Shown here piece by piece: positions 1 through 64,000 of a stretch of DNA of 64,000 nucleotides (positions are counted from its first letter, which is position 1; every line of letters starts with the position of its first letter). Both the position numbers and the translations under genes were made by a program. Under the pieces are notes generated by a model. That model was not told where the DNA came from, did not search any database, and worked only from the letters and a program-made list of their open reading frames with translations. Source of the stretch: Malacoraja senta (Eukaryota); assembly GCA_038087875.1 (NCBI GenBank), contig CM075992.1:11658001-11722000 (forward strand). Reading direction: 5' to 3'.

Positions 1-132
1 AACGAAGCCATGCATGCCTGCAGATTGGCTGAGGCCATTGACCCGCCAGACAGTCAGCGTGATTCGGACACTAAATCTATCAACCTGACTGGGTTCAATA
101 GACCGCGACCCTGATCTGATAATGTTCAATTT

Positions 133-2520
133 GTGCCTCGGCCCGGACCCGCATCTGGCGGTGTAACCCCCAAATGCCCGAACTGTAACTACATACATCC
201 CAGGCAGTCGCCATGCCCTGCCTTTGGTAAAGCCTGCAACTATTGCAAGAAATTAAACCATTTCTCTGCTGCCTGTCATTCTCGTGGGAATGCGCCACGA
301 GCTTCCAGACCTAACCTAAATATGCTGATGCAAGCTGATAACATGTATAGTTCTCCGTCCTTGCTCGACGCTGCCCACGCTGACGATCCAATTATCTCGC
401 AAGGGGAGGCGAGTGTGCATTCACTCCTTCACGCACCTGGCCGGCTACCCGATCCAACTGTCCTGATAACTGTCAACAATTCCAGCTTCCACGCTAAGCT
501 CGATACTGGGGCAAAAGTGAATGTAATGTCAATAAGCCATTTTAAGAAGATAAGGAATAATGAGCTAATGATTGCAGACCGTTCCACCCTGCACGCCTAT
601 GGAGGCGAGGTGCTGAGACTGCTGGGAAAAGCTACTTTCACTTGTGTGCTGAAAAAGACAACGCGTGCCTTGACTTTTTATGTTTTGAACTCTGACTGTG
701 TGACTCTGTTGGGCAACCAGGCATGCCAGGATCTGGGCCTGGTGTTGTTTGACAGAACGGTCCACAAGGTGATGATATCGGTAGACCCGGTAAAGGAATA
801 CCCAGACCTGTTTAATGATGAACTGGGCAAGCTGCCTATTACCTACAAAATTGCTACTGATCCAAAGGTGTTACCTGAAATTCGTGCACCACACAGAGTG
901 TCTCACGCCATGAAGGACAAAGTCGAGTCCATGTTGAATGACATGGTCACCATGGGGGTGCTAGAGGCGGTCAGTGAGCCCACCGAGTGGGTGTCCACCA
1001 TGGTCACCATGGGGGTGCTAGAGGCGGTCAGTGAGCCCACCGAGTGGGTGTCCACCATGGTCACCATGGGGGTGCTAGAGACGGTCAGTGAGCCCACCGA
1101 GTGGGTGTCCACCATGGTTGCCACGTTAAAAAAGGACAAGAATGAAATTCGCGTGTGTATCAACCCTAAAGACTTGAACCTTTCCATCAGGCTCCCCCAC
1201 TACCCCATGAGGACAGCTGAGGATGTTGCAGCCCAGGTCGGACAGGCCACCATCTTCTCTGTCCTCGACGCAAAAAGCTCGTTTTGGCAGATACCACTGG
1301 ACAAGGGGTCCTCGGATCTGACCACGTTTTCTACACCGTTCGGCAGATTCAAGTTCCTGCGAATGCCATTCGGCATCAACTCCGCCAGCGAGGTGTTCCA
1401 GAGGACCATGGAACAGCTGTTCGCTGGCCTCCCATGCACCATCATTGTTGATGACATCCTGGTCTACAGGAAAGACGTGGTGGAGCATGACCAGAACCTA
1501 CGACGTGTCCTGGAGCGGGCACGACAGATAAACCTCAAGCTCAACCCCAAGAAGTGCAGATTCCGGGTATCCGAGGTCACTTACGTTGGCCATGTTTTCA
1601 CTCCTGCCGGACTCAAGCCCGATCCTTTGAAAGCTGCCGCTATCACGGAGATGCCGGCCCCCACCGACGTGCTCAGACTACAGCGCTTCCTGGGCATGGT
1701 GAACTATCTTGGGAAATTTATTCCCAACCTCAGCGAACTGAGCTCGTCCCTGCGACAACTGACTAGAAAAGACACCGCCTGGGCCTGGTTCCCGCAGCAC
1801 CAGCAGACTTTCGATGCTTTAAAGTCTAAGCTGGTCAGCACTCCTATTCTGACGTTTTTCGACCTGAAGCGCCCCATCACTGTCACCTGTGATGCCTCGC
1901 GATTCGGGCTCGGCGCAGCCTGCCTGCAGTCCTCTGCAGATGGCTCCCTGCTTCCTGTCTCCTATGCCTCCCGCACCATGACCGACACCGAACAACGCTA
2001 TGCACAGATCAAAAAGGAGCTGCTCGCCGTCGTTTTCGCCTGCTCTAAGTTCAAGGACTTTCTTTTCGGGAATTCTTTCACGGTCGAGACTGAGCACCAG
2101 CCATTGGTGACCATCCTGAATAAGCCGATCCATGCCGCACCTGCCAGGCTGCAACGTATGATGATGCAGCTCCAGCGTTTCGACTTCACCATTGTCTACA
2201 AAAAGGGTACTGATATGCACGTTGCGGACACTCTCTCTCGCGCCCCTCGCGCTACCTGTGATCGACACCCCTACGAACGGGAAGACCTTCTGGTGCTAGG
2301 CGTTGACTTTGTCCCCACTAAGCAGCTTCAGTGCCTAGCCGAGCATACTGCCGCCGACCCCGCTCTGCAGCGACTTTCTTCATTGATAAAAAGGGGTTGG
2401 CCGAGCACCTGCTCAGAGGCTGATGTCCAGAACAACAAGACCACCGATTCCGATTTCTCAACACAAGCTGCTGCCTCGAATGCTGGAGCCTGCTTCCGTC
2501 CAGACGCGCATTCAGGCTAA
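133..2520 (+). pseudogene. pol: Gypsy gag-pol: zinc knuckle, aspartic protease, reverse transcriptase, RNase H; truncated after GWP by a deletion
   Basis: CNYCKKLNHFSAAC knuckle, LDTGA protease, LDAKSSFWQ / RMPFG / IVDD RT motifs, CDASRFGLGA and KELLA RNase H motifs. Confidence 0.92.
942..1118 (+). repeat. In-frame triple tandem repeat of 57 bp inside RT
   Basis: Unit catggtcaccatgggggtgctagaggcggtcagtgagcccaccgagtgggtgtccac starts at 942, 999 and 1056; peptide MVTMGVLEAVSEPTEWVST x3. Confidence 0.97.
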
Positions 2521-3087
2521 GCATGACATCCAGAGACGGTCACATGATAGACCGTGCAAGCCTCTCAAGCCTCTGCTGCCTGGACAGGCCATTCGTCTAC
2601 ATACTGCTAGCGGATATTCCCGTCTGGCCACCGTGGTTGGCATTGCCGATGCGCCTCGTTCGTACCTTGTGGACTTTGAAGGTACTGTCTACCGCAGGAG
2701 TCGTCAGCACCTGCTTGCTGTACAGGACCCGCTCCCGCCGGCAGCCGGACCTTACGCTCCGCCGCTGCAGTTCCAGCCATCCGCTGCTGATCCTGTTGCC
2801 GGCCCCTGCATGCCTCAGTCCCCTCGCGTGTTGGGTTCACCTCCGCGTGGGTCGCCCATTGCTAACCATTTTTCTAGCTCTCCTGCACGTCTGTCCCCCT
2901 TGCCGCTTTCTGTTTCCCCTCCGGCGTCGTCGCCTCCGGGTCTGGGTCTTTCTGGTGAGGGGGGGGAAGGGTTGGTCCGTACGAGCTCGGGCCGTGTCAG
3001 CAAGCAGCCTATTCGGTATGGTGATTTTGTTTGTCGTTGCCATAGTTACCCACCATGTTTAATCTTCTAAGGGGAAGGATGTAGATG

Positions 3088-3802
3088 TTTTTTTTTTTTT
3101 TTTTTTTTTAATTTATTTTATTTCTTGTCATTTGAACCTCGAAGAGGCTCAAACGAAACTCCGTTTCCACAGCCATACAAACAAAACAATTCCTACACGA
3201 CACACAAACAATTCAATTTACAGAAAAACATCCATCACAGTGAATCTCCTCCTCACTGTGATGGAAGGCAATGTCATTTCTCTCCCCTGCACCATTTTTC
3301 TCCCGATGTTGAAGCGCCAGGCGGGCAATGTTAAGTCCCACGGCCGTTGAGGCCGCGCCGGGCGGTGTACAGCTTCGCTCCGGGCCCAAAAGTCACAAAG
3401 TTGGAGCCCCGGTGGGCGCTGGAATGTCCCGCGGCTTTAACATTAAAGCCGCGCCGGGCGATTTACGGCCCCGCTCCGGGTCGTTCCAACCCCGCGACTC
3501 GAGCTGGAGAAGTTGCGTTGCGGGAGCTCCGGAAAGCGGTCTCTCACCCGGACCCGCGAGCTCCCGATGTCCCAGTCCACGGGTCTGCAGCTGAAGCTGG
3601 AGCTCCGGAGTGAGCAGCAACGAGTCACCACCGCTCCCCGCGCTGCGAGGACGGCCAGCCCCACGATGGTAAGTCCGCAGCTCCACAGGCTCCGCGACTG
3701 GAGCCCCCAGGTCGTCCCGGTCGGAGGCCGCTCCACGGAGCTAGGCCCCAACGATAACGGAGACCCGACAGGGAAAAGGTCGGGTCTCCCGTGCAGGAAT
3801 AG
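3088..3802 (-). mobile_element. Non-coding GC-rich poly(A)-tailed retroposon inserted 8 nt inside the Gypsy 3' LTR
   Basis: T-run 3088-3119 (poly-A on minus), GC-rich body with internal repeats, LTR sequence continues on both sides (tgtagatg | tttatgcatgc). Confidence 0.75.
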
Positions 3803-3997
3803 GTTTATGCATGCAACCAATCACATAGCTACCTCCCCACTACTAACCCCGCCTTAAGTATCATTTATAATAACGCCTGCTTCTCCTTCTGCGCAGTACA
3901 GTAGCAGACTGGAGTCCGTGACTACTCATGTGATGTTTAACTCTGTATACTTATTAAAGACTATTATAATGCTACACGTGTGTAATGACTATTTACA

Positions 3998-5175
3998 ATA
4001 ACAACAAAGCAAAGAGATAAAATGTAAACAAGGACAGTAAGACTGGTCGGAGAACTGGGAAGAGGGAAAGGATGGAGAGAGAAGGAAGGCAAAGGTTACT
4101 TGAAGTTAGAGAAGTCAATATTCATACCGCTGGGGTGTAAGCTGAGTTTTTGTTCCTCTCATTTGCGCTGGGCCTCACTATGACAATGGAGGAGGCCCAG
4201 GACAGAAAGGTCAGTGTGGGAATGGGAGGGAGAGTTAAAGTGTTTAGGAACTGGGAGATCAGGTAGGTTGCGGTGGACTGAGCGGAGATGTTCAGTGAAA
4301 CGATCGGCGAGTCTCATCGATATATACGAGTCCACACCTGGAACAGTGGATACAGTAGATGAGGTTGGAGGAGGAACAAGTGAACCTCTGCCTCACCTAA
4401 AAAGATTGTCGGGGTCCTAGGACGGAGTCGTGGAGGGAGGTATTGGGACAGGTGTTGCATCTCCTGCGGTTGCAGGGGAAGGTAACTGGGGAGGGGGTGG
4501 TTTGGTTGGGAAGGGACGAGTTAACCAGGGAGTTGCGGAGAGAACGGTCCATGTGGAAAGCAGAAAGGGGTGGAGATGGGAAGATGTGGCTAGTGGTGGG
4601 ATCACATTGGAGGTGGCAAAAATGCCCGAGGATTATGTGCTGTTTATGTGACGGCTGTTGGGGTAAAAGGTGAGGACTATGGGGACTCTGTCCATGTTGC
4701 AACTGGGAGGGGGGGAGCAAGAGTGGAGCTGCAGGATATTGAGGAGACTCATCAATGATTGAAGAGATGAACCCCTGTTCCCTAAAGAATGAGGACATCT
4801 CAGATCTCCTGGTATGGAACACCTCACCTTGGCCGCAGATATGGCGTAGATGGAGGAATTGGGAGTAGGGGATTGAGTCTCTACAGGAAGTAGGGTCAGA
4901 AAAGTGTAGTCTAGATAGCTGTGGGAGTCAGTGGGTTCACACTAAATGTCTGCTGATAGTTTATCTCCTACAATGGAATCAGTGAGATCAGGAAATGGTT
5001 GGGAGATGTCATAGATGGTCCAAGTAAATTTGAGTGCAGACATAGCTGGGGCCCACGCGGGTGCCTATGGCTACGCCTTGGATTTGGAGGAAGTTGGAGG
5101 AGTTGAAGAAGAAGTTATTAAGAGTAAGGACCAGCTCTGCTAGGCAAAGGAGTGTGTTGGTGGAGGGAAATTGAT
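3998..5175 (-). mobile_element. Penelope-like element fragment (RT C-terminus plus GIY-YIG region), decayed
   Basis: Minus ORF 4397-4822 contains FPCNRRRCNTCP, the Cys motif preceding PLE GIY-YIG domains; 3' part is the reverse complement of 5283-5560. Confidence 0.8.
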
Positions 5176-5279
5176 GTTCTACATGTTAAAAAAAAGACTT
5201 TAATATGTAACAACAAAATTCCAGCAAGGAGGCTGCTTGATATTACAAAAATAGAGGCAGAAATAGTGCCAGTAACACC

Positions 5280-5715
5280 TCCGCTCAGTCCGTCTAAACC
5301 TACCTGATCTCCCGGTGGCTCAGCACTTCAACTCCCCCTCCCATTCCCAATCTGACCTTTCTGTCCTGGGCCTCCTTCATTGTCAGAGTGAGCCCCAGCA
5401 CAAATTGGAGGAACATCACCACATATTTTGCTTGGGTAGCTTACACCCCAGTGGTATGAACATTGACTTCTCCAACTTCAGATATCCCTAGCTTTCCCTC
5501 TCTATCCCCTCCCCTTCCCAGTTCTCCCACTAGTCTTACTGTTTCCGACTACAATCTATCTTTGTCCCGCCCCCTCCCCAGACAGCAGAAGAAGGGTCTC
5601 GACCCGAAATACCACCCATTCCTTCTCTCCAGTGATGCTGCCTGTACCATTGAGTTACTCCAGCATTTTGTGTCTACCTTCAATTTAAACCAGCATCTGC
5701 AGTTCTTTCCTACAC
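5280..5715 (+). mobile_element. Penelope-like 3' segment/pLTR, inverted relative to 3998-5175, with degenerate hammerhead motif at ~5586-5612
   Basis: Reverse-complement match to ~4035-4285; ends with cagaagaagggtctcgacccgaaat...ccagcattttgtgtc...ccagcatctgcagtt. Confidence 0.78.
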
Positions 5716-6169
5716 ATAAATCCCCATGCTCTGTTACTTGGTTTGATGTTGAGAGCTTGGATTGGTCAGTCCTATTTCTACCACAGTGTCTCCCTACAAG
5801 TAACTGTATTCAATGTTTGCCCTTCCTGTTGACAGAAATTAAATCCAATCCAATCTCAAATATCCAAAGTTCACACTAACCATTGGTCCTCCATTCACAT
5901 TAGTTTTATGCTATCCTACTTTTGCATCCACTCCCTACACACCAGGGGCAATGTATGAAGACCGATTAACATGGAACATTCAACAATACAACACAAGAGA
6001 GACCCTTTGGCCCACAATGTCTGCACTGAACATGATGCCAAGACACTTATCTGTCTGCACATAATTCATATCCCTCCATTCCCTGCATATCCATGTGCCT
6101 ATGTAAAAGTCTCTTAAATGCCATCTTTGTGTCTGCCTCCACCACCACCACCCTCAGCAGTAAACTACA

Positions 6170-6345
6170 ACCTATAAACCTACAAACTTGCATATCTTTG
6201 CAATATTGGAAATAGCAGGAGCACCCAGAGGAAACCCACACAGTCACAGGGAGAATGGACAAACTCCAGACAGCACCCGGGGTCAGGATCGAACCCAGGT
6301 CTCTGGCGCTGTGAGGCAGCAACTCTACCAGCTGCACCACAGTGC
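6170..6345 (-). mobile_element. tRNA-derived SINE (HE1/V-SINE type)
   Basis: Minus strand gtggtgcagctggtagagttgctgcctcacagcgccagagacctgggttcgatcc (A/B boxes) followed by tgggtttcctctgggtgctcc core. Confidence 0.85.
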
Positions 6346-6619
6346 GATGCATTAGCATTATTTTCAAAATCAGAGATCATCCAGTCAGAGCAAGAATGAG
6401 AAGAAATTTCTTCAAGCGGTAGGTCATCAGCCTCAGAAGTTCCTGTCTAATGAAGGCTGTGACTGGTCAGGTCCAGAGGGATGTTGCTGCTAGATTGTGT
6501 CTCTGTGAATAGTGAACGGATCAATGCGAGGGATCAACCTTGTTCTCCATCTTATCTACCTGTTCACAATAGCATTGGTACAAGTGACCAACACTGTCCT
6601 TGTGGAGATCAACTGCCCA

Positions 6620-6925
6620 GTACAGTGGCACAGCGATAGAGTAGTTGACTTGCAGTGCCAGAGACCCGGGTTCGATCTTGACTATGGGTGCTGTCTGTAC
6701 GGATTTTGTATGTTCTCCCTATGACTGAATGTGTTTTCTCCGGGTACGCTGCTTTCCTCCCACATTCCAAAGACATGTAGGTTTGTAGGTTAATTGGCTT
6801 CTGTAAATTGTCCCTAGTGTGTAGGATAGAACTAGAGTACCGGTGACCGTGGGTCAGAGTGAACTCAGTGGGCCATAGGGCCCGTTTACACTCTGTATCA
6901 CTAAACTAACCTACACTAAACTACA
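6620..6925 (+). mobile_element. tRNA-derived SINE (HE1/V-SINE type), near full length
   Basis: ggcacagcgatagagt...cccgggttcgatc head, tttcctcccacattccaaagac core, (ctaaa)n tail. Confidence 0.88.
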
Positions 6926-7249
6926 TTTTCTGAAGCATTTCTAATTTCTATATAGTAGAGAGTCAGGGCCTATCTGGCAGCTCCAAGTTGTGCATCATGA
7001 GGCATGGTGGGGCTTCAATGGCATACACATTCACCAGCACCATCTGTAACCATATGGCCCATACACCCTCACTCGATTAATTCTCTCCAACCAGGCAGTC
7101 GACGTTGGCTCAGGCAGGGCATCTACACCTGATGTATCCAGGAATGAGATGGCACACTAATGAAACTGCAAAGTTAAACCATGCAGGAGACAGGGCCAAG
7201 TCGACATAGTGGATCTTTCTGGAGACCAACATCCCTACCACACCTAGTC

Positions 7250-8530
7250 ATGAATGATGCTCATGAATTGTGTGCTGAAGGCAACGCTGAAGCTTTGCAC
7301 CAGACCCAGTTAGAAGTAACAAGTGACTGATGCATCTGAGTTCCTCCTGAGATCTCCAGTATCTCAGAAGCTGGTCTTCAGCCAGTTCAGTTCACTCGAG
7401 CCGATAAAGAAATGGCTGTAAGCATTGGACAGAATAAAGGTTGGGTGATCAGATAACATCCTTGCTGTAGTGTTAAAGAGCTGCTCTCTAAATCAAGCTG
7501 TACCTGTAGTCAAACTGATCCAGTGTAGGTCTAGCATTGGTATCTACCCTACCAGTGGGGTGAATTACCCAGGTGATGTCCTGCCACAAAAAGCAGGACA
7601 AATGAATACAGCTACTTGGTGCGCGATCATCATCAAAGTGATGGGAGGAGACATAGAAGGTGCTTTCATCAATCACTCACTAGCTGATTCCCACTTTGGG
7701 ATTCACAAAACCGAGGATGGAGCCAAGAGGCCTATAGTGCGTGCCCCTGACAGCAAAGCAGTATTTGATGGAGTGTGACATTAAGCAGCATCTGGTAAAC
7801 CAGGTCAGTGTGCATCAAAGTGAAAACATTCCAATGGATGGAGTCAGATCTCACTCGTGGAAAGGCAGTTGTGGTCATTGGAGGTCAATAATCCCACCCC
7901 AGGGACATCACTGCAGGAGTTGCTCAGGGCAGTATCCTCGGCACAACCATCTCAGCTGCTTCCATCAGGAGATCAGAGGTTGGAATGTTTGTTGATGGAT
8001 GCACAATGTCCCATTCCTGTGACAACTCCACAGCAAATGAAGCAGCCTCTGGCTGCAGGCAGCAAGGTGTAGACAACATTCAGTGTCACATGACATTCAC
8101 ACCACAAATGCCAGGTAATGACTGTCTCCAGTCGAACCACCTGGCTGGACATCTCCTGGCACCTGCATCAGCTCTGGAGACCACAAAACCTTTCCACCAT
8201 CTACAAGGGACAAGTCAGGAATGTGGCCAAATACATGGTCAACATCTCTCAAGAGTTTGACAACATCCACAATGAAGCATTCCCCTTGATTAGTACCCCA
8301 CCTATCACACTGAACACTGACTTTCTCCACTATTGGTGCCCAGTGATTTGAGTTTCATTCATTAGTTACTCACCCAGGCTGCTCCAAACCCATGACTTTT
8401 ACCACCAAGAAGCACAAGAGTTTCAAGCACATGGGAACATGACAATTTTGTCCCTGTCTAAATTACACCCCCTCCTGACTTGCAAATAACCTTCAGTGAA
8501 TTAAGCTTCATCACTGGGTCTAAGTCTGAG
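7250..8530 (+). mobile_element. Old decayed LINE RT region (CR1/L2 group)
   Basis: Degenerate RT-like words (AVFDGV.H, QGSILG, MFVDGC) scattered across frames, many stops. Confidence 0.5.
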
Positions 8531-8559
8531 AACTTCTTCTCAGCAGCAGGCATGTGGGT

Positions 8560-8880
8560 AGTAGAGTGGTGCAGCTGGTAGATCAACTGCCTCACAACGC
8601 CAGAGACCCGGGTTTGATATTGTCCTCGTGTGCTGTCTGTGTGGAGTTTGCAAGTTCTCCACATAGGTTTCCTCCGGGTGCTCTAGTTTCCTCCCACATC
8701 CCAAAGAAGTGCTGGTTTGTAGGTTCATTGGACTGTAAATTGACCCCAGTGTGTAGTCAATGGATGTGCAAGTGGGATAACATAGACCTCGTGTGAACGT
8801 GTGATCGATGGTTGACCAGCGAGGACTCAATGGGCCAAAGGACCTGTTTCCATGCGGTATCTTTCAATCAATTTGATCAA
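8560..8880 (+). mobile_element. tRNA-derived SINE (HE1/V-SINE type)
   Basis: gtggtgcagctggtaga...cagagacccgggtttgat head and conserved core. Confidence 0.85.
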
Positions 8881-9196
8881 ACACTGTGGAACCACCTTCA
8901 ACAGGGCTGCATAGTTTACGATAGGGCCACCACCACCATGAACCAACAGGGATGGTCTCTAGACAATGCCAGGGAATTACATAATGATTCTGGGCTGGTG
9001 CAGGTAAGTGGCTCTGAGGTAAAGGACAGTATTACTGAATGGTGGAGTAGACATGTGGGATGAATGGCCTACTCCTGCTTCTGAAACATAGAAAATAGGT
9101 GCAGGGGAAGGCCATGCAGCCCTTCGAGCCAGTACCGCCATTCACCGTGATCATGGCTGATCGTCCCCCAACAATAACCCGTGCCTGCCCTCTCCC

Positions 9197-10907
9197 CAAT
9201 GTTACAAAGTTTTGAGATTTTAAAAATCTAGTCTGCAATTTATCCCATCAAATAAAGCATAAAAAGAAGTTTAATTTGACACCTAATTCACTTTCATATC
9301 TTCAGTATTAAAAAAGTTATGGCCATTTTCATACTCGGAAATTAGCATCTTGTTCCCTATTGCTTTTCCATTGACTTAACAAAGAAGCTGTGATCAAGGA
9401 CAGTCAAAAGCCCATAACTTTCTTAAAAATTAAGAGAACTGAATGAAATTTTCAGTTATTATAGATTGAAGCATTCTGAAACAAAGATGAAACAATGTTA
9501 CTTGGATGACCTGAAATTAAAGCATTAAATTAATTAGTTACCCAATTGTAGCTAATTACAAAATTCAATTACTAGATCTAAACATCTATCAATTTCTTAA
9601 GAAAAGGTTAACATTTTTAAAAAGCCTAAAAGGCCTGTCTCACGAGTCTGCGGTCATTGGCGGCGAAACGGGAAGAATCTACCGCTCCTGGGCTGCCATA
9701 GACCGCGCACTCGGTCAAACGCACAATTCCGGGGCCATGCGGCGTTGCTCCCAACACCGCATGGTGCTAAAATAAAACCAACACTGTTCAAAAATATGTC
9801 CCTACTGCACAGCCTCTGCCAGTGAGGCATGAGTGCGGCACGGCCGCCGCCACAGCCGCCGCCAGCGTGGTTCGAGCGCCGTGCGTCGAACTTGCACCGC
9901 CATAGCCTCCGCCAGTGAGGCACGCGTGCGGCACGGCCGCCGCCACAGCCACCGCTACAGCGCCGCGATCAGGACGACCGCCGCCACAGCCGCTGCTAGT
10001 GAGTCACGTGTGCGGCACGGCCGCCACCACAGCCATCGCTACAGTGCCGCGATCAGGACGGCCGCCGCCACAGCCCCGCAGATCCAAAATGACGTCATCG
10101 CAGTCGGCCCGCCCTTTTTTTTACTTACCGCAAGCACGTGGGACCAGCCGTATTTAAATCACTCGGCCCCCGCGCAGCATCCGTGCGGCGCTCCCGTGGC
10201 ATAGGCTCGGCGCTCTCGCCGTTGCCGTGCGGTGCACTCTACAGGCGAAGCCGCGCTTCACCGCCGATGACCGCAACACCGTAAGACAGAGCCTTAAGTG
10301 TCCAAATAACATTCACACAAGAATTCACAATATAACACGATTTTTAAATCTCATTGTTATGAATTGAGAGGCCAAATGGAAGGAATTTAGTGTTTAATTC
10401 CTGTAAATTAATGGCCATTTAAATCACCTTGCGAGTGGTATTTTGTGGAATGCGCTGGTTTGGATCGTTGCATTTGCACTGAATTAAACCCCAATATCGG
10501 CAGGAAAAATACTGCCGGTTGGTATATTTAAATAATGACATTTTCGCAACTTTAAATTTTTATTAAAGGCATCCTAAGAAGCAAGTTTATATGAAAAAAT
10601 AAACGCCGTTTTTTTACCTGTCCCGTGCGTGAAATCCGTCCCCGTTGTCGGCTTTGACGGCTTTAGAAGATGCTTGTTAATTTACTCCTGTTATGAAATT
10701 ATTCAGTCCAGTTTAAAATAAATTTAATAAAACCGAGGTCGAAGCAATTTTTCTTCAGCTTCTAAACAGCCTTTTCAAAATCGATTTGAATAGTCTGGAG
10801 AAATACCGCATTTTAAACCCGCTCCCCTCTCAAAGGCGCCAAAGTCGCGCACACGGGCAGTGACAGAACTGCAGCGTCGCTGAAGGTAAGTTTTGTAACA
10901 TACCTAC
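9197..10907. mobile_element. Non-autonomous AT-rich DNA element with short imperfect terminal inverted repeats (atgttacaaa ... tttgtaacat)
   Basis: Interrupts the CR1 3'UTR; a second copy of its left part lies at 54244-54780; no ORF. Confidence 0.75.
9630..10294. mobile_element. PIF/Harbinger-type MITE, GC-rich with internal ccgccgccacag repeats
   Basis: Imperfect ~40-bp TIRs (aggcctgtctcacg...gcggtcattggcggcgaa / ttcaccgccgatgaccgc...cgtaagacagagcct), TAA on both sides (9627-9629, 10295-10297); absent from the 54244 copy of the host element. Confidence 0.8.
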
Positions 10908-11339
10908 CATATCCCCTGACTCCACTAGCCCCCAGAGCCCTATCTAACTCTCTTAAATCAATCCAGTGACTTGACCTCCACTGCCCTCTGTGGCAGGGAA
11001 TTCCATAAATTCACAACTCTCTGGGTGATAAAGTTTTTTCTCACCTCAGACTTAAATGACCTCCCCTTTATTCTAAGACTGTGGCCCCTGGTTCTGGACT
11101 CGCCTAACATTGGGAACATTTTTCCTGCATCTAGCTTGTCCAGTCCTTTCATAATTTTATATCTTTCTATAAGATCCCCCCTCACCCTTCTAAACTCCAG
11201 TGAATACTAGCCTAGTCTTTTCAATCTTTCCTCATATGACCGTCCCGCCATCCCAGGGATCAATCTCGTGAACCAACGCTGCACTGCCTCAATCACAAGG
11301 ATGTCCTTCCTGAAATTAGGAGACCAAAACTGGTCTCTG

Positions 11340-12310
11340 AGTCTTCCAAGTTGGTGTTTCTCTTCTTCTTCCAATTCTTCTGTTTCTATGTCTGCCAATT
11401 TGGTGTAATTCTGGTGTAATAGATTCACACGGTAAGGGACAATGGAAAACATCATAATGATCATCACCAGTCCTGAGAGATTGTTGTTGAAAAATTCCAG
11501 CCCATTCCTGAATCTTGAGAGCAAATTCATCCAGTTCCAGGTTTTGAAGCCAGTTCAATCCCAGACATTGAGGAGAGCAGATCAAATGCATTCCAGGAGA
11601 TCTAGAGTAAATCGACCCCCAGCATTGAGCAGGTTCCATCAGCTCAGCACTGGATTATGATCGGGGTAAATGCCACATGTATATTGAATGGAAACATTTG
11701 GACAGGTTATTCCATTTGCTGGCTTGCAAACGATAAACCTTTGCTTCATCTGCTCCGTCTCCCATCATCCTCCAGTCATAGCTCTGGCTCCCTACACTCC
11801 GCACTGTTTCATCACATGAGCTGCCACATCCATCCAGTCCCACGCTGCTGCCCCATGTCAGGTGATACACCCAGAATGCAACGCAAGGAAGGCAAGCCAC
11901 CAATCAAACATCAGCCTGCACTCACCTCTGATCACATTTAACTGGCAAACAAATACATTTCTCCAAAGTAGAAAAGAAAAGGATCCACCTGAAGAATTTT
12001 ATTCCCAATTGCTGACATTGACCAGGAAATTAATCTTTGTGTCTCTGCTCCTGAATCACATTTGATGTCTGCCCGTTGCCGTGGCGATGAGGGTAAGCAC
12101 TCAATATTTAACATTTCCCTTGTACAGATGTTGCTGCCGTTGTCCTTATCTCCTACAAACATCGGGACTCTCTTATGGAACCGAAACTTATGGAAGGCAG
12201 CGAGAATGAAAGCAAGCTGGGGCTGAACTCGGAAGTTGTTACTGCCGCAGTAACGAACACAGGCAGGAGCCACCTCCTGGAACCAGTCACTCTCACCTTC
12301 GGCAACAAGA
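11340..12310 (-). mobile_element. Possible highly decayed Gypsy gag/protease remnant
   Basis: LGLNWLQNLELD resembles the Gypsy protease C-terminal LG.DWL..L.LD motif; CFHSIYMWHLPRS resembles a decayed zinc knuckle. Confidence 0.3.
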
Positions 12311-12542
12311 AGGTTTGTTCAGGAACAGCAGCTGGAAATCTGAAATAAATGTAGAAAGTGCTGGAGTTATTCAGCAGGTCAGTCAGAATCTGTGGAGAGG
12401 AAGGAGCTAATATTTCCCAATATTGTTTGGAATTCCATGATGTAGGAGGAATAGCAGGGTGTGAATGAGTCGTGGAAGGAAACCTGTGCCCTTGTCCTTC
12501 TGACTGGAACAAGCTGGCAGAAACTTAGCAGCCTGGGGGAGT

Positions 12543-13650
12543 TAAAACATAGAAAAATGGAAAATAGGTGCCATTTGGCCCTTGGATCATGGCTGATCAT
12601 CAACAATCAGTAACCAGTGCCTGCCTTCCCCCCATATCCCTTGATTCCGCTAGCCCTAGAGCTCCATCTAAAGGGCCTGTCCCACTTACGCGACCTTGGC
12701 TCGCAAATTACGCGACCTCGTGATCGCTTCAGGCATATGGACACCGTATGGCCGCGCGGGGCCGGTCCCACTTAGAAGCGCAGAGTTGTGCGGGGCTGGT
12801 CTCGACATCGCTCGGGGCTCCGAAATTCTGTCAGTGGCAAAAATCTTCGCGCACCAATGGCCTGTCGGCATGCAGGCGCATTGCGGTCGTACGCAGCGTA
12901 TTGACGTCGTACGCAGCTTCTTGACGGCGTACGCAGCATCTTGACGGCGTACGCCTAGCGCATGGCGTTGCGCGATGACGTCACCGCCCGGCGTGGCGTT
13001 GCGTGATGACGTCACCGCCCGACGCCATGCGACGCCCAAATTCAGTCGGCCCGCCGCCTGCCCAGCTGATTGGTAAGCATGACGCAAATGACGTCAGGCA
13101 CGAACTTAGCGTGTACTTAGCGCGTAATTAGCGCGATCTTCGCGTGAACTCCACTTCCGTTTGGTCGCGCCAAACGCACGCAATCGCATTCAAGTGGGAC
13201 AGGCCCTTAACTCTCTTTTAAATTTATCCAGTGAATTGGCCTCCACTGCCCTCTGTGGCAGAGAAGTCCACAAATCACAACGCTCTGGTTGAAAAAGTTT
13301 TTTCTCATCTCAGTTTTAAATGGCCTTCCCTTTATTCTTAGACTGTGGCCCCTGGTTCTGGATTCCCCCAACATTGAGAACATTTTTCCTGCATCTAGCT
13401 TGTCCAGTTCTTTTATAATTTTATATGTTTCTATAAGATATCCTCTCATCCTTCTAAATTCCAATGAATACAAGCCTAATCTTTCAAATATTTCCTCATA
13501 CGACATTCCTGCCATCCCGGGGATTAACCTCGTGAACCTACGCTGCATTGCCTCAATAGCAAGGATGTCCTTCCTCAAATTAGGAGACCAAAACTGCACA
13601 CAATACTCCAGATGTGGTCTCACCAGGATCCTGTACAACTGCAGAAGGAC
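12543..13650 (-). mobile_element. CR1 LINE 3' fragment, interrupted by a MITE and bounded by the Gypsy insertion
   Basis: ORF 13207-13668 LVRPHLEYCVQFWSP...RTRGHSLRI; CR1 3'UTR at 12543-12670. Confidence 0.9.
12672..13207. mobile_element. PIF/Harbinger-type MITE
   Basis: Perfect 16-bp TIR agggcctgtcccactt / aagtgggacaggccct, TAA target duplication 12669-12671 and 13208-13210, CpG-rich interior with short tandem repeats. Confidence 0.92.
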
Positions 13651-13862
13651 TGTAGATGATATGTGCATGTACCTTTAACATAGTGACCTCACCACTCCTA
13701 ACCACTCCCCACATCACCAGTATAATTACAACCGTCCCACCCAGTTCTCTCTCTCTGGTTCCAGTGACAGACCACGGACAGCTAGGGCAGAAACGTATGT
13801 GTATAATGTGTAGTATGAATAAACAGTAGTAAAGAAACAGTGCGTTATGACACATCTTTACA
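13651..13862 (+). repeat. 5' LTR
   Basis: tgtagatg...tttaca, aataaa signal, direct repeat of 15554-15765. Confidence 0.97.
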
Positions 13863-15472
13863 TGGTGTCAGAAGTGGGATTCGAACCCACGCCTCCAATT
13901 GCCGCGTCCCAGTTGCAGCGCATGATGCTACAGCTCCAGCGTTTCACGTTTAAAATTGTGTATCGCAAGGGCAAGGACATGTTCGTGGCCGACACGCTGT
14001 CCCGCGCACCACTAACGTCCACTGATCGCCATCCATATGAATCGTCCGACCTGATGGTGCTTAACGTCAACATCGTGCCTTCCCAGCAAATGCAGTCCCT
14101 GGTCAGCAACACTGCCAAGAACCCTGCCCTGCAGCAGCTTGCCGACGTCATCATGCAGGGCTGGCCAGACCGTCGTTCATCCTTGCTGCCTGGGGCCATG
14201 CCCTACTTCCTGGTCCGTGACGAGCTCGTGCTGCACGACGGCGTGGTCGTGAAGGGACACAAGTTTGTTGTGCCTGCTGCCCTGCAGGACCAATACTTTC
14301 ATACCGCCCACGGCGGTCATCCTGGGGCCGAGGCCACCCTGTCTCAGGCCCAGAGTATGTTCTACTGGCCCGGCATGGCCCAAGACATCCGGGAGAGGGT
14401 CTCCGCTTGCTCGGTCTGCAATAGCCTCGCTCCCCATCAGCAACGGCAGCCGCTTCTGCAACAGCCTGCCCCCGAGCTGCCCTGGATGACCGTCACCGCT
14501 GACATTTTTGAGTGGCGTGGAAAGCATTTCCTGGTTCTTGTGGAGTCATACTCCAGCTGGTTCGAGGTGGACCAGCTGCACTCCCTAACCTCTTCGGCCG
14601 TTATCGGCAAGCTGCGCCGCCACTTCGGAACCCATGGCACCCCGGCAAGTCTTCAATCGGACAACGGCAGCCAGTTCTCGAGCGCAGAATTTCGGAGTTT
14701 CGCTGCCAGTTGGAACTTCCGACACTACACCAGCAGCCCAGAGTACCCTCAAAGCAACGGGTTGGCAGAGCGCGCTGTCCGCAGTGCTAAGGACTTGCTG
14801 GAACATTGTAGACTGTCCCATTCTGATTTTTACTTGGCCCTCCTCAATCTTCGAAACATTTGCCGCGACACTGCCTTGGGCTCCCCAGCTCAACGGCTGA
14901 TGTCTCGCACTACGAGACCTCCGATCCCGGTGACCCAGCGGTCCCTTGTTCCCTCGGTCCTCCGTCCCGCTGCCGTCCAGGAGCGCATTGCCCTCAAACA
15001 AGAAATCCAACAGCGCTCCCACGACAAGTCTTGTCGTCCTCTCCCGCCTCTGCTCTCAGGCCAAGTCGTCCGAATGCAATCCCCCTCCGGTCACCCCAGG
15101 CTTGCCATCGTCGTCGGTACTGCTGGTTCGCCGCGGTCCTACCTTGTCAACCATGACGGTACCATTTACCACCGGTCCCGGCAACATCTGCGGCTTGTTA
15201 ACAAGCCACCACCGCCGCCTGCGGATCCCTTTTCCCCCCCATTGTCGACTACACTGCCTGCCCCCCCGGCCAGTCCTCCCTCGCCTGCCCGTCTTCCCGC
15301 TACTGCTCCTGCTTCCCCTGCTCCTTCTCCGTTTTCTCGTTCTCCTCCCGGTTCCCCGGTTCTCTCCCCTGCGCCGGCTCATGCTCCGCCTGCAGAAGGG
15401 GGGGATGGCGAAATGCGTACCCGGTACGGGCGGGTGTTCAGGCCGCCTATCCGTTATGGTGAAGTTGTTTAA
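13862..15472 (+). CDS. Gypsy integrase ORF (RNase H tail, HHCC zinc finger, DDE core, Pro-rich tail); upstream in-frame ATG at 13847
   Basis: Uninterrupted frame; H..GH...CSVC, TADIF, SDNGSQF, SNGLAERAV motifs. Confidence 0.85.
   Translation: MVSEVGFEPTPPIAASQLQRMMLQLQRFTFKIVYRKGKDMFVADTLSRAPLTSTDRHPYESSDLMVLNVNIVPSQQMQSLVSNTAKNPALQQLADVIMQGWPDRRSSLLPGAMPYFLVRDELVLHDGVVVKGHKFVVPAALQDQYFHTAHGGHPGAEATLSQAQSMFYWPGMAQDIRERVSACSVCNSLAPHQQRQPLLQQPAPELPWMTVTADIFEWRGKHFLVLVESYSSWFEVDQLHSLTSSAVIGKLRRHFGTHGTPASLQSDNGSQFSSAEFRSFAASWNFRHYTSSPEYPQSNGLAERAVRSAKDLLEHCRLSHSDFYLALLNLRNICRDTALGSPAQRLMSRTTRPPIPVTQRSLVPSVLRPAAVQERIALKQEIQQRSHDKSCRPLPPLLSGQVVRMQSPSGHPRLAIVVGTAGSPRSYLVNHDGTIYHRSRQHLRLVNKPPPPPADPFSPPLSTTLPAPPASPPSPARLPATAPASPAPSPFSRSPPGSPVLSPAPAHAPPAEGGDGEMRTRYGRVFRPPIRYGEVV
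13863..13897 (+). promoter_or_regulatory. Extended primer-binding site, complement of the 3' ~35 nt of tRNA-Leu(CAA) including CCA
   Basis: tggtgtcagaagtgggattcgaacccacgcctcca is the reverse complement of tggaggcgtgggttcgaatcccacttctgacacca, the vertebrate tRNA-Leu(CAA) 3' end as recalled. Confidence 0.9.
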
Positions 15473-15553
15473 CTGTTTGCTCACCTGCTCGTAGCGTATG
15501 AGACGTGGTCGCCCTGTCACTTCGGTATTGCTTATTATTTCCAAGGGGAAGGA

Positions 15554-15765
15554 TGTAGATGATATGTACATGTACCTTTAACATAGTGACCTCACCACTA
15601 CTAACCACTCCCCACATCACCAGTATAATTACAACCTTCCCACCCACTTCTCTCTCTCTGGTTCCAGTGACAGACCACGGACAGCTAGGGCAGAAACGTA
15701 TGTGTATAATGTGTAGTATGAATAAACAGTAGTAAAGAAACAGTGCGTTATGACACAACTTTACA
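15554..15765 (+). repeat. 3' LTR
   Basis: Direct repeat of 13651-13862. Confidence 0.97.
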
Positions 15766-16064
15766 GGACCAGTCTCAACTGGGCCGTGGTGAGACCACAT
15801 CTGGAGTTGAGGGGGAGTTAATTGATTTGGGGTAGATGGGTGCCAGGAGGTGAGTCACTAAGTGGGTTATGATTAGTGTTATGGTTGGAATCATGTCACC
15901 ACATTCAAGTCATACATTCATATAGCATAAGAACAGGCCATTCAGCCCACCGCATCCTCACTGACCAGTGGCTACACATCTGGTATTAATCCCATTTCCA
16001 GCACTTGGCCTATAACCTGCTCTACCTAGGTGTTTGAAGTCCTCATCCAAACATTTATTAAATG

Positions 16065-16570
16065 CTATAATTCTTATCTACTGCATCCATTGTCCCCCCC
16101 AATGTGGGCTTCTGAACATTTGCACAATCAAGCGTAGACTCAGTGACGGTTTCGCTGAACACTTGCGCTCAGCCTACTGGATCACGTGGACTTCCCCTTC
16201 CCAACTGACCTTTGTGTCCCAGGCTTCCTCCATTGCCAGAGTGAGGCCACACACAAACTGGAGGAAATTGGGTGGCTTAATATCCAATGGTAATCCAAAA
16301 ATTGAATTATCTATTTTTATGTAAGGTATATAAACACCTCACTCCCCCTTCCCCTTCTTCAAGCCCCCACCCCCACTTCCTCCACTAAAGGTCCATTAAC
16401 CAGCACCGCAGTCCAAAACTATGTATCTGTTTTGTGTTCAGACCTATCTCCAGCCTACAATCAGCTGTTGCTGTCCCTGATTTTTCACTTACCGGTTTTT
16501 CCCTACTCACGTGACTATAATCGGTCTGAACAAGTCCTAGCAATGCTGAGTTAGTCCTACAATTTGTCTC
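16065..16570 (+). mobile_element. Penelope-like GIY-YIG/3' fragment, decayed
   Basis: LIYCIHC..CGLL...KRRLSDGFAEHLRS matches the GIY-YIG motif; related to 4130-4330. Confidence 0.75.
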
Positions 16571-16779
16571 TCTCTACTTATGAAATGCATCTGTGACTTT
16601 GCTCCCACCACTCTCTCAGGCAGTGTGTGCCACTCTCTGAAAATGGCTCCCCTCAGATCCACTTGGTCTATTTTAACTTTTACCTGATCAAAGTTCTCCA
16701 TTTTTATCTATCCTATTTTTGAGTTGAGTTCAACGCAACACACACAGTGTGCAACTGTACGCACCTGACAAGCTTTGCG

Positions 16780-18600
16780 GTGCTCATGGCCCTGGTTGTA
16801 ATAGAGGTACAGTCCGCACGGGCCAGGGTTGTGAGTGGGAGGTGTCTAAAATCATGGGGGCTATAGTTAAGGTGAATAGCCACAGACCGTTCCCCAGGGT
16901 AGGGGTCTAATCCTAAAGGGACAGGCTTAAGGGGGGAGGGGATAAATTGAAATGAGAAACGAAGGGCGACGGTGTACTTATGGAACAGGCTGCCAGAGAA
17001 AGTGGTAGAGGAAGGTACAAGTATGCTACTTAAAAGACACATACAGGTACTTGGATAGGAGAGGTTTGGAGGAATATGGGCAAACACAGGCAAATGGGAC
17101 TAGCTAAGTTAGGCATGGTCAGCATTGTCGAGTTGGGCCGGAGTTCCTGTTTCCTTTCTGTATGGCTCCATGAACCTTTGTGATAGAGTGATAGAGCTAT
17201 ACAGCATGGAAACTGGCTGTTCAGCCTACATTGTCCATGCCAACCAGCTTGGTATTTGGGGCTAGTTCCATTTCCTTAAATATGGCCCACAGCACTCCTA
17301 AACCCTTATATCCTTATATCTGTTCAAAACCCTTTTGGAAGTCCTAATTGTGTCCACTTCTAATGCTTTCTCTGGCAGCTCGTTGCAGATACTGACTCCC
17401 ACTTGAGTGAAAAAGCTGCATCAGGGGATCCTCTTAAACCTCTCCCCTCTTAACTTAAGCCTACGCCCTCTAGTTTTAGTATCCTCTATCTTGGGAGAAA
17501 GACTGAGCCACTAAGGTCACCCCTCAGCCTCTGACATTCCAAAGAAAAAACTCCCAGCCTCTCAAACCTCTCCCTCTATCTCAAGCCAACAAGTCCAGGC
17601 AACATCCTGGAGAATCTCTTCTGTGCCCTTTCCAAAATAGTGACATCCTTCCGGTAGCTGGCAACCAGAACTGCATAGAGTATTCCATTTGTGATCTCAC
17701 CATTGACACGTACAGCTGTATCATGATAAACCACCCATTGTACTGAATACCCTGCCCAATGAAGGCAAGCGTCCCAAATGCTTTCTTCACTACCCCGTCG
17801 ACCTGAACCATTACTCTCAAGGAACCATTCACCGAGATGTTCTTTTAGCTTCAAAATAGTTACGGATAAAGATGGGTGGGGGAGTGGTCACAAGCCTTAC
17901 CTTTCACCCTAACAGGAACATGGTGCCCCTGTGCTCTTGCTATCTCATGTTTGGAAGCCTCCCACTTGCCAGTTCTCCTTACCAGCAAACAGATTCTCCC
18001 CATTGACCTCTGCAACTTGTCACCTCATGGCTCTGAAATGACCTTGCTGCAATTTAGGACCTTAACTTTGAAGTAGTCCTACATAACTACTTTAAAACTA
18101 ATAGAAGTATGGTCCTAAAGTCTCCCCTCCATCCCCACCACTACTGAAACTTGTTCCCTAAGAGAAAGTCCAGTGTTTTACCCTCTCCATAGGCCCCAAG
18201 CAGGGCTTTCTTTGACAGATTTAACCAATTCAATCCTGTCCAGACCCTTTACACCATGGGAAACACAGTCAATTAGGGAAGTTGGAATCTACCACTGATA
18301 CAAACCTATTATTTTTACAGCCACCTGCAATCTCCCAACACATCTCCACTAATTCCCATTGAATATCGGAGGCCTATAATACTGTTCCATCAAAGTGATC
18401 ATTCCCTTCCTGTTTCTAAGTTTTACCCATATAGCCTCACTATATGATACCCCAAGAATACCCTCTCTAAGCACTGTAGTTATCTCCTCCCTGATCAAAA
18501 AGGCAACTTCCCCTACACTCCTCTCTTATCTGCATCTCTATTAGCTCTGTAGCATCTGTTCCCTGTACACACTGAGCTGCCAGTCCCGCCCTTCTCTCCA
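16780..18600. mobile_element. Cluster of old CR1 fragments in both orientations
   Basis: Minus-strand VVKKAFGTLAFI...MEYSMQFW and LERAQKRFSRMLPGL; CR1 3'UTR-like sequence at 16980-17170 on plus. Confidence 0.65.
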
Positions 18601-19354
18601 GGGAATACCCACAAGGAATTCCGGGAACTCACCACTCTCTGTGAGAAGAAATTTCAAGCAACTTAGCTTTATGTGGTGTCCCCTGTCATATAACTATGTC
18701 TCCTTATTCATGTCTCTCCACTGATGGAAACATCTCAATGGCTGCTTGTCAGACCCCGAGGATAATGAACATTTCAATATGATCAGCTGGCATTCTTCTC
18801 AACTCCACCCAATACAGATTCAATTTCTTTAGCTGCTTATAATAACAACCCTCTCAGAGAACCAATCCATTAACTCTTTAGATAGACACAAAATTCTGGA
18901 GTAACTCAGCGGGACAGGCAGGATCTCTGGAAAGAAGAAATGGGTGTCGTTTTGGTTTGTGACCCTTCTTCAGACTGAGAGTCAGAGGAGAGGGAGACAT
19001 AGAGATATGGAAGGGTGCGATGTGACTCCGGCATTTTGTGTTGATCTTTAGTGTAAACCAGCATCTCCAGTTCCTTCCTGCATAATACCCATTAACTATT
19101 TATTTGACTGTCTCTAATACCACTGGATGATTTTTAAATAAAAGAAGCAAAAACTGTGCACAGCTGTGGTAAACAGGGCAGAGGTTCTGCAAATGGAAGA
19201 AGTGATGGGAGGATAGAGGTTATGACCAGTAAATCTTCAAGGAAGGACAGGCAGGAAGAGGTTTAACTGGCTTACTGATGGGAGACAGGGTTATGTGGAG
19301 AGGCTGGAGATCTGTGACCAATAGTGTTCCACAGGGAACTGTGCCGGGACATCT

Positions 19355-19685
19355 GGTGTTTAGTTTATAGTTTAGTTTAGCGATAGAGCGATGAAACAGG
19401 CCCTTCGGCCCTCCGGGTCCATGCCGACCAGAGATCCCTGCACATTAACACTACCCTACACACTAGGGATACATTTACATTTACCAAGCCAATTAACCTA
19501 CTTACCTGTATGACTTTGGAATGCGGGAGAAAACCGAAGATCTGAGAGAAACCCCATGCAGGTCACGGGGGGAACGTACAAACTCTGTACATACAGCACC
19601 CATAGTCGGGATCGAACCTGGATCTCCGGCACTGCGAGCGCTGTAAGGCAGCAACTCTAACTACGCTGTAAGGCTGCCACCCTGC
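19355..19685 (-). mobile_element. tRNA-derived SINE (HE1/V-SINE type)
   Basis: (tttag)n tail, core and head agagttgctgccttacagcg...ccaggttcgatcccgac on minus. Confidence 0.88.
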
Positions 19686-19891
19686 CGCCCTGGTGTTTGC
19701 GATATACATAAATGATTTGGACATAAACATAGATTGGACTTCCAGTGGCGCTATGGAGGCTTGAGTCCAGCGCCAACTAGCTCTGTGCCGAAGAAAACTG
19801 AAACGGGAGAAAAATCGGGTCTTACCTGCAGCGATCGCGATCTGAAAGGCTGCCTGCCGCGTGACGTTATCAGGAGTGCGACTTGGACGGT

Positions 19892-20929
19892 ATGTCGACA
19901 CAACGTTCTCCCCCTCCCCGTGGGATACAAAAAAAACCCGGTAAAGGGAAACCCCCTCCGATGGAAGAGGAAGGCCCAACTGAGGCCTCGGCCTCAGGTA
20001 CAATGACTGCCCAGGAAGAGCCCCCGAAGAAAACAAAACAGAAAAAGACTGAAATGGATGATCTTAAAGCTTTTCTTACTGCCGAATTGAAAACCTTTGG
20101 AGAGAATTTTAAAGAAGAGCTTTACTCTTTTAAGGTAGATTTTAAAGCAGAAATGCTTTCTACCGTTCAAGAAATACTGGAAGTCTGGAAGAGGTCAAGG
20201 GAGGAGGAGGACAAGGAACAGATGGAAGAGCTGGAAGTAAGGATCGCTTCGGTGGAAGCGAGCGTTAAAATGGAGGTGGACCCCATTCATCAAGAACTCG
20301 ATCAACATAGAACAGCAATAACTGAACTTGAGAAATGGGCGGCGACAAGTGCGGAAACTGTAGGTCGACTCATTAATGAAAACCAACGCCTCTCCGAAAT
20401 GGTGATCAAATTAAGTGATAAATGTACCGATTTGGAGGGACGTCAAAGACGTACGAACCTAAGAATTGTAGGGGTGAAAGAAGGAAGTGAGAAGGATATG
20501 GGCACTCGGGATTTTGTGGCAGACCTATTACAAAAAGCCTTAAAATTGGATTACAAACCTTCACTCGGTCGAGCTCATAGAGCGCAGCGACGTCGTACAC
20601 AAGATGAAGCCCACCCAAGACAAATCATCGTAAAGGTACAACTGGATCATGAATTTGACGATATAATGAGGAAAACTGTTCAAGGCGGACAGCTCCTTTT
20701 TAAAGGGGTGAGATTCAGTATTTACCGAGATTATCCGGCAGAAGTCTTCAAGAAAAGAGCGCTGTTCACTGAGACAAAAAGAATACTGAAGAATATACCG
20801 GGTTTGAGATACGGCCTGCTTTATCCCGCAAGACTAAGAGTCTCCTTCAAATCCAAGGAGCTATTTTTTACAGACCACGAAAAAGCACTGGAATACGCCA
20901 AAGAAACCGAGAACTTGACCGTAGACTGA
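19892..20929 (+). CDS. L1 ORF1p (coiled coil, RRM, CTD)
   Basis: DLEGRQRRTNLRIVGVKEG, RAHR, IYRDYPAEV, YPARLRV motifs; first ATG at 19892. Confidence 0.95.
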   Translation: MSTQRSPPPRGIQKKPGKGKPPPMEEEGPTEASASGTMTAQEEPPKKTKQKKTEMDDLKAFLTAELKTFGENFKEELYSFKVDFKAEMLSTVQEILEVWKRSREEEDKEQMEELEVRIASVEASVKMEVDPIHQELDQHRTAITELEKWAATSAETVGRLINENQRLSEMVIKLSDKCTDLEGRQRRTNLRIVGVKEGSEKDMGTRDFVADLLQKALKLDYKPSLGRAHRAQRRRTQDEAHPRQIIVKVQLDHEFDDIMRKTVQGGQLLFKGVRFSIYRDYPAEVFKKRALFTETKRILKNIPGLRYGLLYPARLRVSFKSKELFFTDHEKALEYAKETENLTVD

Positions 20930-21929
20930 AGAATTTACTTTATGTCTTAGGAGTCAAGGACTAACAGGACCGCCAGATCTAAAAGGACCTTTAAAGTTCT
21001 TTTAAGAGCTTTAAGGCCATTCGAAAACCGAAATGGACGGAGAACATTGGAGAAAATCGGGATCTTTGTATTGTTTATTTTTTTATTTTATTAATTTTAC
21101 TAGTCATTGTTATAATCTGTATACTCACACCTAACTACAACTAATACTTATTTAATATCCACATTACTACTAAAATTATTAACATTAACTTCTCTCATAA
21201 AAATTTAATACTGTATTGATGGATAACAATGATTAATAATTAATAGTCTTTGATTAAGGTAGAGATGAATTACATACTTAGATTATATAAGAGGATATGC
21301 AAGAGGTAAATTTGCCTAGGTCATAATAAAACTTGACGGTTTTCCTCTTTGATTTTCAAATCAAAATTAAATTTATAGATTTAGCGAAGAAAATAATATA
21401 ACATGTAGAGAACAATAACGTTGTGAATTTTTGCTGTTCTTGAGTTTGTCTGCAGGGATACGTGCTTGTAAATGTACGCACATGGGTATATATACATATT
21501 TATATGTATGTATGGTGTGTGTGTGTAGGTATGGGTATGTATATAAGTTTGTTACTCCCAAAGAAGTTATTTGAATGTTAGAAATAATCTTTTTTTTTTT
21601 TTCTTCGGGCACGGAGCTGGGAATTTTTTTTTTTACAAAGGCTACGGAAGTCTTTAGAATTCTAGCCACGTTAGTGTGGCTATCACTAACTACACTAATT
21701 GTAGATGTAGTTCTTTTTCTTTCACCCTTTACTAATCAACTCTATCACTTCTTTCACTTTAAATATTTTTATAACTCAACGTTTGAATGGAAAAACAAGT
21801 CTAATACAAGGAGATGTGTTCGGAAGAGCGATGTATATGATTTTATATTCATCTATCTGAAGCTCGGTAGCAGGATCAGGTTCTACGTGTTGTACTCTCT
21901 GCTCGGCTATAGACCACCTTAGAAACAAT

Positions 21930-24900
21930 ATGCAAGATGTTAATATGACAAGAGGGGGCCAGGGAATAACATTTTGTAGCTGGAATGTCAAGGGAATCAA
22001 TGAACCAATTAAGAGAGGTAAAGTTTTGGCACATCTAAACCTAATCAAAACAGATATAATATTCCTCCAAGAAACGCACCTTAAAAAGGAATCCCAACAT
22101 AGACTTAAAGCAAAGTGGATCGCTGAATCATATCATTCCTCTTTTTCCCATAAATCCAGAGGAGTTGCAATATTAATTCGTAAAGGAATACATTTTACGA
22201 ACTCTTCAACAATAGTGGATATAGATGGTAGATATATTATATTAGTAGGAGAGTTAAATGGAGAAAAAGTGATTCTTCTTAATGTATATGGGCCTAACTT
22301 TGATAACCCCATGTTTTTTAATAAAACATTTAACAAAATTCCTGAATTTACACAATATAAATTAATAATTGGAGGAGACTTTAACTGTACATTAGATTCA
22401 TACTTAGATAGATCTTCAAGGCAAAAAAAAGTAAAATCTCAATCAAGTGTATTTTTAAATTCATTTATTAATACCACTAATATTAAAGATGTCTGGAGAA
22501 TAGAAAACCCAACTGGACGGGAATATTCATTTTACTCACCAGTACATAAAACATACTCAAGAATAGATTATTTTTTAGTTGACTCTACGTTTATCCCATT
22601 TATTTATAATTCAAAATACCATAACATTATAATCTCAGATCACGCACCTGTAACATTCATGATTAAATTAAATGGAATGTCCGAGAAACAAACATATTGG
22701 AGATTTAACCCACAAATTTTGAACGAAAGATCATGCCAGGAATATATTATTAAACAGATTCAAATATTTTTTGAGGTAAATGACAATCCTGACACACCTA
22801 CTTCTCTTATGTGGGAAACGTTTAAAGCGTTTGTTCGTGGTACATTGATTTCCGCTCAAGCATTTTATAATAAAGAGAACAGGATTAAACAACAAATATT
22901 GGAAAGGGAAATCAAGCAACTAGATATAGAAAATGCGAGAACGCCATCTATTTTAAAACATAATAAAATTGCTGTATTGAAATATAAATTAAATAAAATG
23001 TATTCAGAACAAGTAATAAAACTTTATCAAAAAACCAAACAATTACATTTTGAATTTGGAGACAAACCACAAAAACTATTAGCACGTCAGTTACGAAAAA
23101 TGGAAGGGGAAAAAATAATTCATAAAATTAGAACAGAGACAGGAGAATTATTAAAAATGCCCAAGGACATAAATGATAGATTTCTCCAATACTATCATAA
23201 CCTTTATTCAACTAAAACCGTAGGACAATCAGAAGGAATAGCAGATTTTTTACTAAAATGTAATTTAAAAGGTTTAGATTCAAACGATAGAGAATTATTA
23301 GAAAGGGAGATTACCATAAAAGATATTGAGGAGTCAATCGGCTCTTTAAAAAATGGGAAAGCAGTAGGACCAGATGGTTTAGGCTCCGAATTTTATAAAA
23401 AATTTCATGACCTGCTTTGTCCACGTTTACAAAGGTTGTACGAGTATATCTATACTCAACAGAAACTTCCAGACACCTTAAATGAATCTATAATAACACT
23501 TATTCCTAAAGCTGATAAAGATCTGGAAGACCCGGGATCATATAGAGCAATCGCACTTTTAAATACAGATCAGAAAATATTAACTAAAATACTAGCGAAT
23601 AGATTAAGTACAATGATGAATAAATTAATACACCCTGATCAAACAGGCTTTATTCAGAAACGGTACTCATATTATAACCTAAGAAGATTATTTAATATTA
23701 TATATTCCAAGAGAAATATTAATGAAGATCTAGCAATAATCTCACTTGACGCTGAAAAAGCATTTGATCAGGTCGAATGGTCTTATTTATTTTCGGTGAT
23801 GGAAAATATGCAGTTAGGGGAGAAATTCTGTACATGGATAAAACTGTTATATACAAATCCCACGGCTAGAATATTTACAAACCAAAGGTTGTCATCTAAA
23901 TTTAGTCTATCTAGAGGTTGTAGACAAGGATGCCCGTTATCTCCATTATTATTTGCGCTTGCTATTGAGCCACTTGCAGAAAGAGTCAGGGGGCATCCGG
24001 AAATACACGGATATAACACAAAGGACACAGTGAATAAGATTTCTCTATATGCAGATGATGTATTAATTTATATTACAAAACCAGAAATTAGTATTCCAAA
24101 CTTATTAAAGCTAATAACCCAATTTGGTTCACTTTCAGGATACAGAATAAATTGGAATAAAAGTGAAATTATGCCAATAAGGGAATATAACAAACAGATA
24201 ATACAACAATATCCATTTAAAATAGTAAAGGAAAAATTTAAATATCTAGGTATTTATATAACTAAGAAATATACATCATTATTTAAAGCAAATTTTCCAC
24301 CATTACTAAATAAACTACATAAGAATATTCAATACTGGAAAACACTTCCTATCTCAATGGTAGGCAAAATTAATGCCATAAAAATGATTTTTTTACCGCA
24401 AATATTATACCTGTTTCAGACATTACCGATATATCTGGCAAAAACCTTTTTTAAAAAACTGGACTCTATTGTTAATGATTTTATCTGGGATTATAAGAAT
24501 CATAGGATAAACAAAAGACATTTGTGTAAATCAAAAATAAATGGAGGCTTGGTTTTACCCAACTTTTTGTTTTATTTCTGGGCAGTTAATATTAAAAATA
24601 TGAATTTCTGGTTGGAAGAAATAGATCATCAACCAGACTGGTTAAAAATGGAAAAGGAAGATTGTTTACCTTTTGATATCGGTTCGATTTTATTTGCTAC
24701 GTCTAAATTAAACAAAAAAATTTATAGGGAAAACCCTATAATATTTAGTGCTATACGAATTTGGAAACAATTAAAAAGGACATTAAAATTAGATAATTTA
24801 TCACTTTTTCTTCCAATTGTGAATAACCCTTTGTTTAAGCCTTCATGGTTGGACGGGGGTTTTACACAATGGAAGAATTATGGAATTAAAAATATGGGAC

Positions 24901-25745
24901 AACTTTACAAGGAAGGCACTTTTCTGACATTTCAGGAGTTGCAACAGACTTACGGACTTCGAGGAAATGATTACTTCAGATATCTTCAACTTAGAGATTA
25001 CGTAAAATCAAATACTCAAAATTTTAGAATTAGAAATTCAGAAATTCTTGATGAATGTTGGAACAAACATCCTAATACAGAAAAATTAATATCTTATATA
25101 TATAATATCTTATTAGACAGTGACATTCCATCGACGGACTTACACAGACAAACATGGGAAAAAGAATTAAATCAAATAATAACGAAAGATACTTGGGAAG
25201 AAAGTTTGCAACACATACATCAATGTTCATTAAACGCCAGACATTCTCTAATACAATTTAAAGTAATACATAGGTTACATTATTCTAAAACAAAACTACA
25301 TAAAATTTTTCAACATATCTCACCTATATGTGATAAATGTCAACATTTAGAAGCTACCTTATCTCATATGTTTGCAAACTGTATAAAAATTAAACAATTC
25401 TGGGTAAATATTTTCAGTATAATATCTAAAGTAACCAGCACACAATTGGACCCAGACCCAAAATTAATAATACTTGGAATATTAGAATTAAATCAAACAT
25501 TTAGAACAACACAAAGAAACTTTATTGATTATAGTTTAATAACAGGAAAAAAATTAATTCTAAAATTTTGGAAAGGCCCTACGACCCCCACAATCAAAAT
25601 GTGGATTATAGAAATGACGGAGACCTTAAACGTGGAAAGAATCAGACTCTCCCTGTTGGACAAACAGGAATTATTCATTGGAACATGGTCTCCTTTTATT
25701 GATTACCTAAAGGGTCAGAACAGTTCAGCACAGGAACCTGACTAA
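21930..25745 (+). CDS. L1 ORF2p, intact 1271 aa (APE endonuclease, RT, CCHC)
   Basis: SWNVKG, FLQETH, GGDFN, SRIDYF, SDH; LDAEKAFD, RQGCPLSP, YADD; CDKC...H....C. Confidence 0.97.
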   Translation: MQDVNMTRGGQGITFCSWNVKGINEPIKRGKVLAHLNLIKTDIIFLQETHLKKESQHRLKAKWIAESYHSSFSHKSRGVAILIRKGIHFTNSSTIVDIDGRYIILVGELNGEKVILLNVYGPNFDNPMFFNKTFNKIPEFTQYKLIIGGDFNCTLDSYLDRSSRQKKVKSQSSVFLNSFINTTNIKDVWRIENPTGREYSFYSPVHKTYSRIDYFLVDSTFIPFIYNSKYHNIIISDHAPVTFMIKLNGMSEKQTYWRFNPQILNERSCQEYIIKQIQIFFEVNDNPDTPTSLMWETFKAFVRGTLISAQAFYNKENRIKQQILEREIKQLDIENARTPSILKHNKIAVLKYKLNKMYSEQVIKLYQKTKQLHFEFGDKPQKLLARQLRKMEGEKIIHKIRTETGELLKMPKDINDRFLQYYHNLYSTKTVGQSEGIADFLLKCNLKGLDSNDRELLEREITIKDIEESIGSLKNGKAVGPDGLGSEFYKKFHDLLCPRLQRLYEYIYTQQKLPDTLNESIITLIPKADKDLEDPGSYRAIALLNTDQKILTKILANRLSTMMNKLIHPDQTGFIQKRYSYYNLRRLFNIIYSKRNINEDLAIISLDAEKAFDQVEWSYLFSVMENMQLGEKFCTWIKLLYTNPTARIFTNQRLSSKFSLSRGCRQGCPLSPLLFALAIEPLAERVRGHPEIHGYNTKDTVNKISLYADDVLIYITKPEISIPNLLKLITQFGSLSGYRINWNKSEIMPIREYNKQIIQQYPFKIVKEKFKYLGIYITKKYTSLFKANFPPLLNKLHKNIQYWKTLPISMVGKINAIKMIFLPQILYLFQTLPIYLAKTFFKKLDSIVNDFIWDYKNHRINKRHLCKSKINGGLVLPNFLFYFWAVNIKNMNFWLEEIDHQPDWLKMEKEDCLPFDIGSILFATSKLNKKIYRENPIIFSAIRIWKQLKRTLKLDNLSLFLPIVNNPLFKPSWLDGGFTQWKNYGIKNMGQLYKEGTFLTFQELQQTYGLRGNDYFRYLQLRDYVKSNTQNFRIRNSEILDECWNKHPNTEKLISYIYNILLDSDIPSTDLHRQTWEKELNQIITKDTWEESLQHIHQCSLNARHSLIQFKVIHRLHYSKTKLHKIFQHISPICDKCQHLEATLSHMFANCIKIKQFWVNIFSIISKVTSTQLDPDPKLIILGILELNQTFRTTQRNFIDYSLITGKKLILKFWKGPTTPTIKMWIIEMTETLNVERIRLSLLDKQELFIGTWSPFIDYLKGQNSSAQEPD

Positions 25746-26195
25746 CACCCGGGCTAAAGAATGGATGAAATGCTATATCTAGAAATGTACGAATATATCT
25801 CGAATGAAGTTTTCTATTTTAATAAATTTTTCCATTCTCCTTTAACTATCTTTTCTCAATTTTTTTGTTTTTTTTGTTTTTTTTTGTTTTATTATTATTT
25901 TTTTTTTTTCTCTTCTCTTTCTTTTCTTTCTTTACTTCATCTTTCTCTTTAGTTCTATTTAGTTTAAAAAAAAAAAAGCAAAAAGTATTGGAGACATTGT
26001 AATAATATTTAACAATATTATCAATTTAAAAATGTAAGACTGTAAGACTGTAATGATGTAACTAGGTTGTGTACGCATCTCCAATAAAAAAATATTAATT
26101 AAACATAGATTGGTTGGTTAGTAAGTTTGCCAATAACACAGGGCTGGCACAGTGATGCAAGGGTAGAGTTGCTGCCTTACGGCTCCAGACACCCG

Positions 26196-27265
26196 GATTG
26201 TGCTGTACGCTTCAGCGTCCATGACACTGTTGTGCCATTTACGTTGCACCAGGATGTAATCTAGCTGGTGCTTTTCTTCTGTGCACCGGTCCTGATGTGT
26301 CCACAGCTTTCCTTGGCGCTTTTTGAACATAATGTTGGCTGCTAGGAGTCTATACTCCTGGAGAAAGCCACCTAGTTGTTGCCCATTCCGGTTAGTGTCA
26401 CCAGTGTGATAGATGTAACAGGCATCCTCCAGTCCGAGGCGGACATTGAAGTCCCCAAGCACAGCCAGAAAATTGTGCACATGTACGCGCTCCATCGCAA
26501 CTTGGAGGACAGAGTAGAATTGTTCCACTTTGGCCTCAGGGCTGCTGTTGTGAGAGGAGTAGCATACTATAACAGTGGTGACAGGGTTACCACTAAACTC
26601 AGCAATAAGGACTCGAGGACTGACAGAGTGGACACCCTGCAGCGCGCTTCTTGCTCTCCGACTCAATGGCAGACCCACTCCTCCCTGAGCAGAGTTGTTT
26701 ACAGGACCTCTCCACGCTGACCATGTGATGAGGTCCATGCCATCCGCTTTGTCAAACCTGATCTCCATGTCTCGGTGGGCACGACGATGCTCTTGAATGC
26801 CCAGGACATCAACCCTGCATCTGCAACTACACGCTGCCATCTCGGTAGACCTTGACTCTTCACGAATAGTTAAAGCGTTGAAAGATGAAAACATCAATAA
26901 CTTCTTGCACTTTAGAATGGGTGCAACCGCTGTAGTCCTGAAGTCAGACTGATCCCTCCCCGGGGTGTATCCAGGGTTTAAAGACCCATCGTCATGGTGC
27001 CCAGATGGGCTAGAACCTCGAACAGCTGCAAAGTTCCTGCCGCTGGAAGTATAGGATTTTGGTGTGTGTGCTTTATCATCGTTCATTACAATGCTATGTA
27101 CGACAGTGATCGCAACTTCTACTGAAGTGTGGATGGCCGTTGGCTCGCTAGGAGCTCATCCGCCCTTTGACAGGTCTTGTTTTTGGTCCTGCTGGGGGTC
27201 CACAGCCCCCTCCTCACCCGGGATTACCTGGTACCCGTGGCGGGGGGAACTTCCCCCCGACCTGA
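26196..27265 (-). mobile_element. RTE-clade LINE 5'UTR plus APE endonuclease, inverted relative to its RT half
   Basis: Minus ORF 26118-27086 with LGIQEHR, GGVG, LGDFN, LDYIL motifs. Confidence 0.85.
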
Positions 27266-28544
27266 CATGTTTCTTGGCCAAGGTCTACAACCGCTTGATT
27301 CTCAACCGAATTAGGGTTGTCATCGACCCGAAGCTACGTTACAATCAGAACAGCTTCAGAGAGAAGAGGAACACGGTCACACAGATCCTTGCCGTCCGAA
27401 GAATATTTGAGGAGGTGAAGAATAACAACCTGCCAGCCGTCCTAACCTTCATAGACTTCAAGAAGGCATTTGACTCAATTTCATCTATGTAAAATGATGA
27501 AGATTTTGAAGGCTTACGGTATCCCTCCTCGTGTCCTTAGAGCCATTGAGGATATGCACTTGGGCACCACGGCCAAGGTTGACAAAGTGTTCGAGATCCT
27601 TGCGGGGATCTTACAGGGAGACACGCTGGCACCCTTTCTATTCGTTATTGTCCATGATTATGCCATGAGGCAGGCGCTCAAGGAACATGAGGACCTCGGC
27701 TTCACAATCACCCCAAGGCATTCAAGAAGAATCGGGCCAGTCAACTTGTCAGACCTCGACTTTGCTGATGACATCGTGTTGCTGTCAGACCAGATTAGGG
27801 AGGCACAGGAGCTGCTCAGCAGGGTCGAGACAGAGTGTGAGAAAGTGGGCCTCCACCTCAATGCCAAGAAGACGGAGTACATGGCGTTCAACGTTGGTGA
27901 CCATGAGCCTCTCAAGACCAGTGGCGGTGCATCTCTCAAGAAAGTGGAGGACTTCCAGTACCTGGGAGCGAGGATGCAGAACTCGGAGAATGACATCAAG
28001 GTCCGGAAAGTCCTCGCATGGAAAGCCCTCAATAACATGGGAATATCTGGATGTCTCGGATGTCTAAGGGTCTCAAACTGAGATTCTTGCATGTAACTGT
28101 AGAGACCGTATTATTGTATGGGTGTGAGGCATGGACTCTCACTCGAGCACTGTCCAAGTCTCTCGATGGTACTGACACTCGAATGCTCAGTAAAGTGCAA
28201 CATGTCAGTTGGAGGGACCACATCACCAATGCCCAGCTCTATGGGGAGATTCCACCTATGACTGAGAAGATCAGAATGAGAAGGATGAGGCTCGCTGGTC
28301 ACTGCCACCACCACCCAGAAATGCCAGCAAACAAGGTTGTGTTGTGGGAACCCACCCATGGAAGACGTGACCCGGGAAGGCCAATCAAGACAATGCTGAA
28401 GACGTTGATGGAAGACGCATGTGTAGAGAGAAAAGAGGAGCTTGCCAGCTGCATGGAGGACAGAGATGTGTGGTGTGTCCATCACCGGGCCCGTCGGAAA
28501 CCAGCACCACTGCGTCGCTAATGTTTTCAATGATGATGATGATG
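27266..28544 (+). mobile_element. RTE-clade LINE RT and 3' end with (tga)n tail, frameshifted
   Basis: DFKKAFDSI, GILQGDTLAPFLF, DFADD, LLYGCEAW, RMRLAGH motifs; tgatgatgatgatg at 28531-28544. Confidence 0.9.
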
Positions 28545-28932
28545 GATGGCAGAAGACAAAGAGTGGCAATAAACGGGGCTTTTTGTGGTTGGCTGATAGT
28601 GGAATTCTCTGCCACAGAAGGCAGTGGCAGCCAATTCACTGGATGTTTTCAAGAGAGTTAGATTTTGCTATTGAGAAAAATGCAATCACTCTGACAGTGG
28701 GAAATTGAAGAACAGATACATAGACAGTTTACAGAAGGATGCAAAAGCAACAAGTTGGCGTTGTGGGTGATTTTATCTTCCATAATATTGACTGGGAATT
28801 GCTCAATAGCTTCAGATGAGATAGAATTTACAGGTGTATCCAAGAGTATGTAGATAGTCCAACTCAAGGGGGGTCCAGGTTGCCTGGTGTTGGTAAACAA
28901 GCTTGGCTGGGTTATTAAATTAAAATATTAAG

Positions 28933-29245
28933 GGGCAGCACAGTCTCTCAGCAATAGAGTTGCTGCCTTACAGCGGCAGAGATCCAGGTTCAATCCTGAC
29001 TACGGGAGTTGTCTGTATGGAATTTGTACGTTTGTAATTTGTACGTTCTCCCTGTGACTGCATGGGTTTTCTCTGGATGCTCCAGTTTCCTCCCACACTC
29101 CAAAGATGTACATGTTTGTAAGTTAATTGGCTTCTGTAAAGTGTAAATTGTACCTAGTGTATAGGATAGTGCTAGTGTACGAGGTGATCGCTGACAGTGG
29201 GCCGAAGGACCTATTTTCCTGCTGTATCTCCAAAGTCTAAAGTAA
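28933..29245 (+). mobile_element. tRNA-derived SINE (HE1/V-SINE type)
   Basis: ggggcagcacag...agagttgctgccttacagcggcagagatccaggttcaatcc head and core. Confidence 0.85.
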
Positions 29246-30500
29246 GGTCACTGGTGTTTCAGTGAAAGAATATTTTGGGAACAGTGATCATAACTGCAAA
29301 TGTATTCAGATAGTTATGAATAAGAATAAGTCTGGACCTTGTGGTACGGTACTAAGTGGGGTTAGGTGCATGCAGCATCTGCTGCGGAGAGTATATTGGG
29401 AGCATCGGTTATTGGGTAAGTCCACATCTGACATGTGGAAGTGGTTTAAAGACCAGCTGACCAGAGTTCAGGACCACATGTTCCAGTGAGGAGGAGAAAT
29501 AGGATGGCAAGGTAGGGGGATCTTTGGATCATGAAAGAGGTTGCAAATTTGGTCAAAAAGAAATAGGGAGCTTATGTAAGGTTGAGAAAGAAAAAATCAG
29601 ACAGGAACTTTGAGGAGTATAAAGCCACGAGGAAAGAAGCAAGCAATTAAAAACTCCAAAAGGGACAACAAAATGGTATTGGTGAGTAGGAATAAAGGAA
29701 AATCCTGGGCTTTTTATATGTATATTACATATAAGCAGATAACTGGAAATAGGTAGGACTGTTGAAGGCTCAAGGGTGGATTTATGCTTGAAGGATATAG
29801 ATGAGATACTAAACAAGTACTTTGCATCTGTTTTCACCAAGGAGAAGGATGTAGAGGATAGTGAGATCAATGTGGAGAATACTAATACACAGTGGCACAA
29901 CTGGTCAAGCTGTGTCAGGAACAGTGCCAGAAACCTTGGTTCGATCCTGACCGAGGGTGTTATCTGTGAGGTTCATAAGACCATAAGTTCTGGGAACACA
30001 ATTAGGCCATTCCGCCCATTAAGTCTACTTTGCCATTCAATCATGGCTGATCTGTTTTCCTATTCAACCCTTTTCTCCTGCCTTCTCCCCATTACCCCTG
30101 ACACCCTTTGGAAACAAGAATCTGTCAATCTCAGCCTTAAAAAAATATCCATTGACTTGGCTTCCACAGCCATCTGTGGCAATTAATTCCACAGATTCAC
30201 CACCCTCTGACTAAAGAAATTCCTCCTCATCTCCCTTTCTAAACATACATCCTTTTATTGAAGCTATGATCTCTGGTCCTAGACTCTCCCACTAGTGGAA
30301 ACACCCTCATTCTATCCAGGCCTTTCACTATTCATGATGTTTCAATGAGGTACCCCCTCATCCTTCGAAAATTCAACAAGTAAAGGCCCAGTTCCGCCAA
30401 TCGCTCATCATATGTTAACCCAATCATTCCTGGATCAATCTCGTAAACCTCCTCTGGACCGACTCCAATGCCAGCACATCCTTCCTCAGATATGGGCTCA
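29246..30500. mobile_element. CR1 fragments (plus 29246-29890; minus 29975-30500)
   Basis: GNSDHN and LNKYFASVFTKE on plus; RRMRGYLIE and CR1 3'UTR on minus. Confidence 0.75.
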
Positions 30501-31880
30501 AAACTGCAAACGTGCTTGCACTTTCTCCCTGTGAAATTTGCGGGGGAGGGCAGGAGTGTTGAGAAGGAGGGGGTCGAGGATAATGCCAGTAACTCACCCA
30601 CTCACCGCTGCCGCGGCGCTCCGAGCGCAGAACCACCGCATTGTAGCCGGGGATAGAAGCAGCTCGGGTAGCTGCGAGTGGCCGCTGGGACCCGACTGCA
30701 GAACTGGCAGCCACTTCAGCCGACCCACTCACCTCTGGCAGTGCTCTCCGTCGGAAAACCTCTCACCTGCCACTCGCCGGCTTCGCTCATGTCAGCCGCT
30801 TCCGCATATCCTTAAATTCCCACAGCTGAGTAACCTCAATCGCGTTGTCGGAATTTAAGGATTTGCAGGAAGTGGCTGACATGAGTGAGGGCAGCGAGCG
30901 GCAGGAGAGAGGTTTTTAGATGATGGAGAGCTGCCAGAGGTGAGCGGGGGCCGGCAGAAGGCACTCAGGTGGCGGCCGGTTCCACTGTCCGGCCCGGCGG
31001 CCGCTCACAGCCCCCCGAGCTACTTCTCCCCCCACCCACCGCCGCCCCACCTCAATGCGGTGGCTCCGTGCAAGGGAGCGTCGCAAGTGGCATGATCCCG
31101 ATCCCCCTCCTTCACAACATTCGTGCCCTCCCCGCAACTTTACCCCGGGCCAGACTCCCCAAACACTGTGAAAGGAACTTTCCCCCCACCCTCACACCTC
31201 GGGAAATACGGTATTTAAATCCATAAAGCACCAAGAAATGTACTTACCACATTATCGGTACACGAACTCATTCTTCTCTCTTTGTTTCCTAAGATACACT
31301 TCAGATAATGGGAATCCATATTTGAAAACCCCGCCAAGAACTAGTGCTGCACATGCGCAGTAGGCTGCTGCTGCACCTGCTCAGTGCTGCAAAGGCAGAA
31401 TTTCAGCTGCCTTCAGCTCCGCTTGAAATTGACGGCTTGAAGCAGCGCCGACGGCACGTGGGCTGCACAGACCTTCAAGGGTTACAAGTGCTGCGGTTGA
31501 AAGGCACGGAGAATTATGCCTACTTAAGAGATCGATCTCTTAGATAGGCAGAATTCTCCCATGCCTTTACTATTTATATTTAGTCATTACCATTTTATAT
31601 AACCATATAACCATATAACCATTACAGCACGGAAACAGGCCATCTCGGCCCTTCAAGTCCATGCCGAACATTTTTTAAATTTATTATTATTTTTTTTTAA
31701 AATAAATACTTCCCCCTAGTCCCATCTACCTGCACTCAGACCATAACCCTCCATTCCTTTCCCATCCATATACCCATCCAATCTATTTTTAAAGGATAAA
31801 ATCGAACCAGCCCTCCTCCAAAATGTTATAATTTTAGTCAGGGTAGGCAGTGCCGACCTTGCCTACCCTGATGGCATGTG
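30500..31880. mobile_element. Unclassified GC-rich repeat(s), probably non-autonomous DNA transposon(s), with several hairpins
   Basis: Interrupts CR1 sequence; inverted segment ~30755-30820 vs ~30850-30915; hairpin cagggtaggca/tgcctaccctg 31839-31870. Confidence 0.4.
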
Positions 31881-34800
31881 CATGCGTTATTCCCTCTGCC
31901 ACCTCTTTGGCCACTCTCTCAACCTATCCAAGACCTTCTGCAGAATCCCTGCCTCGCTGACACTACCTACCCCTCCACCTATCTTCGTTTCATCCACAAA
32001 CTTGACCACAAAGCCTTCAATTCCTTCATCCAAATCATTAATATACAACGCAGAGTCTAGCGGCCCCAAAACCAACCCCCGCGGATCTCCACTAGTCACT
32101 GGCAGCCAACCAGAGAAAGCCCCCTTTATTCCCACTCTTTGCCTCTAATATCTTAACAACCATTGAAGTCAGGTAATCTATAGTTTCCCCTCTTTTGCTT
32201 CGTTGCCTTCTTGAATAGTGGAGTAACATTTGGAATGTTCCAGTCCTCTGGGTCCGCTCCTGACTTCAGTGATTCTTGAAAGATCACCACTAATGCCTCC
32301 ACAATCTCTAATGCTATCTCTTTCAGAACTGTGGGGTGTTGTCCATCTGATCCAGGTGACTTATCCACCTTCAGACCTTTCAGCTTCCCAAGCACCTTCT
32401 CTTTAGTAATAGCAACTCCACTAACTTCTACCCCTAACTCTCTTGAAGTACAGACATGTTGCTGGTTGTCTTCTTCTGTAAAGACTGATACAAAAAACAT
32501 ATTTAATTCATCTGCCATTTCATTATTCCCCGTTATTACTTCAAAGAACATTATTACAAAGAAGGGAAGTCGAGGTAATCCAGGAAATTCTAGGCCTGTG
32601 AACCACACGTCAGAACTTTTTTCGCAGGGTGGAAATGTCAAAAACTAGATGGCACAGCATTAAGGTGTGAGAGGCCTTAACATCTTATGTTTAATGGAGA
32701 TGTTTGGGGCATGTTTATTACACAGAGCGGTGGGTGCCTGAAACACACTGGTGGTGTGGTGATGGTGGTAGATATGATAGTGGCATTTAAAGGCTTTTAG
32801 ATAGGCACATGATATGCCGAGAATGGAAGGATGCACAGGCAGAGGAAATTTGGGTTAAGCATCATGCTCGGCATGGCCATTGTGGGCCGAAGGGACTGTT
32901 CCTGTGCTTCTAATACTCCAGGTGCTGCCTCACCACTATGATGGACCATAGTCAAAGATCTTCCTTATTTCTAAACATAAACATTTTTGCAATAAGGGCC
33001 AATGTGCTATCTTGCCTCCCAACTACTTTCTTCAGTCTGCTAACGTTTTGCAACTCCTGCACAAGAACACATGACTTCTCTACATCCATCATCGAACATA
33101 TACAAAACATTGAACATAGAATAGTACAGCACAGGAACAGGCTCTTCTGCCACGAGGTCTGTGCCTAACATGATGCCTAAAGCAACAAATCTGCCTGCAT
33201 AATCCATATTCCTCCATAGCCTGCACATCCATGTGCTTATCCATAAGTCTCTTAAATGCCACAATTGTAACTGCCTCCATCTCCACCCCGGCAACTTGTT
33301 CCAGGCACCCACCAACCTTTGTGTTAAAAAAAGCCTTGCCCACACATCTCCTTTAAACTTTGTCCCTCTCACCTTAAAGCTATGCCCTCTAGTATTTGAA
33401 ACTTCCATCCTGGAAAATAGGTTCTGACTATCTCCCCTATCTATGCCTCATTTCCAACTCTCCTCCATTTAGATAATGTTCTACCTTTGAATTCCTCTTC
33501 CAGTGCATGACCTCACATCTTCCACATTAAAATCCATTTGGTTTTGGTTTTTCAATCTCTCTGTAGAGTCATAGGGTCAAAGAGTCAAAGAGTGATATAG
33601 TGTGGAAACAGGCCACTTCCTGGGCTTGGTCCATGTCCTTCCAAACCTGTCCTATCCATGTACCTGTCATTCTGTTTCTTAAACGATGGGATAGTCCCAG
33701 CCTCAACTATCTCCTCTGGCATTTTGTTCCATGCACACACCACTCCTTGTGTGAAAAAGTTACCCCCGGATTCGTATTAAATCTTTTCCTCTTCATCTTG
33801 AACCTATATCCTCTGGTCCTCGATTCCTCTATTCTGGGCAAAAGACCCAATCTATTCCTCTCTTATACACCTCTTTAAGATCACCCCTCATCCTCCTGTG
33901 CTCCAGGAATAGAGACCCAGCCTACTCAACCTCTCCCTATAGTTCACACCTTCTAGCCCTGGCAACATAAATCTTTTCTGAACCCTTTCAAGCTTGACAA
34001 TATCTTTCCTATAACATGGTGCCCAGAACTGAACACAATATTCAAAATGCGGTCTCACCAACGTCTTACAGAACTGCAACATGACCTCCCAACCTCAATA
34101 AGCCTTTTTGACCACATCTACCTGCGACTCAACCCTCAAGGAACCATGCACCTGTACTCCTTGATCCTCTGCTCTACAACACTACCCAGAGACCTACCAT
34201 TTATTATATAGGTCCTGCCCTTGTTCGATGTCCCAAAATGCAACACTTCACATTTCTCCGTATTAAATTCCATCAACCATTCCTCCGCCCACCTGGCCAA
34301 TTGATCCAGATCCTGCTGCAATCGTTCACAACCATCTTCACTATCTGCAAAACCACTAACTTTTGTATCATCAGCAAATGTTGCCCTGTATGTTCTCATC
34401 CATATCATTGATGTAGATGACAAACAATAACGGGCCCAGTACCGAACTTAAGGCACACCACTAGTCACAGGCATCCAGTCTGAGAAGCAACTTTCAACCA
34501 TTACCCTCTGCTTCCTTCCATGATGCCAATTTGCTATCCATTCAGCTATCTCTCCTTGGATTCCATGCGATCCAACCTTCCAGAGCAGCCTACCATGCGG
34601 AACCTTGTCGAACGCCTTATTGAAGTCCATGCACACAACATCTACAGCTCGGCCTTCATCAACGTTTTTGGTCACGTCTTCAAAAAATCAATCATATTTG
34701 TGAGACACGACCTCCCTCATACAAAACCATGCTGACTATCCCTAATCGCCCCTTGCCCATCCAAATGCCTGTATATACTATCCCTCAGAATACTCTCAAG

Positions 34801-35355
34801 TAACTAACCAATTACAGATGTTAAGCTCACCGGCCTATAGTTCCCAGCATTTTCCCTGCAGCCCTTCTTGAAAAGAGGTAAAACATTTGCCACCCTCCAG
34901 TCTTCCGGCACCTCTCCTGTATTTAAGGATGACTCGGAAATTTCAACCAGGGCTCCTGCAATTTTCTCTCTAGTTTACCACAATGTCCTCAGATATATCA
35001 GATCAGGCCCTGGAGATTTATCTATCTTCGAACAAGACATTACCTTCAGTACTTCTTCAACAGTAATCCTGACTGCTCTCAAGACACTTCCAGTGACTGC
35101 TCCAATTTCCTAGGTCCTACTGTCTTTCTCCTCGGAAATACAGAGGAGAAATACTCATTGAGAACCTTGCTCATCTCCTGTGGCTCCACACACAGAGGTG
35201 ACCGCTTTGATTCTTGAGTGGTCCCACTCTCTCCCCTCCAGGGATGCACTTGATCCCAGCTGTCCCATGCATCCTTCTTGTTTTTGACTAATGTCTCAAT
35301 TTCCCTCATCAGCCAAGCTTTCTTATGTTTGCCTGCTTTGTCCTTCACTCTAACG
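31881..35355 (-). mobile_element. Several CR1 ORF2 fragments, mainly minus strand
   Basis: [51 protein letters not shown] motifs in successive frameshifted ORFs. Confidence 0.88.
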
Positions 35356-35555
35356 NNNNNNNNNNNNNNNNNNNNNNNNNNNNNNNNNNNNNNNNNNNNN
35401 NNNNNNNNNNNNNNNNNNNNNNNNNNNNNNNNNNNNNNNNNNNNNNNNNNNNNNNNNNNNNNNNNNNNNNNNNNNNNNNNNNNNNNNNNNNNNNNNNNNN
35501 NNNNNNNNNNNNNNNNNNNNNNNNNNNNNNNNNNNNNNNNNNNNNNNNNNNNNNN
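35356..35555. other. Assembly gap (200 N)
   Basis: Run of n. Confidence 1.
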
Positions 35556-35739
35556 ATGTCACAATGCACGGATGCTCACAGATGTCCAATCGGAATGGAT
35601 TCCATTTACATATGCCTTTGCAGCAGCCACAGCCCAAAGCCCCTCCCCCCACCCCCGCATCCTGTGTCGAAGGGCGTCATCACGTTTGTGGAAATGGAGA
35701 GAAGAGAGAGGGGGTGATAGGGAATGGGGAACAGATGGA

Positions 35740-36900
35740 CTGTCCCTTCCCCTCCTACTTCAACTCTCCCTCTCCACTCTTCCCCTCTCTCCCTCCCTTC
35801 CCCTCCCCCTCCCCTCCCCTCCCCACACCCTCTCTTCCCCCTTCCACCACCCCTCTTCACCCCCCATCTCCCACCCACCCCCTTCACCTCTCTCTTGCAC
35901 CACTCCCCGCTACCCCTCTGCCACTCACTCCCCACAGTTTCCCTCTCTCCCTCCCCCTCCCTCTCTCCCTCTCTTCCCCCCTACTCATCTCCCCTTCCCC
36001 TCATCCCCTCCCCCCTCTCCCCCTTACTGCCCTCCCCGCTCTCCTCCCACTCCAAACTCTCCTCCCCCCTCCCTCTCACCCACCCTGATCTCCTCTCCCT
36101 CCCCAATCTCTCTCCCCTTTCCTCCTCCCCCCTCTCCCCTCCGTCCCCCTCTTCCCTCCCCATCCCTCCCCTCTTCTCTCCCCACCCCTTCTCCTTCTCT
36201 CTCCCTCCCCTCCTCTTCCCACCCCTCTCCTCTCCCTCTCCCTCCCCCACTCCCCCCGCCTGTGTGTTTGGGGGTGGTTAGTGTGAGTGTGATGCTGCAG
36301 CCTCAGCCCCCCCCCCCCCCCCAACCATACGCAAAGTAAACAGAATATGAAGTATAAACTCAGCGGGTGCAGCAGCATCTTTGGATCGAAGTAAATAGGC
36401 AATGTTTCATAACAAAACACGTCTGAAGATGGGTTTCGACCCAAAGCGTTGCCTATTTCCTTCGCTCCATAGATGCTGCTGCACCCGCTGAATTTCACCA
36501 CCTTTTTTTGGTGTACCAGTCTCTCTGTCTCTCCCCTCTCTCTCTCTCTCTCTCTCTCTCTCCTGCCCTTCTCACTTCACAGCCCGCGGCTCGACTCATG
36601 CACGCCCGCTCTAACCCCCCCCCCCCCCATCACCTCTCTCCCCATCCTCTTCCTCTCCTCTCTCCACCCCTCTCCTCTCCCCCTTCCTCTCCACCCTCCC
36701 TCCCCTCTCCCCTCTCCTCCTCTCTTCTCTCCCCACCCCGTCTCCCTCTCCCCACCCCGTCTTCCTCTCCCCTCTTCTCTCCCCACCCCGTCTTCCTCTC
36801 ACCCCATCCCCCCGAGTGTGCTTGGGGGTGGTTAGTGTGAGTTTGGGGTGTGGTTAGTGTGAGTGTGATGCCGCAGCCCCCCCCCCCCCCCCCCCTCCCG
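35740..36900 (+). repeat. Two related C/T-rich low-complexity tracts, each ending gggggtggttagtgtgagt...cagcc(c)n
   Basis: Polypyrimidine 35740-36260 and 36520-36815 with shared terminal motif at ~36262-36322 and ~36816-36897. Confidence 0.85.
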
Positions 36901-37309
36901 CAGGAAGGAAAACTGATGTTGCCATGCCAGTGACATCCACAGTGACACGCAGCACAAGCTCCCAGATGACCCTCAGCCTTTCCTCAGCTGAGCACAAGAC
37001 CCGGCAGACTGCGGCCTGCTCATCCCCCATAGACCAGAGACAGAGAGGATGGATCCGGTGATGATGACGGACGTGACGGACGAGGTGCAAGGATGTTAGG
37101 AGGGGGAGAGGGAACGGAGGTCTGGCCTATCATGTCCTCAAGGTCGGCTGCGGTATTTGCACGTGAACAATAAAATAACAATTGAACCATTGAATATCCA
37201 CCTTATAATCTGTTAGTAGTTGAACAACAGACATTGGGCTAGATACCTGCCCTGTTCTGTAGCCCTGGTGGTGTGGGATCTCAAATAAACAGTCCCTCAA
37301 TTTCACTTC

Positions 37310-38015
37310 ATAACGCTTCAAGTTCCTAAGAGTAAATCAGCAACCTGTCTTGGAGTAGCCACAGCAAAGCAATGGCCAAGAAAGCACTCCAACCCCTCTG
37401 CTTCCTTAGGAGGCTTAGGAAGTTCAGCATGTCCCCAACAACTCTCACCAACTTTTACAGATGCGCTATAAAAAGCATTCTATCGGGATGCATCACAGCA
37501 CGGTTTGTGAACAGTCTCCATCTAAGACTGCAAGAAATTACAGGGAATTGTGGACATAGTCCAGACCGTCACACAAACCAACCTCCCTTCCATTGTCTCC
37601 ATCTACACTTCCACGCTGCCTCTGCAAGGCCACCAGCATAATCAAGGACAAGTCTCACCCTAGACACTCCCTCTTCTCCCCTCTCCCATCAGGTAAAAGG
37701 TACATAAGTGTGAAAACACATACCTCCAGATTCAGGGTCAGTTTATTCCCTGCTGTTATCAGGCAACTGAACCATCCTATCACCAACTGGACACCAACTG
37801 ACCTGACATCTACCTCATTGGAGATGCTCAGATTATCACTAATCGACCTTTACTGGACCTGTCATGTACTAAACCGTATTCCCTTTATCCTGTATCTGTA
37901 CCCAGTGGACAGATCGATTGTAATCATATGTTGTCTTTTTGCTGACTGGTTAGCATGCAACAAAAAGCTTTCCATGTACCTTTGTACACCTGACAATAAA
38001 CTAAACTAAAACTAA
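37310..38015 (+). mobile_element. Rex1/Babar-type LINE 3' fragment
   Basis: KKALQPLCFLRRLRKF...FYRCAIKSILSGCIT and HSLFSPLPSGKRY...SLFPAVIRQLN; aataaa(ctaaa)n tail. Confidence 0.8.
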
Positions 38016-38207
38016 GCTTCTTGCATATGTCACTGAGCTGGCATTTGGGTATAGTAGGTAAGCAGTTAAGAAGGCTAATGTCTGTTGGCTTTTATTGCAT
38101 GTAAGTAGCAGAATAGAGAGAGGATACGTACATACATGGATAGGAAAGGTTTAGAGGAATATGGGCCAAATGTGGGCAAATAGGACTAGCTTAGATGGGG
38201 CACCTTG

Positions 38208-38315
38208 GTTGACATGGACGAGTTGAGCTGAAGGGCCTGTTTTCTGTGCTGAGCGACTCCTTGAGTTGACATGGACGAGTTGAGCTGAAGGGCCTGTTTC
38301 TGTGCTGAGCGACTC
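38208..38315 (+). repeat. Direct tandem duplication (~52 bp) of a CR1/SINE 3' end
   Basis: gttgacatggacgagttgagctgaagggcctgttt(t)ctgtgctgagcgactc occurs twice. Confidence 0.92.
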
Positions 38316-38620
38316 TATAAATAGAAAAAGCGCCCTGCCCCCAACCATCGCCTGACCACCCCCCACAGATGCTGCAATGACCTGTTGAGTTCCTCCAAAA
38401 CAGTGTTTTGTTGAAGGTTGCAGCATCTGCAGTTTTTCGTGTCTGGAACTTCTTCTTCCCAGCTGTTATCAAGAAACTAAAATGGTTAGAACTGGTGAGA
38501 GGTCCTGATAGACTATTTGTCTCATTGAACCTCTGATTATCATTAATCAGACATTATCATGCAATAAACGTTATTTCCTTTATCATGTATCTGTACATGT
38601 GATAATAATCTAAACTCTAC

Positions 38621-38636
38621 CCACCAGGTGGCAGTA
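38621..38636 (+). promoter_or_regulatory. Candidate CTCF-binding motif
   Basis: ccaccaggtggcagta matches the CCACCAGG(G/T)GGC(A/G) core consensus; motif only. Confidence 0.45.
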
Positions 38637-38994
38637 TACTCCATCAGCTGGAGGCTCAGATGGTGAAGCTTCCTCGTGCATTGAGAGCTCTCTTGGACAA
38701 ACTTGCTGCCATGTAACCAGTACCTTAGCAATGACACCTCACTGGGAGCATTGCAGATACATATGGTTCTGTGCAGGACAAAATAACAGGAGTCCAATAA
38801 CCATCAAACACTAATCCAATATTAATCCATTTTATTTTAATTCTCTTCATATTCTCACCAACTCCCCCCAGAATCTATCATTCACCAATCACTCAGGGTA
38901 ATGTACAGAGGCCATTAACTTACAAATCCACACATCTTTGGGATGCGGGAAGAAATCCGAGCTTCCAGTTTGGGTTTTGTGAAGTCTTTACCCG

Positions 38995-39265
38995 AGGGCA
39001 GCAAATGGTGCGGTTGGTAGAGTTGCTGTGTCACAATGACGTCAGGTGCTGCCTGTGTGTAGTTTGCATGTTCTTCATATTACTGCGTAGGTTTCCTTCA
39101 TTATCCCAATGACGTGCAGGTTTGTAGGTTATTTGGCCTCAGTAAATTACCCTTAATGTGTAGAGAGTGAATGTGAAAGTGCAATAACAAAGAACCAGTG
39201 TGAACAGATGATCAGTGTGGACTCGGTGGGCCAAAGGGCCTGTCTCCATGCTGTATCTTTCAATC
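38995..39265 (+). mobile_element. tRNA-derived SINE, degenerate
   Basis: tggtgcggttggtagagttgctg head and gggccaaagggcctgtctccatgctgtatc tail. Confidence 0.75.
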
Positions 39266-41199
39266 ACCTATCACTTACTCTAGATCTCATCACAGTCTTG
39301 GTCCCAAACAGGAATCCGGGAGCTGAATTCCAGAGTGAAGTTCTTAAATCCAACTTCCTCACCCATTCTCAAAGCTCCTCATGCTGATTGGATTTGAGGA
39401 ACGGTTAAACCATCAAAAATATAATTTAGGTTCTTGAGATGTAAATAACTGCTCAACATTACATTGGGGATGAATAGACGGAGATGAAGAACAATGATGC
39501 TTCCTCCCTGTCACTAATCCAGGTTTGCTTTGGAAGAGAATGTTGTGTGCTTTCCTTCATCTGCCTGGACTTGGTTCACACTGATGTGGGTGACATAAAG
39601 CTGCCTCTCCAATAGCCCGGCACCAATTCAGTTGTTTAGTGCAACCAGTCATAGTCATAGAGCAGAGAAACGAGCACTTCAGCTCAATTCATCCATGTCG
39701 TCCAAGATACTTCATTTAAGCTAGTCCCATTCACCCATGTTTGGCCGATATCCCTTTAACCTTTCCCAGCCATATTCCGGTCCAAGTGTTCCTGTTATTG
39801 TATCTGCCACATCTACCTCATGTTGCAGCTCATTTGGAGCCACCACCCTCTGGGTGATGATTAAAAATAATGAGGTGCCTTCTACTCTGATTCACAATCC
39901 CAGCAGTAACTGAATGTCTCAGTAAGGCTTTTTTAAAGCAGACTTAGATCGGAGCTGTATGAGGAGGTTTCTCTTTATACAGATGGTCACCTATGTCTGA
40001 CTTCTATTGCTTTTACAGAGGAATTCAAGGTCTAGGTGAGTGTGGAGATACTGGGTACAAAGGATGGGGAATTGTTTTGTGGATACAGAAGTTGAACTGC
40101 AAAGCTCGTTGAGGGGAGATTCAAAAATGTCTTCAAAAGCACAGTTGATAGAATGAAGAGGGGGAGCTGTTACCTGTGATTGAGGGTTAGTTAGGAATTT
40201 GTGGCACCAGAGGTGAGATCGGTAATTTGCGTGAAGTTGAATGGGGGTTTGAGGACACAGTTGCTAATGTTCTCTGAGAATTTGTGTTGCCTGGAAAAGG
40301 TGCAGAGAAGACAGTAATAGTGATACCATGGAATGTCAAGTTGAGGAATATCAACTCTACATTGTTGGACTTGGTCAGTGGCTGACAGGTTTGTGGCTTC
40401 CGGATTGGTGAGAGTTCTAGGGTTGCATACACCTAGGCAAATGGTGAGGATCTGTAATCCTCTTTGGAGCAGATGCGGTGGACATGGAGAAATTGAGAGT
40501 AGGGGTTGACAGGGTGGAAGGAAGTGTAGGTTATATAACCGTGGGTGTCAGTGGGTTGTGTTAGATGCCAGTCAATAGTCAACCCCTGTGAAGCAGATTA
40601 AGAAAGTGGAGAGCGGTGTCGGAGAGTGGATAAAGTGCATTTGAGGCCAGGGTGGAAGGTAGTGGTCAAGTTAATGAAATCAACAAGTTTTGCATGACTG
40701 CTCTGATGCGGTCAGTAATGTAGCAGAGAAGGAGTTGGGGATTGCAAACTAACCTCATCTATCTGCATGTGATCCATATCCCTCCATATGCATGTGCCTA
40801 TCTAAAAGCCTCTAACATGCGAGTCTTGTACCTGCCTCCACTACCACCCCTGGTAGCATGCTCCAGATACCCACTACTCTTCACTTTGTTTTACACAAAA
40901 CTTGCATCGCTGTCTTCTTTAAACTTGCTCCTCTTGCCAATCGGATGTTAATATCCATGCAAATCCTTCCTTCTATGAATTGTAAAAGTCATGTTTGGCA
41001 CATTGCCATAATTGCCATTTACCCATTTCAAAATGTCAGCTACAACCAAGGTTACACAGAGTTTCAAATACCAGTTGGCAGAACTTGTAAGTTCAACATA
41101 AGTAAAATAAATGCTGTTCCAAATGAGGTGATGTACTGGCCAGGACAGAAAATGGTGGCAATGTGAAGGCAGTTGCTGGGTCTGATGTACTCAGACGTG

Positions 41200-41490
41200 A
41201 CAGAGTGACGCTGAGTTAGAGTTGCTACCTTTCAGTGCCAGAGAACCAGGGTCAATTCTCCCTATGGGTGCTGTCTGTACAGAGTTTGTATGTTCTCCCC
41301 AGTGACCACATAGATTTCACCGGATGCTTCGGGTTTCTCCTACATTCCAAAGGTTGTATGTTAACTTGGCTCTTTTAAATTGTCCCTCGTGACTAGGATG
41401 GAACTAGTGTACAGGGTGATCGTGCATTGGCTCGGTCTCAGTTGGACGAAGGGCCTGTTTCCGTGTTGTAACTCTGAACTAAACATAAAC
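41200..41490 (+). mobile_element. tRNA-derived SINE, degenerate
   Basis: tagagttgctacc...tgggtgctgtctgtacagagtttgtatgttctcc core. Confidence 0.75.
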
Positions 41491-42185
41491 AAACAGTAAT
41501 TGAAGCCTGTCACCATAGACAGCCAAAGCACAAGTAACAACGGTGCCCTCTAACCTGTGCAAGTACTCGGAAGTGGTGAAGGGCTCGTAGCCACAGAGCC
41601 TGAGTAGATATGCTGCTCGCCACCAGAGAGCCTCAAATACTTTCTACCAGAATTCTGCCTGCATTAGAGGGTCTTAGCTGCAAGGAGAGATACTCTGGTA
41701 AAAAAACGTGCGCCTTCACCCAATCTATTCCCACAAGATCTTATGCATCTGTGTAACAGCACCCCTCAGCCTCCTGCGCTCCAAGTAAGAATCCTAGCCT
41801 GCCCACCTCTCCTATAGCTCAGGCTCTCAAATGCTGGCAACATGGTTGAACTGATGAACGTCAATATACTGAAAGCCTTCTTAACCACCGTGTGGTCACC
41901 CATTATGTGTGATGCCACTGATAATGATCTAGGTCCCTGCACTCCATATCATTCTGCTCTGCAACACTCCCAGGCTCTGCCATTCACTGTGAAGGCCTGC
42001 CTTGGTTTAACATCCCAAAATGCAAGACCTCACACTTATCTGCATTAAACTCCATTAACCTCAGCCCACTTGTTCAACTGATCGTGATCTGTTGTAATTT
42101 CTGACAACCTCTATGTTCTATGTTTTTGCTGCACTTGCTAGGGGATTTCTACTACCTCCCATTCTGTGCCCAATCTTCACTGTGG

Positions 42186-42500
42186 TTTAGTTTAGTTTAG
42201 TTTTGAGATACAGCGTGGAAACATGCCCTTCGGCCCACCGAGACCGCACCGACCAGCGATCCCACACATTAAAACTATCCTACACACACTAGGGACAATT
42301 TACACTTATACCAAGCCAAATAACCTACAAACCTGTACTTGTTTGGAATGTGGGAAGAAACCAAAGATCTCAGAGAAAACCCACGAGGTCACGGAAGAAT
42401 GTACAAAGTCTGTACAGACAGCACACATAGTCAGGATCGAACCCGGTCACAGGCTGCTAGATGGCTGCAACTCTACCGCTGCGCCACTGCGTCACCGTGG
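42186..42500 (-). mobile_element. tRNA-derived SINE (HE1/V-SINE type)
   Basis: (tttag)n tail, head gtggcgcagcggtagagttgc...ccgggttcgatcctgac on minus. Confidence 0.88.
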
Positions 42501-43549
42501 GTTTAAATATTGAGAATAACTGATAAGTCATTGTACATTGTTGATGCCACAGCTAATGTATCTGTAAAGCTGCAGCAAGTAAGAATTTCATTGTTCCGGT
42601 TCACATCCGTTCCATTTGACAATTAAACACTCTTAAGTTGAAACAATTAGTTTGTACAAAACACAAAATGCTGGAAGAACTCAGTGGGTCAGGAAACACC
42701 TTTGATGAGAATGGACAGACAACATTTCGGGCTGGGTCACAATCTTCAGACTGTGTGTAGTAGTGGGGAGAAAGCAGGAAAGGTCAAGGTGGGTGGGAAA
42801 GGGTTAACAGAAGTGAGAACAAACAAGCTGTGGAAAGTAGCTGAAGAAAAGCAGTTTCACACAAGCTGAAGCAGAAACAGAGAGGGGGAAGGGTGTAAAT
42901 AGGGGAACTGGAGCTGTGACCTCTGGGGCCCCAGGGAGGGAGGGAGGGAGGGAAAGGATGGGTTGAGTGGGAAAGCGGAGAAGGTTGGTGTTGAGAGGAG
43001 GTAGGTAAGGGGGAAGAGAGAATGGGTTTGTTTGAGAGAGGGGGAGAGTAAGATTTCATTTTCCACAAATGTGTTGCTGGCTCTGAGTTTGCTGGAGAAA
43101 TGGTCTCAACTGGGTGAAGCATGAAACTCCATCTGTTTAGGTCACTGTATACGCAAGTTGCCCTCAGGGATAATATTTGGCCAGTGATTGCCAGCAAGCA
43201 GCTTCCTGCAATGGTGATTTTCAAACTGGAGTCTTGGGACTAAATTAAATGTTTTGTACATTTGGATTTGGCATTGAGTCGCTGGACAGTCAGCTGATCG
43301 AGCTTGGCCAGCCTCTGGAACTCTGAAGGGCTGTGGTGGAGATGGAGTAACTTGCACTGTGATATTTGAATGTCATGGAGATTAAGTCAGAGTCTGCATC
43401 CAAATCAGACTGACATCAGTCTCTGTCAGTTATGGAGGGAATCCCGTTGAAGCAACATTTTACTCTTTACCCACTGCCCCTGATTCCTCACAATCATCCT
43501 GGGTCCTGGCCACTGGGTTCAGCCTGGCCAATGCCTAGATGGCCCCTCT

Positions 43550-44900
43550 CAATGACATTTATGCACAGCGAGACATGGGTTTCATCAACAAAACTGGAGA
43601 TAGTCTCCTCACATCTCTAGCATATCGTCAACCTGAGCCTGAGCCTGGAGAGGGTTCCTGTGATGTGGAAGACGTACTGCCCGGACCCTGTATAATAGAG
43701 GACGTGTCCCAGCTCCTCCAATGACTACAGACCAGTGGCGCTGACCTCACACATCATGAAGTCCCTGGAGAGGCTGGTCTTCAGTCACCTGCGACCCCTG
43801 GTTAACCCTATCTTAACCCCCTGCAGTTGACTTAACAAACAAAGGTGGGGGTGGAGGACTCCATCATCCACCTGGTCCATCATTCCTATGCTCACCTGGA
43901 TAGGCCAGAAAGCCCTGCGAGAACCGTGTTTGTTTACTTCTCTCGTGCTATTAACAACGTCTGGCCTGCACTGCTAGGGAGCAAACTGATGAAGATGAGG
44001 CTGGATGCTCCATTGGTGTTCTGGATCACTGACTACCTGACTAGACAACAACAGTATGTCAGGCTGTGGTATGTCGGACATGGTAGTGAGCAACACAAGG
44101 GCTCCACAGGGGATGGTTCACTATCCCTTCCTGTTCACCATCTACACCTCGGACTTCAGATACAATGCAGACTCCTGCCACCTGCTGAAGTTTTCAGATG
44201 TCTCAGCAATTGTGGGCTACATCAGTGAGGGAAGGGAAGCTGAATACAGAGGTGTAGTCAACGACTTTGTTGAGTGGTGTGGGTGGCATCACCTGCAGCT
44301 CAACACCGACAAGACTAAGGAGTTAGTGGTGGACCTCAGAAAGAGAGGAACACCCCTGTCCCCTGTCTCCATCATGGGTGTGGATGTGCAGTTTGTCTAA
44401 GAGTACATATACCTTGGAGTGTACCTGGCAGTAAACTGGACTGGTCCAGCAACGCGGAGGCACTGTATAAAAAGGGTCAGAGCCATCTGTTCTTTCTGAG
44501 GAGGCTCCACTCCTTCAACATCTGCAGTAAGATGTTGCAGATGTTCTACCAATCTGTGGTGGCCAGTGCCATCTTCTACGCTGCCGTGTGCTGGGGTAGC
44601 AGGACAAAGGCTTTGGATGCAAACAGAATTATTAAGCTCATCAGGAAGGCTAGCTCCATCCTTGGAGTGGAGTTGGATTCATTTGTGGTCATCTTGGAGG
44701 GGAGGATGCTCCTCAAACTGTGGAGCATCTTGGACAATACAGCTCACCCCCTCCATGACACACTGGTCAACCTGAGGAGTGCCTTCAGCAACTGACTGGT
44801 TCCTCCAAGATGCAGCACAAAACCCCACAGGGGCTCCTTCTTCCCTGTGGCTATCAAACTGTACAAGTCCTCGCCCTTCTGTCGTGGGGTAGACTGACTC
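43550..44900 (+). mobile_element. Rex1/Babar-type LINE RT and 3' region, frameshifted
   Basis: NDYRPVALTS.IMK, VGVEDSI, APQG..FLFTIYTSD, FSDVSAIVG, FYQSVVASAIFYAAVCWG. Confidence 0.85.
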
Positions 44901-47171
44901 CAACCCACCCACCCCCCCCCCCCCCATCTCATCCCCTCCACCCCATTATTTGCACATCATCAATCCTGGACTTTCCGCTCGTCACTTTAATTTCTTGTTT
45001 CATGTATCTTGTTGTGTTTCAGGACTGTTGGCAGACCAACTCACCCCCCACCCTCGCATTATCCGGCAACAGTTCTCAGCTTTTGTCCTGTGAACTTGGC
45101 ATATCAGTCCACATGACAAGGAGCATATCCCACTTGGGTAGCTTACAACCCATCGGCATCTTCATTGAATTCTCCAATTCCAAGTAATATCTCCTTACCG
45201 TCTCTCTCTGTCCTGTGGCCCCTCCCGGCACTGTTGCGTACCCATTTCTCCCATTATCTCTCACCCTACCTCTGCAAAAGACTATATTATTATTTGTTAT
45301 TTGCACTGTGTTTGTTATTTATGGAACTTTTTCTTTTTTCCCCCGTTATATACAATGTTTACATATTCACATATTCTGTTGTGCTGCAGCAAGTAAAAAT
45401 TTCTTGTCCGTCCGGGACATATGACAATAAAAACACTCTTGACTCTTGACTCTGCTCCTTTCCCCTCCTTTGAAGACTCGTCTCCCATCCCTGACTATCC
45501 CATTGCCATTTCATTCCATCTTTCCCCCGCCCGTCTCCTCCCCACACAATTCACTCCTGTTCCCTTCTTATCTGACAGGCTTTTTGTTTCCTCTTCATCT
45601 CTATCATTTACTGCACCCATCTGCCAATCACCCCACCCCCAGATATATCCACATCACTTGCCAGGCCCCACGCCCGTCCATCATTTCCAACTTTCTCCCC
45701 ACTACTCCATCAGTTTGAAAGGTCACGATCTAAAATGTCATCTGTCCAATCCCTCCACGGATGCTGCCTGACCCACTGAGTTGCTCCAGCACTTTGACTT
45801 CTGTATTTGACAGTTTTAGTAACCATGTCCGTGATGACCTGTAGGGATACTAAAGTCAATGAGCAAGACCCACACAAGGGCCGGTCAGTTCCGAGTACGT
45901 TAAGTAGACATCATGACTGGTTCTTTATGGAACTCTGACCTTCTGGATTCAGACGCCATTAACATCTTTACATTGGCACTCCTCACAAAGGGATCCCTGT
46001 AAAATCACACCACAGGCCTCTCCCAGAGAATAATTTTCTATTCAATTTTTGGAAGGCACACTGGCTGGGCAAGATCCCCGCATCGAGTGTAAGCCACAGA
46101 GTCGCGATTAGTTGGAGTAGGGCGATTATCAGCACATCGTGACTTAGGCAGAGAGAATGTGGTAAGCATGATAACAGATATGGTAAGAATGTTTAGTTTA
46201 TTGATACAGCGTGGAAACGGGAGCTGATTTCGTGAGAACTGCGAGATTCATGAATTTGAAAGATCGATTATCATTTAATAATAGAAAAAAAGAAAAGTTT
46301 ATTCAAACCGCAGAGCAAAGTATTGGGAACCAGCAGAGAACAGGACCCTCTTGCCACCCCCGTCCCCCACGATCACACTGACCATGATGCCGATCTATGC
46401 TGATCCCAATTACCTGGATGAAGCCGGTATTCCCTTACATCTTTCCTTTCCAAGCACTTGTCCAAACCGATTTAAACATTGTAATTTCTCCCCTCTCATC
46501 TTAAATCAAAACCTAAGTTCTATATTCAACAGCCTTGTGGAAAAAGACTGACTCAGGCGTTCTCCGTTGAGGGAAATAGAGAGACAACATTTTGGGTCGG
46601 GACTTTTCTCGCACAACGTCCTGGTTAACCTTTTCTGCCACTCTCACCATTACTAAAACATTCTTTTGGAAGTTTAGTTTAGTTTACGGATACAGTATGG
46701 AAATAGGCCCGTGGCCTATTGAGTCATGCCGATCATCAATCAATCACCCTTTCACATTAGTTCTATATTATCCCATTTTCTCATACACCCTACATACGTG
46801 CGGCAATTTACAGAGGCTAATTAACAAGTCTTTGGGATGTGGGAGGAAACTGGAATCCCTGGAGGAAACTCAACTTATCTTTGCTATAGCAGAGTTTCCA
46901 AAACTCAACATAATAATTCAAATGCAATAATCTGTAAATTATCAAATCTATAGACATTTTCGTCAATTGGGATCAAACCTGCTGAAGCCGCTTCCCATGG
47001 TCATAGACAAGCAAGCCCCTTGACTGTCTGAAGAAGGGTCTCGACACGATATATCCCCATTCCTCTCCAGAGATGCTGTCTGGCCCGCTAACTCCAGCTT
47101 TTTGTGTCTATCTTCGGCGAAAGCAGAGGCGACATTGCGGCGACACAGCAGCGGAACATGTAGAAGTCACT

Positions 47172-47420
47172 AGGTACACAAAAATGCTGGAGAAACTCAG
47201 CGGGTGCAGCAACATCTATGGAGCAAAGGAAATAGGCAACGTTTCGGACCGAAACCCTTCTTCAGACTGTCAGGGGCTTGCTTTCGCCGACTCTGCATGT
47301 TCACTCTGCAGGTCCGAAACGTTGCCTATTTCCTTTGCTCCATAGATGCTGCTGCACCCGCTGAGTTTCTCCAGCATTTTTGTGTACCTTCGATTTTCCA
47401 GCATCTGCAGTTCCTTCTTT
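47172..47420. mobile_element. Penelope-derived pLTR pair forming a 79-bp inverted repeat
   Basis: 47172-47250 is the reverse complement of 47311-47389 with one mismatch. Confidence 0.88.
47235..47267 (-). ncRNA. Minimal type I hammerhead ribozyme motif (Penelope pLTR type)
   Basis: Minus strand gu-CUGAAGA-a-GGG uuucgg UCC-GAAA-CG-UU-gcc: both core boxes, 3-bp stem II, palindromic ACGU stem III. Confidence 0.6.
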
Positions 47421-48609
47421 AACAACATGTGGGACTCACTCACGCCTTCACTAATTGTCTTCGAGTGCAGCGCGCACCTTTTCCAAACTAATATTTTTTA
47501 AGAAGTTCCACCCACACACTGCCTGAGGACCGCATCATGTACCAGCTTTTCCCCACGTACTATTGAGTCTACAATTGTCTTGTATTCATGAATGAGCTTC
47601 CACAGTTCAAGGCGATCACTTTCTGTATTGCAACATTGCAGGGAGAACAGTTTCACGTTGCGCTGACCGCTACAACTGCCAGCAAGCTGTGGGCTTCTTG
47701 GAGACTCCCACCACTGTGCGAGTGAAACCACGACTAGTTTTAGTGCACAGGGCTGCTCCGGCAGCTGGTGACAACATTCACTCGCTCGGGAGAGAGTGTG
47801 GAAAATGGAATGTGCAGAAACGGAGTTACCCTGAGATGGGGCAGAGAGGGAGGAAAAGTCACCACGATGAATAAAGATCAAATCAAAGATAGATGTAGAG
47901 ATATAGATAAGGTGGTGGTGACAGGGAAAGAGACTTGGAATAACAACCAGGACACGCTGGGAGAGTCAATTAAAAATGTAAAGGAAGGTCCCAATCGAAA
48001 GGTCCCGACCCGTTCATTCCCTCCACAGATGCTGCTCGATCCAGCACTTTGTGTTCGCCAGAAGTCTAATTATCCGGTCTGAACATTATTTAAGAGGTAA
48101 GAGAATGGAACCTTTTCTATGTATATGAAGGAAGGAAATCGTAAAGCTGAGAAGACCATGAGTAATTCTTACAGAAAAAGATACAACGTTCACTGTATAA
48201 TAATGTTGAGACGGCGTGTTACACGGAGATAAATATCCCTTCACATACCCAATAGAAGGTAGCTGTACACGGCTCGCATCCTGCTCTCGGAAAGATGGAA
48301 CTGTTGTACGACTCACATCGTCCAGCAGAACTTCAGCAGCTGTACAGAGGCACGTCCCACAGAGGAGGACATGAAACTCAGATCCGGCCAGTTCCCAGAC
48401 CTATCAATGCACCGGACGTTAACCCTGGAGGAGACACGTGAGACTGCAGATGCTGTAATCTGGAGCGACAATCAATCTGCTGGAGAAACTCAGCGCCTAG
48501 AGCTGGGTCTGTGGGGCAAAAACGGTTCAGTTTGAGCATCAGAGACCGTCCTGGTGCAGGGTCTGGACCCAAAACGTCGATAATTTGTGTGTCCCACCCC
48601 CCACCCACA

Positions 48610-49530
48610 GTCTCCAAATACTTTGCATCGGAATTGAGCAAGGAGAAAGGCATAGGTGATGGTGAGATCAGTGAGTGTTTAATATTCTCAGGCATGTTGA
48701 TATTAAGGAAGAGCAGCTATTGTGTGTCTTGGAGAACATTAAGGAAGACAAGGCCATGGAACCTGATAGAATCTATCCAAAGATTCTAATTGAGGCAAGG
48801 GAGGAGATACTCGAGGCCTTGACCGGGATAAGCGCGACCAGGGTGCCGGCGGCGGTAAAGGCAGGGACCGCGTGGGAACAGCCCAAGGGCTGCTGGCCAT
48901 GGCGATGGTAGGTGTAGCCGGAGCGGTGGTGGTGGAAGCGTTGCTAACAGCAGGAGAGGCGCAACAAGCCAGGGGTTGTAAGATTGAAGAAGATTTTTAA
49001 GGACAGGATTTGGTATTTGTATTTGGAAATCATGGATTTTTTAGTAATATTCAGAGTGGCTTTATGTGGGGCAGGTCCTATCTTACAAATTTGACTGAGT
49101 TTATCGAGGTGACGACATTAAGTGATGAGTGTTGGGTAATGGATGTAGTCTACATAGATGTAGTTAGTAAATCATTTGACAATGTTCTTCATGACAGGTG
49201 GGTTTAGAAGATTAAATCACATGGGATCCACGGAGATTTGGGCGATTTGATCCATATTGGCTGGGTCACAGACGACAGAGGGACGGAGATGTGTCTCTCT
49301 GACTGGACGTCTGTGAGCTGTAAGTAGCAATGCTTTGTCCAATGATTTTGATGAAAATGTAAGGGAGCTGAATAATAAGTTTACAGATAACATGAACATT
49401 GGAATTGTGGAGAGTGGGGAAGGTTGCTAATGAAAGCAGCAGGATATGGTTCAGCTGGAAATTTGGGGAGAGAAATTCCAGATGGAGTTTAATCCAGACA
49501 ATTGTGGGGTGGTTGGTACATTCCAGAAGC
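48610..49530 (+). mobile_element. Decayed CR1 ORF2 fragments with a GC-rich insertion at ~48822-48965
   Basis: KYFASE, KAMEPDRIYPKIL, QSGFMWGRSYLTNL, SKSFDNVLH. Confidence 0.7.
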
Positions 49531-50319
49531 TCAATGCAAGATCACGCATCCAAACACCACATGCCATTCGCAGTGTTAGCCGCCCCCAGCTCATGTCGCT
49601 GCCCTGGCCGCCCGCAGTGCCGTCCACCCACGCCTTCCTCACCGTCCACAGCGCCGGCCACCCCACGCTTCCGGCGCCTCTCCTGCTGCTTGCAACGCTA
49701 CCACCATCACCGCTCCGGCAACACCTACCATCGCCATGGCAAGCAGCCCCTGGGCACGCCGTCCCTGCTTTTGCCGCCACCGGCACCCTGGCCACACCTG
49801 CCACCACAGCAGCCATCGCCACCACCACCATCCCCACCACACCCATCGATCCCATGCCGTGCCTACTGCTCTTGGCACCGAAACCACCTCCATGGCCAAT
49901 CCTTAGCTGTGGTCTGGCTTCTCCTCACTTCGCCCCCGGCTGCCACAGGCCAGGGCCGTCAACTCACCTGGATTCCAGCTCCTGTTCCGGACCAAGAGTC
50001 TGAAGAAGGATGCCGACCAGAAACGTTGCCTATCCACGTTCTCCAGAGAAGCTGCCCGACTTGCTGAGTTACTTCAGCATTTTTGTCCATTGTGTATTAA
50101 CCAACATCTGCACTTGGACAAACTTGGACGATTTCCGTTGGTGGGTTGCAGATTGAGGAACAACGTGAAAATGGTACAGAAGAAAAATAGGGTCGATAGT
50201 GAGAGTCCTTTTCATAGGGTTGATCGGTCAAACTATGAAGAGCATAGGTTTAAGAAGTGAGAGGAAGTTTAAAAGAAATTTGCAAGGCATTTTTTAAACA
50301 TAGAGGGACTTAGTACAGG

Positions 50320-50835
50320 CAATAGACAACAGACAATAGACAATAGATGCAGGAGTAGGCCATTCAGCCCTTCAAGGCAGCACCGCCATTAATGTGATTA
50401 TGGCTGATCATCCCCAATCAGTACCTTGTTCCTGCCTTCTCCCCATATCCCCTGACTCCGCTATCTTTAAGAGCCCTATCCAGCTCGCTCTTGAAAGTAT
50501 CCAGAGAACCGGCCTCCACCGCCCTCTGAGGCAGAGAATTCCACAGACTCACAACTCTCTGTGAGAAAAAGTGTTTCCTCGTCTCTGTTCTAATTGGCTT
50601 ACCCCTTATTCTTAAACTGTGGCCCCAGGTTCTGGACTCCCCCAACATCAGGAACATGTTTCCTGCCTCTAGCGTGTCCAAACCCTTAACGATCTTATAT
50701 GTTTCAATGAGATGCCCTCTCATCCTTCTAAACTCCAGAGTGTACAAGCCCAGCCACTTCATTCTCTCAGCATTTGACAGTCCCGCCATCCCGGGAATTA
50801 ACCTTGTGAACCTACGCTGCACTCCCTCACTAGCA
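50320..50835 (-). mobile_element. CR1 3' fragment, 5'-truncated
   Basis: EGVQRRFTRLIPGM...QRVVSLWNSLP; (tattgtc)n tail on minus. Confidence 0.92.
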
Positions 50836-51929
50836 AGGCAGTGGGCACTAACTGTAGACAGGTGTACACTGGTGTAGACAGTCAACATTCTGTAGACGGT
50901 GGTGGAGACAGTGTTTACCAACCACAAATGTTCTCGCAAGTTCTGACCAATTGATGCATGTGGCCAAGTGCAGGAAGGAATCTCAGTCCTGGGTTTTAGG
51001 AATGACTTCTTGTTCCCCAGGGCCTAAGACCATAAGACATTGGAGAAGAATTAGGCCATTCAGCCCATCAATTCTACTCTGTCATTCAATCATGACTGAT
51101 CAATTCTTCTCTTTCATCCCCATTCTCCTGCCTTCCCGTAACCAAGGATGTCAAAGGCACATTTGGTCTAAACCGCCCTTGCTCAGTAACTCTTTGAATA
51201 TTTCATGTCTAGACCACACCTTCTTACAAGTTATGAGAAATTATTATTAATATGAGGAATGTGAACATATTAACAAGACCCACAGATCAGGATGAAACTT
51301 TTATTCAATAAAGGCCTGGCATTTTAAAAAATATTGCATTTCCATGTATCAGTACACAGTAACAAGGTGTAACCAGCTTGCCCTTCCTGCTTCCTCCGTA
51401 TGAGCCGGTGAAACCTCCTTTGTCTCACCTGCGGCAGTTACAGGGCAAACCCGGGGCACTGGGAACCACAGCCGTGCTCAGCACTGGCTGCATTTTCATT
51501 CATCAGCCTCAGGCAAAGGCAGGGTTGAGTGTTCCATCCCACACTGTCTTTGAGAGGGTGACAATGGGAGGTCCATCCATGAACCACTCCACCCAGATAA
51601 TGTGGTGGTGAGATGGTGGTGGGTATCACTCAATGGTGACGGCTATTAGCTGGTGCCGAGGGGCTGGAGGGAACCGGGAGGAGATGGGGTCCCATGTGAA
51701 GGCTGCCTTGTGGTGATTCTCTGCAGAGGAACTTGCACTGGGCCTGACTCAGGGCTGAGCAGCGGCCTGGGCCAGACACTGGCATCTTACCTGGTGACAA
51801 GTGTGTCCTGTTCAAGCTTTCTTACCGTTCGGCCTTTCACCCTCGACACTGCCTAGAGAGAGAAGCTCATCTGTGTCTCACATGTCCCGAACCAATCAGG
51901 AGATGTGGTTGTCAGGGAGGGAGAGAGAA

Positions 51930-53363
51930 AGGGTGGGAGAGAGAAAATGGGGAATTACAGACCAGTTAGTCTAACATCGGTAGTGGGGAAACTGCCAGAG
52001 TCAGTTATTAAAGATGGGATAGCAGCACATTTGGAAAGTGGTGAAATCATTGGACAAAGTCAGCATGGATTTACGAAAGGTAAATCATGTCTGACGAATC
52101 TTATAGAATTTTTCGAGGATGTAACTAGTAGCGTGGATAGGGGAGAACCAGTGGATGTGTATCTGGATTTCCAGAAGGCTTTCGACAAGGTCCCACATAA
52201 GAGATTAGTATACAAATTTAAAGCACATGGCATTGGGGGTTCAGTATTGATGTGGATAGAGAACTGGCTGGCAAACAGGAAGCAAAGAGTAGGAGTAAAT
52301 GGGTCCTTTTCACAATGGCAGGCAGTGACTAGTGGGGTACTGCAAGGCTCAGTGCTGGGACCCCAGCTATTTACAATATATATTAATGATCTGGATGAGG
52401 GAATTGAAGGCAATATCTCCAAGTTTGCGGACGAGACTAAGCTGGGGGGGCAGTGTTAGCTGTGAGGAGGATGCTAGGAGACTGCAAGGTGACTTGGATA
52501 GGCTGGGTGAGTGGGCAAATGTTTGGCAGATGCAGTATAATGTGGATAAATGTGAGGTTATCCATTTTGGTGGCAAAAACAGGAAAGCAGACTATTATCT
52601 AAATGGTGGCCGACTAGGAAAAGTGGAGATGCAGCGAGACCTGGGTATCATGGTACACCAGTCATTGAAAGTAGGCATGCAGGTGCAGCAGGCAGTGAAG
52701 AAAGCGAATTGTATGTTAGCTTTCATAGCAGAAGGATTTGAGTATAGGAGCAGGGAGGTTTTACTGCAGTTGTACAGGGTCTTGGTGAGACCACACCTGG
52801 AGTATTGCGTACAGTTTTGGACTCCAAATCTGAGGAAGGACATTATTGCCATAGAGGGAGTGCAGAGAAGGTTCACCAGACTGATTCCTGGGATGTCAGG
52901 ACTGTCTTATGAAGAAAGACTGGATAGACTTGGTTTATACTCTCTAGAATTTAGGAGATTGAGAGGGGATCTTATAGAAACTTACAAAATTCTTAAGGGG
53001 TTGGACAGGCTAGATGCAGGAAGATTGCTCCCGATGTTGGGGAAGTCCAGGACAAGGGGTCACAGCTTAAGGATAAGGGGGAAATCCTTTAAAACCGAGA
53101 TGAGAAGAACTTTTTTCACACAGAGAGTGGTGAATCTCTACAACTCTCTGCCACAGAGGGTAGTTGAGGCCAGTTCATTGGCTATATTTAAGAGGGAGTT
53201 AGATGTGGCCCTTGTGGCTAAAGGGATCAGAGGGTATGGAGAGAAGGCAGGTACGGGATACTGAGTTGGATGATCAGCCATGATCATATTGAATGGCAGT
53301 GCAGGCTCGAAGGGCCGAATTGCCTACTCCTGCACCTAATTTTTATGTTTCTATGTTTCTATG
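51930..53363 (+). mobile_element. Young 5'-truncated CR1 (RT and C-terminus), one frameshift at the G7 run 52444-52450
   Basis: [36 protein letters not shown] 52332-53264; (tttctatg)n tail. Confidence 0.95.
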
Positions 53364-54243
53364 TCAGTGGCATTTACAACCTGCTTTTTGTTGGCTCTTG
53401 AAAAGCTCCAAATAATGATGGGCGGCAATGGGGAATGGCTTTGCAGCTCACATGCACTCTTGTCATCATATTGTGTCACCAACCCAACAGCAGGCAAAAG
53501 CCAGTCTGGGACTTGCACCCTCTGCCAGCTTACGAACGCTAGCTGAGCTCCAGGGCCACATCTAGCCAAGGGCAGGGCAGTCATTGGATGCATTGAACAC
53601 TAACTCAACTCTAAACCTGCTAGACATCCACCCAGCCCATGTTGGACCCCAAGCAAACTCCTTCCAAACTCACGAGCACTCATTGACCTGTGCTGCCCGT
53701 GCTCACCTTCCGATGGCTGAATCCTGGTTTGTCACCTTGCCAACCACTGTCCAATAGCCAACAATTAGAGGATCACCATATCAAGCAACCTTAAAGCCAG
53801 ACGGACAACATCCCATCTGCCCAGGGAGGTGCTTGAAGTGAAAGGCAACTCTTCCATTCCCCAGAATCCAGGCTAGATGCTACCGTGCTTATTATTGGAC
53901 AGTCTGTTCAACAATGTAGAAGCTATGAACTCCTGCTATGTACATGCTCAATAGAAGCAGAGAGCTGAAGCAGCTCAACTCTCAGCTGCAACTTCTTGCC
54001 TCTTTCTTCCGAAGTTTGTAGCAAATTAAAACACAGCGATGGAGGTAAGAATAGGGAGAGGGTGGCAACAGCAATGGGGCAGTCCCAATGGAGAGGCGAG
54101 TTACAGTCTCAAGCAAAGAGAATCAGTGCGCTGTTGCTCTTGTGCTCTGTGTCTCTCGCTTTAGAAGCAGCTGTAGTCAGCTCTGCAGGGCTCTCGTGCT
54201 TTCAATCACCTTCCCATCTCATGAACGCTTCTCGGGCCCTGTA

Positions 54244-54780
54244 AGTAGCAATGATACAACATTTTGAGATTTTAAAAATCAAGTCTGCAATTTATCCCAT
54301 CAGATAAAGCATAAAAAGAAGTTTAATTTGACACCTAATTCACTTTCATATCTGCAGTATTAAAACATTTATGGCCATTTTCATACTCTAAAATTAGCAA
54401 CTTGTTCCCTATTGCTTTTCCATTGACAACTCAAAAGCTGTGTTCGAGGACAGTCAAAAGCCTACAACTTTCTTAAAAATTAAGAGAACTAAATGAAATT
54501 TTCAGTTATTATAGATTGAACCATTCTGAAACAAACATGAAACAATCTTACTTGGATGACCTGAAATTAAAGCATATAATTAGTTAGTTGCCCAATTGTA
54601 GCTAATTACAAAATTAAATTACTAGATCTAAACATCTATCCATTTCTTAAGAAAAAGTTAATATTTTTAAATAGCCTAGTGTTCAAATAACATTCACACA
54701 ATAATTCACAATATAACATGATTTTTAAATCTCATTGTCATTAATTTATAGGCCAAATGGAAGGGCATTATGGCCATTTT
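54244..54780. mobile_element. Second, truncated copy of the AT-rich element at 9197-10907
   Basis: Colinear with 9197-9629 plus 10298-10420, without the Harbinger MITE. Confidence 0.88.
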
Positions 54781-55246
54781 AATAGTAAGATTAAATGAGA
54801 ACTTACCAGTTTGAAGTTTGATCTTTACTTTATGAGGAGTTACGATGAGGGACTACGTGTAGAAGAGCCCGTCCAGCCGCACACGCGTCAATCTTCAAAG
54901 CAGCGGTGTGAAATCACAGACAACAATTACTGAAGTATGATAGTAAGATACGTAAAGACTAGAACTACCAGCTCGATCTTTATGAGGGTTGGGAGCGGAG
55001 GGCACGTAGTCCCTCATCGTAACACCTCATAAAATGAAGATCAAACTTCAAACTGGTAAGTTCTTGTTGAATCTTACTATTTTACTTTGGAGTCACGTGA
55101 GTGACTTCGTGAAGATTTCAAAGCTCTGTGATTTCACGCCGTAGATTCAAATCCAGGTGTCTCACTGCATTGATTTACTCTAAATAAGGAAAGCAATCAA
55201 CAATGCATAACCACAACATAGATGCAACCAGTTAATGGTTAATTTA

Positions 55247-56248
55247 TCACCACAATAGTAACCCCTTTATCACAAGGGGAAACTTAATACTGAATCCCAA
55301 ACAGCACCACCAAATAACCACAGGTACTATAATCTCCTTATGGTAATACTTGTGAAACATCCTTTCACTTTGTCCTGTGGCCACGAGGATATGTTCTATT
55401 GGAACATCCAAATCCTTGGCCGCTGATGTTGATGGTGCCCTGGTGGAATGACATTTAAATTTGTCAGTATCAATACCTGCATCAAGCAACACCTGCTTCA
55501 GCCATCTTAAAATAGTCTGTACCGACACTTTCTTATGCAGTTATTTATGGCTGATAAAGAATGCTGATACGGCACCTCTTAAGGTTCTGGTGGCTTCAAT
55601 GTAACATCGTAAATGTGAAACTACACATAGACGTGGATCCGTAGGATATGCTGATAACCCCAACTTACATCCTGTGATTCCAGGTCTACTCTGTTTAAGC
55701 AAATCATAGACATAGAACGTAATAGTATCTGTTGCTATTTCCATCATGTCTATTCGTAGTTTCTGCAATATTTGCACTCTCTGTGCTGAAACCAGTGCCC
55801 TGAGCATGACTACCTTCATGGTAATTTAGGCCAAGGACAGCACTGCAATAGGAGTTCATTGATGAAAAAGCATTAGCACATCTCTTACATTCCAGATTTC
55901 TGTATACCTGTGCCTAGGAGTCTTAGAATTGAAAATTCCCTTCATAAATCTACAGACCAAAGGGTGTGACCCTACAAGATTTTGTTCTGATTCCCTCCAT
56001 AGATATGCAAACAGGGCACTTCTTGCGGTATTGATAGCACTATAGCTTAACTGCCAATCAAAATAAAGAGTTGACAGAAACTCTAACACGTCTGAGATGT
56101 CTGCAGTGCGATATGTAATATTCTGCTTTAAGCAAAACATATCCCATTTCCTTATGTAAGAAATGTACTGCTTCTGGGTACTATCCCTCCAGGTTGCCGC
56201 AATAACATCCATAGTACGATCTGATAGTCCTCTTCTGAGATATGGCAC
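55247..56248 (-). pseudogene. DIRS tyrosine recombinase, frameshifted
   Basis: SYSAINTARSAL, GSHPLVCRFMKG, SAQRVQ (R), HSTRA (HxxR), FHKYYHK (Y). Confidence 0.88.
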
Positions 56249-56653
56249 TCCTTAGAATCTGCAAATCAACAAACCAATACGATTATGTAAAGGATGTGAA
56301 TCATCAGTTATAGGGTGCACAAACAGGTTAATTCTGTTTGGGAAAATCATAAGAGGCTTTGTGATCATTTTTAACATCAGAGGGTACCATGGTTGTGTAG
56401 GTCCAATCTGGTACCACCAATACTCCCGAAGCGGAGTCCTGTTTGATCTTCTGTATACACTGACTAAATGAGGCAAAATGGAGAAAATGTATACAAAAAA
56501 CACTCTACCCCAATGCAGTGAGAAACATCCACTGCTGCTGCTCCAATATCAGGTTCCAATGACACATATTTAGGTAATTGGTGGTTAAGTCTGAATACAA
56601 ACAAGTCAATCTATGGCATCCCCAAACATGCAACAATATTATTAAATTTGTCA

Positions 56654-59600
56654 AGATACTAGCTCAGTTGAAATCATACAACACGGACATTTCGTTTCTA
56701 CAGGAAACGCATCTTAAACATCAAGATCAGACGAGACTGAGGGCGAACTGGATAGGACAAACATTTCACTCTTCATTCACCTCCAAATCTAGAGGCACTG
56801 CAATCATCATTTGTAAAGGAATTCCATTTAAATCAAAGAATACTATTTTAGATAAGGGAGATACCTTATAGTAGCAGGAGAGATCAATAATACGCCAATT
56901 ACGCTGGTAAATATGTACGCGCCCAATTTCGATAACCCTCAATTTTTTAATAAAATTCTGAATATAATTGCAGAATTTAATTTTCAAAATGTTATAATTG
57001 GAGGAGACTTTAACTGTGTTTTAGACCCTTATCTAGATAAATCGATGCAAAAACAAAAAGGTAATATGAAATCTAAAACCAGTGAACTTTTACATACATA
57101 TATGGAAAACACAAATATAGCAGATGTGTGGAGGATTGCAAACCCGACGGGAAGGGATTATTCGTTTTACTCAACGGTGCATAAAACATACTCACGGATA
57201 GACTACTTTCTTGTGGATACAAAATTAATTCCGCACACTATGAACGCTAAATACCACACTAATGCGATCTCAGACCACTCTCCGTTAACTTTTGTTTTAA
57301 AACTAGAAGGAATGTCTATGAATAAATCGTTCTGGAGGTTTAACTCGCAAATTTTAAAAGACCCACAAGGGAGTATATATCTAAAAAAACAGATGGATCT
57401 ATTTTTTGAGATAAATGATACACCAGATATTTCCCCCACGCTATTATGGGAATCCTTCAAAGCATTTATTAGAGGAGTCATTATTTCATTCCAAGCTTAT
57501 CAAAATAAAAATAATAAGAATGAACAAAGACATTTAGAAGAACAAATAAAACAATTAGATACAGATAATGCTAAAGATCCAACTATGGATAAACATAATA
57601 AAATCCTTCTGTTGAAATTCAAGCTAAATAAATTACTGTCAGAGAAAGTTATAACATTATTTCAAATCACAAAACATGAACACTTCGAATTCGGGGACAA
57701 ACCCCACAAACTCCTAGCACGGCAACTGAAAAAACGGGAAAAAGAGAATGCAATATTAAAGATTAAATCAGACAGAGGGGAATTACTAACACTACCCAAG
57801 GATATCAATAAAAGATTTGCTCAATTTTACCAGAATCTATACACATCTAAAACGTTAATAGACAATAATAAAATCGCAGAATTTTTAGATAACTGTAACC
57901 TACCACAATTAGAACTGATGGAACAAGAGGAACTGGGAGCACAAATTACTTCTAAGGAGATAGAAGACACAATAAAAACACTAAAGAATGGAAAAACACC
58001 AGGACCAGACGGATTCAGTAATGAATTTTATAAATCTTTTTATGACATAGTTACTCCACGATTACAGAAAATGTATACACATGCTTTTAAACAGCAAAAC
58101 TTACCTGAAACACTAGCAGAATCAACGATCATATTAATACTTAAAAAATATAAAAATATAGAAGAACCAGGATCATATAGAGCTATAGCTTTGTTAAATA
58201 CCGATCAAAAAATAATAGCGAAAACACTAGCTAGTAGACTAAGCAGGTATGTTAGTAGACTAATAAATGAGGATCAAACAGGATTTATACCTAAGAGACA
58301 TTCATTTAATAATTTGAGACGTTTGCTTAACATAATGCACTCACATAAATCTCAGGACCAAGAGTTATCTATCATCTCATTGGACGCAGAAAAAGCGTTT
58401 GATCAAGTAGAATGGGACTATATGATTAAAGTATTGCAAAAATTCCAATTGGGAGAGAACTTCATTGCATGGATAAAACTATTATATAACAAACCTACGG
58501 CTAGAATACTAACTAATAATATATTATCCTCGAAATTTGAACTATCAAGGGGCAATAGACAAGGATGTTCATTATCACTGCTGTTATTTGCTTTAGTAAT
58601 TGAACCCCTTGCTGAAAAAATAAGAACACAGATGGATATTTACGGTTATAATACAAAATATTCAAATAACAAAATATCCTTATATGCCGATGACGTACTA
58701 TTGTACATCACAAAACCACAAATTAGTATACCAAATATATTAAATTTAATTGAGGACTTTGGATCCTTTTCAGGATATAGAATAAACTGGAACAAAAGTG
58801 AAATTATGTCGATAAAACCAAAAGACTCAACACACCTCAGGAAATTCCCCTTTAAAATAGCTACAGAAAAATTCAAATATTTGGGAATTGAAATTACTAG
58901 AAATTACCAGGATATGTTCAAAGCCAATTATAATCCCTTACTTAAGAAATTAAATAATATGACTAAATTCTGGAAAACACTTCCGATGTCCTTAATAGGC
59001 AGAATAAATGCTATAAAAATGATTTTCTTACCACAAATCCTATACCTAATTCAATCAATACCTATATATCTCCCAAAAAAGTTTTTCAAAAAATTGGACT
59101 CAGACATTACAAATTTTATATGGGATTATAAATCCCATAGAATACAAAGTGCACACCTTAATAAACGAAAACAGTTGGGGGGTCTCGCGCTCCCTAACTT
59201 TATGTATTATAAATGGGCAGTAAATATTAAAAATAGGATTCACCTGCTGGACAATTCTGCCCAGCAGGTGGACTGGATTATAATGGAAAAAGGGGACTGT
59301 TCCCCGAGTAATATAGGAGCGATTATTCTCTCTCCAATAAATTTGAATAATAAAAATTATAATAAAAAACCAATTATAAATAGCACAATTAGAACATGGA
59401 AACAAATAAAACAGAATCTAAAATTAAGAAACCTATCTCTCTCAATAACAATAGTTAATAACCCATCGTTTAAACCTTCAACCATAGACAAATCATTTAT
59501 ACAATGGGAAAGAATGGGAATCAAAACGCTCGAAGATCTGTATGAATTGGGAAAATTACTATCATTTCAACTACAACTGAAATATAATCTGAAAAATAAA

Positions 59601-60350
59601 CAATATTTTAAATATCTACAAATTCGTGATTACCTGAAAAAATACACAAAAGACTATCATAATATGCCTCCCGACTTACTAGATGAAGCAATGAAGACAA
59701 AGGCGGAATCAGCTAATCTAATATCGTACTTATATAATATCATTTTAAACATAGAAATACCCACAACAGAAGGAATTAGAAGAGACTGGGAACAAGAATT
59801 AGCTATAAAAATTTCAAAAGAGAGCTGGGATAACCACTTACTACAGGTGCATAAATGTTCGATCAACGTACGACATACGCTCATCCAATTCAAAACATTA
59901 CATAGACTATATTATTCAAAAACTAAATTAAATAAAATCTTTCCTAATGTTTCACCAATCTGTGATAAATGTCTATGTCAAGAAGCTACCATAGCGCATT
60001 CTTTTGTTTTTTGTACAAAAATCCAAAAATTCTGGTATGAAATATTTGATATTTTCTCAAAATTAATTAAAATAAAACTGGTACCAAAACCAGAATGGAT
60101 CATCTTTGGAATATCGGAAGGTATCCCTGAATTAAACGTGTATCAGAAGAACTTATTCAATTACGGGCTAATAATGGGAAAAAGGCTCATACTTAAATTC
60201 TGGAAAAATGCGCCCACACCAACAATAAAAATGTGGACATCAAATATGTTGGAAACATTACATCTGGAAGAGATGAGATTCCTATTAGCAGGGAAAGCAG
60301 ACCAATTCCAAAAGACGTGGTCTACGTTTCTGGACCTATTACAAGCATGA
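56654..60350 (+). pseudogene. L1 ORF2p lacking the N-terminus, frameshift near 56860, then open for 1145 aa
   Basis: GGDFN, SRIDYF, SDH, LDAEKAFD, YADD, CDKC...H....C; paralogous to 21930-25745. Confidence 0.93.
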
Positions 60351-60724
60351 GGTGCAATAGTAATTTTAAAAATAAATAAATAAAGAAATGGTATCAGGAC
60401 CTGGTAATGGGAGGTAAAACAATAAAAACAGACTTCGTCGGTGGTTCCCTTTCTGCGATTGTTCCTACTTTCTTTTTCTTTCTTTTCTAGGATCTACTTT
60501 CTTACTTTACTTCCTTCTCTAACTTCTTTTCTAAGGGGCTTTCTTTTCACAACACTCTCTTGCACCTCACGACTCTTGCGCACTTTCTTTACTTTTCTTA
60601 CTTCTATCTTTCTCTTAAAGCTCAAAAAAATGAAGCGGTATAAAAAATGTATTAAGATATAAGTGTTGTGTATTACTGTAATTTACCGTACTTCTAATAT
60701 AAATAATTAAAAAAATATATATAT
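56654..60724 (+). mobile_element. 5'-truncated L1 (nearly whole ORF2 plus 3'UTR) inserted in DIRS
   Basis: 18-bp TSD atattattaaatttgtca at 56636-56653 and 60725-60742; starts inside the endonuclease (ILAQLK...FLQETH). Confidence 0.95.
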
Positions 60725-61282
60725 ATATTATTAAATTTGTCACGATCCAACAACCATTCTGTATTGTCATTGAATTTACGTGACCTTGAGTCTGCAACTA
60801 TTTTGAAACTACCTGGTAGGTAGATTGCCGAAACCAAATATTTCTGGTAAAAACACCAGGTCCAGATCACGTTAGCCTGTCTATCACAAGATTCTGAGTT
60901 AATACCACTCAAATGCTTAACATACGTTTCTATTCCGTAGTGTTGTCAATCTGTACCTAAACATGCAAACTTTGCATATTAGAGCAATAAGCTTTAGGCC
61001 CATAAAATGTTCCTAAAACTCTCATTAAATGATCCCTTGTTATTGGATCAAAGGTACTTTCTCCAAATTCCATCTACCTCCACAGGTGGAAATACTTATA
61101 AGTATCATCCCAACGTAGAGCACTAAAATTAGTCTGTAGAATAGTGGAAGGTGTTTCAACCAGGATCTCTCTGGAAGCATTTGAAACACTCATGATCCAC
61201 CATAGTATTCCTGTAATAACTGCAACTGGCATTTACATGGGTCTGGCAAAATGCCCTGAATGTATTCTCAATGCCTGTACCT

Positions 61283-61422
61283 ATGCTTGCTGTAAATGCT
61301 GATAATGCAGCGATCTAAATTGTACAGCCAAAAATAGTTTGCAAAGCCTGCTTTGCAAACTATTTGCTTATTTTTGGCTGTACAATTTAGATCGCTGCAT
61401 TATCAGCATTTACAGCAAGCAT
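61283..61422. repeat. Perfect 54-bp inverted repeat with nested 15-bp inverted repeat
   Basis: 61283-61336 is the reverse complement of 61369-61422; 61332-61346 of 61351-61365. Confidence 0.97.
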
Positions 61423-61640
61423 GTGTTCTCATTTAATAATGAAACCCAAGTATTCAATTACTGTGCTTGGTAATAGTTTGGATTTATCTGGATGGATAAT
61501 GAATCCCAGCCTCTCAAAGGTGAGCTTGATTCTTGACACTCATGGTTCTGTGTAGCCCGAGTGTTTCCGACAATCAGAATATATCAAAATAGGCCATTAC
61601 CAAATGGCCCTGAGCTCTTAGTCGTGCTAAGATTGGTTCC

Positions 61641-61947
61641 TGGCGAGGGGTGAGTAAAGATAAGAAGTAGGTACATCCCTTTCATATTGTCCTATCTTAT
61701 TTTCTTTTTTCTCTTTTTTTCTTTTCTTCTTTAACTATTTCTTGTGGTTTAGGTTCACATGTGTGTTCCTGGGCCACTTTTTCATTCACTCACTGACTGT
61801 CCTTGCTAGCTCTTTCTATCCTTTTTTTCTATTAAAGTTGAAAAATAGAAGTGGTACAAAAACTGTATAAATTTATGTCATTGCAGATTACTGTAATGTA
61901 AAATATTTCTAATAAAAATAAAATTAAAAAAAAAAAAAAAAAAAAAA
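61641..61947 (+). mobile_element. Severely 5'-truncated L1 (3'UTR plus poly-A) inserted in DIRS RT
   Basis: T-rich 3'UTR similar to 60400-60715, aataaa, long A tail, 12-bp TSD aagattggttcc (61629-61640, 61948-61959). Confidence 0.92.
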
Positions 61948-63287
61948 AAGATTGGTTCCAACAACCTGGCAAATAGTCTCAGAGCTGAGGCTAAACCTTA
62001 ATACAATGCTTTAAATTGCCATAATTGACTCATCCAGTTAAATTTTAAATATCTATGATTATTACCATATACAGCCACACAGTAATATGCATCTTAAGAT
62101 CTATGCTAGCCATATAGCATTTTCTTGAAATTGGCTGTATAGTATTGGCAAAACTCCAAAAAACTGTTTTTTATACTGTACAAAAAAGGGTTAAGACTTG
62201 TCAGATCTAGAATAATTCTACACCTACCATCCTTATTTGCTCTAATAAATCACTTGGCATAAATTGGTGGTGATGGAGAACTGACTTCTTAATTATCCCT
62301 TTTAGACAATATTTCATGTTCTGCCTCAATCTGCATATTCTCTTATTTTGAGAAATATGTGTCCGGTTTGAAATATGCTGAGTAGGAGAATCCAAATATG
62401 GGTAGAATTCAATTCGAAACCCGACAATACTGCACAGTATAAATACATCAGATTGCCATTCTTTTAGGAAGAATTGTAATCTTCCTCAACTTGTAAGTGT
62501 AAAACATTAATATGTCTCTTACAGAACCAGACCCCCTACCTCAGGGTTTGCCTATGGCAATTGTTATCTCCTGATCTTAGTGGAATATTGTAACCTCCAC
62601 ATACCTCAGGAGGAGTGCCCCAATAACGCAAATATGGGAAAGACCGATTTGATCCTTCACTGTCCCCAGTCACCACACATTGGTAGGAAAAACTCCCTAT
62701 GATTTGATCTGCCAATCACCGACAGCTTCATCGAGGTCTTTTACACTTTTTTGGCTAGATTCTTTCCAAAAAAAGATTTTAGGCAATTAAATATTAGATG
62801 GTTTACAGAGCCCGCAAACTTAAGATATATGTTAGGTCTTATAGCACTTTTATAAATACAGTTTATTTGAAAGTACGCACTACTCATGAGTGCTAAGTCA
62901 ACCTTGTTGTGATACAGATACGTGCTCTCCATCCTGGCCAAAGCCGTAATGCCTGACCAGCAATTTCAACACCCTCTGTCATTTTTTTTTCCACCGCTGA
63001 GACTGCTTGCAGTGCTCAATACTGCGGGTTTCATATTTTTTGACAGCTCATGCATGGTCAGAACCTGGAGCTGCTGGGAGAGCAAGTAATTTATTGACAT
63101 TGCTAATTTATATCCCATTGGTTCCCCTGATAGTTTTGGAACCACAAATGTTATATATTGTGCCAAACCTGGTCCTTTAGGCTCCGTTATTGGGCTCTGG
63201 TCCTCATATGATACGTCTCTGAATCTTTGCGTAAAATAATCCTCCTCATGGAGGGAGAGAATTGGCATCCTGCTTCAGGCGTTTCTA

Positions 63288-63722
63288 GCGCTGGCTCTCC
63301 CATAGGCCTACGCATAGTAAACCCTTTCCCAGGTGCTCGCCGCGCGGGCTCTCCTGTAGGCCCATGCATAGGCAGCCCTCTTTCAGGTGCTGCTGGCGCT
63401 GGCTCACCTGTAGGCCAACGCTTAAACTGTCTTTCTCCAGACATAGTTGGCGCTGGCTCTCCTGTAGACCAACGCATACAAATGCTCTTATCCAGGCATT
63501 GCTTACGCTGGCTCTCCTGTAGGCAAGCGCTGAGTCGGACCTTTCCAAGTACTCCCTGCGCTGGCTCTCCCTTAGGCCAATGCTGAGCCGGACCTTCATG
63601 CGCTGGCTCTCCTATAGGCCAACGCTAAGCCCGGACCTTCCCCAGGCATTCCCAGTGCTGGCTCTCCTATAGGCCAACGCTAAGCCCGGACCTTCCCCAG
63701 GCATTCCCTGTGCTGGCTCTCC
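63288..63722 (-). repeat. Minisatellite of ~9 units (mostly 52-57 bp) in the DIRS gag-like region
   Basis: Core gctggctctcctgtaggccaacgc recurs; encodes R.P.GEPA repeats on minus. Confidence 0.9.
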
Positions 63723-64000
63723 CAACGCGGACCCGAATAGACAAAATGTCTGCCCGAGTCGGGGATCCTCCTGTCTGACTCCTCAGAGTCTACTGGCCAC
63801 CCGGCCTTTTGTCTCTTGCGCCCGAATGGCGCTACAACGGTATATTTTTTAACCGTATTTTAAAAGTCGATGGCCTTGCTGCCACCAACTCCTCAAAAGG
63901 GTGCCCGCTACTTGCAGACCCGCGGTCTTTCTCGAGTTTATCTGCGGTACTTGGGCCTCTAACATCCTTTCTCCATTCTGACTTGTGTTGTTCCAACTAC

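Follow-up and report, generated by a model that had tools for sequence, protein, structure and literature searches.

Reverse copies of mature primer tRNA-Leu(CAA) joined to internal sequence in Gypsy retrotransposons of the skate Malacoraja senta

Results

Structure of the element

The window, that is the whole stretch of 64,000 nucleotides analysed here (Malacoraja senta, assembly GCA_038087875.1, contig CM075992.1, positions 11,658,001 to 11,722,000), contains a short Gypsy copy in which the 5' LTR is followed by a reverse copy of the 3' end of a tRNA and then by the remainder of pol (Table 1). The paired LTRs with TG...CA ends, the polypurine tract, the short target duplication and the position of the RNase H end upstream of integrase are those of a Ty3/Gypsy element. 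Longer relatives with RT, RNase H and integrase are annotated as Gypsy or K02A2.6-like, and the longer protein relatives are Gypsy polyproteins from fish, corals, molluscs and amphioxus. The family may belong to the Mag-like clade.

Table 1. Positions of the Gypsy copy under study, its parts and other elements in the window
Feature	Position	Strand	Remark
Gypsy copy, whole element	13651-15765	+	Paired 212-bp LTRs
Left target-site duplication	13647-13650	+	GGAC; 4 bp, family norm 5 bp
5' LTR	13651-13862	+	212 bp, TG...CA ends
Reverse copy of the CCA-ended 3' end of tRNA-Leu(CAA)	13863-13897	+	35/35 identity to the complement of the host gene template
Mismatch facing the variable-loop C of the tRNA	13898	+	
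3-base microhomology; deletion breakpoint	13899-13901	+	Common to tRNA complement and pol
Pol remainder	13899-15472	+	RNase H end and integrase domains; matches relatives ~96% from 13899
Integrase zinc-binding domain	about 14270-14425	+	Within pol remainder
Integrase core	about 14501-14749	+	Within pol remainder
Polypurine tract (PPT)	15543-15553	+	
3' LTR	15554-15765	+	212 bp; 5 differences from 5' LTR, all private to this copy
Right target-site duplication	15766-15769	+	GGAC
Older interspersed repeat	13213-13650 and 15766 onward		The Gypsy copy is nested in it
Further copies of the older repeat	about 10948-11307 and 50486-50845		
Copy of a second Gypsy family	115-3080		Protease-RT-RNase H; integrase internally deleted
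57-bp triple tandem duplication in RT of the second-family copy	942-1123		
3' LTR of the second-family copy	from 3080		Interrupted by other sequence
LTR-like end again	near 3975-3997		
Two long LINE ORF2 frames	21861-25745 and 56856-60350		Endonuclease and RT; 1294 and 1164 codons, ~70% alike

The tRNA copy directly adjoins the 5' LTR, and the 3' LTR does not contain it. It replaces the native primer site of 7 to 9 bases, passes A58 of the tRNA (13881, correctly copied) and the T-arm and enters the variable arm, which confirms the match of about 35 nt to tRNA-Leu(CAA) described in the initial annotation. Its length can be read as 35 or 39 tRNA bases owing to the three bases in common with pol. 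Scaled on a leader-bearing natural copy used as a ruler, the deletion amounts to about 2.55 kb; in agreement with the earlier observation that gag, protease and RT are absent, leader, gag, protease, RT and most of RNase H are gone. A six-base microhomology (ccaatt) between the tRNA and Pro-Ile codons of pol had also been proposed and does not hold. At this site pol reads K-P-I-H-V-A-A in 15/15 relatives that hold it and the true overlap is 3 bases, so that the Pro-Ile match is a coincidence; the Pro-Ile codons of the P-I-A-A read in the window copy are tRNA-derived. The mismatch at 13898 may reflect misincorporation opposite m3C, or an untemplated base added at the stop.

The junction occurs once among 42 scored matches, a set biased by its query and therefore not used for rates, and once among 33 in the mapping of family junctions; many copies with one common junction, as in an amplified non-autonomous derivative, were not found.

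The host tRNA and the template

Exact-pattern and similarity searches of the species' own 1.94-Gb genome yielded three matching tRNA-Leu(CAA) genes, a variant of the gene and a decayed copy. These were assigned by hand reading of the sequence: ARAGORN misnamed the real genes, its predictions at the junction loci were spurious long-intron calls, and on the window it found no tRNA gene. All five genes and pseudogenes contain an intron, lack CCA and have a C at the variable-loop site facing 13898. The match beyond 18 nt, on whose host origin the initial annotation hinged, thus corresponds to host tRNA-Leu(CAA) genes.

Two captures, L040 with 75 bases and L268 with 87 bases, cross the exon junction without an intron. 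L040 has mismatches near tRNA position 26, and L268 holds all 87 tRNA bases with no error at the modified sites. Since the captures are spliced and CCA-ended whereas the genes carry the intron and no CCA, the template was the mature RNA and not a gene. An intron-bearing precursor was considered as the template for L134, which looked intron-like; its downstream bases, however, map to element sequence. The commonest tRNA haplotype among the captures, which is also that of the window copy, has no intact assembled gene identical to it base for base. The variant gene (L254) has an altered acceptor stem and variable arm, and no capture among the sets listed bears its variable arm.

The native primer site of the family

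A search with a leader motif gave 65 matches, and 30 leader-bearing copies were inspected. The native short primer site was present in 28; the other two are captures in which a 38-base match rejoins at the third (variable-arm) box and then continues into the leader. The long tRNA match is thus absent from 28/30 leader-bearing members, as the initial annotation had required of normal leaders. Among the 28 native copies the site comprises 9 bases in 19, 7 bases in 8, and carries a substitution in one. Two downstream boxes, a T-loop match (5-6 of 7) and a variable-arm match (9-11 of 11), accompany it in 28/28. For the commonest leader the predicted pairing energy is −32.0 kcal/mol, compared with −24.1 kcal/mol for shuffles, 14/500 of which reach it, so the third box is modestly beyond chance in this leader. 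The predicted pairing suggests a short, split, multi-box primer site as in Ty1/Ty3-type replication. A mismatch to the tRNA at position 8 occurs in 8/9 copies of one LTR variant and in 0/19 others. Linkage to an LTR variant is what a site passed on by the element, rather than by the tRNA, should show, and would be indirect evidence for such inheritance.

With a native site of 7-9 bases, even an 18-base 'PBS' in this family is captured tRNA. The assumption of the initial annotation that 18 nt is the normal length is therefore not supported for this family, and its description of the window copy as a double-length PBS is misleading.

Frequency of the captures

For an unbiased sample of 5' junctions we took the first 90 of 213 LTR-end matches, picked regardless of the downstream sequence. 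Of these, 57 lead into host flank, 20 into the native leader, 11 into a tRNA copy and 2 into other joins. Captures thus make up 11/33, about a third, of the family's unbiased 5' junctions, and the framing of the window copy as a rare accident is not supported. An exact 17-base match is present in 27 family copies; in none does it continue into the native leader, in 23 it reaches at least 20 bases, and 2 of the copies rejoin at the variable-arm box.

Genome-wide, an LTR end followed by 18 exact tRNA bases was found at 1,269 sites. The first 90 of these span about 40 LTR-end groups; 75 jump into coding sequence (36 sense and 39 antisense), 8 are native-like with leader and gag, and 7 are without a match. 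Control patterns gave 0 matches, compared with 21, 27 and 1,269 for the real patterns. Several near-identical pairs of loci lie 30-60 kb apart (L092/L093, L168/L169, L183/L184, L186/L187 and L054/L055), which suggests tandem segmental duplications or assembly duplicates and a slight inflation of the counts. Captures L097, L100 and L162 belong to the second Gypsy family of the window; they are antisense joins with an 8-base overlap.

Stops and errors along the tRNA copy

The tRNA match ranges from 15 to 87 bases across the captures. Rates were determined on 116 sites selected on ≤18 bases (117 minus one duplicate); a length-selected set, biased by its query, was left out of the rates. In the set of 116, mismatches were found in 14/54 copies at position 19, which faces A58 of the tRNA, and in 15/19 at position 36, which faces the variable-loop C. 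Elsewhere in the tRNA copies the background was 20/830, much of it CpG decay. The errors at A58 comprise three different bases, and 40/54 read-throughs are correctly copied there. When the variable loop was left free in the search, 26 LTR copies read T in 19, C in 5 and A in 2, with C in 3/3 genes. Each of the three gene backgrounds shows the variable-loop error, which takes the form of three different bases at a site that is not CpG. No linkage between errors at positions 19 and 36 was visible (counts 4, 3, 29 and 13). As the commonest haplotype is without an assembled gene, part of the variable-loop signal could stem from a gene missing from the assembly.

Capture ends in the set of 116 fall at ≤19 in 59 cases, at 34-35 in 19 and at 36-48 in 21. 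The last group lies off any known block and counts against reading the ends as modification stops. In the length-selected set, 25/34 copies that reach position 49 end at 49-50, and G37 is mismatched in 4/7 copies that extend further. The 49-base stop coincides with the exon junction, that is with the length of the 3' exon, and tRNA halves could be an alternative source of it.

The stops and errors near tRNA position 58, in the variable loop and near position 37 would be marks of modified bases, the identity of which we infer from their positions. In the available text of two laboratory tRNA-seq studies, stops and errors are described at m1A58, m3C e2/47d, m1G37 and m2,2G26 (bioRxiv 2024.01.30.575011, PMC8062790). 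For zebrafish, the part of the former report at hand gives variable-loop m3C for Leu-CAG and Ser and not for Leu-CAA (bioRxiv 2024.01.30.575011). The initial annotation had offered a hypomodified tRNA or bypass as the ways past position 58. The family data favour bypass in most copies, with at least one error-free full-length copy (L268); in the window copy position 58 was copied correctly, which is compatible with both.

Joins and integration

Of 33 family junctions 32 could be mapped (L069 did not map), 28 as sense and 4 as antisense joins with acceptors scattered over the whole element. In 19 direct joins the mean overlap was 3.6 bases, compared with 0.34 at random; the 13 further joins contain 1-26 inserted bases, which in several cases form a fold-back or a local repeat. 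Exit from the tRNA match occurs at different internal points in 30/32, in each case exactly where the match ends. Other families show an antisense hot spot in RT with a 5-6-base overlap, shared by copies that differ in second breakpoint and in LTR group, and a second hot spot with a 9-base overlap that recurs after 49-base copies. Such recurrence fits priming on a long single-stranded (sense-strand) template. An amplified derivative at the antisense hot spot was rejected on account of the differing second breakpoints; the exception is the L092/L093 pair, a duplicate.

Some copies consist of three or four pieces, and L232, L242 and L243 are patchworks in which internal pieces are inverted and the target duplications are normal. 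The start of one piece of L242 coincides exactly with the native primer site, where a completed minus strand should end. At L211-L250 and the short capture loci, many copies with deletions, whether native or captures, resume at ~3.8-4.1 kb of the 4.6-kb element; this zone, the proline-rich integrase end, is possibly a second plus-strand start or a fragile site. Finally, L366 and L367 show an LTR end, then 3-4 primer-site bases, then an inverted copy of the LTR start.

An exact 5-bp target duplication flanks 12/12 native and 20/27 capture copies. The remaining captures comprise 3 with one mismatch, 2 with 4 bp and 2 with none. The window copy is one of those with 4 bp: the TG..CA ends and the 4-bp duplication noted in the initial annotation are both present and the ends are normal, but a 4-bp duplication, taken there as normal, is atypical of the family. 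LTR-LTR divergence showed no difference between capture and native copies (3.7 vs 3.4, p=0.40) and thus gives no support for an origin from two templates, nor do the differences between the LTRs of the window copy, all of which are private to it.

Discussion

Behind the 5' LTR, the mature primer tRNA-Leu(CAA) has been reverse-copied and fused to pol, and we consider it probable that this copy derives from dead-end plus-strand strong-stop DNA which was rescued by microhomology and then integrated. This builds on the observed template, short native site, stop and error profile, microhomology and normal ends, and it sustains the core of the initial annotation, a reverse transcript of the mature primer tRNA past position 58 that became fused with pol and was inserted with its LTR ends normal. 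As in Ty1/Ty3, the first, PPT-primed plus strand would continue into the tRNA, which is still attached, and RT would halt at a modified base. The resulting tail would be unable to pair with the short native site, and its free 3' end may then anneal by a few bases to minus-strand DNA, giving sense joins as in the window copy, to genomic RNA, giving antisense joins, or to itself, giving fold-backs. RT would complete the two-LTR molecule, which integrase would insert. In the window copy RT likely passed A58, met the modified variable-loop C, inserted A and jumped at the 3-base overlap. As to the joining enzyme, we favour template jumps by RT within the particle.

Alternatively, host end-joining of the polymerase theta type may have joined the tRNA-tailed LTR fragment to another piece of cDNA while both ends were being integrated or afterwards, which would leave the tRNA-copy origin unchanged. 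Theta-mediated joining typically leaves overlaps of 2-3 bases, templated and fold-back inserts, seen here in 13/32 mapped junctions, and patchworks of several fragments with inversions; inserts are likewise produced by RT template switching. However, independent copies repeatedly use the same base at internal hot spots, which fits priming on a long single strand better, and there is no excess LTR-LTR divergence. We therefore regard host end-joining as possible but rather unlikely.

It is improbable that the tRNA copies stem from under-modified tRNA or tRNA fragments in place of bypass, with the loop change due to an unassembled gene or to C-to-U editing. The correct copying of A58 in most read-throughs and the full error-free copy in L268 would agree with under-modified tRNA, as would the majority haplotype without an assembled gene and the 49-base stop at the 3' exon length with an unassembled gene or fragments. 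Against this, the A58 errors to three bases and the loop-C errors to three bases on three backgrounds need a modified template, and the loop site is not CpG.

The view that a sub-lineage has a long primer site and normally carries the long match in its leader, with later and unrelated deletions, is largely refuted and very improbable. The two leader-bearing captures with a 38-base match and the 8/90 genome-wide sites that enter a native-like leader and gag are what it would predict; it is opposed by the spread of match lengths, the three gene backgrounds, the site-specific errors, the 30/32 junctions that leave at different points where the tRNA match ends, and the single occurrence (1/42) of the window junction. 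An assembly artefact or a chance match can practically be dismissed, for although the window junction is known from the assembly alone, hundreds of analogous junctions carry the biochemical error signature and target duplications, and the controls gave no match.

With rescue of the dead-end strong-stop DNA as the preferred reading, several known systems can be compared. Pulsinelli and Temin reportedly described in 1991 retroviral-vector deletions from strand-transfer errors that start at the primer site. The skate deletions resemble these in their start at the primer site and in a plus-strand mis-transfer; the earlier events are said to come from single-round cell culture of a retrovirus, whereas the skate captures are fixed in the germline. 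In the Lauermann and Boeke model for Ty1/Ty3, as far as the available text of the sources goes, the primer site descends from the element itself, and the tRNA-tailed first plus strand is a dead end (PMC5371799, PMC7472051). The skate family would share with the yeast elements the short, split, element-inherited primer site and the copying of the tRNA into a first plus strand that normal transfer does not use. In those partial sources, however, the yeast product stops after 12 bases and accumulates in particles, unlike the skate copies of 15-87 bases, which are integrated.

For HIV-1, the accessible parts of two reports describe over-extended strong-stop products (P1-P5), those past position 54/55 being unable to complete transfer or integrate (PMC13191261, PMC8599865). 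According to the same excerpts their stops are set by tRNA modifications, as they would be here, with m1A58 as the major one, position 37, and run-off to the 5' end on unmodified tRNA. In contrast to this description, products past 54/55 are integrated in the skate via non-homologous joins, and there is an extra stop in the variable loop; 20/27 captures have two LTRs and exact 5-bp duplications.

Helenus TRIMs are, like the captures, non-autonomous LTR elements bearing tRNA-derived sequence; in the portion of the source available, that sequence lies inside both LTRs, is likely a promoter and occurs in amplified families (PMC10886601). Unlike in Helenus or TRIMp3, the skate tRNA sequence is outside the LTR, antisense and single, and varies from copy to copy. 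The stops and errors fall at the same modified sites as in the available text on mim-tRNAseq (PMC8062790) and zebrafish tRAM-seq (bioRxiv 2024.01.30.575011); unlike these laboratory cDNA libraries, as described there, the skate cDNA was made in vivo and fixed in a germline genome. Our literature search, with thin coverage of subscription journals, found no genome-scale report of such tRNA captures; precedents on a small scale are likely. Both the intermediates and the chemistry were known already, and what the search did not turn up is their fixation at genome scale with a readable modification signature.

In a wider sense we lean, if only slightly, towards regarding this genome as a collection of about a thousand cDNA reads of a single germline tRNA, made independently in vivo, from which modification sites and rough levels (m1A58, loop m3C, m1G37 and m2,2G26) would be readable from the assembly alone. 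By the same reading, rescue of dead-end strong-stop DNA would be a main route by which deleted and inverted Gypsy copies arise, while the primer site would be rewritten by rejoining at the downstream box, a possible route to its lengthening or switching. For annotation, it follows that the 'best' 18-base PBS copies are mostly aberrant (75/90 sampled) and that normal sites of 7-9 bases could escape PBS finders. A product described as non-integrating would thus be a common class of germline insertion, and the captures would be evidence at the genome level for Ty1/Ty3-type replication, in which the primer sequence is not inherited, in a Gypsy lineage of an animal. Finally, in vivo tRNA modification would become testable from assemblies, including those of species without tRNA-seq.
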